From IMG/VR virus record IMGVR_UViG_2617271072_000004, positions 1 to 64,000 of that record: 64,000 nt of DNA; one strand, given 5' to 3'. Below the pieces are notes generated by a model. It was not told the origin of the DNA, did not search any database, and saw only the letters and a list, made by a program, of their open reading frames with translations. Below, in pieces: positions 1 to 64,000 of the stretch. The stretch is from a virus (taxonomy: Duplodnaviria > Heunggongvirae > Uroviricota > Caudoviricetes). A program made the position numbers and the translations under genes. The stretch's first letter is position 1. Each line of letters begins with the position of its first letter.

Positions 1-159
1 CACAAACTGGATTGATACAACAGGTGGGATATTATCTTTTAGCCGGCTGATGTTTCTGGCTCAGTAATTCAACAGAGATCGGATAGCACTAACTCGGTGG
101 GGGGGAGAGAATCTCGCCCTCGTAATATTGCATTTAATTACATCGTAAGAGCGGCATAG
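1..159 (+). CDS. tail-fibre variable C-terminal cassette, 3' fragment at window edge; frame broken upstream
   Basis: 61-159 translates to SVIQQRSDSTNSVGGRESRPRNIAFNYIVRAA-stop, identical to the C-terminus of minus-strand ORF 2194-2625; upstream bases differ from that copy only by run lengths. Confidence 0.45.
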
Positions 160-181
160 AAAACGTTGGTTTAGGAGAAGG
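156..181. other. cix/hix-like invertase crossover site at 5' end of cassette B
   Basis: Reverse complement reads CCTTCTCCTAAACCAACGTTTTCTAT, resembling the AAACC-AA-GGTTT core of Hin/Gin/Cin sites. Confidence 0.55.
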
Positions 182-629
182 CTCGGCGCTGCCCGTTGGT
201 GTACCTGTTCCGTGGCCCTCAGCCACACCTCCAACGGGGTGGCTGAAATGCAATGGTGCAGCATTTTCTTCTGAAAAGTACCCAAATCTGGCAAAGGCTT
301 ATCCCACCAATAAATTACCGGATTTACGCGGTGAGTTTATCCGTGGTTGGGATGATGGGCGAGGTGTGGATGCGGGAAGGGTCATCTTAAGCATACAGGG
401 GTGGTTAACAGGAAGTCATTATCATAATATTCGGTCATGGGACGCGTGGGATAACACGGTATTGGTGCCAAATGACAGAGGGGGGGATAGTCTGTTGTCG
501 ACAGATAACGCCGTCCAAGAAGGAGCGATTAATGGTAAATTTACCAGTCAATACAGAACGGAGTTATCTGGGGGGAATGAAACCCGCCCACGTAACATTG
601 CCTTCAATTATATTGTGAGAGCAGCATAA
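162..629 (+). CDS. tail-fibre variable C-terminal cassette B; no own start codon, expressed only when fused to the constant part
   Basis: Begins NVGLGEGSALPVGVPVPWP...GWLKCNGAAFS...LPDLRGEFIRGWDDGRG, ends RPRNIAFNYIVRAA; ORF track shows its 3' part 366-629. Confidence 0.6.
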   Translation, partial: NVGLGEGSALPVGVPVPWPSATPPTGWLKCNGAAFSSEKYPNLAKAYPTNKLPDLRGEFIRGWDDGRGVDAGRVILSIQGWLTGSHYHNIRSWDAWDNTVLVPNDRGGDSLLSTDNAVQEGAINGKFTSQYRTELSGGNETRPRNIAFNYIVRAA

Positions 630-1240
630 TGGATAATGCGATATTAAATAGCGAACTTATAGCCATACAGGCAGGAAACATTATCGTTTATAACTATGAT
701 GGTGGTAATCGGGAATATATTTCTGCATCAACTGAATATCTTGCTGTTGGCGTTGGTATTCCGGCAAATTCTTGTTTGGATGCTCCAGGCTCACATAAAG
801 CAGGTTATGCGATTCTCCGTTCAGAGGATTTAAGTTCATGGGAGTATGTGCCAGATCATCGTGGCGAAACTGTCTATAGCATTGACACTGGGAATCCCGA
901 AGAAATCACGGTGTTGGGTGACTATCCGGAAAATACAACCACTATCGCCCCGCTAACACCATACGACAAATGGGATGGAGAGAAATGGGTGGTTGATACT
1001 GAGGCTCAACATAGTGCAGCTGTAGAGGCAGCAGAAACAAAACGTCAGTCATTGATTGATACTGCGATGGATTCCATTAGTCTGATTCAGTTGAAATTAC
1101 GGGCTGGACGGAAGTTGACGCAGGCAGAAACCACGCAGCTTAACTCCGTGCTAGATTATATAGACGAGCTGAACGCGATGGATTTAACCACGGCACCAGA
1201 TCTCAACTGGCCTGAAAAACAACTTTCTACAGCCAGTTGA
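629..1240 (+). CDS. tail fibre assembly chaperone (Tfa/U family)
   Basis: 203 aa; C-terminal LNSVLDYIDELNAMDLTTAPDLNWPEK is the hallmark of Tfa proteins; start overlaps cassette B stop (TAATG). Confidence 0.85.
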   Translation: MDNAILNSELIAIQAGNIIVYNYDGGNREYISASTEYLAVGVGIPANSCLDAPGSHKAGYAILRSEDLSSWEYVPDHRGETVYSIDTGNPEEITVLGDYPENTTTIAPLTPYDKWDGEKWVVDTEAQHSAAVEAAETKRQSLIDTAMDSISLIQLKLRAGRKLTQAETTQLNSVLDYIDELNAMDLTTAPDLNWPEKQLSTAS

Positions 1241-1245
1241 TATAA

Positions 1246-1743
1246 TTAATCCGCCCTCACAATATAATTAAATGCAATATTACGAGGGCGGGTTTCTAAG
1301 CCAGCAGTACCTAAATTAGCTACGGACTGTTTATATGTTTTAAAAGTTCCATAATTAGGGGCTGGCAATCCTGCATCGCTTGTGTTCCCCCATCTGATAA
1401 CTCCCGTATTACCACTAGTAGCCCATGCCTCGTCAAAGTAGAAATTAATTGAGCGGTCAGTTGCTACGGTTGATTTTGACGGTAATCCGTGAGCATGATC
1501 CTCCGTTGCATATCCTTGCTCGCTTAAAATAGAGCGACCAGAGTCAATCCCTCGCCCATCATCCCAACCACGGATAAACTCACCGCGTAAATCAGGTAAT
1601 TTTAACGTTGGATAAACCTTTGCCAGATTTGGGTACTTTTCAGAAGAAAATGCTGCACCATTGCATTTCAGCCAGCCCGTAGGTGGTGTTTCTAAGGGCC
1701 ACGGAACGGGCACGCCAACGGGCAATGCAGAGCCTTCCCCCAA
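1246..1743 (-). CDS. tail-fibre variable C-terminal cassette C
   Basis: Same conserved N-part and RPRNIAFNYIVRAD end, distinct middle. Confidence 0.6.
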   Translation of the reverse strand: MGEGSALPVGVPVPWPLETPPTGWLKCNGAAFSSEKYPNLAKVYPTLKLPDLRGEFIRGWDDGRGIDSGRSILSEQGYATEDHAHGLPSKSTVATDRSINFYFDEAWATSGNTGVIRWGNTSDAGLPAPNYGTFKTYKQSVANLGTAGLETRPRNIAFNYIVRAD

Positions 1744-1760
1744 ACCAACGTTTTTTATGC
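1734..1760. other. cix-like crossover site at 5' end of cassette C
   Basis: CCTTCCCCCAAACCAACGTTTTTTATGC. Confidence 0.55.
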
Positions 1761-2187
1761 CGCCCTTACGATGTAATTAAATGCGATATTTCGCGGCCTG
1801 ACAGCAACAAAATTTATACCATCACCTACAGAGTTACTGGTGAAATTAAATCGTGAAAATCCTGGCTGATTTCCGACGATGCCATCATGAAAATTAATTG
1901 CGTGCCCCGCACCATCGCCTATATTTCCGGCACGCTGAGAAAAGTTTGTAGCCTCTTGGCTGCTTAATAATGCTCGCCCATTGTCCACACCTCGTCCATC
2001 ATCCCAACCTCGAATAAATTCTCCCCGTAGATCCGGCAATTTATTGGTGGGGTAAACCTTTGCCAGATTTGGGTACTTTTCAGAAGAAAATGCTGCTCCG
2101 TTACATTTCAGCCACCCCGTTGGTGGTGTGGCGGAGGGCCATGGAACAGGTACACCAACGGGCAGCGCCGAGCCTTCCCCTAAACCA
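1755..2187 (-). CDS. tail-fibre variable C-terminal cassette D (apparent frameshift; ORF track shows only 1755-2039)
   Basis: 2040-2187 encodes the conserved NVGLGEGSALPVGVPVPWPSATPPTGWLKCNGAAFSSEKYPNLAKVYPTNK segment in another frame. Confidence 0.5.
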
Positions 2188-2199
2188 ACGTTTCTATGC
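2174..2199. other. cix-like crossover site at 5' end of cassette D
   Basis: CCTTCCCCTAAACCAACGTTTCTATGC. Confidence 0.55.
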
Positions 2200-2625
2200 C
2201 GCTCTTACGATGTAATTAAATGCAATATTACGAGGGCGAGATTCTCTCCCCCCCACCGAGTTAGTGCTATCCGATCTCTGTTGAATTACTGAGCCAGAAA
2301 CATCAGCGGCTAAAAGATAATATCCACCTGTTGTATCAAATCCAGTTTGTGCCCATGTTCTTTCGAAATAATGACTATGTGATTTAAATTCATCTGTTTG
2401 AGTTGATAATAACGCGCGCCCACTATCCACTCCACGCCCATCATCCCAACCACGGATAAACTCACCGCGTAAATCCGGCAATTTATTGGTGGGGTAAGCC
2501 CTTGCCAGATTTGGGTACATTTCAGAAGAAAATGCTGCGCCGTTACATTTCAGCCACCCTGCTGGCGGTGTGGCTGAGGGCCACGGAACAGGCACACCAA
2601 CGGGCAGCGCAGAGCCTTCCCCCAA
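2194..2625 (-). CDS. tail-fibre variable C-terminal cassette E
   Basis: 143 aa with conserved N-part and RPRNIAFNYIVRAA end; near-identical to fragment at 1-159. Confidence 0.6.
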   Translation of the reverse strand: MGEGSALPVGVPVPWPSATPPAGWLKCNGAAFSSEMYPNLARAYPTNKLPDLRGEFIRGWDDGRGVDSGRALLSTQTDEFKSHSHYFERTWAQTGFDTTGGYYLLAADVSGSVIQQRSDSTNSVGGRESRPRNIAFNYIVRAA

Positions 2626-2641
2626 ACCAACGTTTTAGTCT
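2616..2641. other. cix-like crossover site next to cin
   Basis: CCTTCCCCCAAACCAACGTTTTAGTC. Confidence 0.55.
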
Positions 2642-2696
2642 TAATCCCTACCTATACCAACGATGTATTTTTAACTAAACAAAGAGGTTGTTTTTC

Positions 2697-3269
2697 ATGC
2701 AAATTGGCTACATTCGTGTGTCAACAAATGACCAAAACACAGATTTACAAAGAAATGCACTGAACTGCGCAGGATGTGAACTGATTTTTGAAGATAAAAT
2801 AAGCGGAACAAAGTCAGCCAGACCAGGCTTGAAAAAGCTGCTCAGAACGTTATCAGAAGGAGATACGCTGGTTGTCTGGAAGCTGGATAGGCTTGGCAGA
2901 AGTATGAAACACCTTATCACGCTTATAGAGGAGTTGCGGGAAAAAGGTGTTAATTTCCGTAGTCTGACAGACAGTATTGACACATCAACACCCATGGGGC
3001 GTTTCTTTTTTCACGTCATGGGGGCTTTAGCAGAAATGGAACGTGAATTAATTGTTGAGAGAACACTGGCCGGACTGGCAGCTGCACGCGAACAGGGACG
3101 CATTGGCGGACGTCGCCCGAAGTTGACAAAAGAACAACATGAGCAAATAGCGAGGTTGATCGAAAATGGCTACAGCAGGAAACAGTTGGCAATTATTTAC
3201 GATATCGGTGTATCGACGATTTATCGTTATCATCCTGTAGAGAAGCGCCAAACTCAATCTGAGCTGTAA
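2697..3269 (+). CDS. cin: serine DNA invertase (Hin/Gin/Cin/Pin family)
   Basis: MQIGYIRVSTNDQNTDLQ with catalytic-serine motif and C-terminal HTH; AAAGAGG RBS before ATG 2697 (ORF track starts at upstream TTG 2688). Confidence 0.95.
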   Translation: MQIGYIRVSTNDQNTDLQRNALNCAGCELIFEDKISGTKSARPGLKKLLRTLSEGDTLVVWKLDRLGRSMKHLITLIEELREKGVNFRSLTDSIDTSTPMGRFFFHVMGALAEMERELIVERTLAGLAAAREQGRIGGRRPKLTKEQHEQIARLIENGYSRKQLAIIYDIGVSTIYRYHPVEKRQTQSEL

Positions 3270-3704
3270 TTCTAATGCCGCGTCGGTGTAATTTATCTTG
3301 ATAGAATAGGTACATTTATCGCGCGGCACATCAATTCGATGTATCTAGCGCCTGCTGACCGCTAATGAAAACTGTCCTCGAAATGTTGTCCCTAGTCCGA
3401 GACTAGGGTATCACCTCTGGAAAGCATACGCAGAACCTTTTTTAACCCAGGGTGCCCAGCCTTTTTGCTGCTCGCCTTATTCGCAAAAATTAGCTCACAT
3501 CCTGCGCTTTCAAGTGCTTTTCACTGCATAGCTGTGTTTTGTTCATTTGTCTATATGCGTACATAGCCTATTAGCATATTTTCTGCCCACTATCGTTATT
3601 TATTGCAAGCTACTGGTTTTAATTAACAAAACCAGTGTGTGTGGAAATCACAAAGTGCATACCGTTCTCAAATGTTGTTCAACTTACTGTTGTATAGGTA
3701 AAAA

Positions 3705-3968
3705 ATGACATTTTATGTACATATCGTGATGTTATCCCTTCTTGGTGGGGTGTATTCGTATTTGAGTGGGCTATGTGAAAACCGTTACGAGTCTTCATGC
3801 AAGAAATTGCTGGCCGAATGTATTTCCGCCGTACTTGCTGGCTTTATTGGCATGTATCTCGCGGAATATAAGGACATGAATGAAAGCCTTCAGAGCTGCA
3901 TGGTTCTTATTTTTAGCGCCAATAGCAGGCTTATTATTGAAGGTTCCAAAAGTCGGTTGAATAGGTAA
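3705..3968 (+). CDS. small hydrophobic protein, possible holin-like
   Basis: 87-aa ORF with hydrophobic segments upstream of lydA. Confidence 0.4.
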   Translation: MTFYVHIVMLSLLGGVYSYLSGLCENRYESSCKKLLAECISAVLAGFIGMYLAEYKDMNESLQSCMVLIFSANSRLIIEGSKSRLNR

Positions 3969-4042
3969 GTCTCTTATGCAACATAACCGGTTGAGAAGTT
4001 ACTTTGCATACCATTACCTCCTGACAACGTAGGAGGGAACTT

Positions 4043-4372
4043 GTGCTTGACACACAGGAATTAGCTCCAGTTGCTATTGCGCTCCTGCTTTCAGTAATTG
4101 GTGGGATAGGCACGTTCCTGATGGATGTCCGAGACGGTCGCCAGTCTGGCAATTTGTTGGGATTGGTTACGGAGATCTTTGTTGCAGTGACAGCTGGCGC
4201 GGTGGCGTACCTATTGGGGCAACATGAGGGCTGGGAGTTATCAATTACGTACTTAATGGTAACGATAGCCAGCAATAACGGTCATGAGGTGATTTCAGGG
4301 ATGAAACGAGTGAATATCGATAGCATTCTGAATGTTCTTACAAGTTTGGTGAAAAAGGGAGGTGGGAAATGA
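4043..4372 (+). CDS. lydA: holin
   Basis: 109 aa, hydrophobic; GTG start after AGGAGGG RBS; symbol assigned by P1 gene order. Confidence 0.55.
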   Translation: MLDTQELAPVAIALLLSVIGGIGTFLMDVRDGRQSGNLLGLVTEIFVAVTAGAVAYLLGQHEGWELSITYLMVTIASNNGHEVISGMKRVNIDSILNVLTSLVKKGGGK

Positions 4373-4812
4373 TTGGCTGGGGTGTATGCGTTCTTGCGTT
4401 AGCCTTAGCCGATCGCTATTTGCTAAAACGCAAGGACATCACGCATTTAGAACTTGGTGATGTGGAAATTAAACCGGGTTTCATCCGGGTGCCGTTCAAA
4501 TACCGGTCTAAATTCCCGTTTTTGCGCGGCGCAACGGTCAGATATTGGATCCGCGATGTTCAGAAGCCGACGACTGTGATTGAAGGCGAACAACGTTGTC
4601 TGACGTCGGCTGAACAGGGCGAAAACAGTGAATGGTTGTACATACCCACTGAATATATGGGTAAAGGAGAACGGCTGTGGCATTTCAACGTCATGGTTAC
4701 GCATGGCGACTCGTTCATTAACCCGTTGTATCGGATTTTCCCTGTTACTCAGCAAATCCGCAGAAGTTACGTAATAAATCTCGCACAGGATGTGTCAGAT
4801 GACGAAAAATAA
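4369..4812 (+). CDS. lydB: antiholin
   Basis: 147 aa, start overlaps lydA stop; symbol assigned by P1 gene order. Confidence 0.55.
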   Translation: MIGWGVCVLALALADRYLLKRKDITHLELGDVEIKPGFIRVPFKYRSKFPFLRGATVRYWIRDVQKPTTVIEGEQRCLTSAEQGENSEWLYIPTEYMGKGERLWHFNVMVTHGDSFINPLYRIFPVTQQIRRSYVINLAQDVSDDEK

Positions 4813-5401
4813 GTATGCAACGGTCGATTTTGACCAGGTTAATGAAAAGGGGCTGAAATCCCTTATCGCGGCGATCAATAAAACCGGTGTTACGGTAATT
4901 GAGGTTGACTCCAGCAACCGCGCAACAACGAAAGATGGCGTTAAAGTTAAAACCGCAAAGCTGGTTCTTAACGACGGACAAATTCTTGCCATACAGGTAA
5001 ACGATACTGGCGATATATCGTCTGTGAGGCTGAATGGAAAAGCTATTCCTAACGCTCAGTCGCCGGATATCAAGACGCTTGGTACCGTCATGGGGCAAGC
5101 GGCCCGCAAAAACTCCGCAAAATTCCAGAAATCACTGATCGCCAAAGCGAAACGTGTTGCCAATCCGGTAGACAAGAAACCGGCAGTAAAATCCAACTTT
5201 CAGCGCCTGCAAGAGGCAAAACAGCGGAATGCTCAGGTGGTTGCCGCTTATAAATCAGCGCAGAACTCGGTGTCTTTCAATCAACAGCAGATCACTGATT
5301 TGCGGGCGAAGCTGGATAAGGAGACAGGCCGACTCAATAACGAAAAGGCCCGAAATGGCGAACTCAAACGCCGTCTTAAGCAACTGAAAGCAGGAAATTA
5401 A
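4799..5401 (+). CDS. hdf: Hdf, homologue of a DarA fragment
   Basis: Contains ARKNSAKFQKSLIAKAKR, matching EKNSAKFQRAQKKKKA in DarA; directly upstream of darA. Confidence 0.7.
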   Translation: MTKNKYATVDFDQVNEKGLKSLIAAINKTGVTVIEVDSSNRATTKDGVKVKTAKLVLNDGQILAIQVNDTGDISSVRLNGKAIPNAQSPDIKTLGTVMGQAARKNSAKFQKSLIAKAKRVANPVDKKPAVKSNFQRLQEAKQRNAQVVAAYKSAQNSVSFNQQQITDLRAKLDKETGRLNNEKARNGELKRRLKQLKAGN

Positions 5402-5402
5402 C

Positions 5403-7322
5403 ATGGAACAGTTCAATATCAATAAAGGGGTGACGATCAAGCCTGGGCTTGACGTGCTTCCCCCGCCAGTGACTGATGATGAATATCGCGCATTAATGGC
5501 CGGTGAGGACCGCTATCTGATGACGGAATCCAACACCCTGGAGGAAATCGAGGCTACGTTCTTCTATGACACGCCGATCCACTGGTGTGCTACGGATTTA
5601 CTGGAGGCGATTAGTTCTACTCGTTTGCAGTTACACCGGACCATGCAGGCATTTGTCCGGGCATTAAACCAGAAGCTGAATGGTACCGGAATCTCTGCGG
5701 GGAGTGATAAAACGGGGGATGTGGCCCAGAACGGTGCACGCGCGATCGGCGGGGCTGAAATTGGCCGGGCACGTAACGTTAACGGGCTGCCGGTCCTGCC
5801 AGCCATTATTCCGCTCAGTGATGGTCAGACTATCAGCATTCTGTTTCATAGCCCGACAGCGGAAAACCGGATCACCAATAGCGATACGCTGATTGCTTTC
5901 CAGTTCTTACTGAATAAAAAAGACGTTACTCATACCGTTGCTCCGATGAGTGGACGTGATATGACGCTGGCGCAGGTCACCATGAAACTTGCCAACCTTG
6001 CAGAGAAAAACTCGGCAAAATTCCAGCGTGCGCAGAAGAAGAAAAAAGCCCTGGTTGATGAAATAACCCAACTACAGGCTGACAGTGACCAGAAAGAGGA
6101 TGCCATGAGCGACCTCGCGGATCAGGTGGCAGCGGTAGAAGGGCAGAAGGTAGATCTGGAGCAGAAAATTAACGCTGTTGCATCGGAAGCGGATTCTCTT
6201 TATGAAGAGAATGAGCGTTTGCAGACGGAGATTGATCAGCTCAATCGCACTGGTGGGCGCGAAACCATTGCTCCTGCGGGGATGACTGGTGGACACTCTC
6301 GCGCGATGACGGATCGCCTTGCAAGTATCAAAAATCGTATGCATATGAACGGGGAAGTGACGCTCAGTAATGGTGCATCAATGAAGCAATTCATTGAGGA
6401 CGGTGAAGGGTATATCCAGTTAACCGATTCGGATGGCAGCGTGTACATGATCAAGGCTAAATCCATACAGGGTGTGGACATGGCAGATGCGATCGGCAAG
6501 CTGTTTAAAGCCTATAAAGCGGGTAATGTATCGGAATACCTGGTCCAACCAGAAGAACATAAACCGGAAAACGTCGAACCTGAACCAGCGGAGGATACCG
6601 GTAGCTCTTCGCCTGAACCAGAAGTCTCTATAGGTGCATATCGATATGCCCTGCAAATGCGTCCGGCGGCCCCTGGCGCAATACCTGAAGGTAACAAAGC
6701 AATTCTGCCGCGCCCTGATGAAGGTGACCCGTATTATGAATATGCACGCTACGGCATTGCTACTTACGATACCCCGCTTTCTGATCAGCAAATGAGTGAG
6801 TACGACCTGAAGTTATTGCCTCGCGAGGATTCTTTCGACTTCCTGGCGAAGACACTTACTAATGGTCCGTTTGGCAAATATGCACAAAAAGCTCTGGAGC
6901 TGGCCACCAGCTCACCAGACGAGTTCCGCGTAATGCTGAAAACTCAGTTTCAAAAAACTTTCCCCAATATTGCGTTTCCTGGGGGCGCTGGCACCGAGAA
7001 AATGGTGCAGAGCATGATCAATGCATTGCAGGCCGAAGTCGGTGAGATTACTCAGCCAGAACCGGCCCCGGCACAGCCTGATGAAATGGTTAGCGAAGCA
7101 GATGCAGAGGCTAATAAAGCCATTGAATATCTCAATAACGTGATGGATATACAAAGCACTGACATGGCGGAGATCCGTAACGCCCGGGGCAATGTCCGGG
7201 AAGCGATTGCAGCCCTTCAGGCTGCCGGACGTTTTGAGGAAAACGAAGAGCTGGTTAACGGCGCAGCTCGCCACCTGGCTGATCTGCTGGTAGCAATCCA
7301 GAAAGCGGGGGTAGCGGCATGA
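5403..7322 (+). CDS. darA: virion-packaged antirestriction protein DarA
   Basis: 639 aa, the size of P1 DarA; synteny hdf-darA-ddrA-ddrB. Confidence 0.8.
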   Translation: MEQFNINKGVTIKPGLDVLPPPVTDDEYRALMAGEDRYLMTESNTLEEIEATFFYDTPIHWCATDLLEAISSTRLQLHRTMQAFVRALNQKLNGTGISAGSDKTGDVAQNGARAIGGAEIGRARNVNGLPVLPAIIPLSDGQTISILFHSPTAENRITNSDTLIAFQFLLNKKDVTHTVAPMSGRDMTLAQVTMKLANLAEKNSAKFQRAQKKKKALVDEITQLQADSDQKEDAMSDLADQVAAVEGQKVDLEQKINAVASEADSLYEENERLQTEIDQLNRTGGRETIAPAGMTGGHSRAMTDRLASIKNRMHMNGEVTLSNGASMKQFIEDGEGYIQLTDSDGSVYMIKAKSIQGVDMADAIGKLFKAYKAGNVSEYLVQPEEHKPENVEPEPAEDTGSSSPEPEVSIGAYRYALQMRPAAPGAIPEGNKAILPRPDEGDPYYEYARYGIATYDTPLSDQQMSEYDLKLLPREDSFDFLAKTLTNGPFGKYAQKALELATSSPDEFRVMLKTQFQKTFPNIAFPGGAGTEKMVQSMINALQAEVGEITQPEPAPAQPDEMVSEADAEANKAIEYLNNVMDIQSTDMAEIRNARGNVREAIAALQAAGRFEENEELVNGAARHLADLLVAIQKAGVAA

Positions 7323-7684
7323 CACTATCAGCTATTGAGTTAATGGATCTCAGCGATAAGTTGGATGCTCTGATGTCCAAAGCGGCAACCGCGAGTGGCA
7401 TGGAGTTGCTGGATATCAGCGATGAAATTGACCAGATCATGCAACAGATGGGGTACGGCGCGTCCGGCGGTGGTAGTGGCGAGGAAAAACAACCTTCGGA
7501 ACATGATGGTGTGCCAAAACTGGTTGCTGATTTCCTGGCTGATAAATTCGTCGATCAGAGCACAGATGCATTTATCGGTACCTTGCAGGACTTGAGTCAA
7601 TATGTTGGCACATACATCGACCTGGACCAGGTTAAACAGCACACGGCGGCATGGATAGCCGCCAACATTAAAGAGGCAGCATAA
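7319..7684 (+). CDS. ddrA: DdrA
   Basis: 121 aa, overlaps darA stop. Confidence 0.65.
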   Translation: MTLSAIELMDLSDKLDALMSKAATASGMELLDISDEIDQIMQQMGYGASGGGSGEEKQPSEHDGVPKLVADFLADKFVDQSTDAFIGTLQDLSQYVGTYIDLDQVKQHTAAWIAANIKEAA

Positions 7685-7696
7685 GGCGTAACAGGG

Positions 7697-10684
7697 ATGA
7701 GCTTAAGCGATCAGGTGGTAATGGCCACCAGCATAGAAACGCTGATCGAGCTGCTAAAGAACCTGCCCGATTATGGGCGGGTTTCGTATGTGGTGACAGC
7801 GAAGGGAGACGAGGTAAAAACAGCGTTTGATATCGTCGATGCCTCAGCTCTTTTGGTATCCAATACTCTGGATGGGAAAATTAATCCTGACTATCCCCAG
7901 GAACTTCAGCCGCGCGACCGGACCCGCGCATCCAGCCTTCTTCAGGTTAACCAGATATCCAAAGATTTGCGGCCTGCTCAGCTTACCGATTCCGGTTTAT
8001 CCAGCCATGGCGCGCCGATAATTGGTGAGGACAATGCCGTTGAGTCAGGTAATGGACGGACCATGGGGATCATCAAAGCCTATCAGGACGGCAATGCGGA
8101 TCGGTATCGTGAGTACCTGATTGAACATGCGACCGAATTCGGCATACCTCCTGAAAAGGTTGAATCAATGACGGCTCCGGTACTGGTGCGCCGCCGGTTA
8201 ACTAAGGTTGACCGCGTTCAGTTTGCCAAGGACTCAAATATTTCTGATCTTCAGGAAATGGCAGCCAGTGAAAAGGCTTTTGTTGATGCCGACAGCATAA
8301 CACCGGCGATGATGGCGCTGTTTAACCCGTCAGAAAGCGGAGATCTGCTTAGCCGCAGTAATGACGCTTTTATCCGCGGATTCATGACGCAAGTTGGTGC
8401 CACACAGGCTGCTGGCCTTGTAACGGAAGATGGGCGACCAACACGGCAACTTGTAGACCGTATACAAAACGCGATCTTTGCCAAGGCATATAAGGATGCG
8501 CGCCTGGTAAGGATGGTTGCAGAAGAACCTGATCCGGATATGCGTAATGTTCTGACGGCGCTTAATGCGGCGGCCAATGATTTTGTCCAGATGCAGGCTT
8601 TATCAGGTGAAGCGCACAAGCAGGCTGTGACAACTATTGTTGATGGTATTGAAACAGCGGATAGCCTCGATAAAAAGGCGCTGGCGGCATTGAAAGATGC
8701 GGTAGACCTGGTAAGGCAATCGAAGGAGTCAGGCCAGCATATTACCGATGTTATTGCTCAGGGGGATATGTTCAGCGAAACGGCCCCGGAAGTGAAAGCA
8801 CTCGCGTTGTTCATCGTCGCGAATAACCGTAGCGCGAAGCGTATGGCCACCGCCTTTAAGTTGATGGCTCAACGTATCAATGATGAGTTACAGCACCAGG
8901 GCCAGGCGCTGGGGGATATGTTTGGCGGCGGCGATGTGTCGTTACAGGATATCCTTCGCCAGGTGTCTCAGGAACTGGAAAACGAAGGCATGCAAGGGAT
9001 ATCCGGCGGTCTTTTCGAGTCCGTTTCCGGCGGTAGTTACAACGGTGTTGCTCCGTATACCAGTTTGCTATTACATCGGGCATCCGGCATCAAAGACATT
9101 ATTCATCTGATCAGGCTGCTTTCCCGCACAGATCCCCAGGATGAACAGCTTGTACAAGTGCTTGCGCATTTTGTTCGAATGCCTGTTGCCGACGTGAAAA
9201 AATGGTGTCGATTATTCGGTATCAGCAATTCGTTACTTCGCGGCTTGTTAAATCACGCATCCTCCCTTGGGCGCGATGGCTTTGACGAGATAGCGCAGGC
9301 GATAAAAAACGGAGATATGCCACCAGCTATTGACTGGTTTTCCATTCGCCCAACCAGGGTGAAAGCATTCCTTAGCGCGGCGCATTCGGCATCACCATTG
9401 GCAGAAATGGTTCAGAGGTTGTCGCTCATATTCACAGACCATACCGCGTTGGGTGATCTGACTCTGGACGAGATGAAAGACGCCTCCATTCAGTGGGCCG
9501 ATCAACAAAATGAGGTTAACTCAGACTTCTTGCCAGCATTCAGGAAGGCCGTTAGTAAAGCGGATGATGCCCGTGGAATTCTGAAGGCATTTAAGGCATT
9601 GCAAAGTCGTGTTAATAAACATGTCGGTGATATCGATGGGGTAACGGCGGAAGGCCGGGATATCCTTAAAGAGCACGGCATAACGCCAGAGTTTATTGAT
9701 GAGATCAGGACTGATATGCAGCGTGAGGTCGTATCGTCCCTGCAAATCGTAGCCAGAGCGTTGGCGGATGCTAATCCGAAGAGTGCGGCCATTGTTAACC
9801 GGGTTATTGGTGATATTGAAGCATCGGAGGGCATGGGGGCGCTGAAACTCTTCCTTTCGCGAGCGTTTAATCCTAACGGCAATATTCTCCCTGGCATTAT
9901 TGGTGAGGCTAAAAAGTATGTCAGTGAAGAAGAACTTGAGCAGCTTGACCAACTACTTAAGCGATTCTCATATAATCCGCAGACACGCTGGCAAATGAAT
10001 CAGCGAAGTATGGGTTCGGTCCACGAGAAAGTGTTATCTGCCATGAACAGTGCGATCGCAAACTCATCCGTATCTGAAGAAAAAGCTCTTGAGTGGGCCG
10101 ACTCTTTTATCACAGAAGAAGTGGAAGAAGCCCGCGCTGGACAGAATGGTGGGATAGACCTGCGCAAGGAACTTGCTGATATTTATCGCCTGACCGGCGG
10201 GAAAATATCGACCTTATCAAAGGTAGTTCACCACCAGGGAAGGGCATATGCAAATCTAAATGGTGTTGTTGCTGTCAATTTGAACGATGAAAATGCAAGT
10301 GCACTGTGGCACGAGCTGGGTCATCATCTTGAGTACAGTAACCCTGGTTTGTTAGAGAAAGCCCGGTCATTCCTGAAGGCCAATGTTGAAGGGGATAAGC
10401 CATCTTTCGTCAATATCGGTGGGCGTGGCAAGCCTGAATGGTGCTTCAGATCTCGATTGAGTAATATTTATATGGCGAAGGTATACCCGCCAGCCTCAGT
10501 AAGTAACACCGGGAAAATTCGGCAGAAATCACCGACTATTTCCAAAACGTCAGCAACGGAAGTATTCTCTATGGCTCTTCAGTTGTATCATGACAAAGAG
10601 GCCGCTGCCGCATCACTGATGAATGGTGACGGATTGCTGGAACTGTTATTAGGTGTGGCAAAGGAGCTAAATAATGCAGATTAA
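7697..10684 (+). CDS. ddrB: DdrB, large dar-operon protein
   Basis: 995-aa ORF in P1 dar operon position. Confidence 0.7.
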   Translation: MSLSDQVVMATSIETLIELLKNLPDYGRVSYVVTAKGDEVKTAFDIVDASALLVSNTLDGKINPDYPQELQPRDRTRASSLLQVNQISKDLRPAQLTDSGLSSHGAPIIGEDNAVESGNGRTMGIIKAYQDGNADRYREYLIEHATEFGIPPEKVESMTAPVLVRRRLTKVDRVQFAKDSNISDLQEMAASEKAFVDADSITPAMMALFNPSESGDLLSRSNDAFIRGFMTQVGATQAAGLVTEDGRPTRQLVDRIQNAIFAKAYKDARLVRMVAEEPDPDMRNVLTALNAAANDFVQMQALSGEAHKQAVTTIVDGIETADSLDKKALAALKDAVDLVRQSKESGQHITDVIAQGDMFSETAPEVKALALFIVANNRSAKRMATAFKLMAQRINDELQHQGQALGDMFGGGDVSLQDILRQVSQELENEGMQGISGGLFESVSGGSYNGVAPYTSLLLHRASGIKDIIHLIRLLSRTDPQDEQLVQVLAHFVRMPVADVKKWCRLFGISNSLLRGLLNHASSLGRDGFDEIAQAIKNGDMPPAIDWFSIRPTRVKAFLSAAHSASPLAEMVQRLSLIFTDHTALGDLTLDEMKDASIQWADQQNEVNSDFLPAFRKAVSKADDARGILKAFKALQSRVNKHVGDIDGVTAEGRDILKEHGITPEFIDEIRTDMQREVVSSLQIVARALADANPKSAAIVNRVIGDIEASEGMGALKLFLSRAFNPNGNILPGIIGEAKKYVSEEELEQLDQLLKRFSYNPQTRWQMNQRSMGSVHEKVLSAMNSAIANSSVSEEKALEWADSFITEEVEEARAGQNGGIDLRKELADIYRLTGGKISTLSKVVHHQGRAYANLNGVVAVNLNDENASALWHELGHHLEYSNPGLLEKARSFLKANVEGDKPSFVNIGGRGKPEWCFRSRLSNIYMAKVYPPASVSNTGKIRQKSPTISKTSATEVFSMALQLYHDKEAAAASLMNGDGLLELLLGVAKELNNAD

Positions 10685-10982
10685 AATCGCAGCGCCATTA
10701 GGTGGAGATGCCATTATCGAATTTGATGATAATGAAGAAGTTTCCGGGCGTTTAAGCATTATCTCCGGAGACATTACCGAGGACATGATCGCTGAAGCCA
10801 TAGCTGGAGCAAATCCCAATAGCTATATGGGATTCGTTAACACCCTTGATGCTCCCGCAAGTGATGTTCTCCGAACGCTGCATCTTTACGCTGGCTGGTT
10901 TGTTGATTGGCCAGCAGTAGATGGTGGCGATGAGGACGACGACGATGATTTGGGTGATCATGTGGATCAGTTTGTATATTAG
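10674..10982 (+). CDS. hxr: Hxr-like acidic small protein
   Basis: 102 aa with acidic tail DGGDEDDDDD; position after ddrB. Confidence 0.55.
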   Translation: MQIKIAAPLGGDAIIEFDDNEEVSGRLSIISGDITEDMIAEAIAGANPNSYMGFVNTLDAPASDVLRTLHLYAGWFVDWPAVDGGDEDDDDDLGDHVDQFVY

Positions 10983-11188
10983 ATACTAACAGATCGTCTA
11001 TGTGGCTAGAATCGTTCGAGTTTAGCGATTAACGGAAGTTCTGGTCGATTATGATTAGTGCATATTCATGCACAGGCACACAAAATCTGGAGATATTGAT
11101 CAGCGTTTATGTATAGTTTGTAATATAAAAATCGCCTTGAACGGAGTTTGTGCGTTATGAGAATCAATCTTAACTCTGGAGTAAGATA

Positions 11189-11557
11189 GTGGACGCTTTG
11201 TCTGAGGTTTTCGTTAATAATTGGCTTCCTGGTATCTGCACATTTTTTTTTAGGGATCTTTTATTCTAATATTGTTGAAAAAAAGAAACTTAAACAGAAG
11301 TTAAAGAATGATATTCTTGAGATATTCATTCCTGTATTTAACCCCGGAAATGAAATCTCCATTGAAATTGCTGAGAATGCTTACAGGAATATGAATGGTA
11401 CGTTTCAGTTGTACAAGAGAATATATCCAGGTATGTTCAACAAAGAAGCAGAGCGTGAGCTAGACCGACTACTAAAAGACGGTTTCCTCATAAATGGAGA
11501 GGTTAATAAGCATTACTTTGAACCAACTAATATTGAGAGCCTGATTAAAAGATTATA
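11189..11557 (+). CDS. small membrane-anchored protein, frame interrupted at a T9 run
   Basis: Removing one T from 11242-11250 joins a GTG-started hydrophobic N-terminus to the 55-codon ORF 11390-11557. Confidence 0.3.
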
Positions 11558-11576
11558 ACTCATTTACCACAGTTAA

Positions 11577-11600
11577 AACCCCGCTTCATTGCGGGGTTTG
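11577..11600. terminator. hairpin terminator between convergent genes
   Basis: CCCCGC-TTCATT-GCGGGG flanked by A-run and T-run. Confidence 0.5.
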
Positions 11601-11764
11601 CATCATGCGCCAATAAAAGCTATTTATTCTGCGTCAAGTTGTAACATCTAATCCACTATTATATATCGTTATGTTTGGCATATAACAGATAATTAAATGA
11701 ATTATATCCAGATCTAATTTTATGCGGTTCTGGAACCCGGCTACGTACTATATAATAGAAAAAA

Positions 11765-13220
11765 TCAGAGTCTATCAAAAATAGAGCCTTTTCTCGGTAC
11801 AAATATTTTCTCATACAGTCGAGTAGCGTAATCATCTGTCATGCCTGAAACATAGTCGCAAATGACGCGCATTTTTTTATCATCACCTTTTGCTTCCTCT
11901 TGATTATATTTCTTTCGAGTTTCTGTCGGGAGAAAACGTATTGGGTCATTTGCCAGTACATTGAATAGTTCCACAATCAGTTTCTGACCTTTGAACTCTA
12001 ATAGTTGGACGTTTTCGTGCTGAATAACTTTGTTCCTAACCAGCTCAAAAATGGCTTTACGTAACTCTTCTACCGCGGCAGGAAGTGCCACTTTATAGCG
12101 TAAAAATTTTACTTTTGAAATCAGAGTTCTGCACTTCAAGCTTAACGCTAGTGATCATCAGATGAACAAGTGTCCCTATGCACTCCTTGCGTAGATAACT
12201 TTCGCCGAACAGTTTTTCAGCTACATCATCGGCTTTTAGATTAAACGAGTCGCATTGGCAAGCTGCAAATAAATGGGATTTGTCCTCGAAGTGCTCCTCC
12301 CACATTTTTTTGTCGATCATCTTCAGAGAAATTGCGTCTTCAAGATCATGGAGTGAGTAGGATATCTCATCAGCCAAGTCCATAATCGTTGTATCCAGTG
12401 CTTTATATATTGTTTCCTTGTGCTTATTCAACGCGGTAGTTTTTACCGTTTTGAATAACTTAACATCATCACTATCAAAAGGTTGGAGTGCGAATCTAAC
12501 AGTGTTCTCCTCAGAGTCCAGGTAACATTTCGGGGGCTTAAATTCGGATGATTTAAACAACCACTCATTGCTTCTTGGCTGTAACTGGCTGTAAGCCCTC
12601 TCATTGACGACCTCTGAATAGCTTGCTGGATATTTCAGTACGCCTAAAATAAGTCTACGGGTGGGATCCAGCCCATTGGTTTCGGTGTACTTATCCAGTT
12701 TGGAGAGTATACGCAGTGTCTGCCCGTTACCTTCAAAGCCGCCATAGGATCTCATGCAGTAGTTTAGTGCGACCTCACCACCATGACCGAAGGGGGGATG
12801 TCCTATATCATGAGCAAGGCAGATAGCCTGCATCAGGCTTGGGTCAGGTAAGAATTTACCCCCCTCATCTGTATCGCGCTTAGACAACTGAGACAAGATA
12901 CCGCCGCCAATTTGCGCTACTTCCATAGAGTGAGTTAGCCGCGTACGGTAGAAATCGCTTTCGCCCAATCCCAACACCTGCGTCTTCGATTGTAATCTCC
13001 TAAAAGCGGAAGAGTGGATTAACCGGGAAAGATCACGTTCATACTCCGACCTTATCTCATTCGGGCGGGTGGTATTGTACCCTTGACGCTCATACCAAGT
13101 ATTTTCTTTGCAGTGTGTCATACGTGTTCCTTTGGGCAGGATAGAGCAAGTCGCCTGCTTAATTGCTGAAGAAAGAAATACAAATTTGTAACGCTGTGGA
13201 TCTTCTTTATGCGTCCACAA
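11765..13220 (-). CDS. Dgt-family dGTP triphosphohydrolase (HD domain), apparent frameshift near 12101-12116
   Basis: RRLQSKTQV, RTRLTHSMEVAQ, HDIGHPPFGHGGE, FEGNGQ and C-terminal DYVSGMTDDYA motifs; ORFs 12093-13220 and 11765-12139 overlap in different frames. Confidence 0.85.
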
Positions 13221-13301
13221 TCAGTAAATATTGGATACTTGCAAGGTGCGCGAAACACTAAAGATTGTCAATTAATAATTAACACCTCTTATAGTTACTA
13301 G

Positions 13302-13330
13302 AAATAAAAATCCCCTGTATTAACAGGGGC
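13302..13330 (-). terminator. rho-independent terminator after ssb
   Basis: On minus strand CCCCTG-loop-CAGGGG followed by TTTTTATTT. Confidence 0.6.
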
Positions 13331-13369
13331 CTGTGTATGAACTATTTACAAATAACTCACAAGTTAACT

Positions 13370-13858
13370 CTAAAACGGAATATCGTCGTCAAAGTCCATT
13401 GGAGGTTCGTTATTGGCGCTGCTCTGAGGTTTGCCGCCACCGCTGTATTGCTGGTGGTTTTGAGATTGGTTTGATTGCCCCCAGCCATTTGAGGACTGTG
13501 AATCGTCGCGGCGGGCGCCGATCATTTGCATAGTTCCGCCCTGGCTGACGATAATTTCCGTCGTGTAACGTTCTACACCGGCGTCATCTGTCCACTTACG
13601 GGTTTTAAGTTTCCCTTCGATGTAGACCTGAGAACCTTTTCGTAAATACTCACTCGCAATTTCAGCAAGTTTCCCGAACAAAACGACTCTATGCCATTCT
13701 GTTTGCTCTTTCTGTTGGCCCGTTTGCTTGTCGCGCCATGATTCATTCGTTGCGATGCTGAGTCTTCCGACCGCTCCGCCATTTGGTATATACCTGATCT
13801 CCGGGTCTTGCCCCAGGGTACCAATCAGGATGACTTTGTTTACACCGCGTTGTGCCAC
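13370..13858 (-). CDS. ssb: single-stranded DNA-binding protein
   Basis: [20 protein letters not shown]... OB-fold N-terminus, Gly/Gln-rich linker, DDIPF tail. Confidence 0.95.
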
Positions 13859-13877
13859 TTATCTTACCTAATAAAAT

Positions 13878-13894
13878 AAATTAATTAGAGCAAT
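13878..13894 (-). promoter_or_regulatory. C1 operator-like 17-mer
   Basis: Reverse complement ATTGCTCTAATTAATTT vs P1 consensus ATTGCTCTAATAAATTT. Confidence 0.55.
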
Positions 13895-14028
13895 AATGTA
13901 TATCTTTGAAACGTAGCTAACAAGTGATTTGCATTATCCTGTGCCTTCTAAAGGGATCGAGTCAGTCGGTATTGGCTGTGAATGGGTGTTTGTCCTGGAG
14001 CGTAAAAAAATTCGCTTATGAGGTCTTT

Positions 14029-14586
14029 ATGAAGGGAAAAACAGCCGCAGGAGGCGGTGCAATTTGCGCTATCGCGGTGATGATTACCATCGTGATGGGT
14101 AATGGCAATGTGCGAACCAACCAGGCGGGGCTTGAGCTGATTGGTAACGCTGAAGGTTGCCGACGTGATCCATACATGTGCCCGGCGGGGGTATGGACTG
14201 ACGGGATCGGTAATACACACGGGGTAACGCCGGGTGTGCGAAAAACCGACCAGCAAATCGCCGCTGATTGGGAAAAGAATATCCTGATCGCTGAACGCTG
14301 TATTAATCAGCACTTCCGGGGCAAAGACATGCCCGATAATGCCTTCAGTGCAATGACAAGCGCGGCATTCAATATGGGATGCAATAGCTTACGGACCTAC
14401 TACAGCAAAGCGCGAGGCATGCGAGTAGAAACGTCCATCCACAAGTGGGCGCAGAAAGGGGAATGGGTGAATATGTGTAACCATCTCCCTGATTTCGTGA
14501 ACAGTAACGGCGTGCCCCTGCGAGGTTTAAAGATTCGCCGTGAAAAAGAACGCCAGCTTTGCCTGACGGGGCTTGTCAATGAATAA
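14029..14586 (+). CDS. lyz: SAR endolysin (lysozyme)
   Basis: MKGKTAAGGGAICAIAVMITIVMGNG signal-anchor-release N-terminus followed by lysozyme fold; 185 aa from ATG 14029. Confidence 0.9.
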   Translation: MKGKTAAGGGAICAIAVMITIVMGNGNVRTNQAGLELIGNAEGCRRDPYMCPAGVWTDGIGNTHGVTPGVRKTDQQIAADWEKNILIAERCINQHFRGKDMPDNAFSAMTSAAFNMGCNSLRTYYSKARGMRVETSIHKWAQKGEWVNMCNHLPDFVNSNGVPLRGLKIRREKERQLCLTGLVNE

Positions 14587-14827
14587 ACTCCGGCAGCTCC
14601 GCCGACTTTCGACAATGAAGTTATCGCTGGCGGCGATAGTTTTTGACTCGATTTTCATGGCGGTATATGTGCTCAATGAGACGTGGCCACTGGAACCGCT
14701 ATTGTATGCCGGGCTTCGGCTGTGCCTGACATTTTTGAGCATGGCTGCGAGATTGATGCAGCAGAAAGAAACCGCTTCAGATTGTCCACGCCGCGCGGTG
14801 CGCAAATATATGGCACGAAGGCGATAA
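14573..14827 (+). CDS. small membrane protein overlapping lyz 3' end
   Basis: 84-aa ORF with hydrophobic segments, followed by hairpin terminator. Confidence 0.4.
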   Translation: MSMNKLRQLRRLSTMKLSLAAIVFDSIFMAVYVLNETWPLEPLLYAGLRLCLTFLSMAARLMQQKETASDCPRRAVRKYMARRR

Positions 14828-14837
14828 TAGTTAACGA

Positions 14838-14866
14838 GAACCCCGGCAGCTGCCGGGGTTATTTTT
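14838..14866. terminator. bidirectional hairpin terminator
   Basis: CCCCGGCAGCTGCCGGGG followed by TTATTTTT. Confidence 0.6.
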
Positions 14867-14871
14867 GGTGG

Positions 14872-17603
<2,732 letters not shown>

Positions 17604-17670
17604 TTAATTAGAATAATTCGCATCGTGTTTGAACGGAAATTTAACACTAGTCACTTGTTAAGGATTACCA

Positions 17671-20600
17671 ATGAACAAGCTATCTATGGGGGTGTTTCGC
17701 TGTTCAAGTGTCAGCGAAATATTGAAATACATTAGTGCAATAACATCTCACCGAGCGCCGATTAGATACGGCGTGGAAAAGGTGGAAGGCAAAAGCTATG
17801 ACCGACTACGCCGGGAGGCGAATCAGAAGGCGATAGATTTGCTTAATTCGCTGGTGGACGGCGCGACACTGACAGATGAACAGCGCCAGATCCTGGCTGG
17901 GTACACCGGCGAAGGCGGCATTGGCGGGTCCGTCTCCGAATATTACACACCAAAGCCGATCGCTGAAGGTGTCTGGGAGATCATGAAGCTCTACGGCGCG
18001 GACGTAGGTAACACTCTGGAACCATCGGCGGGAACCGGCGTTTTTAATGAGACAAAACCGGTTGGTACGGTGATGACCGCGACTGAGATCAGCAGTGTTT
18101 CCGGTCGTATAAACCAGCTGTTGCACCCGGAAGACAGCGTACAGATTTCTCCGTTCGAACAACTGGCTGTAAGCACGCCTAACGATTCATTCGACCATGT
18201 TGTGGGTAACGTTCCGTTCGGTGGTCGTGATAACACACGCAACATCGATAAGCCTTACGCAGAAGAAACGGACATGGGTTCTTACTTCATGCTCCGCATG
18301 CTGGACAAGATAAAGCCAGGCGGATTCATGTGCGTGATTGTGCCGCCGTCCATTGTTTCAGGTTCAAACATGAAGCGGTTACGCCTGCGCCTATCACGGA
18401 AAGCTGAATTTCTTGGTGCCCACCGCTTGCCTACCGGTACTTTTGACGCAAACGGGACCAGTACAGTTGTTGATGTGGTGCTGATGCGCAAACATCCGGC
18501 AGAGATGGCTGAGAAAATCCCCCTGGTGGATGAAAGCACTCTCGAATCGGCAAATGTGCTTTGGCCAACGTTTATTTCTGGCAAGTGGTTTGAAAAGGAC
18601 GGCCGCCGGTTTGTTCATGGCACCCAGGAAAAGGGCTTCCAGGGGCGTATTGAGGTTCGTGCCGACGGTCAGATTGATAACCAGGCTCTTAAAGCGAAGC
18701 TGATTCATCGTTTCGAAAGCCGTATCGACTGGTCTTTGCTCGATATGGCTGAACCGTCACCGACCGCAGACGTTGTTGGTGAAGGGGAAATGCGCCTGAT
18801 TAATGGCGTATGGCAAAAATATGCTGGTGGTCGCTGGATTGAAGCTGATGCCGGGAAGGAACTTAAGATCGATGCTGCCAGTTATGGCGCGGATAGCTGG
18901 GAGGCTCTTCAGCGTAACCTGACTACAACAGAAGGCCGTCTCGGCATGACATTTACCCAGATGGCAAATGTCCGCGATAAGTACACCACATCAATCAGCG
19001 ACGATATGGTGCAGCTGGTGGACTGGATTAACAGCCAGCCTGAAAAATACCGTGAACGCTTGTATCGCGGGGCGATGATTGGCCGGATGTTAATTGAATA
19101 TCAGGACATGAAGGCCGCCGGGCATAGTGCTGAACAAATCGAACAGCAGCGCCTTTCTCTGGTATCCCGTTTGCAGGCAGAGATTGACCGTTTTGGTAAC
19201 CCCGGTCGCGGTCCGATAGCGAAATTGTCGGGGAGCGGTGCGCGCGCCTGGTTTGCTTTCCGTGGTGCAATTAAGCTGGATGGCACTATTTCTGACGAGC
19301 TGACAGGGAAGCTGGTTACGCATGATTCCAGCGCAAGTTATGACTCCACCAGCTATCAGGACACCCTGCGTTATCTCTATAGCGATCTCACCCGCGATCC
19401 AATCCAGCTCGATGATTTCCGCCTTGCGTTTACCGGCGAACTGCCAGCCAGTGATGAAGAGTTGCTTAATTTATTGGCCAGCACCCCTGGTATTGCGGTT
19501 TCACCGTATGGCGGGATTGTTCCGTTCGCCCGCGCCACCAGCGGCGACATTAACGAGATAGTGGCTCCAAAACAGGAATTCCTCGCCACACTCCCCGACG
19601 GTCCAGTAAAGAACAACGTCCTTAATCAGCTGGCAGCTATCGAAGAGAAGCGCATCAAGACGCCAGCAGAGAATATCCGGTTTAAGCTCAATAGCCGTTG
19701 GTTCGACCGTTCCGTCATTCTGGAATTTTTGCAGGAAAACGGCTATCCGGATCTGCGCTATGTGCAGTCAGTGCAGCTGGAAGGCGACGAAATGGTTTCT
19801 GACACCTATCACGGTGGTGATGGTCTGTTCGTCGGGCACCGATACGGTGTCGTCCAGCGCAAGGATAAAGAAACAGGTGAGATTCGCTACGAGTGGGACC
19901 GTAAATCAGGTGAAAACGCGACCGGGTTCCCGGCACAGCTGGAAAAGTATCTCAATGGTGCGCGTATCGGTGGCAAAGATAGCGCGACGGCGAACGGCTA
20001 CCGCGAGCAGATGGCACTGCTTGAGGACCAGTTCAATAAGTGGATCAAGACGCACGATCGCTACGATGAGCTGGTTGCCAAATACAACGATGTGTTCAAT
20101 AGCAATATCCCGTATGAACACTCTGGCGATCCGCTTGGGTTGAAGGGATTAAGCGGTAAGCGCCAGCCATTTGATTACCAGAATAGCGAGGTGCGCCGAC
20201 TGTCCGAAGATGGGCGCGGCATCCTGGGCTTCGGCACCGGGCTGGGTAAAACCACGACCGCGCTGGCGCTTGAGGCGTTCAACTATGAGAACGGTCGCTC
20301 CACCCGTACTGCTTATGTAGTGCCTAAATCAGTGCTGGAAAATTGGTATTACGAAGCAAAAGAATTCCTGAGTGAAGAGGCATTCAGTAACTACTTGTTC
20401 GTCGGTCTTGATGTGCTGATGGATGGCGATCAGATTCGCCAGGTGCCGGTGCTCAATGAGAACGGTAAACCTGTTCTTGGTACTGATGGCACTCCAGTTA
20501 TGCGCGATGCTCTTAAGCTGGCAGATGAAGCCACTATCACGGCGCGGATGAACGCGATCCCGCACTCAAATTACCGTGCAGTCGTGTTTACCAAAGAACA

Positions 20601-23600
20601 ATACGCCCGCATTCCGCTACGTGATGACACCGTAGATGAGCATGCACAAGACATGCTTTATGACTTCGTTGCCGCCGGGCGCGTAGCCAGCGCAATGGAC
20701 TCCGACTCCCACCGCAAAGAGGCGGCGCGTCGCCGGGTATTGTCGGAGTATTCAGATACCGGTACCGAAAAAGCAGAGAAGTATCCGTACTTTGAGGATA
20801 TGGGCTTCGACAGCGTGATCGCCGACGAAGGCCACAACTACCGCAATAGCTATAAAAATGGTCGCGAAGCGTCACAGCTGGCCTATCTGCCCACCAGCGC
20901 GGTGGCGCAATCGGCGCGAGATATGGCAATCAAAAACGCGTACCTGATGAAAAAGAATGGCGGGCGCGGACCGGTTCTCCTGACTGCAACGCCAGTCGTT
21001 AACACCCCGATCGATGCATACAACATGCTTTCTCATGTTCTGCCGAAAGAATACTGGCAGAAGATGGGGATCTACGGTCCTGATGACTTCGTTAAATTCT
21101 TCGGCAAGACCAGGCTGGAAACGGTACAGAAAATCAGCGGTGAAGTTGAAGAAAAAATGGCGCTGGTGGGCTTTGAAAACCTTGATGCGCTGCGCGGCAT
21201 ATTCCATCGCTGGACAACGCTTAAAACAGCGGAAGACGTTAAGGATACCGTGGAGATCCCGGAGCTGGACGAACACCAGCAGGATGCGCCACTTACTGAA
21301 GAACAACTGGCGGCGTATGAAGAATTGCGTCAGCAGGCGGAAGCGGCAGCCAAAGCCAACAATGGCGTAACGACCTCGGTCAATGAAGACGGCGTGATTG
21401 AGCACGAGAAAGCCCGTCCGATCTTCTCAATAATCAGGGATATGGACCGCGTATGTACTGACATGGACCTGTACTATCGCCGGATCACCTATCGTTTCCT
21501 GCCGGAGTACGCCGATGCGGTGCAGCAGCTGGCGGACAGTTTGCCTAAACAAGCCACCAGCGAAGACGACGACAGTGATGATTCAATCACGCAGCAATCG
21601 CAATACTCCCTGATAGATAAGGGCGAGTTTATTCAGTTGCAGGTTCCGGAAGCGTTCGAGCAGGAAGTGAATAAGCGCCTGGCCAGGTTTGGCATTGACG
21701 AACAGACCGTAACTCACCCCGTTACACCAAAATACGCGAAGCTGATCGCCACGCTGAAGGAGTTTTTCCCGGAAGGTAAGCAAATCATCTTCACCGATGA
21801 AAAAACGCAGCACCAGAAGCTCAAGCGCATTATCTGCAATGCTCTTAACCTTGAACCTTCAAAGGTGGGGATCCTGAATGCTCAGACGGTTGCCGAGGCA
21901 GGTAAAACCGGTAAGAAACTGAAAGCGGTTAAACCGCCGAAAGAGTTACCGGATGAACCAACAGATGCACAGATAGCGAAATACAACGAGCAAATGGCTC
22001 TGTATGACGCCTATATCGCGCAGCAAAATGAAATGTCGCTGGGCGGGCTGGAAAAGATTGCTGCCGACTTCCAGGAGGGACGGACTCCGATCATCATCTG
22101 CAACAAAAAGGCAGAGGTGGGTATCAACCTGCATCGAGGAACGACTGACATCCATCATCTGACGTTGCCATGGACACCAGCCAGTATCGCACAGCGTAAC
22201 GGTCGCGGTGCCCGAGTTGGCTCCAACCGTGCAAGCGTTCGCGTTCACTACTACTGCGGCAAGGGTTCTTTCGATGAATACCGACTGAAGACGCTGAAGC
22301 GTAAAGCAGGCTGGATCTCCGATATCCTCCGTTCAGATAAGTCAGAAATGGAGAACGCCGACGCCAACGATATGATCGAAATGCAGATGTATACCGCTAA
22401 GGATGATGGCGAACGTCTGGCAATGATGCAGGTTCAAATGGATAAGGCGAAAGCCGCGCAACGCGCTCGCCAGAAAGAACAGGCTACTATCGACCTTCAG
22501 AACTACATCAAGGCGCAGCACGCAGCTGGCGAGGATGTGGAGGTACTTACCGCTGAATTAGAGCGAAGCAAAGCGGAACTTGAAAAGACCACCGCCGAGG
22601 TAGCTAAATTCAAACAGGCGGTAATGGCCAAAGCAGCTGATAACGCAGACTGGAAAGCCCGCTGGGGTAGCGTCCATCACACAGACCGTACGTTGTTAGC
22701 ACAGTATCGCGCGTCGTTGAAAAGCGCCATTCAGCGCAAGGCTAATATCTCTCAAGCCATCTCCCGCTATGAGAAATTATTGAACCGTACTCAGAAGGCC
22801 GCGACGGATATCAAACGCCTGCGCCCGCTGGTGGAGGATGCAATAAATAAAGGCATTCTGGATGTTGATCCTGACCTGGTTAACCATGCGAGTGAGTTCC
22901 TTGTTATCGGCGATCGCTCATGGCGTGTAGGCCAATACTACGATTGTGCCGGTGATATCGTTCGCATTAAGTCGCTGGACTTCGACAGCCAGCGCGCAGA
23001 CGTGGAGATTATCTTTACCTTCAAAGGTACCAAATCGGGTAACTGGGATGTGAAGACGCTGGATAAACAGGTTGATGTAACTCCCGATGAAGATGCTGTT
23101 ATGCAGAAAATCAGTGGTGGCGTCTCCATCGCCGGGATTAACGACATCATTTCCTGTGACGATTTCTACCGTTTCCAGCAGCGCGGCATGATCAAAATCA
23201 CTGACTCATACGGCGTTCAGACTACAGAGTCAGGCTATAGCATCGATTTTGTTGGTACCTATTCGGACCCACTGAAGCATGCGGTTTACCCGGATCGCCG
23301 TGACGGCGCGCTGAAGTCGTCAATTGCAAAATGGGTGCTTGGTATGATGTCGGAAGGGAATAACCGCCAGATCCGTTCGGCAGAAACATTCCTGGTTGAA
23401 CTGTTTGGCTCCAATTATGGCGATGTAATCGCGTCATACGGAGATACGCTATCCCCTGAAGCAATTCAGGAGAAAATAGCGGATGCGATCGCCAGAATGC
23501 CGGAAAAAACAAGCCAGGGGGCTACTCGTAACGGGGATTCTGAACTTGAAGTCACCAATGCCATTTTCGGTACCAATGAGTTCCGGGCGTCAGATTATGA

Positions 23601-24438
23601 GATCACCACAGCACAGTTTGGCACCATTGGCATTTACAGCAATAAAGACGAGATCAAACAGTCAATGGACGCTGCAAGCGCGCGCATTGCAGCAGAACGC
23701 AAAGCCAATCTGAATCATGCAGTTTCCGCGCTGACTCAATCGTGGGTAACAGCAATCAGGGAGGCCGCCACCACAGGAAAAATCACACCGGCAATTGCGG
23801 ATGTCGTAAACGACGGCTCTAAATTTATGGATGCCTATAAAATGGATGCGGTGCAGTTGCCATCAGCCTATGGTCAACTCAGCTATCGCATGACCTACAA
23901 CCTGGTATCAATGTTTTCCGACCTTGCCATCCTTGGGCTGGTGGATCTTAACGAGGTTACGCCGGAATTGCTCAGCATGCGCAAGAATCATGTGGAGATA
24001 TTGCAGAGAATTAACACGGTTCTTGCCGGGCGCACCGATGAAGAGAAACAGGCCGACGCTGATCGGATAAACCTGGCCCTTGGCAACATCACGGAGGAAG
24101 AGATTGCCGCCAGAAACGAGAAACAAGAAGAGTTATCATCAATACAGGGTGATGCCACCAGCATAGCTCAGTCTCTTGGTCTGAATTATCGCGTATCCAC
24201 CGCCGACCTGAAGATGATGTACGCACCAAAATTCGCCGCTGGCGAGGTATTTGGGCTTCAGGAAGCCTCAGGCATGAAAGGCGTTCTTTTCCGTGCGAAA
24301 GACGCAATCAAGGCGAAATTCGGCGCTCGCTGGCTGCCAGCGAAGGCGAAGAACAGCGATTTCCCGGGTAACTGGTGGATTATCGAGACAAAACACAACG
24401 TGGCGGACGTTCTGGCCGTCATCCAACAATACGCATAA
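17671..24438 (+). CDS. darB: DarB antirestriction methyltransferase-helicase
   Basis: 2255 aa, the size of P1 DarB; N-terminal NVPF methylase-like motif, central DEGHNYRN and TATPVVNT helicase motifs. Confidence 0.9.
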   Translation: MNKLSMGVFRCSSVSEILKYISAITSHRAPIRYGVEKVEGKSYDRLRREANQKAIDLLNSLVDGATLTDEQRQILAGYTGEGGIGGSVSEYYTPKPIAEGVWEIMKLYGADVGNTLEPSAGTGVFNETKPVGTVMTATEISSVSGRINQLLHPEDSVQISPFEQLAVSTPNDSFDHVVGNVPFGGRDNTRNIDKPYAEETDMGSYFMLRMLDKIKPGGFMCVIVPPSIVSGSNMKRLRLRLSRKAEFLGAHRLPTGTFDANGTSTVVDVVLMRKHPAEMAEKIPLVDESTLESANVLWPTFISGKWFEKDGRRFVHGTQEKGFQGRIEVRADGQIDNQALKAKLIHRFESRIDWSLLDMAEPSPTADVVGEGEMRLINGVWQKYAGGRWIEADAGKELKIDAASYGADSWEALQRNLTTTEGRLGMTFTQMANVRDKYTTSISDDMVQLVDWINSQPEKYRERLYRGAMIGRMLIEYQDMKAAGHSAEQIEQQRLSLVSRLQAEIDRFGNPGRGPIAKLSGSGARAWFAFRGAIKLDGTISDELTGKLVTHDSSASYDSTSYQDTLRYLYSDLTRDPIQLDDFRLAFTGELPASDEELLNLLASTPGIAVSPYGGIVPFARATSGDINEIVAPKQEFLATLPDGPVKNNVLNQLAAIEEKRIKTPAENIRFKLNSRWFDRSVILEFLQENGYPDLRYVQSVQLEGDEMVSDTYHGGDGLFVGHRYGVVQRKDKETGEIRYEWDRKSGENATGFPAQLEKYLNGARIGGKDSATANGYREQMALLEDQFNKWIKTHDRYDELVAKYNDVFNSNIPYEHSGDPLGLKGLSGKRQPFDYQNSEVRRLSEDGRGILGFGTGLGKTTTALALEAFNYENGRSTRTAYVVPKSVLENWYYEAKEFLSEEAFSNYLFVGLDVLMDGDQIRQVPVLNENGKPVLGTDGTPVMRDALKLADEATITARMNAIPHSNYRAVVFTKEQYARIPLRDDTVDEHAQDMLYDFVAAGRVASAMDSDSHRKEAARRRVLSEYSDTGTEKAEKYPYFEDMGFDSVIADEGHNYRNSYKNGREASQLAYLPTSAVAQSARDMAIKNAYLMKKNGGRGPVLLTATPVVNTPIDAYNMLSHVLPKEYWQKMGIYGPDDFVKFFGKTRLETVQKISGEVEEKMALVGFENLDALRGIFHRWTTLKTAEDVKDTVEIPELDEHQQDAPLTEEQLAAYEELRQQAEAAAKANNGVTTSVNEDGVIEHEKARPIFSIIRDMDRVCTDMDLYYRRITYRFLPEYADAVQQLADSLPKQATSEDDDSDDSITQQSQYSLIDKGEFIQLQVPEAFEQEVNKRLARFGIDEQTVTHPVTPKYAKLIATLKEFFPEGKQIIFTDEKTQHQKLKRIICNALNLEPSKVGILNAQTVAEAGKTGKKLKAVKPPKELPDEPTDAQIAKYNEQMALYDAYIAQQNEMSLGGLEKIAADFQEGRTPIIICNKKAEVGINLHRGTTDIHHLTLPWTPASIAQRNGRGARVGSNRASVRVHYYCGKGSFDEYRLKTLKRKAGWISDILRSDKSEMENADANDMIEMQMYTAKDDGERLAMMQVQMDKAKAAQRARQKEQATIDLQNYIKAQHAAGEDVEVLTAELERSKAELEKTTAEVAKFKQAVMAKAADNADWKARWGSVHHTDRTLLAQYRASLKSAIQRKANISQAISRYEKLLNRTQKAATDIKRLRPLVEDAINKGILDVDPDLVNHASEFLVIGDRSWRVGQYYDCAGDIVRIKSLDFDSQRADVEIIFTFKGTKSGNWDVKTLDKQVDVTPDEDAVMQKISGGVSIAGINDIISCDDFYRFQQRGMIKITDSYGVQTTESGYSIDFVGTYSDPLKHAVYPDRRDGALKSSIAKWVLGMMSEGNNRQIRSAETFLVELFGSNYGDVIASYGDTLSPEAIQEKIADAIARMPEKTSQGATRNGDSELEVTNAIFGTNEFRASDYEITTAQFGTIGIYSNKDEIKQSMDAASARIAAERKANLNHAVSALTQSWVTAIREAATTGKITPAIADVVNDGSKFMDAYKMDAVQLPSAYGQLSYRMTYNLVSMFSDLAILGLVDLNEVTPELLSMRKNHVEILQRINTVLAGRTDEEKQADADRINLALGNITEEEIAARNEKQEELSSIQGDATSIAQSLGLNYRVSTADLKMMYAPKFAAGEVFGLQEASGMKGVLFRAKDAIKAKFGARWLPAKAKNSDFPGNWWIIETKHNVADVLAVIQQYA

Positions 24439-24471
24439 CAGGAGCGCCCGGTTCGCCGGGCGTCGCATAAT

Positions 24472-24912
24472 ATGGCCACACTATCTGATACAATAAAACC
24501 GAATAAAACATATCTTGAGGCGGTACTCCGTACAGCGTTGTTAGGAAAGACAGAAGACGAATACGTTGATTTCTTCCTGTCAGGGCTACGCGGGCGATTA
24601 CTGAAAAATCCCCGCCTGTACCGCAGCTATGGCCCATACTGGCCGGAAATTAAAAAATTATTACTGGAGCGCGGTTATGGTAATTTCGGTCGTCTCGTTG
24701 ACCGTGACGTTCGCAAAATTTACCGTTATGACCGCCCGGCGCTGACGCTCATAGCTGCGACGCTCTACAGCCAGGAGCGTTTTGATAATGGTCAGATATA
24801 CTCAGCCTGGCATTTACTGCCAGTGCCTGAAGAGGTTGACGACCAGGACTATGAGTTTGAGTCTTACGATTTGGAAGTTGAAGCCTTGGCACAGGCTGGA
24901 GAGAAAACTTGA
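24472..24912 (+). CDS. ulx: Ulx
   Basis: 146-aa ORF between darB and lxc. Confidence 0.6.
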   Translation: MATLSDTIKPNKTYLEAVLRTALLGKTEDEYVDFFLSGLRGRLLKNPRLYRSYGPYWPEIKKLLLERGYGNFGRLVDRDVRKIYRYDRPALTLIAATLYSQERFDNGQIYSAWHLLPVPEEVDDQDYEFESYDLEVEALAQAGEKT

Positions 24913-25157
24913 AGAAGCGATACTACACAGTAAAGCATGGGACGCTACGAGCATTGCAAGAGTTTGCTGATAAGCATAACGTTGAGGTGCGCAGGGAAGG
25001 GGGAAGTAAAGCTCTGCGCATGTACCGTCCTGACGGAAAATGGCGGACGGTCGTCGATTTCAAAACTAACAGTGTTCCCCAGGGCGTCCGCGACCGGGCA
25101 TTCGAAGAATGGGAGCAGATCATCATAGATAACGCATTGCTTCTGAACGCTGATTAA
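24909..25157 (+). CDS. lxc: Lxc
   Basis: 82-aa ORF overlapping ulx stop. Confidence 0.6.
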   Translation: MKKRYYTVKHGTLRALQEFADKHNVEVRREGGSKALRMYRPDGKWRTVVDFKTNSVPQGVRDRAFEEWEQIIIDNALLLNAD

Positions 25158-25239
25158 TAATCATTTAAAGCCCATATGATATGGGCTTAAACAACAGGAT
25201 CGATATACAGTGTTAGTTAAATATATAGGCGAGAGTTAT

Positions 25240-26250
25240 ATGGAAAAACCTTGGCCGGGCATGCACATTAGAACATCTTGTCTGGAGGATGGTTTCTTTA
25301 GAGCAACGCAACCAAAGTATCTTAATGATCCGTCGAGTGAGTCGCGACTTCTTCCATTTTTTAATAAATTTTCACCAGCCGATTACGCATGGGCTAGAAA
25401 TGAATTTAAGAAAATGCAACGAGATCCATCTTATGTCCCATCTATACAAGAGTTAGAGTATTATTTAAAACCTTGCGGGAAACGATACGGAGAGGATTTT
25501 CCACACTTGTTAATCAATGAAGGTTTTACCTCAATGGATTCATATGATGAATCTAAACTCCAAGAAATAGTAACGTACCTTAACGATTATTTAGTAGAAG
25601 CCGTAAGCTGTCATCTTGGTGTATTCTCTCTATCAAAAAGTGATTGCAATCTACACATGTGGACTCATTATGCATCGATAGGAAAGGGGTTTGCTGTAGT
25701 TTTCGATGAAACACACGATTTTTTTAAAATATATCGGCCGTGTGATGTTAGTTATAATCCAGAAGATAGAGCATCTGTAACCTATTATAAAGGCGCTGTG
25801 CGATTTAATGGCTATCCTGCGCCATCGAGGAATATAGATATAAAGAATAAAGATAATACATTGCATGGGATCTTAAATCGAGATCCAGTTCGCGAGCTTT
25901 TTATTAATAGGCTTCTTTATACAAAAGGTGAAGAGTGGCTTCCTGAAAATGAAAGTAGAATTATTTTTCCATTGGCTGATTGCGAGAGAAAAATAGGAAG
26001 CATTGTCTCTCCATCGATTGATGATTGCCTATTGAATGAGTATCCTGATGTTTTTCATGACTATCATGAAATTAACTTAAAGAAAATTCCTTTTTCTGCA
26101 TTCAAGCAAATTACCTTAGGGTATAACATGACTGAAAAAGATAAAAATATAATTTTAGATAAAGTTAGTTCGAATAAAGAATTGTCTCACGTCAACGTAT
26201 TACAATCAAAACTTGATATATACGGAAAGGTTGTGGTTAAGCCCATGTAA
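25240..26250 (+). CDS. DUF2971-like protein, AT-rich cargo gene
   Basis: VFSLSKSDCNLHMWTHYASIGKGFAVVF matches the FSxS...MWxHYA motif recalled for DUF2971; ORF track starts at GTG 25210, ATG 25240 preferred. Confidence 0.55.
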   Translation: MEKPWPGMHIRTSCLEDGFFRATQPKYLNDPSSESRLLPFFNKFSPADYAWARNEFKKMQRDPSYVPSIQELEYYLKPCGKRYGEDFPHLLINEGFTSMDSYDESKLQEIVTYLNDYLVEAVSCHLGVFSLSKSDCNLHMWTHYASIGKGFAVVFDETHDFFKIYRPCDVSYNPEDRASVTYYKGAVRFNGYPAPSRNIDIKNKDNTLHGILNRDPVRELFINRLLYTKGEEWLPENESRIIFPLADCERKIGSIVSPSIDDCLLNEYPDVFHDYHEINLKKIPFSAFKQITLGYNMTEKDKNIILDKVSSNKELSHVNVLQSKLDIYGKVVVKPM

Positions 26251-26347
26251 TAATACGCTTATGTCTACACTTCATGATAAATACCTTCCTTAACTTAGGA
26301 AGGTTAGTTGTGGGTTTACGCAGAAAGTAACAAATAACCTTCGTAGG

Positions 26348-26989
26348 TTATAGAATATTATTCTTTCCGGTGAGTATTCCTTGAGGAACTCTAGCGCATC
26401 CCATAATTTGAGTTTTCTTGATGATGTTTATATATGACGCTATCAGCGATGAGTCATCACGACTATCCACTTCAGAAGCCATTGCCCTGATGTACTCGGC
26501 GCTGGCAACGTTGTTGTATTCCGTCGCAAAGCAACATAGTAACGTCAGAACATGCTCTGTCGTTATTTCGCTCCAGTTGATGTTGAAAAATTCATCGCCT
26601 TTTTTATCGTGTTCGGAATCGAAGATGCTTTGGTGGAGGATGTATTTGCCGGATTCCTTGCGCGGTAACTTGATCGCTTTCTGGCGTTCCAGCTCCTTGT
26701 AAATCTGCATTGCTTCAATCAGTACCGGCCTGCCGTTCATGAAGGGATCGCGCAACCTTACACGCTGGCCAACTCGACCAGTAATAAAGCTGTTTTCCTC
26801 TTCCACCAGCACGATAAAACCCTTTTCCTCTTTTTCTCGCAATTCGCGCAGCAGCTGGAGTTCCATATCGCGGCGGCGTTCAGGGTAGCTGGTCCGCTCA
26901 GCCATTATCAGCTCGTTATTGATCCATGCAGCAGTCATTGACGCCGGTTTGCCGACGCTCATCGAAACAACGCATATTTTCTTATCCAT
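26348..26989 (-). CDS. hypothetical protein
   Basis: 213 aa from MDKKICVV with AGGGGG RBS; ORF track extends to 27136. Confidence 0.55.
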   Translation of the reverse strand: MDKKICVVSMSVGKPASMTAAWINNELIMAERTSYPERRRDMELQLLRELREKEEKGFIVLVEEENSFITGRVGQRVRLRDPFMNGRPVLIEAMQIYKELERQKAIKLPRKESGKYILHQSIFDSEHDKKGDEFFNINWSEITTEHVLTLLCCFATEYNNVASAEYIRAMASEVDSRDDSSLIASYINIIKKTQIMGCARVPQGILTGKNNIL

Positions 26990-27178
26990 AGCGCCCCCTA
27001 CAAAAAAGAAAAGCCACCAGCGGCGGCTTAGCAATACAACTGAAGGTAGCGCCCGGTACTCAGACTGTGCCGTCCATGGAATATTTGAAAAGGGATCCAT
27101 CCGTACCGGGCGTGTGATGATTCTGACTGAAGTCACTTGTCAGTTGTCAATCATTTATCATTAAAAATAATATATTTA

Positions 27179-27439
27179 TTAGTGCATGATGTTTGCCATC
27201 TCATAGGCGTCAGCCAGTAACTCCATCTCTGACTTGTTCAGCAAGGTGAATTCTTTCTTGCCTCCAACCACACCATCGGCATGAACAGGGACCAGCCAGG
27301 GGTATTTTTCTCTTACTTCAGCCGGTGCTGCATGCTGGTGGTACCATCTACAAAGTGGCAACTGCTTTTTGTGACAACCCGGCGCGGTACGACCGGAGAT
27401 ATGGTGCAGAGACACCTCTTCAGATATTACTCCATGCAT
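27179..27439 (-). CDS. hypothetical ORF abutting the Tn3 truncation point
   Basis: 86-aa ORF; may be the remnant of a backbone gene. Confidence 0.3.
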   Translation of the reverse strand: MHGVISEEVSLHHISGRTAPGCHKKQLPLCRWYHQHAAPAEVREKYPWLVPVHADGVVGGKKEFTLLNKSEMELLADAYEMANIMH

Positions 27440-28458
27440 ATAGCAGGCAATGCAGGGGAGAGCGCCAATGCAGATTTATCCAGATCCTTCAGCGAGCGGA
27501 GCCGTTTTTTCTGCCCAATCTTTCTGGCGTCACGGATGATAACGGCCAGCATGGCGTCCAGAACGTCCAATGCATCATCCAGCGCCAGCGTTTCCCATGC
27601 AAGGACAAAGGCAACCAGAACCGCCATCCTTTTCTGCGGTGACATCCTGGCAATATTGAACACCGAAGTCATACCAGCATAACGTGCGAGATTTTTCAGG
27701 CGCACAGCCGGGAGTGTACTCAGGTTTTCAGCATGCAGGCCAAAATCGTTCAGAGTTTTCCAGCGTTCAATTGCTTCATTAAACGCCGGACCACTGATGG
27801 TCACAGGGCCCTTTTTCAGTGATTCCAGTAAAGACAGGCGGCTGCAATCAGTTGGCCCCAGCAGCATCTCCAGCTGTGAACGCTGTTCGGCTGACGGTAT
27901 CAGTGCCAGTTTGTTCCACAGGCGCAACGTCGCCTTTTCCCTTACCTCTGAAATCAACCGGGTCAGCGTAGTGGCTCCGGGGAGAATAATACGATGTTGC
28001 ATAAGCCACCCTGTCGCCAGATCGAAAAGCAGGCCAGGACGTTCGTTGCTTATCCAGCTCCGGGTATATAAAAGACGGGTAAGGCGAAATGTCCAGGGCC
28101 AGGCAAATTCACGATACTGATAGTGCTGACGTATCAGCGCTGCATGCTCACGGCGGGTATTTTCCCTCTGACCGTATTCTGCAAGAACGGTGATATCACG
28201 AATCCCGAGCTGTCTGGCGGTAAAATGCCGGACGCCGGAAGGAATATGATTCATATCGGTGAGGAAGGTGCCCAGAAAACGGACACATCCAATTTGCAGG
28301 GCAATGCCCAGACGGTTGTGATCACCTCTGCTTTTTCCGATAAATTCCTTGTCTGCTTCATCAAGGTGAAAATATCGTGCCAGCTGAAGCTCATCCGGTT
28401 CACCGGTGAATCTGCCATAGCTTTCAGTCTGCTCAGTGGTCAGAAAGTCAACGGGCAT
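27427..28458 (-). pseudogene. tnpA: Tn3 transposase, N-terminal ~340 aa only
   Basis: MPVDFLTTEQTESYGRFTGEPDELQLARYFHLDEADKEF... Full TnpA is ~1000 aa. Confidence 0.9.
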
Positions 28459-29180
<722 letters not shown>

Positions 29181-29341
29181 TACGATAGGTTAATGTCATG
29201 ATAATAATGGTTTCTTAGACGTCAGGTGGCACTTTTCGGGGAAATGTGCGCGGAACCCCTATTTGTTTATTTTTCTAAATACATTCAAATATGTATCCGC
29301 TCATGAGACAATAACCCTGGTAAATGCTTCAATAATATTGA

Positions 29342-30214
<873 letters not shown>

Positions 30215-30323
30215 CTGTCAGACCAAGTTTACTCATATATACTTTAGATTGATTTAAAACTTCATTTTTAATTTAAAAGGATCTAGGTGAAGATCCTTTT
30301 TGATAATCTCATGACCAAAATCC

Positions 30324-30361
30324 CTTAACGTGAGTTTTCGTTCCACTGAGCGTCAGACCCC
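30324..30361. repeat. Tn3 38-bp right terminal inverted repeat
   Basis: CTTAACGTGAGTTTTCGTTCCACTGAGCGTCAGACCCC. Confidence 0.9.
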
Positions 30362-30384
30362 AATACAAACCCGCTCTTTTGTGC

Positions 30385-30411
30385 AGCCTGGCTCCTTGCC
30401 AGGCTTTTTTA
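30385..30411 (+). terminator. rho-independent terminator just outside the Tn3 right end
   Basis: AGCCTGGC-TCCTT-GCCAGGCT followed by TTTTTTA. Confidence 0.55.
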
Positions 30412-30721
30412 TTTCATCATGGAAGCTGTTAACGCTTTGGATCTTGCTGAACTGATTGAAAGGGCATTGTTTACCTTACCCAGGAGTTCGCCAAATTCCG
30501 CCATCACTCTAGTAAGCCCGCGCCGCGCTTCCTCCTCCGTTGCATTCATCACAAAAATGTTCAGCACTCCGCATGCTTTTAACGGGGAACGCAACAGATA
30601 TCGAGTCGATATCAGGCATCCTATCGCTCAACTTTACGGTGACAATGACAGATGGTGACTGAATTTGAGAGCTTACAGACAGCACCACATATTTTCCGTC
30701 TATTTTGAAATCCTTCCGCAT
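30409..30721 (-). CDS. hypothetical C1-controlled small gene downstream of cre, two frames
   Basis: ORFs 30509-30721 and 30409-30594 overlap in different frames; operator-like site just upstream. Confidence 0.3.
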
Positions 30722-30737
30722 GTGTCACCATAAATAT

Positions 30738-30754
30738 CAAATAATTAGAGCAAT
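30738..30754 (-). promoter_or_regulatory. C1 operator-like 17-mer
   Basis: Reverse complement ATTGCTCTAATTATTTG. Confidence 0.5.
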
Positions 30755-30771
30755 CAAGCGTAAATAAACGG

Positions 30772-31804
30772 CTAGTCGCCATCTTCCAGCAGACGCACCA
30801 TTGCCCCCGTTTCACTATCCAGGTTACGAATGTAGTTCATGACAATATTTACGTTGGTCCAGCCACCAGCTTGCATGATCTCCGGTATTGAAACTCCGGC
30901 GCGGGCCATATCTCGCGCGGCACCGACACGGGCACTATGTCCAGACCAGGCCAGGTATCGCTGACCAGAGTCATCTTTTGCCCCGTAAATCAATCGGTGA
31001 GTTGCTTCAAAAATCCCTTCCAAGGCGCGAGTTGATAGCTGGCTGGTGGATGATGGCGCGGCAACACCATTTTTCTGACCCGGCAAAACAGGTAGTTATT
31101 CGGATCATCAGCTACACCAGAGACGGAAATCCATCGCTCGACCAGTTTAGTTACCCCCAGGCTAAGTGCCTTCTCTACACCTGCGGTACTAACCAGCGTT
31201 TTCGTTCTGCCAATATGGATTAACATTCTCCCACCGTCAGTACGTGAGATATCTTTAACCCTGATCCTGGCAATTTCGGCTATACGTAACAGGGTGTTAT
31301 AAGCAATCCCCAGAAATGCCAGATTACGTATATCCTGGCAGCGATCGCTATTTTCCATGAGTTGAACGAACCTGGTCGAAATCAGTGCGTTCGAACGCTA
31401 GAGCCTGTTTTGCACGTTCACCGGCATCAACGTTTTCTTTTCGGATCCGCCGCATAACCAGTGAAACAGCATTGCTGTCACTTGGTCGTGGCAGCCCGGA
31501 CCGACGATGAAGCATGTTTAGCTGGCCCAAATGTTGCTGGATAGTTTTTACTGCCAGACCGCGCGCCTGAAGATATAGAAGATAATCGCGAACATCTTCA
31601 GGTTCTGCGGGAAACCATTTCCGGTTATTCAACTTGCACCATGCCGCCCACGACCGGCAAACGGACAGAAGCATTTTCCAGGTATGCTCAGAAAAACGCC
31701 TGGCGATCCCTGAACATGTCCATCAGGTTCTTGCGAACCTCATCACTCGTTGCATCGACCGGTAATGCAGGCAAATTTTGGTGTACGGTCAGTAAATTGG
31801 ACAT
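30772..31804 (-). CDS. cre: Cre tyrosine recombinase, reading frame broken three times
   Basis: MSNLLTVHQNLPALPVDATSDEVRKNLMDMFRDRQAF... Indels vs canonical cre at runs 31692-31696, 31382-31383, 31070-31074. Confidence 0.9.
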
Positions 31805-32220
31805 TTAACACTCAGATAATAGTTTTAAGTAAAGTGTACAGGATTGGCTCTGCCTTTACCTGTTTATGGTTCTCGTCATAGAAACGCCAGCGACCGCGCG
31901 TGCGTTCTATTTTCTCTTCACCGCGCGATAATGACAGTTGGCAACTATCACGATCAAACCCTTTTGCCCGCCAGTAACCACGGTTTTTCTCAAGCTCAAG
32001 ATGAGTGGACACTTTAGCAGCTGAATATCCCATTTTTCACCTCTGATTGATTGGTGGTGCTAAGTGCGCTACGCGAAATCTGGAGCACTAACACTGCCAA
32101 CATTTCGCAGATTTTACGTAGCGCAACCTTGATCAAATGATCAAGTGATCACTATTTAACCTGATAAGGTATTGAACTGTATGGATTTACAGGTAAATTG
32201 ATCATGTTCAATAACCCTTA

Positions 32221-32254
32221 AGATAACTTCGTATAATGTATGCTATACGAAGTT
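32221..32254. other. loxP recombination site
   Basis: Exact ATAACTTCGTATA-ATGTATGC-TATACGAAGTTAT. Confidence 0.98.
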
Positions 32255-32299
32255 ATTAGGTCCGAAGAGGAGTTTACGTCCAGCTGCGCATAAAAATCA

Positions 32300-32316
32300 A
32301 GAATTATTAGAGCAAT
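32300..32316 (-). promoter_or_regulatory. C1 operator-like 17-mer in immC control region
   Basis: Contains reverse complement of ATTGCTCTAATAA. Confidence 0.55.
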
Positions 32317-32382
32317 AAATTTTGAGAGAAAAATCCCACTCCACCAGCCAAAAACTGGATTGTTTTTCATAGTTGTTTGACA

Positions 32383-32399
32383 ATTGCTCTAATAAATTA
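32383..32399 (+). promoter_or_regulatory. C1 operator
   Basis: ATTGCTCTAATAAATTA, 16 of 17 to consensus. Confidence 0.7.
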
Positions 32400-32637
32400 T
32401 AGTTTTGCCGCCGTTTCGTAATACGACTTTGGATTCACTATTTAATGTGTCTTCAGCGTTGTAGAGCGGCTCAGAAGGAAATGAGCAAACAGGGAAACCT
32501 TATACAACGGCATTACAGCTATGCATTGCTCATCTTACACACAGCGCAATGTTGTTAGATTACCCCAGCATGGATCATGGGTGAAACAGTAGGTCAGAGC
32601 TTCAGGCTCTGTGTTGTCAATACAGTGAGGCATAATT

Positions 32638-32847
32638 ATGGCTTTCATTCCACCAACCATCGACGACGTTAGACATTGCTCTAACGCTTTATCTGTAGAC
32701 CCCGCCGAAACCGACGCTGCCCGCGCCATTGCTGAACACTACTCAAAGATATCCAATCAGGAGTACCGCATCACCCAAGACGACCTGGATGATCTCACTG
32801 ACACAATCGAATATCTCATGGCCACTAACCAGCCAGACTCACAATAA
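32638..32847 (+). CDS. coi: C1 inactivator
   Basis: 69-aa ORF immediately upstream of c1. Confidence 0.75.
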   Translation: MAFIPPTIDDVRHCSNALSVDPAETDAARAIAEHYSKISNQEYRITQDDLDDLTDTIEYLMATNQPDSQ

Positions 32848-32957
32848 ATGCACTAATAAATCTATTATTTTCGTTGGATCCTTCTATAATGGTGGCCAAC
32901 AACTCCCAGTGTAATCCGCTGTGAGTTGTTGGCCATGTCAATTCTGGAGGAGGATCA

Positions 32958-33809
32958 ATGATAAATTATGTCTACGGCGAACAACTGTACCAGGAGTTCG
33001 TCAGCTTCAGGGATCTCTTTCTAAAAAAAGCTGTTGCACGCGCCCAACACGTTGATGCCGCCAGCGACGGTCGTCCTGTTCGCCCGGTTGTCGTTCTGCC
33101 GTTCAAAGAAACGGACAGCATTCAGGCTGAAATTGATAAATGGACTTTAATGGCGCGGGAACTGGAACAGTACCCAGACCTCAATATCCCAAAGACTATT
33201 TTATATCCAGTGCCTAACATCCTTCGCGGTGTGCGTAAGGTTACGACTTATCAGACAGAAGCTGTGAACAGCGTCAACATGACCGCTGGCCGCATTATTC
33301 ATCTGATTGATAAGGACATTCGCATCCAGAAAAGCGCGGGGATCAATGAGCACAGTGCGAAATACATAGAGAACCTGGAAGCAACAAAAGAGCTAATGAA
33401 GCAGTACCCGGAGGATGAAAAATTCCGTATGCGTGTACACGGCTTTAGCGAAACAATGCTGCGCGTCCACTACATTTCCAGTAGCCCTAACTACAATGAT
33501 GGTAAATCAGTTAGTTACCATGTGCCGCTGTGTGGTGTGTTTATCTGCGATGAAACTCTCCGTGATGGAATCATCATCAACGGTGAATTCGAGAAAGCAA
33601 AATTTAGCCTTTATGACTCTATAGAACCGATCATCTGCGACCGCTGGCCGCAGGCAAAAATATATCGCCTGGCAGATATTGAAAATGTAAAAAAACAAAT
33701 TGCCATCACTCGCGAAGAGAAAAAGGTCAAATCAGCCGCATCAGTTACGCGCAGCCGTAACACTAAGAAGGGGCAGCCAGTAAACGACAACCCCGAAAGC
33801 GCGCAATAG
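32958..33809 (+). CDS. c1: C1 primary repressor
   Basis: 283 aa starting MINYVYGEQLYQEF, recalled as P1 C1. Confidence 0.9.
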   Translation: MINYVYGEQLYQEFVSFRDLFLKKAVARAQHVDAASDGRPVRPVVVLPFKETDSIQAEIDKWTLMARELEQYPDLNIPKTILYPVPNILRGVRKVTTYQTEAVNSVNMTAGRIIHLIDKDIRIQKSAGINEHSAKYIENLEATKELMKQYPEDEKFRMRVHGFSETMLRVHYISSSPNYNDGKSVSYHVPLCGVFICDETLRDGIIINGEFEKAKFSLYDSIEPIICDRWPQAKIYRLADIENVKKQIAITREEKKVKSAASVTRSRNTKKGQPVNDNPESAQ

Positions 33810-33833
33810 TTTCTATCCGGCATGGTCAATGAG

Positions 33834-35318
33834 TTATTCATTAAGCCATGCCAGAGCTTCATCAACCTGCGCTTCGTCTTCGACGCTAAGCACTTCATCC
33901 TGGGGAACATAATCAGCCAGCATAGCGAAACAATATGTATCCCAATGGTCTGGTGAGTGCAGGTTGAGTTTTTTCTTCATATCCTCCTTACTCATCACCT
34001 TCCATTGACCTGCGGAGTTAATCCCTACAGGGATTTTCGACGCTTCCTCAATAGTTTCATTACCCTTATCCAGTCTCATACGACCAGATTTTACGGCCTC
34101 TGCGGCTTGAACGTTGGCATAAGCACGTTTATCAAAGTACAGGCTCTTATCTTCACGGCTATGCATCTTTTTACCCCAGCGTATACGCTGTACGGTAATA
34201 CCATAATACTCGTACATCAGATCCGCCGTTGCTTTACCCAGGCCATCGCCGTCTATCGCTATGGTGATATTGGGGAATCGCTCAGGATTACATTCTGCGA
34301 AAATTTTGGCGGCAAGCTGCGTTTCTGTAACGTCTGTGTATTCCAGCATTCGATAGTTGATTACACGGCGTTTATTTCGCTGGCCGGACACCATCATGAT
34401 ATTGATAACGGACTTATCCCGTCCCGTACCACCAGCAACGTCCACACATGCAAGCCAGCCCCATCCTTTTGCAATCTTGACTTTCCGCCGCGTTGCACGT
34501 TCAACCTCATCACGCCCAAGAAGGAAGCCATCCTGTGATTTAGGGAATAGGCCGCGTACCTTAATCATGTACATAGGGTTATCACGCCCGCCGTACTCCG
34601 CCAGCTTCATTTTGATAAATGCTGGCGTTACCAACGGTGATTCCTCACTGTTAAGCGTGATCGCCGTATAAACGCCATCAGGGTTACCAGGACGCTTGGC
34701 CAGTTTATGGTGTGTATCGTAGAAATAGCCGCTTGGGCGTGTAGGCTGTGACAGCAATAAGATGCGGTTATCCTGTCCGGTAAGAGCACCGGTGATGATA
34801 CCGAAAGCTCTATCACTGACACCGGAGGCTTCATCGATAATATACAGAAGATGATCTGCGTGTTCACCGGCGAGAGCTTCTTCACTTCCCAGACGAAAGC
34901 CCTTCGGTACTACAGTCCATACACCTTTACCAGTAATCTCATAGAAAGCGGTTTCTGTCAGAACAAAATAATCAGCAAGCCATGGGAAACGGCTGGTGGC
35001 AGTAGCCCAGTTTATCTTGATGTACTTGAATATACCGGTCATTACCTGCTGAATTTTGTTCGCAACGATAATGGCACGGGCACCTGGATACATGATTATG
35101 AACAACATGATCATGATAGAAGTCATGTCTGATTTCCCGGTACCGTGACCAGACGAAACAGATGTCTTGCTACCCTGTTCCTGCACAGACTCAATAATCA
35201 GATCCTGCTGCCAGGTAGGTGTTTTGCCGAACAAAACATCAGCGGCAGCAATCCAGTCATAACGATATAGCGCCACCAGCTCGCGCCAACGTGGATCCGT
35301 TACGCAACTTCTGGCCAT
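33834..35318 (-). CDS. pacB: terminase large subunit
   Basis: 494 aa; overlaps pacA stop; convergent with c1. Confidence 0.8.
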
Positions 35319-36511
35319 TAATCATCATCCCCGTATAGCTTGCGGGTAACTTCTTCGTCTTCCTCCTCGTCTTCGTCCAGGTCTTGTTCCAGCCATGGGT
35401 CGTTTGATACACCTTCAGTATCAACATCTCCATAACCGCCTGTATCAACGATATCGGCGATTTCTTCCCTACGCTGCTCAATCCACAATGCGGCATCGGC
35501 GCGGCGGTTGGCGGCCCGTTCTCGCGCAACTTTGTCCAGATCTTCAAGAGAAGGGCCACCGACGGCTGTTTGCCTTTCCTCATCATCGGTATTGGTCTTA
35601 GGAGCACGCAGATCGGCTTTGATTTGCTCCAGCATCAGGGGCGGTACTTTCCCTCCATGCGCCTCGATGAATTCAGCTGCCTCCAGCACTGACCAGTTGT
35701 TTTCACGCTTTCGTTCGTATGCCAGCTTAACAATGCCAGCTTGCCCCATAGACAAAGCGTGCTTTTCCGCCTCCCGGCTTTCTTTTCGATAGTTATTCCG
35801 GATGCTGTAAATGGTGTTGATCAGGCTGCTTATCTGCGCGGAACAGCTGTTTAGCATGCTCGCGATACGGTATTCAGGCGGAGTTCCTTCATCATCGTCT
35901 TTTTGCTGATCGCGCATTTCCTGAACCAAGCGAATACACGTATCCCTGGCGTTCTCCAGCATAAGGAGATGAGAGAGAGACTTTTCCAGAAGAGTGGTTT
36001 CCAGAACATCAGCCCCGGACCGACGCAACATAGCGCGCGCGGCCTTCCGCGCTTCAACGTTATCTATCAGGTAATCGCCAGCTTCGAATTCAAAGCGTTC
36101 ACCATCATCATCCAGGGTGTCGCGTTCCAGGCGATCACGTAAGGTCCGGTGGGCGCGGGTGATCACGTCATGATCATCAGAACGATCATTTATGCGCTTA
36201 TTCTGGCGCTTCGCGTTCTCGACTGCGGCACTGACAACAGCATTAACTCTTTGTTTTTCAGCCATTTCAGCCACAATGTGATCACCTGCACGTTGATCAT
36301 TAGCGTGATCAATGATCATGCTTTTTAGTGGTTTTCTGACAGGCTTATTTGGCTTACGGCTGTCCGCTGTTCCGGTGTCTTCTTTGAATGCACGGAGATA
36401 ACGACGTGCGGTGTTTGGGTTGAGATTAAACTCGGCGGCATATTGTGCGATGGTGTAACCACCATCTCGCGCCAGGCGAGCAAAATTCTTCTTGTGATCG
36501 TCCCAGGTCAC
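35318..36511 (-). CDS. pacA: terminase small subunit
   Basis: 397 aa with acidic C-terminus; contains the pac site. Confidence 0.8.
36158..36320. other. pac packaging site
   Basis: Two clusters of GATC-containing hexamers (36161-36189 and 36280-36319) about 100 bp apart. Confidence 0.75.
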
Positions 36512-36597
36512 TTATGCTTCCTTTCGTATAAAACTCTTTTTGACGCGAGGGTAACGAAAGTCACATGTCAAAAGGCCCGGAACGGGCAAGCAATCAA

Positions 36598-37050
36598 TCA
36601 GATACGTGCGGATGTGGCATTACCGTAATGACGGTGCTGACGGACCACCTTATTGAAAAGTTGACGCGCCATCACCCAAGGCTGGTGCTCCCGGCGTTCC
36701 TTTTCGTCCTGCGTCATATAGAGTTCGTTCTGGAGTTTTTCATCAAACCGGCGCGGAGCGCGGCTGCGGCGAAAGAATTCAGGATTCAGAGAGTGGATCT
36801 GAAATCTACGTGGGCGTGTACTGTCATCAATCAAAACAGACGAATACTTAGACACAGCGATAGCCTTTAAGCGCAGATAAACATCGCGCTTATCGACATC
36901 CAGATGCGGGTATTCCTTTTCAAGAATTGCTGCGAGTTCTTTCGCTGATAGAAGAGATTTAGTGCGGATCATGTAATCCGCAATCTCGTACGATGTTATT
37001 CGTGAGTGATTTATTTCCATGAAGTGGCGTCCCTGCCAGTTAAGTAACAT
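36598..37050 (-). CDS. lpa: late promoter activator
   Basis: 150-aa ORF upstream of pacA; operator-like site upstream. Confidence 0.65.
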   Translation of the reverse strand: MLLNWQGRHFMEINHSRITSYEIADYMIRTKSLLSAKELAAILEKEYPHLDVDKRDVYLRLKAIAVSKYSSVLIDDSTRPRRFQIHSLNPEFFRRSRAPRRFDEKLQNELYMTQDEKERREHQPWVMARQLFNKVVRQHRHYGNATSARI

Positions 37051-37120
37051 CCTGTCACCTACTGATTAGCCCATGTCAACTAATCAACGTGGAATATAAT
37101 ACCCTCGATTAAAGAAATAG

Positions 37121-37137
37121 CAATACATTAGAGCAAT
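37121..37137 (-). promoter_or_regulatory. C1 operator-like site upstream of lpa
   Basis: Contains reverse complement of ATTGCTCTAATG. Confidence 0.5.
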
Positions 37138-37138
37138 T

Positions 37139-38182
37139 TTATCTAACGCTCGACGAGTGACTTGTGATAGCGCCGACTCCAAGCGCGTAATCAAAGAACA
37201 ATCGTTGATGCATCGCCAGCCTACCGTGCGTCTTCTCCCAATTATCGCGGTCACGCTCAATATCACGCTGGCATGACTGGCACAGAGGAATAGCATAAAT
37301 GTCATGCGCGCATAATCGACTATGACGAACGATATAAGGCGTAATGTGAGCGCCAGCTCCCGCAGCTCCACAGCCACAGCATGGACGGGAAGCCACAAAG
37401 TCCATGTACTCGGGCAATTTTAGCGATTGAAGTTTTGGTATTTTGAAATGCGCCATACCTGGGTCGGAGTCAACATCCACAGGGCATACTTTTGCACGCA
37501 TCGGCGCGGCGCGTTCTTCCATCATCTGAACATATGCTGTAGCGCGATCGTCATACGGGCGAATATCCGCCTCTTTCAGAGGTCCGCTATCCTGCGGAGT
37601 AGCCTTCATCTTATTTATTGATATGCGGCAGACTTCTTCCGGCATCAGGTGCATCATGTTGCGCATGAAAGCCCACCAGCACAGCTCCTGAATACTTAAA
37701 TCATGGCTATTTGAAAGGCCCATTTCCTGACGGGCGACATCCAGTATCCAGTTAACGCGATTATTGTGCAGCGTTTCTTTCAGCTCATTAAAACCACGCA
37801 TCCGGTAATGGTTATCGTGATGCCAGCACAACAACACCGCGCTATTGTCTCGTTCAGCGTGGACAATATGGTTGTCACACCAACTACGATCTGCGGCCTG
37901 GCATTGACCCTCTTTCCTACGCAACCACGCCACCAGCGCGTCAATTCCACCAATACGGCGAAACAGTTCATCGCTGTTAAAAAACGGCTGCAACGCCTCA
38001 TTTGTTGCCATGGTTTGCTCGGTAACAACGAGGCCGTCTTCCATGTGCTCGATTAACTCACGCGGCACCGGCTCCATGATAAATTTACGGCCAGCCTCCA
38101 CCAGTTTTCTGACCTCCTGATCCACTTTGAACGTGGCGAGGCCAAGCTCTTTCTGTACAAAGGGAGTAATTACGGCTTTCAC
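37139..38182 (-). CDS. hypothetical Cys-rich protein
   Basis: 347 aa with CCGCGAAG...CQSCQ cluster. Confidence 0.5.
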
Positions 38183-38209
38183 ATCACACCTTTAATCACT
38201 GATTGGGCT

Positions 38210-38410
38210 TTATCTGCTGCCCGGCATTCTCTGTTTAAGCACAACCATTTCCTGACGGCATAACACAGCAATAGCGGTCCTGACTCCAATTTGCTTACCA
38301 ACCAGGTATTGCTTTACCTTGCGGCGACTCACGCCATCAAGAAGCATCTTTAACGCTTCAAGGGACAATTTGTTGTATTTGCGTGCCATTAATCTACTCC
38401 GCAGAACCAT
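38210..38410 (-). CDS. small hypothetical protein
   Basis: 66-aa ORF overlapping doc 3' end. Confidence 0.3.
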
Positions 38411-38774
38411 ACAATCTACGTAACGTGTCGGCGACAGAAGATACAGATATCTCGCCAGTCGCAGCGCCTACAGTAAGGTCTGCCAGTTCAGGTGAATCAA
38501 ATACCTGCACCCCGTTACGGCGTAGAAATAGCAGCGCGCTGTTTAGCGCGGTACGCTTATTGGCATCATTGAATATATGCCCTCTCGCTGTAGCCACCAG
38601 GTAGGTGGCGGAGACTTCGAAAAGGTCGGTGATCTCTTCGTAGGCAACTCTGGCCTGAACTCTCCCGATAATGGCCTCTGCCCTGCCCGGATCTGACATG
38701 CCAGGCAGGCCGCCGTAGCGGCTTATATTCGCATCATGAAGCGCAATAAGTTCTTCCGGTGATATATGCCTCAT
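38394..38774 (-). CDS. doc: Doc toxin (Fic-fold kinase)
   Basis: 126 aa [37 protein letters not shown]... Confidence 0.95.
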
Positions 38775-38995
38775 TATCGGTTAACCAGTTCCTTGTTGGT
38801 GGAGTCCAGGGTGTCAAACAGGGATGCAAATTCAGCATCCAGCGCCGCTTTTTTGTAGGCTTCGAAAGTAGCCTTGCTGACAATTACTGCTGGCTCACGG
38901 CCTCTGCGGGTGATTTCAACCTCTTCCCCGGCTTCAACATTGTTGAGCACTTCAGAAAGGTTGCCGCGCGCGGTACGGAAGTTAATGGATTGCAT
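38774..38995 (-). CDS. phd: Phd antitoxin
   Basis: 73 aa [35 protein letters not shown]...; stop overlaps doc start. Confidence 0.95.
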
Positions 38996-39067
38996 AAACA
39001 CCTCGTGTACTCGTTATGTGTACACAATTATAAACCTCACAGGCATAAAGCACCAGCCCTTTGCAGC

Positions 39068-39457
39068 TTAAATAACCGGACAATCATCAAACTCCCCACT
39101 TCGGGCATCATTGATGACATGAGTGATCACACCAAAAACAGCATTACTGCCCGTGCATCCATCGTCATCTACTGGTAACGCCTCTTTCTTCCCGGTGCTT
39201 AAATCCTCCAGGTGCTGGCGCGGATACTTCCTGTATCTCTTTATGCGATATTCACCCTCCATAGCGCACACAAGCAGCGAACCATCAACTGGAGTAAGCG
39301 AAGAATCAACCACCAGCAAAGCACCCTGCAATATTCCCTCACGGTGATGGCTATCAGCTGCCCGCATGAAGTAGGTTGCTGATGGATGTCTAATTATCTG
39401 CTGATCAAGAGAAATTCGGCTTTCAACATAATCCGCCGCAGGAGAAGGGAAGCCCAT
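39068..39457 (-). CDS. humD: UmuD-like SOS mutagenesis protein
   Basis: 129-aa ORF with LexA box directly upstream. Confidence 0.8.
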   Translation of the reverse strand: MGFPSPAADYVESRISLDQQIIRHPSATYFMRAADSHHREGILQGALLVVDSSLTPVDGSLLVCAMEGEYRIKRYRKYPRQHLEDLSTGKKEALPVDDDGCTGSNAVFGVITHVINDARSGEFDDCPVI

Positions 39458-39475
39458 AGCGTTTTACCTCAATGA

Positions 39476-39495
39476 TACTGTTTATTCATACAGTA
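39476..39495. promoter_or_regulatory. LexA (SOS) box upstream of humD
   Basis: TACTGTTTATTCATACAGTA, perfect CTGT-N8-ACAG. Confidence 0.8.
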
Positions 39496-39580
39496 TACAT
39501 TGAAAAGGCATAGTTTGTGAAAGCGGGGTTTGTAGGCGCGCCACGCTGGGGGCTAATCACATTTCTCCCCCATCTTGCCG

Positions 39581-39832
39581 TTATTTTTTTGGTGCATCCT
39601 CGTTCTGATACACCGGATCGCTCCCTTTTGGCAACTGGAGGCTTAACTGCCGGTAGTGCCGTAGCCGTTCCATGAAATAGGCGCGCAGGTTTTCCGGTTG
39701 CTCACGGGCCACCTGCTCTGCAATCACAGGTATATTCAGCCGTTCTTTGTAAGCAACGCCGCTGGCGGCAAGGTCTACGTTCACCTTGTCTCGCTCTTCC
39801 TGGCTTTTAGCTGCTATATTTCGATCTGACAC
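39581..39832 (-). CDS. hot: homologue of DNA polymerase III theta subunit
   Basis: 83 aa; [36 protein letters not shown] parallels E. coli HolE. Confidence 0.85.
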
Positions 39833-39864
39833 AAGAAACCTCCAGGAGTTAGTGGATCAGGCAC

Positions 39865-40215
39865 ATGCACAATAACGTTCTCAATGTTAGCCGTTCAATT
39901 CAGACAATCAGAGACTGCACCAGTGTGGTGGCATCAATCCCATTGCGAAACAGCATAGACGAACTGCAAATTCGTGTATTGAATCCGAATCAGGCTAATA
40001 AGCAATTGCGCTTTATTTTGACGCTGAAAAGTGAAACAGAGGGGATAAAGCACAGCGTAAAAGTGTTTTCTGAGGCCATTCTGCTTAATGGGAAGCTCCG
40101 GCATCTGGTAAGGCCAGAACGTCAATATCCTGACGTCCTGGCGCGTGAAAAAGACCTTCTTTCTGAAGTTCAGGATAGGGTGATCGATTTCGTCAAATGC
40201 TATCCCCTGCATTGA
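39865..40215 (+). CDS. hypothetical protein
   Basis: 116-aa ORF. Confidence 0.4.
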   Translation: MHNNVLNVSRSIQTIRDCTSVVASIPLRNSIDELQIRVLNPNQANKQLRFILTLKSETEGIKHSVKVFSEAILLNGKLRHLVRPERQYPDVLAREKDLLSEVQDRVIDFVKCYPLH

Positions 40216-40415
40216 GGGCAGGTGTTCCCTTCCGCAAAGTAGGGAAAATTGCTATCAAGTTCATCACACCATCTGCGATGGTCGTAGCACCAAAAAGCCT
40301 CCCACGGTAAACCAAAAGACTTCATCCACTGGGACACTCGATCTAGTATATCTGCTGGTGGCAGTTCTTCTGGCAATAATTTGCCTGATAATTCCCTTTC
40401 CGCCCGCGACAGCAT
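40200..40415 (-). CDS. hypothetical small protein
   Basis: 71-aa ORF. Confidence 0.3.
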   Translation of the reverse strand: MLSRAERELSGKLLPEELPPADILDRVSQWMKSFGLPWEAFWCYDHRRWCDELDSNFPYFAEGNTCPQCRG

Positions 40416-40466
40416 TTTTTTGAGGCTCGCGTTCTCTTTTTCAGCTCATCTACGCGCACCTGTAAT

Positions 40467-41117
40467 TCAGCTTTCGTTGGCATGGTCCACCTCATGCTTT
40501 TCAGCCACCAGCGGCAATAAAGCCCTGGCCATCTTATGAACCAATAGTGCATCAATAATGCCAAGCGTATGCCCCGGCTTAATGTTTAATGCCGCCTCAA
40601 GGTGACACCTTTCCAGGTCACTTTTCTCGGCTTGTTTATGATGATCTGGTGTAATAACGTCGCCCAAAACACGGCTAATTCTTTCTCGTAATTGCTGGGT
40701 GCCAGCACACTTGATCGCTGTATCGTGGAGACGGTTAACCAGTTCGCGATAAACATGCGGCTTAATGCGGATACGTTCACCGGTGACGCCCTTTCCTGGC
40801 GCTGGCACCGAACTATCCGGAATATCCGGATAGTTGCCAGCCTCGTAAGCTACCCGCAGCCAGTGCATGAATGTTTCAGTGGACACACAACCACAGTCCA
40901 CATCGATTTTTCCGCGTTGCTGTTCCAGCCAATGCTCAAAATTCAATCTACACGTATTACTTTCATGTTGCTCTTTTTGTCTCAAGGCCAGCATCTGCTG
41001 GGCTATTTCCAATACTTCATCTGCCGTATATCCAGCACCGTGACCATACATTTCGATACGGGAAATAATCTCTGATATGCGCTCTTCAGTGATTCTGGTC
41101 ATTTCTTTTTGCGCCAT
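40467..41117 (-). CDS. hypothetical protein
   Basis: 216-aa ORF. Confidence 0.5.
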   Translation of the reverse strand: MAQKEMTRITEERISEIISRIEMYGHGAGYTADEVLEIAQQMLALRQKEQHESNTCRLNFEHWLEQQRGKIDVDCGCVSTETFMHWLRVAYEAGNYPDIPDSSVPAPGKGVTGERIRIKPHVYRELVNRLHDTAIKCAGTQQLRERISRVLGDVITPDHHKQAEKSDLERCHLEAALNIKPGHTLGIIDALLVHKMARALLPLVAEKHEVDHANES

Positions 41118-41473
41118 TTCTTTTCACATTCCTTAGTCCATTCTTCAATGTTCATTTTGGCAATATCAGTCATTCCATCACCTAAGAAATACTTTTTCCG
41201 GTATGTCTTGCACTTAAACCACACTACAACAGCCACCAGCCAGAAAATAAAAGGCCATACAGCAATACCAACGACAGCCGCGATAAAGCCCAATAGCCAT
41301 AAATGAAGCTCTCCAACTTCTGTTTCCGGCAATATTCTTAAAGAATTAAACAGCAGGATGAACGAATGGTCGTATGCATTGGCAGTATAAGACATGCAAT
41401 CCATATAATTAAAGTCATAGCCTGCGGCTGCCGCCCATAATGGGCGGTCAAGAAAATGTTTTAGTGTCATCAT
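41099..41473 (-). CDS. hypothetical membrane protein
   Basis: 124 aa with hydrophobic segment. Confidence 0.45.
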   Translation of the reverse strand: MMTLKHFLDRPLWAAAAGYDFNYMDCMSYTANAYDHSFILLFNSLRILPETEVGELHLWLLGFIAAVVGIAVWPFIFWLVAVVVWFKCKTYRKKYFLGDGMTDIAKMNIEEWTKECEKKWRKKK

Positions 41474-41479
41474 ATAAAT

Positions 41480-41869
41480 TTAAGGTTCAGACCAGTTATC
41501 TTCAATAGCAATGCTTAATCTTTGTAGCCATTCTGCTAATTTCAGCATTGCTTCTCTTTCGCTTAAACCACGAGGAAAATCATCAAGCGAAATTGTTGGC
41601 TTGAATCCCCCGCAATTATCCATTTCAACTGTCAGATTTTGTTCCAGCACGGTATTTCTTACGCGGCTATTGTGCCGGAGCAAATATACTGAGCGTGATT
41701 TATTGGTTTTGTGGTCTAGCTTATATTCGGTAAGTATCATCTGGCTTTTGCCATGATTATTACCTCTCCACATACTTACCTCACTTAATAAAACAACTCC
41801 ATGCGTAGTTGATGATTTTTTCCCACGTAATATAAATCTGCACTCCGGCAGTAAAACCAAAGCCAACAA
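41480..41869 (-). CDS. hypothetical protein
   Basis: 129-aa ORF. Confidence 0.4.
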   Translation of the reverse strand: MLALVLLPECRFILRGKKSSTTHGVVLLSEVSMWRGNNHGKSQMILTEYKLDHKTNKSRSVYLLRHNSRVRNTVLEQNLTVEMDNCGGFKPTISLDDFPRGLSEREAMLKLAEWLQRLSIAIEDNWSEP

Positions 41870-41952
41870 TTGCTGAAAAAATCAAAAACATTTACTTTTG
41901 ACATTATAAATTTTCTCTCGGTGTCGTAGGTGATAGCACCATAATTGATAAT

Positions 41953-42189
41953 TTAGTGAGTTAGCAGTTCCAGTTCATTTTTGATGATTTCCGCATGAGC
42001 ATCATCGTTATCAACACTTAGCTCGTTTAATGCTTCTCGCACTACATCAACTTCTTCAGGCTGAAAGAAGTCGTCGCGGTAATCACCAAATAGAACCGAA
42101 ACCAGCCTGCCACCAGCAACATCAAGATTGGCGCTAACAGGTGGCTCTTTGCCATCCTCAAATTCGACTACAAAAGTTAATTTTCCCAT
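41953..42189 (-). CDS. hypothetical small acidic protein
   Basis: 78-aa ORF. Confidence 0.4.
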   Translation of the reverse strand: MGKLTFVVEFEDGKEPPVSANLDVAGGRLVSVLFGDYRDDFFQPEEVDVVREALNELSVDNDDAHAEIIKNELELLTH

Positions 42190-42265
42190 CGTTACCCCCA
42201 GAAGATAAAAATAGCGGCAATCGCCATAGCTACGCCTACAATCGCAAATGCTTCAGGCCAGCTTA

Positions 42266-43465
42266 TTACCTCACCTCCAGTCTCCATACCGCCTGACCAA
42301 TCCGGCTGGCATGGGTATCTTTGGATACTGTTCCATCTTTAGCCAGCTCCATAAGAATTTTGCGCAAATCTGCCGACCGCCATTCTTCATCAGGAAATTC
42401 CTTCTCCATTGCCAACCGCAGATTCCAGGTTGCCATCCTGAATGGATATTCCCCGCCGAGAGCTTTATCTTGCAGGGCAGCCCGGGAACGCATCACCTGC
42501 AAAACCTTCTCTTTTACATCCATCATTTCGCCTCCTGCGGCGGTTCTGGTAGCGGCATCCAGAACAAGGCGTTCCCTACCCTGAAGCATGGCAGCGTGGC
42601 AGGCATCCTCTACGCCTTTAACTGCATCTGCGCAGTAGTTATAGCGATTGCATTCCACTAACTTCTGCTTGAGATTTTCAATTGCTTGCGCGACATCATC
42701 CTGTATTTCCGGAACTGGCGGAACGGCTGTCTGCTGCTCTCGAACGTCATTAGTCGCTATCGGTTCTGCTGCCAACTGACTGGCATATTTGTTAATGGTA
42801 ACGATAAGCTCTTGCTCAGCCTCATCCAGACAATCACCGATACCTCGCCTGTCACCGTCAAAATCATCGAAATCGGCACGAATCCTGGCAACCTTCAGGA
42901 TTGCGGACAACACCTCACTAGGAATTGCCGGATAGTTGGTTGACGTTTCCGCGATTTCCCGAAAATTATTGGTTGACGAATTCTTGTTTTCCCGAAAGTT
43001 TCCGGACTGAAGCATGGCGGCGCGGCAGGCGTTAAGCGCGTTTTGCACGCGTTTAGCGTTCTGTACTTCGTATTTAGGTGCGGCTGCCAATGCCCATAGC
43101 CAACCAATTTCATAGCTATCAGCTTTTGATAGAGCACATTCCATTTCCAGTGTTATTTTCTTAGGTACGAGTTGCCAATCATCTGGCACTACCGGTGCTG
43201 GCAGCTCGCGATACAGCGAGATTACACGACGCGGGTCCGCATATTTATCTGGCGGACACTGAAATATCTCACCGAAACCATACTTCCTGACATCGCGCAG
43301 TTCCTCTTCATCAGTCCATGCCACCGGTTCTGCTTCCAGCGATGCCAGAGCAATCCGTGCCAGCTCTTCCGCTTCTTCTGCTGGCAGTACAACGTTGCTA
43401 CCAGGTCCGTATGTTTCGCGCCACTGCTTGATTGTCAGCAGTCGCTCTTTGGTAATAGTGATCAT
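42266..43465 (-). CDS. hypothetical protein
   Basis: 399-aa ORF. Confidence 0.5.
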   Translation of the reverse strand: MITITKERLLTIKQWRETYGPGSNVVLPAEEAEELARIALASLEAEPVAWTDEEELRDVRKYGFGEIFQCPPDKYADPRRVISLYRELPAPVVPDDWQLVPKKITLEMECALSKADSYEIGWLWALAAAPKYEVQNAKRVQNALNACRAAMLQSGNFRENKNSSTNNFREIAETSTNYPAIPSEVLSAILKVARIRADFDDFDGDRRGIGDCLDEAEQELIVTINKYASQLAAEPIATNDVREQQTAVPPVPEIQDDVAQAIENLKQKLVECNRYNYCADAVKGVEDACHAAMLQGRERLVLDAATRTAAGGEMMDVKEKVLQVMRSRAALQDKALGGEYPFRMATWNLRLAMEKEFPDEEWRSADLRKILMELAKDGTVSKDTHASRIGQAVWRLEVR

Positions 43466-44166
43466 GCCGCGTTTCCTTCTTTCTTATTAACAATTACACC
43501 GTCATATATTTCATTAAGGTGCCCTCTCAACTCCATGCGCCTTAATGCAGATAACATGTAATCGCATTCAACCTGCTTATTTCCAGTAAATGGCTTATCG
43601 TCAGGATTACCCCAACAGCAATTACCCTTGGGCCACCCATGTACTTTCCGTACTCTTCCGTTAACAACGTGAAGTAATCCCCAGCCAGGTGGTAAATCCT
43701 CAATTGAAATAATTCCCGGCTCACTAATAAAGAATCGCCAGTCGCCCATGCCAAGTGAGGGATTTTTACGGAAACGCTTTTTTCTATCTGCCAACAAGTC
43801 AGCACGAGAACACTTCGCCTCTATCAGGCATGATGCTGAATTTCTGAACCCCATAGCATCTGGCTGTTCTCCGGTACTGGTTACAGCTATAAAGCGGTCA
43901 TGAAAACAAACCTTGAACCCGTTGCGCTTAAGGAACTTGTACGCAATTTGACAGAGTTCGCGGTGTGTTAACGCCATATCACTCTCCTTTAGTGCGCAAA
44001 TGGTTTTTCCAGCGGTTTTGCGCCGCGCTGGGCTTTTGCAAAAACCACAATCCATCATCCCGTAATATTTCATCAACCCCATCCGTCGGTTGCTGAGTCT
44101 CACCCACTGCCAGACGCCAGGAGCGTTTCTACGAACTAACAGAATCTTTGCTTTACGGTTTTTCAT
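43462..44166 (-). CDS. hypothetical protein, possible nuclease-like fold
   Basis: 234-aa ORF; true start may be internal (MALTHRELCQ). Confidence 0.45.
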   Translation of the reverse strand: MKNRKAKILLVRRNAPGVWQWVRLSNRRMGLMKYYGMMDCGFCKSPARRKTAGKTICALKESDMALTHRELCQIAYKFLKRNGFKVCFHDRFIAVTSTGEQPDAMGFRNSASCLIEAKCSRADLLADRKKRFRKNPSLGMGDWRFFISEPGIISIEDLPPGWGLLHVVNGRVRKVHGWPKGNCCWGNPDDKPFTGNKQVECDYMLSALRRMELRGHLNEIYDGVIVNKKEGNAA

Positions 44167-44512
44167 CTTACAGCGTACCCTTTCTTCCGCCTGTTCTGTG
44201 ACGCAGTAGGCTTACGCTTTGCGGCAAAAGCCACCTGACCAAATGGATGGAGTACCGCTATCTTATGGTTGCTAATAACCAGCTCCACCACACGCACAGG
44301 TCGCTGTAAAAAAAAGTCGTTTTGCCTTACGGTTTTTCATCGCTTTGCTCTCCTGCGTCTCTTTGCTGCTCGTCGTGCCGCTGCAATACCGGTATGGCGG
44401 CGCTTTGGTGCCGGGATGATGTTGTCAGCCATCAGGACATGTGGCTTTGCAATTAGCGCAGAAGCCCAAAAACGAGTCGGGTACGGTAACAAGCCGATAC
44501 ATGCCACACGCA

Positions 44513-45211
44513 CTACTCACCTCCGTTGATGCGAATGCCAGCGGCACGGGAATCATTCCATCGCTTTACTTCTTCACGAATTACGTCAATGCATTCTTTC
44601 GAATCCATTAGGTAATCTTCATCAAAAAGCCTTTCCTGTTCGTTTTCTATCGCAACAATGATTGCTTCAACTAACTTTTGTGCCTGAGAACCACTTTCTA
44701 ACTCTGCAATGCGCTTCTCTGCGGCTTCCAGCTTCTCGCGCATATCGTCAACGTACTCGACCAGAGATCCGCCAGCAGGAATTTCGCACTCCTCGACCAG
44801 TTGGAAGTAGATATCAGCTGCGGCCCGTGTGTTGCTATGCCTAGCGTCGCCCATCTCACCTTCACGAAGAGCATCGCGTTCGGCGGTAAGATTGGCTATT
44901 TTGCTGTCTTTGCCTTCCAGCTCAACGCGAAGCCTCCCTACCGTTAGCGCAATTTCCTCGTTCTCCTGGTCACGGCGTTTGATGTATTGCTGGTTTCTTT
45001 CCCGTTCATCCAGCAGCGCCAAGACGGTAGCCGGATTGGCTGCGGCGATGAATTCAGCATCACGAGATTCGTTTTCACTGAACACCATAGCTATTTGCTC
45101 ATGCTTTATGCCGTCAGTGGAGTAAATCTCATCGTCGAATTCAACAGCCCACTTACCTTTCGTAGCCTTCTCCGCCGCCTCGCGCAGTTCTTGATAGTTA
45201 ATTTTGCTCAC
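44513..45211 (-). CDS. Ead/Ea22-like protein
   Basis: GTG start after AGGAGG; SKINYQELREAAEKATKGKW and FIAAANPATVLALLDE typical of Ead/Ea22. Confidence 0.6.
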   Translation of the reverse strand: MSKINYQELREAAEKATKGKWAVEFDDEIYSTDGIKHEQIAMVFSENESRDAEFIAAANPATVLALLDERERNQQYIKRRDQENEEIALTVGRLRVELEGKDSKIANLTAERDALREGEMGDARHSNTRAAADIYFQLVEECEIPAGGSLVEYVDDMREKLEAAEKRIAELESGSQAQKLVEAIIVAIENEQERLFDEDYLMDSKECIDVIREEVKRWNDSRAAGIRINGGE

Positions 45212-45275
45212 TGGTTGCCTCCTTTGCGAAGCTGGGCAGCAAAGTCAACTAACCACTCAGTCATTTCAACCTTCC

Positions 45276-45920
45276 CTACCAGGTCTGAACCAGGGTGCAT
45301 ACAGCAATCACTCTGCGCCGCTTTGAAATCCTTATACTCATATTCTTGGGCCACCAGATTTTTGCAGCTTCTATAGCAGCATCCACCCCCTGCGCCCGAA
45401 CTTCAGCCAGGAAAGCGTCGGTGGCTGGAATTTGCGGCATCCCTCCGTCTGTTGCGCAGATATACGCATCAGATATTTCATCCTGCTGGCCATCAAACAC
45501 GTAGCAACAGCCCCTGATAAACAGCTTCATTGAGGCATTCTCCACTGCCAGCGCCGTGCGATTACCATCCAGCTCTGCAATGCGCTGTTTTGCGGCATCC
45601 AGTTCAATCGACAATTTTTCCAACTGCTCTTGATGCTTCTTGTATTCCTGATATGCGTGCCAAGACTGACCTTTGCGCACACTATCAGTGATATCAGTAA
45701 TCTGTTCTGGTGTTAGCGTGGTCAGTGGCTGTGATGGGAAAATAAGCACTTTCCCGGAATCCCAATCAAAACCAGCGTGAATTGACTGAACCTCAACTGA
45801 AGGTGTTGAACCAATGCTGCCAGGCGAATGAACAACGATTGTTACATCCATATCGCGACGATGGCTGTGGTTGTTGGACAAAATACGATTCACCAACTCA
45901 GAAAATTTGGAAAATTTCAT
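45276..45920 (-). CDS. hypothetical protein sharing a C-terminal module with 46204-46905
   Basis: PATDAFLAEVRAQGV vs PATDAFLAEIRAEARNEGI. Confidence 0.5.
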   Translation of the reverse strand: MKFSKFSELVNRILSNNHSHRRDMDVTIVVHSPGSIGSTPSVEVQSIHAGFDWDSGKVLIFPSQPLTTLTPEQITDITDSVRKGQSWHAYQEYKKHQEQLEKLSIELDAAKQRIAELDGNRTALAVENASMKLFIRGCCYVFDGQQDEISDAYICATDGGMPQIPATDAFLAEVRAQGVDAAIEAAKIWWPKNMSIRISKRRRVIAVCTLVQTW

Positions 45921-46240
45921 GCTGATTCCCCTTTCTCTGCTCTCTCCTGTCGGAACATCACTATCATCAGGTCGCCTTTTGTCGCTATCCTGGCTGTTGT
46001 ACCTGGTTCAATGCGGCTAAGCTCAAATGCGTCATAGAACGCTTCTAATGCCTTCTGGCGTAGTTCCTGTTTGCGCCGTTTTTTCCACTGTTTTAGGAAA
46101 ATGGAACCCAGCCATCGCCATGTACGGGACATGATGTAAAGCCAACCGAGAAGTGCCAGACCGGTATTTAGGAGCGTATCGATCGTTATTGTCGTGTCGA
46201 TATTCACTGGCTGCTTCCTTTGCGAATCTGTTCCGCCCAT
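45917..46240 (-). CDS. hypothetical membrane protein
   Basis: 107-aa ORF with hydrophobic stretch. Confidence 0.4.
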   Translation of the reverse strand: MGGTDSQRKQPVNIDTTITIDTLLNTGLALLGWLYIMSRTWRWLGSIFLKQWKKRRKQELRQKALEAFYDAFELSRIEPGTTARIATKGDLMIVMFRQERAEKGESA

Positions 46241-46905
46241 TCTTCAAGGGATTTCTCCGCATATTCACCAGACAGGCCATCAATCGGATGCGCTTCATTA
46301 GCCAACTCTTCTTTCGCTGACAAAATCATGCGTGTAACGTCGAAAACTTCACGCAAAGACTTATTGATAAATCCGTGATTGAACGCAGCAGCAAGACGGC
46401 TGGCGGTATAGTTAATCCCCTCGTTGCGTGCTTCCGCACGAATTTCAGCCAGAAAAGCATCGGTAGCTGGAGTTTCGCTGTGGTGTAGGGCATCGTTGAT
46501 AATCATTGCAGCAACACCAGCCTGCCCTGCATCCGTGACCGACACATGCTCAAGAGTTACGGCCATTGCGTGTTTCAGCCCGGCGTTCTCTGCCACCAGC
46601 GCCGCGAGCTTAGTCTCAAGCGGTGCTATTCGGCACATAGCATCAATATTTGTGTCCTCCAGGCGCTTAATTTCACCAAGTAGCGCCAGTGCAACCTTTG
46701 GGTTGAATGCGGCAACATAACGAGCGTTGTTCTCTGCGTTTTTCAGCCCATCAAAGCCGGTCCATTTGATAACATCTTCACATCGTTTATCACCGGGCGT
46801 ATGCACCGCATACGTACCAGTACCCGGCGAAATAAATGCGACCCATTCGCCCTGTGTTGCCTGTTTTGCTATCTCACGCAGTGCCCGGTAATTAATTTTG
46901 CTCAC
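46204..46905 (-). CDS. Ead/Ea22-like protein
   Basis: GTG start after GGAGG giving SKINYRALREIAKQATQGEW; ORF track extends to 46941. Confidence 0.55.
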   Translation of the reverse strand: MSKINYRALREIAKQATQGEWVAFISPGTGTYAVHTPGDKRCEDVIKWTGFDGLKNAENNARYVAAFNPKVALALLGEIKRLEDTNIDAMCRIAPLETKLAALVAENAGLKHAMAVTLEHVSVTDAGQAGVAAMIINDALHHSETPATDAFLAEIRAEARNEGINYTASRLAAAFNHGFINKSLREVFDVTRMILSAKEELANEAHPIDGLSGEYAEKSLEEWAEQIRKGSSQ

Positions 46906-47134
46906 TGGCTGCCTCCTTTGCGGAGTTGCGCTTCGATGCACGAAAAAAAAGACTCCCGAGTATGACTGTTAAGAGCTGGTGCGAACGCCGCGTTAAGAAC
47001 GGCAGCATCACAGCCGTCATCAATATAGAGCGCAATTTTTTTTCTCCAGGCGCGCTTTGGCTTCCTGCAACTGCATACCCCGGCACGCACGCGGGATATA
47101 ATCAGCAATTTGAGCGATAGCTTTTTCGTTCTGT

Positions 47135-47338
47135 TTAAACATGCTTCACCTCGATAGGCTTGATGGTGTCTAACAGCAGTCGACGGCGCGTATTTTCTGC
47201 AAAGTGGCGGCGTCCGGTATCTTTGTGGTAAAACTCATTTTTGCCGACGACCCACATCCGCTCTGTTTGGTGCAGTTTTTTTACCTTCGGGCCATCTTTG
47301 GTGATCACGGTACCGGTATGGGTTTTTACGATTGTCAT
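47135..47338 (-). CDS. hypothetical small protein
   Basis: 67-aa ORF. Confidence 0.35.
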   Translation of the reverse strand: MTIVKTHTGTVITKDGPKVKKLHQTERMWVVGKNEFYHKDTGRRHFAENTRRRLLLDTIKPIEVKHV

Positions 47339-48213
47339 TCCACTACCTCTTCGAATTTCAACTCCAATTGGTCACCCCAGATTTCACATGATTCGGAACA
47401 CGAACCAGTATCAAACCGCTTGGCCAGCACCATCGCCTGATACAAATTTCTGTAGTCACTGTCGGCATACATTCTGGCAATCCCGTCAAGCGTCAGGTGG
47501 CCACGGTACATAACGTCTTTACCTGTTCTGCGATGACCATCCCTGACGTGTTTGCCTGTAACCAGTTCATTAAAAACCCGCATCAGACCTGGTTCGTCTT
47601 TACATGCAAGCCCCAGCTTTTGCGTTGACTTTTTGATGCAAAAAACACAGTTCCCGAGGTGCTCCGGGATTTGCAAATCAAAAGGTTGTTTTCGCCACCA
47701 CCGGATAACATCCGACTTATCAAAATCTGACAGTTCGGCAAGATACCGGACGCCCGGTTTCGGTTTCAGCCTACGGGGTTCGTCCGCACGAATACCCAGC
47801 CATGTGATGTAATTCCCTCGCCCAAAATGGTCATCGCAATATTTCGTGAAAGGGGTGAGTTTTAGCCTTTCAGTACAGAACGCGCCGCCGATGTATGGCG
47901 TACCGTACTTTTTAACCATGTCCATAAACGGTTTAAGCACCGGCATTCGCGTCTGAATATCCTTTGGTTCCCATTCCGTATAACCATTTGGCTTCCCAAT
48001 TTCTGGATTTATATCGACCTGCAACACCGTTAGCGGTACGTTCCAGAACTTCACAACCTCACGAATAAAGCGATACGTCAGAGGATGTTCACAGCCGGTA
48101 TCCATAAAAATGAAATGGACGCTAGCGCCAGCTTTTCGCTGTGCTTCCATCAGATGAACGAGATAAGCCGATGTTCGTCCACCTGAAAAGCTGACGACTT
48201 GATGCATACTCAC
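47335..48213 (-). CDS. PAPS reductase-like PP-loop protein
   Basis: N-terminal VVSFSGGRTSAYL PP-loop motif; Cys cluster near C-terminus. Confidence 0.7.
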   Translation of the reverse strand: MSMHQVVSFSGGRTSAYLVHLMEAQRKAGASVHFIFMDTGCEHPLTYRFIREVVKFWNVPLTVLQVDINPEIGKPNGYTEWEPKDIQTRMPVLKPFMDMVKKYGTPYIGGAFCTERLKLTPFTKYCDDHFGRGNYITWLGIRADEPRRLKPKPGVRYLAELSDFDKSDVIRWWRKQPFDLQIPEHLGNCVFCIKKSTQKLGLACKDEPGLMRVFNELVTGKHVRDGHRRTGKDVMYRGHLTLDGIARMYADSDYRNLYQAMVLAKRFDTGSCSESCEIWGDQLELKFEEVVE

Positions 48214-48216
48214 GGT

Positions 48217-48795
48217 TTATTCCTGAATGCGCTTAAACTCGATTACCCATACCAACGGGTTAGATAGCCAGTTATCCTGCCCGTAAATACTGCGCCAGAT
48301 ATCACCAAAACCAACGCGATAAACAGCTTCAGATGGCGTAATCTTGTACGTCGCCGGAGTTGCGCCTTCTGCTTTAGCATCTGCCTCGCTCATGTCATGC
48401 AGCCGTTCCACACGCACGTCGGTAATTTCCAGAAGAATGCGCGATGCCCAGCGCGGCATGTGAATTGATGGCGTCCACTTTTCTGATACTGGTTTATTAC
48501 AAACCTCGACCGGAACCCGGTGCGTTTGTTCTGTCCAGGAGTTACGCACGCTTGCGCGATAAACCAGCGTTGCGACGTCCGTCGCTTTGCCATGTACCCG
48601 GTAGGTTTCGCGAACCCAAATACGATCGCCCGGTTGACCATATGGACAATGCTTGGCAAGCAACTCTGCGGCCACTGCCCGTCCATAGAATTTTTCTTCA
48701 ACAATCCTGCGAGTCTGTGTTTTATTCCCGCCAAGAATTGCCCGGACCATCTCATCGTTAAAAATCATGCCGCGCTCTTTCACTTCGCCTTTCAT
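48217..48795 (-). CDS. ASCH/PUA-like domain protein
   Basis: MIFNDEMVRAILGGNKTQTRR...GQPGDRIWVRETY pattern. Confidence 0.45.
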   Translation of the reverse strand: MKGEVKERGMIFNDEMVRAILGGNKTQTRRIVEEKFYGRAVAAELLAKHCPYGQPGDRIWVRETYRVHGKATDVATLVYRASVRNSWTEQTHRVPVEVCNKPVSEKWTPSIHMPRWASRILLEITDVRVERLHDMSEADAKAEGATPATYKITPSEAVYRVGFGDIWRSIYGQDNWLSNPLVWVIEFKRIQE

Positions 48796-48973
48796 ACATC
48801 CCCCTTACCCATGTGCGACGATGCCGCCAAAAGTGATAGAGAACAGCCAGAAATAGATCGCGGCCATAATGATTTTGAATGCCGTGTTCATATTTTCAGC
48901 TCCTGTGATTGATTGGATACATGCCGCGCCTTGCGGCATGTTTTAATTTTCACTTTCTCTGTTTTAAAAATCA

Positions 48974-48990
48974 AGATTTATTAGAGCAAT
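48974..48990 (-). promoter_or_regulatory. C1 operator-like 17-mer
   Basis: Reverse complement ATTGCTCTAATAAATCT, 16 of 17. Confidence 0.6.
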
Positions 48991-49496
48991 TATTGTTGAT
49001 GAAGAAGTGCATTTTCATATTCCCTGACCATTAACGTAAGTACGCCGTGACTCCTGAAAACACGCGCCACTTCAATCTTATCTTCCAGCGCGAACGCAAT
49101 TTTACTTAGACCAATTTTCTTCAGGAGATCAATCTTTGCAGGGCCGTCATTTCTGTCATCGGTGGCAGGACGCATAGATAGCAAAGGCTCAGCCCCATTT
49201 GTTACGTGCTTACGCAGCCAGGCTCGTGTTTTATCCCTTGCGATCTCACAGCGCCCGGTTACAAACCAGACCGTGTAAACGTTAAATAACTGGCGCACCA
49301 TATCAATAACCGGAGTGATGGGAGTATCGGTGTCACAGGCGAGATTAAACTCGTTCCAGTCCTTTGTTAATGCACCTTTACCTGGTGGCGGAAGCAAATG
49401 CAGTCTGTCTTCAGTTGCCTCTGATATTGTTCCATCAATATCGACTATGACGATATACGGACGTTCCTGGTGTGCGTGTTTATTGAAAATACTCAA
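48990..49496 (-). CDS. HAD-superfamily phosphatase
   Basis: IVIVDIDGTI (DxDGT motif I); 168 aa. Confidence 0.6.
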   Translation of the reverse strand: MSIFNKHAHQERPYIVIVDIDGTISEATEDRLHLLPPPGKGALTKDWNEFNLACDTDTPITPVIDMVRQLFNVYTVWFVTGRCEIARDKTRAWLRKHVTNGAEPLLSMRPATDDRNDGPAKIDLLKKIGLSKIAFALEDKIEVARVFRSHGVLTLMVREYENALLHQQ

Positions 49497-49569
49497 ATGC
49501 CCTCCTCATTGGACGAAAAAAAATGCTGGTGGGCGCACTCCACCAGCATTAAAAGTGACGCTGTAACTA

Positions 49570-50832
49570 TCAGCGGACGTAAATAGTGCCGCCGTTCTCT
49601 TTTTCCCATGCATCGCTACGTGCATAGCAAACATCGAGAAGTCTTCTTGCCGCTGTTTCCTCTAAACCCAATTCGACAACCAACTGCTCATGACGGCGGG
49701 TAACCACATCAAACAGGGTATGCAACCCTTTAGTTGCCAGATCATCAATGAATTCCGGTTCGAACGGCAGCTCTGCATCTGCCAACATAACCTCTTGCGC
49801 CCACTCAACTCGACGGACCAATTCCGGGCGGCGGCTTTCCATCTCTTTACAGATCAATTCATGGAAGAACTCTACCCAACCTTCCGGCTGGAACTCGCGG
49901 AAAATTGCCAACGGCTGGAAGTTTGGCATCAACCATTCGTTGATTCGGATATCAATGGCATAGCCCATGTCGCAGCAGAACTGATAAGCAAAGTCCAGCT
50001 TAGAAACGATATAAGGACGCTCGTTATTGAACTCTTTAGGCGATGAGATCCCATAAGCCAGGAGGCGCGGGAAGAAGGAGATTTGCCCTAACGTCGGATG
50101 AAGTTTGCTTGCAGGGAAACGGCGCTCAGTAATGCCATACATTTCCTTCTTGAGCGTCGCAAATTTGGCATTCTCATTAACCAGCGCGGTAACCTCTGCT
50201 TTTTTATTAGCAAATGCCACGCGCGCTTCGCTTGCATCTTTAATAGTTTTTTTGAGCTGTTGGTTAAGGTCGGCGACCTGCTTACGCAGTTCCTGTCGCT
50301 CGCTTTTAGCTTTGTTATAGCGTTTCTCAAGGTTAAAAGGATCAAGTTTCATGATCTCTTTATATTGAGATTTTAGCGTTGAAATCTGTGAGTTCCGCAG
50401 TTCAACCATCGCGGTCATTTCATTGAGTTTTGTTTCCAGCTCAATGCTTATACGTTCGGCATTATCAGCACGCTGGTTGGCGTCATGCGTCGCATCGTCG
50501 ATCGCGTCCTGTTGCTGGCGTTTCAAATGTTCAATTTGTAGCTGAAGCTCTTCAATTTCTTTACCCTTCAGACCGAGATCCAACTGCATATTTTCAGCTG
50601 CATCTACCAGGGAGTTATGGCTATCAGCTTCTGCGTTATAAACATCAATAAGCTGTGCGTGAAGCATCTCCGCTGACTGAACCGCATTATCAAAAAAACG
50701 CGCTGTGAGGTCATCACAACTAACGCGGCGTTGCGCGGCCCGGATGTTCTGGATAATGGCCGGGATACCGGCATTCAGGACGTCAGGGATAGATACATTT
50801 TCGATTGATTGGTTTTGTGCTGAAGTGATCAT
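49570..50832 (-). CDS. hypothetical coiled-coil protein
   Basis: 420 aa, heptad-rich middle region. Confidence 0.5.
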   Translation of the reverse strand: MITSAQNQSIENVSIPDVLNAGIPAIIQNIRAAQRRVSCDDLTARFFDNAVQSAEMLHAQLIDVYNAEADSHNSLVDAAENMQLDLGLKGKEIEELQLQIEHLKRQQQDAIDDATHDANQRADNAERISIELETKLNEMTAMVELRNSQISTLKSQYKEIMKLDPFNLEKRYNKAKSERQELRKQVADLNQQLKKTIKDASEARVAFANKKAEVTALVNENAKFATLKKEMYGITERRFPASKLHPTLGQISFFPRLLAYGISSPKEFNNERPYIVSKLDFAYQFCCDMGYAIDIRINEWLMPNFQPLAIFREFQPEGWVEFFHELICKEMESRRPELVRRVEWAQEVMLADAELPFEPEFIDDLATKGLHTLFDVVTRRHEQLVVELGLEETAARRLLDVCYARSDAWEKENGGTIYVR

Positions 50833-50833
50833 T

Positions 50834-51103
50834 TCAAAGTTCCGTATTAGCTTGTGCTTCGGTCATTTTTCCTAAGTATGAAGGAGGAAGGACTACGCAA
50901 TTTGTATCCAGTCCCTCACCTATGGCAGCCTGTAAAATTCTGGCTAAGGTGAGTCTCTTGTTGCGATACCTGGTGATGACATGCCTGATACCGCCGGTCG
51001 GCGTAACAAAGGCGATCAGCCAGTAGTGATATTTCCGTCGGAATGGCCACATAGTGCACCTTGTAGATTGCTCTAATAAAAAAACGTGATGAGTGTACAT
51101 CAC
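50834..51103 (-). CDS. hypothetical small protein
   Basis: 89-aa ORF downstream of operator pair. Confidence 0.4.
   Translation of the reverse strand: MMYTHHVFLLEQSTRCTMWPFRRKYHYWLIAFVTPTGGIRHVITRYRNKRLTLARILQAAIGEGLDTNCVVLPPSYLGKMTEAQANTEL
51066..51082 (+). promoter_or_regulatory. C1 operator-like 17-mer
   Basis: ATTGCTCTAATAAAAAA. Confidence 0.55.
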
Positions 51104-51116
51104 GTTTTAAAAATAT

Positions 51117-51133
51117 GGAATTATTAGAGCAAT
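51117..51133 (-). promoter_or_regulatory. C1 operator-like 17-mer, inverted partner of 51066-51082
   Basis: Contains reverse complement of ATTGCTCTAATAA; coordinates +/-1 because the printed line is one base short. Confidence 0.5.
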
Positions 51134-51134
51134 A

Positions 51135-51836
51135 TTATTCTAATTCTCGCTCAAAAAATGAGCTGATAAGGGGAAGCCAATCCTCTGACACTTCGCGAGG
51201 TCGCGGTTTGCCGTGGAAAAAGATTATTCGGCAGTCTTTTGGTAATGCCCCATTCCCCCTGGAGTAACGCGCGCTCGCATATTTTGAACCAGGTTCCACA
51301 ACATCGGCCTTGTAACTTACAAACCATCCTGGATACAGATCCTGAAATGCTGGTGTATCATCGCCCATAACCTTTCGTAAGAACCCCTGGTCACCCCAGC
51401 ACTCAGTAGTGACACAACGAGAAATCCAACCTTCCGGATCTTGCCAGAATGAACTCCAGATATGCGCTTTAACACTATTTGGTATCCACAGGGCACCGCT
51501 GCCACGATATTGTGGATGGTAAAAATCCCTAAGCATGGTGAAGCTGGTTGGTGGATGCTCTAGGATTGGGCGTATATCACCGGCAATAACCGTGTCCAAA
51601 TCCAGATAGAACAGATCATCGGTTATATCCGGTCGGAACAACTCGATTTTCGCCCACCAGCCACGGCACTTTTGCCACTGGTTGATCAATGGGATAACTT
51701 TGACGCCAGGTACATGTAAACACTTCAGGTCTGTCAGGCAAATAATTTCATAGTCTTTTGGCAGTTGATTAACCAGCCACTGCACATCGGAAGCGTTATA
51801 GTCACCACCAGAGCGAAGAACTAAAGCAATCTTCAT
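51135..51836 (-). CDS. hypothetical protein
   Basis: 233-aa ORF overlapping ppp stop. Confidence 0.5.
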
Positions 51837-52525
51837 GCTGCACCATCACCTTTCACTTTCATCAATGTCAGGTTTCCGCAAAATACGGCACCAGTGTCGA
51901 TATACTGCTGATTCCAGAATGTCTTCGGGCTTTTCACCGGAGTGTGACCAAAGATAAAACGATCTGCGCCCGAAATTTCGCCACCAATATCATCCATCGA
52001 ATCACTGATACGCTCGCGCGCCCAGACAACGTTGAAAAGCGGTACCTCCTTACCGAATTGGTATTCATTATCCGGATAGTCGGCATGGGCTATAACGATA
52101 GTTTCTTGCCCGGTGTTCAACTCAATGATATAGGGCAGACGCTTTACCAGCTCCACCAGCGCCCAGGCTAATATTTCCTGATCAGTGTCCAGCATGAAGA
52201 ACCATTGTCCGCCATTCATTAGCCAGTTATTCACGTTGCCATCTGGACTTAACGCATCAATCATCAGCCGCTCATGGTTCCCCATCACTGCCCTGAACCA
52301 GGGCATCTGCAATAGTTCCAGACATTCGACATTTTCAGTACCGCGATCGATAAGGTCGCCGACCGATATCAGTAAATCCTGCGCCGGGTCAAAATCCACA
52401 CGATGGAGTTCGGACATCAGTCTGGTGTAGCAACCATGCAGATCACCAACAACCCAGACATTCCTGTATTTGGTACCGTCGATACGGTGATAAATTGTGG
52501 GTGCCATCATGTATTCTTCAGCCAT
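51833..52525 (-). CDS. ppp: lambda-type Ser/Thr protein phosphatase (metallophosphoesterase)
   Basis: GDLHGC, GDLIDRG, GNHE motifs. Confidence 0.9.
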
Positions 52526-52619
52526 TCTTTAAGAGTCATCTGCGGAATACCTCCCATTTTCCCGCATGAAACAACGTCAATCCGTTCACGCGCAGACTGG
52601 AATAACAAAGGCAGGTGAC

Positions 52620-53132
52620 TTAGATTTTTGGCGTGCCGCCGGAGTGAACGCGTGGTTCTTGTGTAGCGTCAACGCCCACCAGGGCGACATGTTTGAATCC
52701 GATATGGAAAGCCAGGTTCAGAGCACCATATGCACTATTGCCGCTGGCAATTTCATTCTCATCTTCGCAAAGTCCGAAATGTGCGGACCAGCGCCACGCC
52801 CACCACTCGGGAGAATTCGTATTTTTTGGCTCCATGCCACGTTCAGCCACACGACGGAAGCACAGAACGCCGTCTCTGACTTCACGTTCTTTAACATCGG
52901 GTAGTGCCATGCAATAACAAACACCACGGCGACGGCGGCCACGACCAACGCGCCGCATATTGTCTGGCGATGGATCAAGTGTGAAAAAATAAGAAGCGCG
53001 GTTCAGCCAGTCGATGGCCCCATTGACCGCTATAATCGGCACTCCGCGCGGCGCAACAAAGTTTGCGGCGCTTGGGCCACTGCCGACGATAATAACGCGA
53101 TCACTGCCTCTAAATTTATTCTTGGGAAACAT
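52620..53132 (-). CDS. hypothetical Rossmann-like protein
   Basis: VIIVGSGPSA N-terminus; 170 aa. Confidence 0.45.
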   Translation of the reverse strand: MFPKNKFRGSDRVIIVGSGPSAANFVAPRGVPIIAVNGAIDWLNRASYFFTLDPSPDNMRRVGRGRRRRGVCYCMALPDVKEREVRDGVLCFRRVAERGMEPKNTNSPEWWAWRWSAHFGLCEDENEIASGNSAYGALNLAFHIGFKHVALVGVDATQEPRVHSGGTPKI

Positions 53133-53530
53133 TGAATTGCACTGCTCCTACTTGCATTCAAAATATGTAAATCTGCGTGTTTTTTGCGGGTATCCAGGAA
53201 CTGCTGTTGCCATTTTGAAATAGACACCTGCGTTGGATTCCGTAGGGCTTGAGGGTGCGCGCCATGCCAATGAAGGCCGTTTTGCAGAGAACAGTCATAG
53301 CCGACTAATACAACTACTTCAGCCCCTGATTCAGCAGCCAGACTGATAGCCTGCGCGCCGCTATTTACCCCTTCCGCCGGTCCACAATATCGCCTGTACT
53401 CCAACGAAAATGATTTCGCCGCCGCCAGGTTGGCTGTCACTTTGCGGAATTTCCCTCCCGGTATGGTGGATCCGTATTGCTTCCACCATGACAAATCACC
53501 GGCGTATAAGGCATAAATGTCATCGAACAT
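53030..53530 (-). CDS. hypothetical protein overlapping the next ORF by ~100 bp
   Basis: 166-aa ORF; shares an LA-x-G-x-VVLVGYD-like motif with 52620-53132. Confidence 0.4.
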   Translation of the reverse strand: MFDDIYALYAGDLSWWKQYGSTIPGGKFRKVTANLAAAKSFSLEYRRYCGPAEGVNSGAQAISLAAESGAEVVVLVGYDCSLQNGLHWHGAHPQALRNPTQVSISKWQQQFLDTRKKHADLHILNASRSSAIQCFPRINLEAVIALLSSAVAQAPQTLLRRAECRL

Positions 53531-53857
53531 CTGCCAGGAATTGTTAACCGCGATGATTGAACAGCCAGTTTTTTTCTATAGCAGCACAGTCCTCACGAGT
53601 GAGTGACGGACCGCTACCGACACAAAAAACAGTCCTAGTCGCCCTGGGTGGTATGTTCATTCTCAGCTGCAAATTCAGCCTCCAGGCGAGCATTCATTTC
53701 AGCGATTACCGGGTCCACTACAGCATCTGCTTCCTGTTCATTACGCGGCATGATCGATGCCAGCGATTCATAATTAGCCTTGGATGACACGATTATTCTC
53801 CCGATGTTAATGTGCGCTGTATCAAAGATACACATATGCACTAATTAATTTATTATT

Positions 53858-54436
53858 TCACGTAGCGTACAACCACTTGTCACCGTTCAATACATGCTCA
53901 ATAGCCTCACCCTTTTTAAGGCTCATGTATTCCAGGATGGCGGTTATCGCTTGTTCTGCACCATACGCAAGAACGACGTAGTAACCTTCCTCTCTAAGCC
54001 TGCGCATCCAGGCGATCTGCTCTTTCGTCGGGGCTTTACCATTTGGTTCTTTAAGCTCAATTCGCATGCCGTGATAAATACCGCATGCTTTATCGAGACT
54101 CATGTCCGGATAACCTTTTTTCTGCCCTTCAGCCTTCATTTTCCCGGCGGTTGCTTTTGAACGTTTCCCTCCGTTAGGCGTTGCATGCAACAGCTCATAG
54201 ATGTCAGGGTGCTTGCGTTCGAAGTAATCAAAAATGAAAACCTGCTCGAAGTGCTCGCAATTTCCGTCGCGCAGGTCTGGGTTCTTTGCCAGTGCTGCAA
54301 GTGCCTTCGCATGTGGAGAAACTTCTTTTACCGGCGCAAGCGATAAGAATGGATCCTTTTTGGTTTTTGGCCTGGACCGCCCCTTATTTCGACGCTCACT
54401 AAAAGCCTGAAACTCTTCCTCAGTAAAGCGCAACAT
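53858..54436 (-). CDS. VRR-NUC-like nuclease domain protein
   Basis: KGYPDMSL...MRIELKEPNG pattern. Confidence 0.5.
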   Translation of the reverse strand: MLRFTEEEFQAFSERRNKGRSRPKTKKDPFLSLAPVKEVSPHAKALAALAKNPDLRDGNCEHFEQVFIFDYFERKHPDIYELLHATPNGGKRSKATAGKMKAEGQKKGYPDMSLDKACGIYHGMRIELKEPNGKAPTKEQIAWMRRLREEGYYVVLAYGAEQAITAILEYMSLKKGEAIEHVLNGDKWLYAT

Positions 54437-54438
54437 AA

Positions 54439-64000: not shown

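What the first reader, a model, noticed from the sequence alone, without database searches (positions are those of the whole stretch)
47335..49496. PAPS-reductase-like, ASCH-like and HAD phosphatase genes in one operon
A PP-loop enzyme (SGGRTS), a PUA/ASCH-like protein and a HAD phosphatase are co-transcribed downstream of a C1 operator. The combination suggests nucleotide or nucleic-acid modification chemistry. It appears to be backbone, but its function is unassigned as far as I know.
Basis: inference. Interest (0 to 1): 0.45.

Follow-up and report, generated by a model that had tools for sequence, protein, structure and literature searches.

The report
Known P1 and lambda accessory genes juxtaposed
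The three genes are real and their domain calls are right, but they are already-known phage genes of P1 and lambda (pap, a pmgT-family gene, ninC) placed side by side by recombination in a P1-like plasmid prophage, not a conserved three-enzyme operon.

Summary
The window is a P1-like phage-plasmid. All three ORFs exist on the minus strand, and all three domain calls hold.

- **48990-49496:** P1 Pap, a kinase-less HAD/PNKP-type phosphatase.
- **48217-48795:** a PmgT-family protein. It has an ASCH fold and an invariant YqfB-type GxKxxTxR catalytic motif.
- **47335-48213:** an ortholog of lambda NinC (79% aa identity). It is a PP-loop (SGGRTS) enzyme with five family-invariant cysteines, and its best defence-library match is SspD.

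The "one operon, backbone" reading fails on three counts.

- **Operator position:** the C1 operator (Op88, 48974-48990) lies between pap and the other two genes. A strong terminator precedes pap.
- **Not backbone:** ninC is in about 10% of pap-bearing plasmids. It arrived with the 3' end of the ASCH gene from a non-P1 prophage.
- **No conserved pairing:** only 1 of 80 diverse PmgT loci has NinC, and 6 have Pap.

NinC relatives are fused to Dam or MT-A70 DNA methyltransferases. In a vibriophage, a two-gene block containing a NinC-Dam fusion (55% identical) gave escape from the host Dnd phosphorothioate defence.

Most likely these are independent, early-expressed, non-essential accessory or counter-defence genes in a variable C1-controlled cargo operon. 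This is ordinary, with one modest lead: lambda NinC may act against phosphorothioate-based defence.

The parts
49522..49550 (-). Intrinsic-terminator-like hairpin between pmgS (49570-50832) and pap.
   Evidence: 11-bp stem with 6 G-C pairs, followed by TTTTTT. The sequence was read.
48990..49496 (-). pap: HAD-superfamily phosphatase of the PNKP phosphatase-domain type. It has a TTG start, 168 aa, and no kinase domain. It is P1 backbone.
   Evidence: Pfam HAD_PNKP E 4.5e-12. phrog_415 'polynucleotide kinase' E 1.7e-57. The enclosing stretch 48704-50000 is about 96% nt identical to P1, covering pap and pmgS. DIDGT at residues 19-23. Non-essential in P1.
48974..48990 (-). C1 repressor operator, equivalent to P1 Op88/OpmgT. 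It overlaps the last base of the pap stop codon.
   Evidence: one mismatch to the 17-mer consensus. P1 and P7 annotate an operator at the same place relative to pap.
48946..48989 (-). Position of the predicted sigma-70 promoters P1pmgT/P2pmgT. These are overlapped by the operator.
   Evidence: Mapped by me from the P1 annotation onto the 96%-identical window sequence. They are predictions in the P1 record, not tested here.
48805..48890 (-). Small hydrophobic ORF of 28 aa, MNTAFKIIMAAIYFWLFSITFGGIVAHG, preceded by AGGAG.
   Evidence: Read. A mechanical 44-aa ORF spans 48805-48939. The SJ46 record lists a 'membrane protein' among the features under the match to this region. No family hit was found.
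48217..48795 (-). PmgT-family ASCH-fold protein of 192 aa. It is 84% identical to P7 Upf86.8 and 43% identical to P1 PmgT.
   Evidence: Identities. phrog_874 E 1.8e-83. AlphaFold pLDDT 86. Foldseek top hits are all ASCH proteins. The family has 42,792 representative clusters at 50% identity.
48706..48729 (-). Codons 23-30 of the ASCH gene, G-N-K-T-Q-T-R-R. This is the ASCH octapeptide GxKxxTxR of the YqfB 'GKTR' type.
   Evidence: K25, T28, R29 and R30 are invariant and G23 is at least 90% conserved across 61 family members. Roles of the YqfB residues K21/T24/R26/E74. Definition of the octapeptide subgroups. hhalign places E143 opposite YqfB E74 (local alignment only, probability 21%).
48386..48471 (-). 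Conserved 86-bp stretch inside the ASCH gene where the P7-like 5' part and the ninC-linked 3' part overlap. It is the likely crossover site.
   Evidence: P7 matches 48361-50000 at 97%. Non-P1 contigs L093/L094 match 47332-48471 at 97.6%. P1 matches only 48386-48471 (86%) and 48704-50000.
47335..48213 (-). ninC ortholog: a PAPS-reductase-like PP-loop protein of 292 aa from GTG 48213, or 290 aa from ATG 48207.
48175..48192 (-). Codons for the PP-loop motif S-G-G-R-T-S.
   Evidence: Read. The motif is invariant in 40 diverse family members.
47135..47338 (-). 67-aa ORF overlapping the ninC stop codon by 4 nt (phrog_1226, unknown function). It travels with ninC.
   Evidence: It is present next to NinC in 41 of 82 NinC loci, including Stx phages. 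It shows no similarity to lambda NinD.

Best explanation
The interval is a junction in a P1-like phage-plasmid, not a functional three-gene unit.

**Layout.**
- pap is the last gene of the preceding backbone block pmgR-pmgS-pap. It encodes a stand-alone PNKP-type HAD phosphatase.
- Immediately after its stop codon sits the C1 operator Op88 with its promoters.
- These head a C1-repressed early operon that is a variable cargo slot in P1-like elements.
- In this element the slot opens with a small membrane-peptide ORF, a PmgT-family ASCH protein, a lambda-type ninC and a 67-aa ORF. Lambdoid ea-type genes follow.

**Origin.**
- ninC and the 3' third of the ASCH gene were imported together from a non-P1 prophage.
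- The likely route was homologous recombination within a conserved stretch of the ASCH gene.

**Mechanism of each protein (inferred).**
- **NinC** is an SspD/DndC-like adenine-nucleotide alpha-hydrolase with an intact PP-loop. Its conserved cysteines (one Cys, a CxxC pair, and a Cys-rich flexible tail) could hold an Fe-S cluster or relay sulfur. It probably acts on DNA-backbone sulfur (phosphorothioate) chemistry, or interferes with it, to let the phage escape Dnd/Ssp-type defence. A two-gene vibriophage block containing a NinC-Dam fusion had that effect.
- **The ASCH protein** keeps the YqfB-type Lys/Thr/Arg/Glu catalytic set. It is probably an amidohydrolase for an N4-acyl-cytosine-like group on a nucleoside, tRNA or DNA.
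- **Pap** probably removes 3'-phosphates from nucleic-acid ends or nucleotides.

All three are dispensable accessory functions and act independently.
For: **Architecture (shown):**
- Operator position. The P1 and P7 annotations show the same layout.
- Terminator upstream of pap.
- Mosaic breakpoints.
- ninC is in 77 plasmids against 655 for pap.
- A ninC deletion scar is present in phage 813R1.
- The cargo genes are Ead/Ea22 and DUF4752 types, as in lambdoid early-left regions.

**No conserved linkage (shown):**

**NinC:**
- 79% identical to lambda NinC.
- SGGRTS and five cysteines are invariant.
- Best defence-library hit is SspD at 1.5e-13; BrxP and DndC give weak hits.
- The fold is nearest to the Fe-S APS reductase, followed by PAPS reductases and the [4Fe-4S] sulfur transferases LarE, NcsA and TtuA.
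- Independent fusions exist to Dam PF05869 and MT-A70 PF05063.
- Transfer of vibriophage genes p0018 (the PAPS-Dam fusion) and p0019 into a sensitive phage gave escape from host Dnd (bioRxiv 10.1101/2021.05.05.442762). The window NinC is 55% identical to the PAPS domain of that protein.
- PAPS-reductase-domain proteins are the sulfur-inserting enzymes of the Dnd, Ssp and BREX type 4 systems (PMC12914056).

**ASCH:**

**Pap:**

**Non-essentiality:** PMC10695390.
Against: - No biochemical or genetic test exists for lambda-type NinC, for any PmgT-family protein, or for Pap.
- In the vibriophage experiment two genes were moved together (the PAPS-Dam fusion and a DUF6475 gene). The PAPS domain alone was therefore not proven sufficient.
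- One study saw no Dnd-related host-range effect for its PAPS-carrying vibriophages (PMC10945359).
- Known phosphorothioate synthesis needs a partner NTPase (DndD, SspC or BrxC). None lies next to ninC here.
- Lambda carries ninC, and no unusual bulk DNA modification is known for lambda DNA (my own knowledge, not tested here). Bulk modification of phage DNA in ordinary hosts is therefore unlikely.
- The match to SspD covers only the N-terminal half of NinC.
- In the 98-99% identical NinC clade, the ASCH gene is upstream in all 11 loci with the same few-base spacing, across three ASCH alleles. That could mean functional pairing rather than shared descent.
Confidence: 0.6

Rival explanations
1. 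First reader's reading. The PP-loop enzyme, the ASCH protein and the HAD phosphatase form one co-transcribed pathway that builds or removes a nucleic-acid or nucleotide modification. The PP-loop enzyme would activate, the ASCH protein would bind the base, and the phosphatase would trim.
For: - All three domain calls are right.
- All three families act on nucleic acids or nucleotides.
- The genes lie within 2.2 kb on one strand.
Against: - Op88 and its promoters lie between pap and the other two genes.
- pap is conserved in 655 plasmids, while ninC is in 77.
- P1 itself has pap and pmgT but no ninC.
- Lambda, Stx, Chi, Riemerella and Vibrio phages have NinC homologs with neither partner nearby.
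- Only 1 of 80 PmgT loci has NinC and 6 have Pap.
Confidence: 0.05
2. The ASCH gene and ninC are a functional two-gene module. One possibility is that the ASCH protein reads or edits the base or substrate that NinC acts on. Pap would be unrelated.
For: - In all 11 viral loci whose NinC is 98-99% identical to this one, a PmgT-family gene lies directly upstream at the same spacing. This holds across three different ASCH alleles and includes 4 loci with no pap gene detected.
- The stop codon of the ASCH gene lies 3 nt from the ninC GTG start, or 9 nt from the ATG.
- Both families occur near or fused to PF05869 Dam methyltransferases.
Against: - The adjacency is confined to one shallow clade. It is explained by descent plus recombination inside the ASCH gene.
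- NinC at 92-95% identity (Stx phages) and 79% identity (lambda), and more distant homologs, lack the ASCH gene nearby.
- 79 of 80 diverse ASCH loci lack NinC.
- Phage 813R1 has lost ninC but kept the ASCH gene.
Confidence: 0.12
3. NinC is a genuine assimilatory PAPS reductase (CysH-like auxiliary metabolic gene) that boosts host sulfur assimilation during infection, as phage 'PAPS reductases' are commonly annotated.
For: - The Pfam PAPS_reduct domain is above threshold.
- The nearest solved folds are APS/PAPS reductases.
- The virome literature treats such genes as cysH auxiliary metabolic genes (PMC13369170).
Against: - The NCBIfam CysH equivalog scores 22.1 bits against a cut-off of 154.
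- The Pfam match covers only residues 6-72 of NinC, against positions 3-66 of a 175-position model.
- Fold TM-scores are only 0.4-0.5 over about 180 residues.
- The C-terminus reads DTGSCSESCEIWG. From memory, the CysH catalytic motif is ECGLH, and that motif is not present.
- NinC scores better against SspD.
- NinC relatives are fused to DNA methyltransferases.
- A block containing a NinC-Dam relative gives escape from Dnd.
Confidence: 0.07
4. These are virion morphogenesis genes, as the historical P1 names imply (pmg = putative morphogenetic gene).
For: P1 and P7 records annotate pmgT, pmgS and their neighbours as putative morphogenetic functions.
Against: - pmgT and pap score as non-essential for P1 plaque formation by CRISPRi.
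- The operon is headed by a C1 operator and sigma-70 promoters, not a late promoter.
- The folds are enzymatic: ASCH, PP-loop and HAD.
Confidence: 0.03

Closest known systems
Bacteriophage lambda NinC (nin region, 290 aa, function unknown)
   Same: - 79% aa identity over 285 residues.
- Same length, same SGGRTS motif, and the same five conserved cysteines.
- Non-essential.
   Different: - Genomic position differs. In lambda it lies after ninB in the nin region.
- Here it lies after a PmgT-family gene in the C1-controlled Op88 operon of a P1-like element.
- In Stx phages it lies in the early-left region.
Vibriophage 44E38.1 / 41E34.2 p0018, the 'PAPS-Dam' protein of the reported anti-Dnd gene pair (Piel et al., bioRxiv 10.1101/2021.05.05.442762)
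   Same: The N-terminal domain of about 285 aa is 55% identical to the window NinC over 97% of its length. It has the same PP-loop and the same cysteines.
   Different: - The vibriophage protein carries a C-terminal PF05869 Dam methyltransferase domain.
- It was tested together with an adjacent DUF6475 gene.
- The window NinC has neither the Dam domain nor that neighbour.
- No phenotype is known for the window NinC.
SspD / DndC / BrxP, the PAPS-reductase-domain enzymes of DNA phosphorothioation systems
   Same: - PP-loop adenine-nucleotide alpha-hydrolase core.
- Best PADLOC match is SspD at 1.5e-13; DndC and BrxP give weaker hits.
- The fold neighbours handle sulfur.
   Different: - The match covers only the N-terminal half of NinC.
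- The DndC equivalog scores 17 bits against a cut-off of 290.
- There is no adjacent DndD/SspC/BrxC-type NTPase and no cysteine desulfurase gene.
- It is phage-borne rather than part of a host defence island.
E. coli YqfB and other ASCH-domain N4-acetylcytidine amidohydrolases
   Same: - ASCH beta-barrel fold.
- YqfB-type GxKxxTxR octapeptide with invariant Lys, Thr and Arg.
- A conserved Glu aligned to the catalytic E74.
- The C-terminal strand VIEFK is shared with YqfB (read).
   Different: - 192 aa against 103 aa, with two insertions.
- 12-14% identity in the structural alignment.
- Below the Pfam ASCH threshold.
- It belongs to a very large, largely phage-borne family, phrog_874.
- Substrate unknown.
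P1 PmgT and P7 Upf86.8 (first gene of the Op88 / 'hea' operon)
   Same: - Same family (phrog_874) and the same position directly after Op88.
- The first 20 residues are identical to P1 PmgT.
- 84% identical to P7 Upf86.8.
   Different: - P1 PmgT is 309 aa with extra inserts and a C-terminal extension.
- The window allele is a chimera whose 3' third came in with ninC.
Phosphatase domain of polynucleotide kinase-phosphatases (T4 Pnkp type; Pnkp1, PDB 4xrp)
   Same: - Pfam HAD_PNKP above threshold.
- Weak sequence match to the Pnkp1 phosphatase region.
- DxDxT motif present.
   Different: - No kinase domain (168 aa in total).
- No ligase or other repair partner was seen among the neighbouring genes examined.
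- Named 'acid phosphatase' in P1 by weak similarity only.

Membership tests
ASCH superfamily (PF04266) | PUA-like beta-barrel ASCH fold. | tested here: met
   AlphaFold model with pLDDT 86. The top 13 Foldseek PDB hits are all ASCH proteins, with TM-score normalised to the target of about 0.7 for YqfB and PH0355.
ASCH superfamily (PF04266) | Octapeptide motif GxKxx(T/E)xR. | tested here: met
   G23-N-K25-T-Q-T28-R-R30. K25, T28 and R30 are invariant in 61 members. Motif definition.
ASCH superfamily (PF04266) | Score above the Pfam gathering threshold. | tested here: not met
   15.3 bits against 21.2. 34 of 61 family members give sub-threshold hits, the best at E 1e-3.
YqfB-type ac4C amidohydrolase | Catalytic Lys-Thr-Glu triad plus an Arg oxyanion hole. 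| tested here: inconclusive
   Lys, Thr and Arg are present in the motif. E143 aligns to YqfB E74 only in a short hhalign local match with probability 21%.
YqfB-type ac4C amidohydrolase | Hydrolysis of N4-acetylcytidine, either free or in tRNA. | not testable with these tools
   Needs an enzyme assay.
Assimilatory PAPS reductase CysH | Full-length match to the CysH equivalog model. | tested here: not met
   NF002537 scores 22.1 bits against a cut-off of 154, covering residues 5-81 only.
Assimilatory PAPS reductase CysH | C-terminal catalytic Cys in an ECGLH-type motif (motif recalled from memory). | tested here: not met
   The C-terminus reads DTGSCSESCEIWG. It holds conserved cysteines but not that motif.
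PAPS_reduct domain superfamily (PF01507) | Pfam gathering threshold. | tested here: met
DndC (DNA phosphorothioation) | TIGR03183 equivalog score. | tested here: not met
   17 bits against a cut-off of 290.4. PADLOC DndC E 3e-4.
SspD (Ssp phosphorothioation) | Match to the SspD profile over its full length. | tested here: inconclusive
   PADLOC SspD E 1.5e-13, but the match covers only NinC residues 3-146 against profile positions 2-121 of 277.
Dnd/Ssp/BREX-4 phosphorothioate synthesis modules | Adjacent partner NTPase (DndD, SspC or BrxC). | tested here: not met
   None of the neighbours scanned between 39.6 and 51.8 kb gave such a domain hit. The requirement is stated.
Vibriophage anti-Dnd gene pair (p0018/p0019) | Homologous PAPS-type domain. 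| tested here: met
   55% identity over 97% of NinC.
Vibriophage anti-Dnd gene pair (p0018/p0019) | Fused Dam domain and an adjacent DUF6475 gene. | tested here: not met
   The window NinC ends at residue 292 with no Dam domain. The upstream gene is the ASCH gene, not DUF6475.
Vibriophage anti-Dnd gene pair (p0018/p0019) | Confers escape from Dnd restriction. | not testable with these tools
   Needs plating on hosts with and without Dnd.
HAD phosphatase, PNKP phosphatase-domain type (PF25109) | Pfam threshold and the DxDxT nucleophile motif. | tested here: met
   46.7 bits against 27.6. D19-I-D21-G-T23.
Bifunctional polynucleotide kinase-phosphatase | P-loop 5'-kinase domain. | tested here: not met
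   The protein is 168 aa and only the phosphatase region matches.
P1 C1-controlled operon | 17-bp asymmetric C1 operator overlapping the promoter upstream of the genes. | tested here: met
   Met for the ASCH and ninC genes (48974-48990). Not met for pap, which lies upstream of this operator and downstream of the Op86 pair at 51067-51133 and of a terminator.

The most novel reading that the evidence does not exclude
Lambda-type NinC is a stand-alone, phage-borne SspD/DndC-like enzyme. It writes, mimics or blocks DNA phosphorothioation so that temperate coliphages and P1-like plasmids escape Dnd/Ssp-type defence. The C1-operator-controlled Op88 operon of P1-like elements would then be an exchangeable counter-defence island. 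Its first gene would be a phage ASCH amidohydrolase acting on an acylated cytosine in host tRNA or DNA.
Probability: 0.3. Interest if true: 0.55.

Novelty: new member of a known kind. Interest (0 to 1): 0.28.

Why it matters
As posed, the finding matters little. The genes are known, the arrangement is 99.7% identical to already sequenced plasmids, and the supposed three-enzyme pathway dissolves under comparison.

Three points have some value.

- **lambda ninC.** It is one of the long-unexplained genes of the best-studied phage. It can now be tied to a testable function, because it is 55% identical to the PAPS domain in a vibriophage gene block that gave escape from Dnd, and its best match in the PADLOC defence-protein library is the phosphorothioation enzyme SspD.
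- **"Phage cysH / PAPS reductase" labels.** For this family the label used as an auxiliary metabolic gene in virome studies is probably wrong.
- **The PmgT family.** It is very large (over 40,000 clusters at 50% identity) and is an ASCH protein with a complete YqfB-type catalytic motif. This points to nucleic-acid deacylation as a common early function of temperate phages.

Tried and rejected
**Sequence and profile searches**
- Searches of the ASCH protein against PDB, with the single sequence and with the family profile, found nothing. Only fold comparison worked.
- hhalign of the family against YqfB gave just a 30-residue local match.
- The search for homologous proteins with the ASCH protein returned only near-identical E. 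coli copies and no domain information.

**Locus retrieval**
- The search for related loci with NinC alone, and again with the diverse alignment A3, returned only close relatives of 79-99% identity. A broad test of what neighbours distant NinC homologs have therefore rests on four annotated phages plus lambda and one Stx phage.

**Libraries and papers not available**
- The afdb50 fold library was unavailable.
- The published version of Piel et al. was not held, so only the preprint was read.

**Ideas considered and rejected**
- That the 67-aa ORF is lambda NinD. No similarity was found.
- That the gene upstream of NinC in Stx phages, or in vibriophage 41E34.2, is an ASCH relative. There were no hits, and the vibriophage gene is DUF6475.
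- That the hits of the NinC profile in PmgT loci were PAPS reductases. They were Dam methyltransferases, picked up through the fused domain in the alignment.


Full report
**What the window is.** The 3 kb around the finding matches P1-family phages and plasmids. pmgS, pap and the intergenic region (48704-50000) are 96-98% identical to P1, P7, SJ46 and others. The window holds 11 matches to the 17-bp C1 operator consensus, against 0.34 expected by chance. It is therefore a P1-like (Punavirus) phage-plasmid. The nearest records are IncY E. coli plasmids at 99.7% identity.

**The observation.**
- Three intact minus-strand ORFs sit at the stated coordinates.
- The 292-aa ORF (47335-48213) contains SFSGGRTSAY and passes the Pfam PAPS_reduct threshold, although only over residues 6-72.
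- The 168-aa ORF (48990-49496) passes Pfam HAD_PNKP, matches phage polynucleotide-kinase PHROGs, and has the DxDxT nucleophile motif DIDGT.
- The 192-aa ORF (48217-48795) has no Pfam hit above threshold; ASCH scores 15.3 bits against a cut-off of 21.2.
- I collected its family, which spans 42,792 representative clusters at E <= 0.001, and aligned 61 members.
- The AlphaFold model has a mean pLDDT of 86.
- The Foldseek PDB search returned only ASCH proteins at the top. These include the ac4C amidohydrolase YqfB (9kyf), 3s9x, PH0355 (2z0t), EF3133 (1t62) and the Zymomonas ASCH protein.

**Identity of the genes.** All three are known phage genes.
- The HAD protein is P1/P7 Pap.
- The ASCH protein belongs to phrog_874 together with P1 PmgT (43% identity, with indels) and P7 Upf86.8 (84% identity).
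- The PP-loop protein is an ortholog of lambda NinC: 79% identity over 285 residues.
- Its DNA is 92% identical to a gene in the early-left region of Stx-converting phages.
- CRISPRi mapping scored pap and pmgT as non-essential in P1. ninC was non-essential in lambda once polarity on Q was corrected (PMC10695390).

**Transcription units.**
- The operator ATTGCTCTAATAAATCT occupies 48974-48990 on the minus strand. It begins on the last base of the pap stop codon.
- P1 and P7 annotate Op88/OpmgT (called Op(hea) in P7) at this position, with predicted promoters overlapping it.
- pap is therefore upstream of this operator. Only the ASCH gene and ninC are downstream.
- pap follows pmgS after a strong terminator-like hairpin at 49550-49522.
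- The operators that precede pap are the Op86 pair at 51067-51133.
- The claim "one operon downstream of a C1 operator" is thus wrong for pap and right for the other two genes.
- A 28-aa hydrophobic ORF with a good Shine-Dalgarno sequence lies between the operator and the ASCH gene.

**Backbone or cargo.**
- Megablast of pap finds 655 PLSDB plasmids, 590 of them near full length. ninC is found in 77 (64 near full length), and the whole ASCH-ninC-orf67 block in 14.
- No Punavirus record in the phage collection carries ninC.
- Local alignments show the mosaic structure.
  - P1 matches 48704-50000.
  - P7 matches 48361-50000.
  - Two non-P1 prophage contigs (L093, L094) match 47332-48471 at 97.6%. 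That span is ninC plus the last 85 codons of the ASCH gene.
  - Stx phages match 46856-48212 at 92%.
- The two halves of the ASCH gene overlap in a conserved 86-bp stretch (48386-48471), which is the likely crossover point.
- Phage vB_EcoM-813R1 keeps only the first ~68 nt and last ~20 nt of ninC, a deletion scar.
- Downstream, the Op88 operon carries about 8.5 kb of lambdoid early-left type genes: two Ead/Ea22 genes and a DUF4752 gene. In P1 the same operon holds only pmgT-pmgU-pmgV.
- The slot behind Op88 is therefore a variable cargo region. Only pap is backbone.

**Is the combination conserved?**
- Among 80 diverse PmgT-family loci from viral contigs, with flanks of up to 6 kb, 1 carries a NinC homolog and 6 carry Pap. 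All 6 with Pap are P1-like (profile search).
- Among 82 NinC loci, 11 have a PmgT-family gene directly upstream. All 11 belong to the clade whose NinC is 98-99% identical to this one. Seven of them are P1-like.
- Lambda, Stx phages, Chi, Riemerella phage RAP44 and two Vibrio phages have NinC homologs without any ASCH gene nearby.
- The adjacency is best read as one block spread by recombination, not as independent evidence of a shared pathway.
- I keep a functional ASCH-NinC pair as a minority rival. The spacing is preserved across three ASCH alleles, including 4 loci where no pap was found.

**What NinC probably does.**
- The family keeps SGGRTS and five invariant cysteines: C111, C187-x-x-C190, C270 and C274.
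- It fails the CysH equivalog (22 bits against 154) and the DndC equivalog (17 bits against 290).
- Its best match among defence-system models is SspD (1.5e-13, N-terminal half only), with weaker hits to BrxP and DndC.
- Family members are fused C-terminally to Dam (PF05869) and, in another protein, N-terminally to MT-A70 (PF05063). These are two unrelated adenine-methyltransferase families.
- One such fusion is vibriophage 44E38.1 p0018. It was moved together with the adjacent p0019 into a sensitive phage, and the recombinants escaped the host Dnd system. The authors call the gene pair an anti-Dnd system.
- Later papers repeat the idea for phage PAPS reductases in general.
- PAPS-reductase-domain proteins are the sulfur-inserting enzymes of the Dnd, Ssp and BREX type 4 systems, but they work with a partner NTPase. 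ninC lacks such a partner here.
- My inference is that NinC is a stand-alone SspD/DndC-like enzyme used as counter-defence against phosphorothioate-based immunity. How it works is open: it could co-opt host components, mimic the mark, or interfere.
- The common "cysH metabolic gene" label is poorly supported for this family.

**What the ASCH protein probably does.**
- Residues G23-N-K25-T-Q-T28-R-R30 fit the ASCH octapeptide GxKxxTxR of the YqfB ("GKTR") subgroup.
- K25, T28, R29 and R30 are invariant in the family.
- In YqfB the equivalent K21, T24 and R26 are essential, and E74 is the acid.
- A short profile alignment puts the near-invariant E143 opposite E74.
- A 2026 preprint reports that 19 diverse ASCH proteins remove ac4C from tRNA.
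- I infer a hydrolase acting on an N4-acyl-cytosine-like group. The substrate is unknown.
- Dam-family methyltransferase genes lie just upstream of PmgT-family genes in 13 of 80 loci. This is a mild hint of a DNA-modification or anti-restriction neighbourhood.

**Pap.** It is a kinase-less PNKP-type HAD phosphatase. It is conserved in P1-like elements and non-essential. A 3'-phosphatase activity on nucleic-acid ends or nucleotides is the default inference. Nothing links it to the other two genes.

**Verdict.**
- The interpretation as a co-transcribed backbone pathway is not supported.
- The region is an ordinary mosaic junction between the P1 backbone and a variable C1-controlled cargo operon, built from known genes.
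- The useful residue is a testable function for lambda NinC and for the very large PmgT/ASCH family.

Noticed in passing
window 47036-47043: A T8 run on the plus strand (A8 on the coding strand) replaces the A7 run seen in plasmid pZ1323CEC0010-3 and in Stx phage phi346. It frameshifts the 79-aa gene that follows the 67-aa ORF, splitting it into 40-aa and 68-aa ORFs. It is either a pseudogene or a homopolymer sequencing error.
   Followed up: partly
window 48805-48890 (- strand): An unannotated 28-aa hydrophobic ORF with an AGGAG ribosome-binding site is the first ORF after the Op88 operator. The sequence is conserved in P1, where no CDS is annotated. The SJ46 record lists a 'membrane protein' under the match to this region.
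   Followed up: no
window 48919-48941: A 10-bp G+C-rich hairpin overlaps the start of the mechanical 44-aa ORF. It scores as a terminator only for plus-strand transcription, and no plus-strand gene is nearby. It may be a leader structure of the Op88 transcript.
   Followed up: no
window 49522-49550 (- strand): A strong intrinsic-terminator-like hairpin lies between pmgS and pap. This leaves pap without an obvious promoter of its own.
   Followed up: no
L002 (phage vB_EcoM-813R1) about 4335-4419; window 47335-47355 and 48145-48213: This P1-like phage retains only the two ends of ninC, joined together. That is a deletion scar, and it shows ninC is gained and lost within the lineage. In the same record the PmgT-like gene is labelled '3'-phosphatase, 5'-polynucleotide kinase' and pap is labelled 'PmgS', so the product names appear shifted by one gene.
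   Followed up: partly
window 40467-46941 (- strand): The Op88 operon continues for about 8 kb with lambdoid early-left type cargo. It includes two Ead/Ea22 paralogs (46204-46941 and 44513-45211), DUF4752 (45917-46240) and several ORFs with no family hit, among them a 399-aa ORF at 42266-43465.
   Followed up: partly
P0348 (483 aa); P0280, P0297, P0379; L167 3501-4940: NinC-family domains are fused to two unrelated DNA adenine-methyltransferase families: MT-A70 (PF05063) at the N-terminus and Dam (PF05869) at the C-terminus.
   Followed up: partly
L016, L028-L033, L040, L067, L071, L074, L085 (about 0.2-2 kb upstream of the PmgT-family gene): PF05869 Dam methyltransferase genes occur in 13 of 80 diverse viral PmgT-family loci. 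In 11 of them the gene lies on the same strand just upstream of the PmgT-family gene. Some are fused to a C5-cytosine methylase.
   Followed up: partly
L168 (phage Chi) 3477-4834: In Chi the NinC homolog is followed, with a 4-nt overlap, by a gene annotated nucleoside 2-deoxyribosyltransferase. Its Pfam matches are DUF7768 above threshold and Nuc_deoxyrib_tr below threshold. A gene annotated as thymidylate synthase complementing protein lies about 2 kb upstream. This is a nucleotide-metabolism context unlike that of lambda or P1.
   Followed up: no

What the first reader, a model, noticed from the sequence alone, without database searches (positions are those of the whole stretch)
51060..51135. 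Inverted operator pair flanking a perfect palindrome
Two operator-like 17-mers in opposite orientation bracket AAAACGTGATG-AGTGTA-CATCACGTTTT (11-bp perfect arms). The arrangement sits between the stop of one gene and the start of the next on the same strand, suggesting a looped or bipartite repressor site combined with a terminator.
Basis: seen in the sequence. Interest (0 to 1): 0.4.

Follow-up and report, generated by a model that had tools for sequence, protein, structure and literature searches.

The report
Phage P1 Op86 operators around terminator
This is the already catalogued pair of C1-repressor binding sites (Op86a/Op86b) in front of the phage P1 genes pmgR-pmgS; the palindrome between them is most likely an ordinary transcription terminator hairpin ending the upstream gene block, so the finding is real but not new.

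Summary
Two perfect inverted 13-mers, ATTGCTCTAATAA (51067-51079 on +, 51133-51121 on -), bracket a perfect 11-bp palindrome with a 6-nt loop (51081-51108).

The window is a P1/P7-type phage-plasmid, 99.3-99.4% identical here. The two 17-mers are the operators annotated in the P1 and P7 GenBank records as OpmgRa/OpmgRb (former Op86a/b; Op(sht[a])/Op(sht[b])). They lie between pmgQ and pmgR on the minus strand, with a predicted promoter, PpmgR. The cognate C1 repressor is encoded in the same window.

New here: across eight diverged lineages the operator cores stay nearly invariant in sequence. The palindrome changes sequence but keeps pairing. Four pairs show compensatory changes, and G·U wobbles are tolerated only on the gene-sense strand, where stability stays at -13 to -15 kcal/mol. 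A U-tract follows in seven of eight lineages.

So the palindrome acts as an RNA hairpin, most likely the intrinsic terminator of the pmgN-pmgQ unit. Its U-tract doubles as the AT-rich tail of Op86b. The predicted PpmgR start lies inside the hairpin, so its transcripts would escape termination.

Looping is untested and unlikely at about 50 bp. The promoter's -10 is weak. Verdict: already known, low interest.

The parts
51135..51836 (-). pmgQ / hdmD, the last gene of the upstream pmgN-pmgO-pmgP-ppp-pmgQ unit. Its stop codon is at 51137-51135.
   Evidence: ORF; annotated PmgQ (P1) and HdmD (P7) at the homologous position.
51117..51133 (-). C1 operator Op86a = OpmgRa = Op(sht[a]): ATTGCTCTAATAATTCC. 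It starts 1 nt after the pmgQ stop codon and contains the predicted -35 hexamer TTGCTC.
   Evidence: Exact 13-mer core. Annotated as protein_bind 'phage repressor C1' in the P1 and P7 records. The core is conserved in all 8 lineages.
51104..51132 (-). Predicted sigma-70 promoter PpmgR: -35 TTGCTC (51132-51127), 17-nt spacer, -10 TAAAAC (51109-51104). The inferred start is about 51097/51096, in the hairpin loop.
   Evidence: Annotated as a predicted promoter in the P1 record (locus-to-window offset +47400). The same TTGCTC-17-TAAAAC layout recurs at Op88. It was not detected by the consensus scan because the -10 lacks T at its last position.
51081..51108 (-). Hairpin on the sense (minus) strand: AAAACGUGAUG-UACACU-CAUCACGUUUU, 11 bp with a 6-nt loop, -12.9 kcal/mol.
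   Evidence: Covariation over 17 distinct variants: 97.3% of cells paired, with 4 pairs changed on both sides.
51078..51084 (-). U-tract: T7 on the minus strand (A7 on the plus strand), following the G+C-containing part of the stem. It overlaps the AT-rich 3' tail of Op86b.
   Evidence: It is T6 in canonical P1 and in six other lineages, and TCTTGATT in the Pantoea element.
51067..51083 (+). C1 operator Op86b = OpmgRb = Op(sht[b]): ATTGCTCTAATAAAAAA. It is inverted relative to the genes and lies between the hairpin and the pmgR ribosome-binding site.
   Evidence: The core ATTAGAGCAA (sense strand) is invariant in all 8 lineages.
50834..51062 (-). pmgR / shtA (ATG 51052, 72 aa) with the Shine-Dalgarno-like AAGGTG at 51062-51057.
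   Evidence: The ATG is aligned in the diverged lineages.
49570..50832 (-). pmgS / shtB, the second gene of the C1-controlled unit.
49522..49550 (-). Strong terminator-like hairpin plus T-run just after the pmgS stop. It is the likely 3' boundary of the pmgR-pmgS unit.
32958..33806 (+). c1, which encodes the repressor that binds these operators.
   Evidence: tblastn with P1 C1: 283 of 283 aa aligned at 99.3% identity.

Best explanation
The element is the known P1/P7 promoter-operator region of the pmgR-pmgS (sht) unit. It is built on top of the intrinsic terminator of the preceding pmgN-pmgQ unit. All parts act on the minus strand.

1. C1 repressor, encoded in the same element, binds two monovalent 17-bp operators. 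Op86a begins 1 nt after the pmgQ stop codon and covers the -35 of the predicted promoter PpmgR. Op86b is inverted and lies about 50 bp downstream, between the transcription start and the pmgR ribosome-binding site. Together they keep pmgR-pmgS silent in the lysogen. (Sequence identity with the annotated sites is shown. Binding and repression rest on prior P1 work and on the annotation.)

2. The palindrome between them works as RNA. In transcripts arriving from pmgQ it folds into an 11-bp hairpin followed by U6-7. That is an intrinsic terminator, which insulates pmgR-pmgS from the upstream unit. (Structure conservation is shown. Termination is inferred.)

3. The U-tract is the same DNA as the AT-rich tail of Op86b, and the predicted -10 is the upstream arm of the hairpin. 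The three signals are therefore packed into 67 bp. Transcripts starting at PpmgR begin in the hairpin loop, lack the 5' arm, and should read through into pmgR. (Inferred.)
For: Identity with the catalogued element:
- The window is 99.3-99.4% identical to P1 and P7 here.
- The P1 record annotates OpmgRa (former Op86a, 'controls expression of pmgR and pmgS'), OpmgRb (former Op86b) and the predicted PpmgR at exactly these positions. The P7 record annotates Op(sht[a]) and Op(sht[b]) there.
- c1 is present in the window.

Operators are conserved as sequence:
- In 8 lineages whose flanking genes have diverged (PmgQ down to 68%, PmgS about 51%), the operator cores are the only invariant islands.
- Changes in one operator are not compensated in the other, as read from the sequences. 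They are therefore protein sites, not an RNA stem.

The palindrome is conserved as structure:
- The arms differ between lineages: AAAACGTGATG, AAAACATGGTG, GAAGCATGGTG, AAGGTGTGGTG.
- On the sense strand 97.3% of cells pair. Four of 11 pairs change on both sides, and 15 one-sided changes remain G·U against 5 unpaired cells.
- On the antisense strand only 3 one-sided changes stay paired, against 17 unpaired cells.
- Sense-strand stability is -12.9 to -15.2 kcal/mol in all lineages. Antisense stability drops to -5.8 to -7.1 in four of them.

Terminator features and context:
- A hairpin followed by T7 was the only terminator-like hit in 50700-51400.
- It was among the three best in 16 kb, together with one just after pmgS.
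- A transcript starting at the predicted start site is unstructured, z = +0.6.
- The TTGCTC-17-TAAAAC layout recurs at Op88.
Against: - No transcript mapping was available. Termination and the PpmgR start site are both inferred.
- The predicted -10, TAAAAC, lacks the conserved last T, and the consensus scan finds no promoter here.
- Its key second base is G in JK004 and in three P1-type contigs (TGAAGC, TGAAAC). That should cripple a sigma-70 -10 element. The change keeps the hairpin as G·U, so hairpin pairing rather than promoter function may be what selection preserves at that position.
- The Pantoea lineage keeps the hairpin but has a poor U-tract, TCTTGATT.
- The stem is A+U-rich (4 G-C pairs of 11), so termination may be only partial.
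- The covariation rests on few independent lineages. The tested structure was derived from one of the sequences, which inflates the paired-cell percentage. Counted as events rather than cells, the strand asymmetry is about 8-9 against 3.
Confidence: 0.65

Rival explanations
1. Looped or cooperative bipartite operator. C1 molecules on Op86a and Op86b contact each other and loop or wrap the intervening 33 bp. The palindrome would act at the DNA level, as a bendable or cruciform segment or as the site of a second protein, and not as RNA.
For: - The two sites are perfect inverted copies with nearly fixed spacing: a 61-nt pattern in 7 of 8 lineages and in about 100 P1-type contigs.
- C1-mediated looping between operators has been reported at the c1 locus (my recollection of Heinzel et al. 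1994; not checked here).
Against: - The centre-to-centre distance is 49-50 bp, far below the usual length for protein-mediated loops and not an integral number of helical turns.
- +1 indels on either side of the hairpin are tolerated (window and L039; L082).
- The arm sequences change freely as long as pairing is kept, and G·U pairs are tolerated on one strand only. That is the signature of an RNA hairpin, not of a protein-recognised or cruciform DNA palindrome.
- The fixed spacing is equally explained by packing a promoter, a hairpin and a U-tract between the sites.
Confidence: 0.08
2. There is no promoter here. pmgR-pmgS are transcribed by read-through from upstream promoters. The two operators act as C1 roadblocks flanking a leaky terminator or attenuator, so C1 plus the hairpin simply stop residual upstream transcription in the lysogen.
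For: - The -10 of PpmgR is poor and not conserved, including A to G changes at its critical second base in two lineages.
- The hairpin is moderately weak: the G+C-containing core is -8.5 kcal/mol.
- In D6, pmgR-pmgS sit in one uninterrupted operon with pmgM.
Against: - The same TTGCTC-17-TAAAAC cassette recurs at Op88, in front of pmgT.
- P1 annotators place promoters at both sites.
- In the annotated cases seen here, C1 operators overlap promoters.
- pmgR is reported essential (PMC10695390), and it would then lie behind a conserved terminator.
Confidence: 0.17
3. The hairpin is an RNA element other than a terminator: a 3'-end stabiliser or RNase processing site for the pmgQ message, or a leader attenuator acting on pmgR transcripts that start upstream of it.
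For: - Structure conservation on the sense strand does not by itself distinguish termination from stabilisation or processing.
- The Pantoea lineage keeps the hairpin without a good U-tract.
Against: - Seven of eight lineages have 7 U in the 8 nt after the G+C core, which is the defining terminator feature.
- No candidate promoter places the start upstream of the whole hairpin.
- There is no Rfam match.
Confidence: 0.08

Closest known systems
P1 operators OpmgRa/OpmgRb (former Op86a/Op86b) with predicted promoter PpmgR; P7 Op(sht[a])/Op(sht[b])
   Same: It is the same locus. The flanking DNA is 99.3-99.4% identical. The operator sequences, orientation and position between pmgQ/hdmD and pmgR/shtA are the same.
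   Different: - The window has one extra T in the U-tract and operator tail (T7 against T6).
- The hairpin between the operators carries no feature in either GenBank record.
- I could not read Lobocka et al. 2004 to see whether the paper lists the hairpin as a terminator.
P1 OpmgT (former Op88) promoter-operator cassette in front of pmgT
   Same: - The operator starts at the stop codon of the preceding gene.
- The layout is identical, ATTGCTCTAATAA-N6-ATTTTTAAAAC.
- A hairpin lies a few tens of nt downstream.
   Different: - It has a single operator and no inverted partner.
- Its hairpin is G+C-rich and has a T-run only on the opposite strand.
Bivalent C1 operators of P1 (for example Oc1ab, former Op99a/b)
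   Same: Two inverted C1 17-mers act on one promoter.
   Different: In bivalent operators the two 17-mers overlap to give a 28-bp imperfect palindrome. Here they are separate monovalent sites with 33 bp, a hairpin and a promoter -10 between them.
Canonical Rho-independent terminators; also 'moron'-type phage accessory modules bounded by their own promoter and terminator (general knowledge)
   Same: - There is a stem-loop plus U-tract just after the last gene of a unit.
- The upstream pmgN-pmgQ block is dispensable (PMC10695390), variable in content and absent from the D6 pmgM-pmgR-pmgS operon.
   Different: - The terminator is interleaved with repressor sites and with the next promoter.
- Its stem is A+U-rich.
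- Termination activity is unmeasured.

Membership tests
P1-type C1 repressor operator | Asymmetric 17-bp match to ATTGCTCTAATAAATTT | tested here: met
   Both sites match 13 of 13 in the core and 14 of 17 overall (consensus from PMC8546580).
P1-type C1 repressor operator | Cognate C1 repressor encoded by the same element | tested here: met
   c1 at 32958-33806, 99.3% identical to P1 C1.
P1-type C1 repressor operator | Positional identity with catalogued operators (Op86a/b) | tested here: met
   protein_bind features in AF234172 and AF503408 map onto 51067-51083 and 51117-51133.
P1-type C1 repressor operator | Sequence, not pairing, conserved in diverged relatives | tested here: met
   The cores are invariant or nearly so in 8 lineages. 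Substitutions in one site are not compensated in the other.
P1-type C1 repressor operator | Direct C1 binding and repression of the downstream genes | not testable with these tools
   This rests on the annotation notes and on older binding studies that I could not retrieve.
Intrinsic (Rho-independent) terminator | Stable stem-loop in the transcript | tested here: met
   11-bp stem with a 6-nt loop, -12.9 kcal/mol on the sense strand.
Intrinsic (Rho-independent) terminator | U-tract immediately 3' of the stem | tested here: met
   U7 in the window. Seven of eight lineages have 7 U in the 8 nt after the G+C core; Pantoea has only 5 of 8.
Intrinsic (Rho-independent) terminator | Pairing maintained by compensatory change on the transcribed-sense strand | tested here: met
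   Four pairs are changed on both sides. Cells paired: 97.3% on the sense strand against 90.9% on the antisense strand. One-sided changes: 15 kept as G·U and 5 unpaired on the sense strand, against 3 kept and 17 unpaired on the antisense strand. Few independent lineages.
Intrinsic (Rho-independent) terminator | Location at the 3' end of a transcription unit | tested here: met
   The hairpin starts 27 nt after the pmgQ stop codon.
Intrinsic (Rho-independent) terminator | Measured termination of RNA polymerase | not testable with these tools
   No transcript-end data were found in the papers searched.
Sigma-70 promoter (PpmgR) | -35 and -10 hexamers with a 16-18 nt spacer, including A at -11 and T at -7 | tested here: inconclusive
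   TTGCTC-17-TAAAAC has no T at -7 and is missed by the scan. The base at -11 is G in JK004 and in L059-type contigs. The identical cassette recurs at Op88.
Bivalent C1 operator | Two 17-mers overlapping into one imperfect palindrome of about 28 bp | tested here: not met
   The 17-mers are 33 bp apart; compare Oc1ab.
Repressor-mediated DNA loop | Cooperative binding that depends on helical phasing of distant sites | not testable with these tools
   The distance is 49-50 bp centre to centre, and +1 indel variants exist.

The most novel reading that the evidence does not exclude
The overlap may be functional rather than just compact. The U-tract of the terminator is the tail of Op86b, and the 5' arm of the hairpin carries the predicted -10. 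C1 bound at Op86b would sit exactly where polymerase pauses to terminate. It could then act as a roadblock that raises termination of upstream transcripts in the lysogen. On derepression the same 67 bp would switch to a leaky terminator plus an internal promoter whose transcripts lack the 5' arm. That would make it a repressor-tuned terminator/promoter insulator at the junction where an accessory module (pmgN-pmgQ) was inserted into an ancestral pmgM-pmgR-pmgS operon.
Probability: 0.15. Interest if true: 0.4.

Novelty: already known. Interest (0 to 1): 0.15.

Why it matters
It matters little beyond P1 biology. The operator pair has been in the P1 and P7 annotations for about twenty years.

The modest added value is comparative evidence that the un-annotated palindrome is a selected RNA hairpin on the gene-sense strand, probably the terminator that separates the dispensable pmgN-pmgQ block from the pmgR-pmgS unit (pmgR is reported essential). 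The predicted promoter PpmgR also rests on a weak, poorly conserved -10.

This is useful for people who engineer P1 phage-plasmids or annotate the roughly 700 P1-like plasmids that carry the region. It is also a tidy example of operator, promoter and terminator signals sharing the same bases.

Tried and rejected
- **Literature.** Lobocka et al. 2004 (PMC523184) and Windle et al. 1988 (PMC211533) are not held. Full-text searches for Op86 and for other operator names found nothing relevant. The P1 transcriptome papers gave no transcript ends or per-gene boundary data for this locus. The CRISPRi essentiality screen cannot be used to infer an independent pmgR promoter, because the pmgR knock-down itself gave no phenotype.
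- **Collection scans.** The loop motif TGGTGTATYATCRCCA was far too unspecific in IMG/VR: 120 hits, nearly all chance, with only L188 new. The combined operator-loop-operator pattern added one metagenome lineage, L250; the other ten hits were chance. The genome-contig scan with PmgQ gave only three loci.
- **D6.** It has pmgR-pmgS homologues but no intergenic region upstream of pmgR, so the architecture cannot be compared at that distance.
- **Rfam.** There was no meaningful match; the only hit was a miRNA family at E = 0.96.
- **Outer stem.** The long 13-bp stem that the two operators would form in a read-through RNA was rejected as a selected structure, because operator substitutions are not compensated.
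- **Plus-strand promoter at Op86b.** Reading the sequence, no acceptable -10 follows TTGCTC, so this was rejected.
- **ORFs.** The 50-aa plus-strand ORF at 51115-51267 and the 89-aa GTG-extended form of pmgR were rejected. Their starts are not conserved, whereas the annotated ATG with its ribosome-binding site is.
- **Alignment.** The MAFFT alignment of the full 66-nt region misplaced one gap in the Pantoea sequence. I re-aligned the hairpin alone, without gaps, for pair counting.

Full report
**1. The observation**

The plus strand at 51060-51135 reads cttgtagATTGCTCTAATAAAAAAACGTGATGAGTGTACATCACGTTTTAAAAATATGGAATTATTAGAGCAATat.

- The 13-mer ATTGCTCTAATAA lies at 51067-51079 (+) and, as a perfect inverted copy, at 51133-51121 (-).
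- Between the copies lie perfect 11-bp arms, AAAACGTGATG and CATCACGTTTT (51081-51091 and 51098-51108), with a 6-nt loop.
- The exact 13-mer occurs five times in the window. With up to 2 mismatches there are ten sites against 2.0 expected, and none of 100 shuffles reached ten.
- A perfect stem of at least 11 bp arose in 4 of 200,000 shuffles of the 41-nt spacer.
- The 96-nt region folds with z = -5.8 on the minus strand and -5.3 on the plus strand.

The description is accurate and the arrangement is not chance.

**2. What the locus is**

The window is a P1/P7-type phage-plasmid. Positions 50400-51900 are 99.3-99.4% identical to P1 (AF234172) and P7 (AF503408), and 687 plasmid records carry the region.

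All genes here are on the minus strand. pmgQ/hdmD is 51135..51836, pmgR/shtA is 50834..51052 and pmgS/shtB is 49570..50832.

The P1 record annotates the following at the homologous positions:
- the 'monovalent C1-controlled operator OpmgRa; former Op86a; controls expression of pmgR and pmgS';
- 'OpmgRb; former Op86b';
- a predicted sigma-70 promoter, PpmgR, with its -35 inside OpmgRa.

The P7 record annotates the same two sites as Op(sht[a]) and Op(sht[b]).

Mapped to the window:
- Op86b is 51067-51083 (+).
- Op86a is 51133-51117 (-).
- PpmgR has -35 TTGCTC at 51132-51127, a 17-nt spacer and -10 TAAAAC at 51109-51104.

Each 17-mer matches 14 of 17 positions of the published consensus ATTGCTCTAATAAATTT. 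P1 is said to carry 22 such operators (PMC8546580). The repressor gene c1 is in the window at 32958-33806, 99.3% identical to P1 C1.

The palindrome carries no feature in either record. That says little, because a much stronger terminator-like hairpin after pmgS is also un-annotated, and I saw no terminator features in any part of the P1 record that I inspected.

**3. Relatives**

Most relatives are 95-100% identical. I assembled eight distinguishable lineages of the pmgQ-pmgR intergenic region:
- the window type (T7) and canonical P1 (T6);
- a Salmonella Newport plasmid type (L004);
- L063;
- Cronobacter phage JK004 (L003);
- the metagenome contig L250;
- the IMG/VR contig L188;
- a Pantoea element (L007).

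There are also about a dozen single-base P1-type variants. Between the extremes PmgQ is 68% identical and PmgS about 51%. In a multiple alignment the operator cores are the only invariant islands. The end of pmgQ and the stretch between Op86b and the pmgR ATG diverge freely.

**4. Two different kinds of conservation**

The operators are conserved as sequence:
- Where one operator changes, the other does not compensate. Examples are ATTACTC in Pantoea, ATTGTTC in L188, and the last base of Op86b being A, C or T.
- The 13-bp outer stem they would form in RNA is therefore a by-product of two protein-binding sites.

The palindrome is conserved as pairing:
- The arms read AAAACGTGATG/CATCACGTTTT in P1, AAAACATGGTG/CACCATGTTTT in Newport, GAAGCATGGTG/CGCCATGTTTT in JK004 and AAGGTGTGGTG/CGCCACATCTT in Pantoea.
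- On a gapless alignment of 17 distinct variants, the gene-sense strand has 97.3% of cells paired.
- Four of the 11 pairs change on both sides.
- Fifteen one-sided changes stay paired as G·U or U·G, against five unpaired cells. Shifted-partner controls give 38-72% pairing.
- On the opposite strand the same changes give 90.9% pairing, with only three wobble-compatible one-sided changes against 17 unpaired cells.
- Predicted stability on the sense strand is -12.9 to -15.2 kcal/mol in all eight lineages. The antisense hairpin falls to -5.8 to -7.1 in four of them.

Caveats:
- The number of independent lineages is small.
- The structure was derived from one of the sequences.
- Counted as events, the strand asymmetry is roughly 8-9 against 3.

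Even so, compensatory changes together with one-strand-only wobble tolerance point to an RNA hairpin on the minus-strand transcript. They argue against a DNA palindrome recognised by a protein.

**5. Terminator reading**

- On the minus strand the hairpin is followed by U7 in the window and U6 in canonical P1.
- It was the only terminator-like hit in 50700-51400.
- It was one of the three best in 44-60 kb. Another lies immediately after the pmgS stop codon at 49550-49522, so pmgR-pmgS is bracketed by two such signals.
- Seven of eight lineages have 7 U in the 8 nt after the G+C-containing core. Pantoea has TCTTGATT.
- The hairpin starts 27 nt after the pmgQ stop codon.

The upstream block pmgN-pmgO-pmgP-ppp-pmgQ is dispensable (PMC10695390) and appears to have fewer genes in JK004. 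It is absent from the D6 arrangement, where pmgM, orf11, pmgR and pmgS are contiguous. An accessory module that carries its own C1-controlled promoter (Op83/PpmgN) and ends in its own terminator fits this picture. That last step is inference.

**6. How the signals overlap**

- The U-tract (51078-51084) is the AT-rich tail of Op86b.
- The predicted -10 (51109-51104) is the 5' arm of the hairpin.
- With the standard 7-nt distance, the PpmgR start falls at 51097/51096, in the loop.
- An RNA starting there has no significant structure (z = +0.6) and would run on to the ribosome-binding site AAGGTG (51062-51057) and the pmgR ATG.
- Upstream transcripts would thus be terminated, while PpmgR transcripts cannot form the terminator.

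**7. Weak points**

PpmgR is only predicted:
- Its -10 lacks the conserved final T and fails the consensus scan.
- The critical second base is G in JK004 (TGAAGC) and in three P1-type contigs (TGAAAC). This change preserves hairpin pairing as G·U.
- In favour of the promoter, the identical layout ATTGCTCTAATAA-N6-ATTTTTAAAAC recurs at Op88 in front of pmgT.
- Also in its favour, the annotated C1 operators I inspected sit on promoters.

A promoter-less roadblock model therefore stays open, at about 0.17.

Looping is unsupported:
- The sites are 49-50 bp centre to centre.
- +1 indels are tolerated.
- The near-constant spacing is equally explained by the packed signals.

No transcript-end data were found.

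**8. Comparison and verdict**

The finding is the known P1 Op86a/Op86b (OpmgRa/b) promoter-operator region. It is not a bivalent operator, because the 17-mers are 33 bp apart (compare Oc1ab). There is no Rfam family for the hairpin.

The palindrome meets the sequence-level criteria of an intrinsic terminator, but its activity is untested. Novelty: already known. The comparative evidence for the hairpin is a small refinement of the annotation. Interest: 0.15.

Noticed in passing
window 49522-49550 (minus strand): A strong terminator-like hairpin, AATGCTGGTGG-AGTGCGC-CCACCAGCATT, followed by T8 lies immediately after the pmgS stop codon and before pap. It has no feature in the P1 or P7 records. 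With the Op86 hairpin it brackets pmgR-pmgS as a discrete unit.
   Followed up: partly
window 48919-48990 (minus strand): The Op88/OpmgT cassette has the same layout as Op86a, ATTGCTCTAATAA-N6-ATTTTTAAAAC, and starts at the pap stop codon. About 35 nt downstream is a G+C-rich hairpin (48919-48941) that looks like a terminator only for the plus strand, where no gene is annotated.
   Followed up: partly
window 51078-51084: The window has a run of 7 A/T where canonical P1, P7 and all other lineages have 6. The only other carrier found is the IMG/VR contig L039. This lengthens the U-tract and moves the two operators 1 bp further apart.
   Followed up: partly
L003 (JK004) 2700-2790; IMG/VR loci L059, L118, L125: An A to G change at the predicted -11 base of PpmgR (TAAAAC to TGAAGC or TGAAAC) occurs in two independent lineages. 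It keeps the hairpin paired as G·U but should disable a sigma-70 -10 element. This questions the annotated promoter.
   Followed up: partly
L259 (phage D6) 1346-3673: In D6, pmgM, orf11, pmgR and pmgS are contiguous, and orf11 overlaps pmgR. There is no pmgN-pmgQ block and no operator-hairpin junction. This suggests that pmgN-pmgQ was inserted as an accessory module in the P1 lineage.
   Followed up: no
window 32240-34730: The immunity (ImmC) region is only 93.7% identical to P1 at the DNA level, while the rest of the tested DNA is about 99% and the C1 protein is 99.3% identical. Three strong C1 operator matches lie here at 32316 (-), 32383 (+) and 32847 (+).
   Followed up: no
window 54742-54758 (plus strand): Op83/Oppp (ATTGCACTAATAATTTT), between pmgM and pmgN, is inverted relative to the genes, as Op86b is. 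No hairpin accompanies it.
   Followed up: no
window 51115-51267 (+) and 50834-51103 (-): There is a 50-aa plus-strand ORF starting inside the intergenic region, and an 89-aa GTG-extended version of pmgR starting inside the hairpin. Neither start is conserved in relatives, so both are probably spurious.
   Followed up: yes
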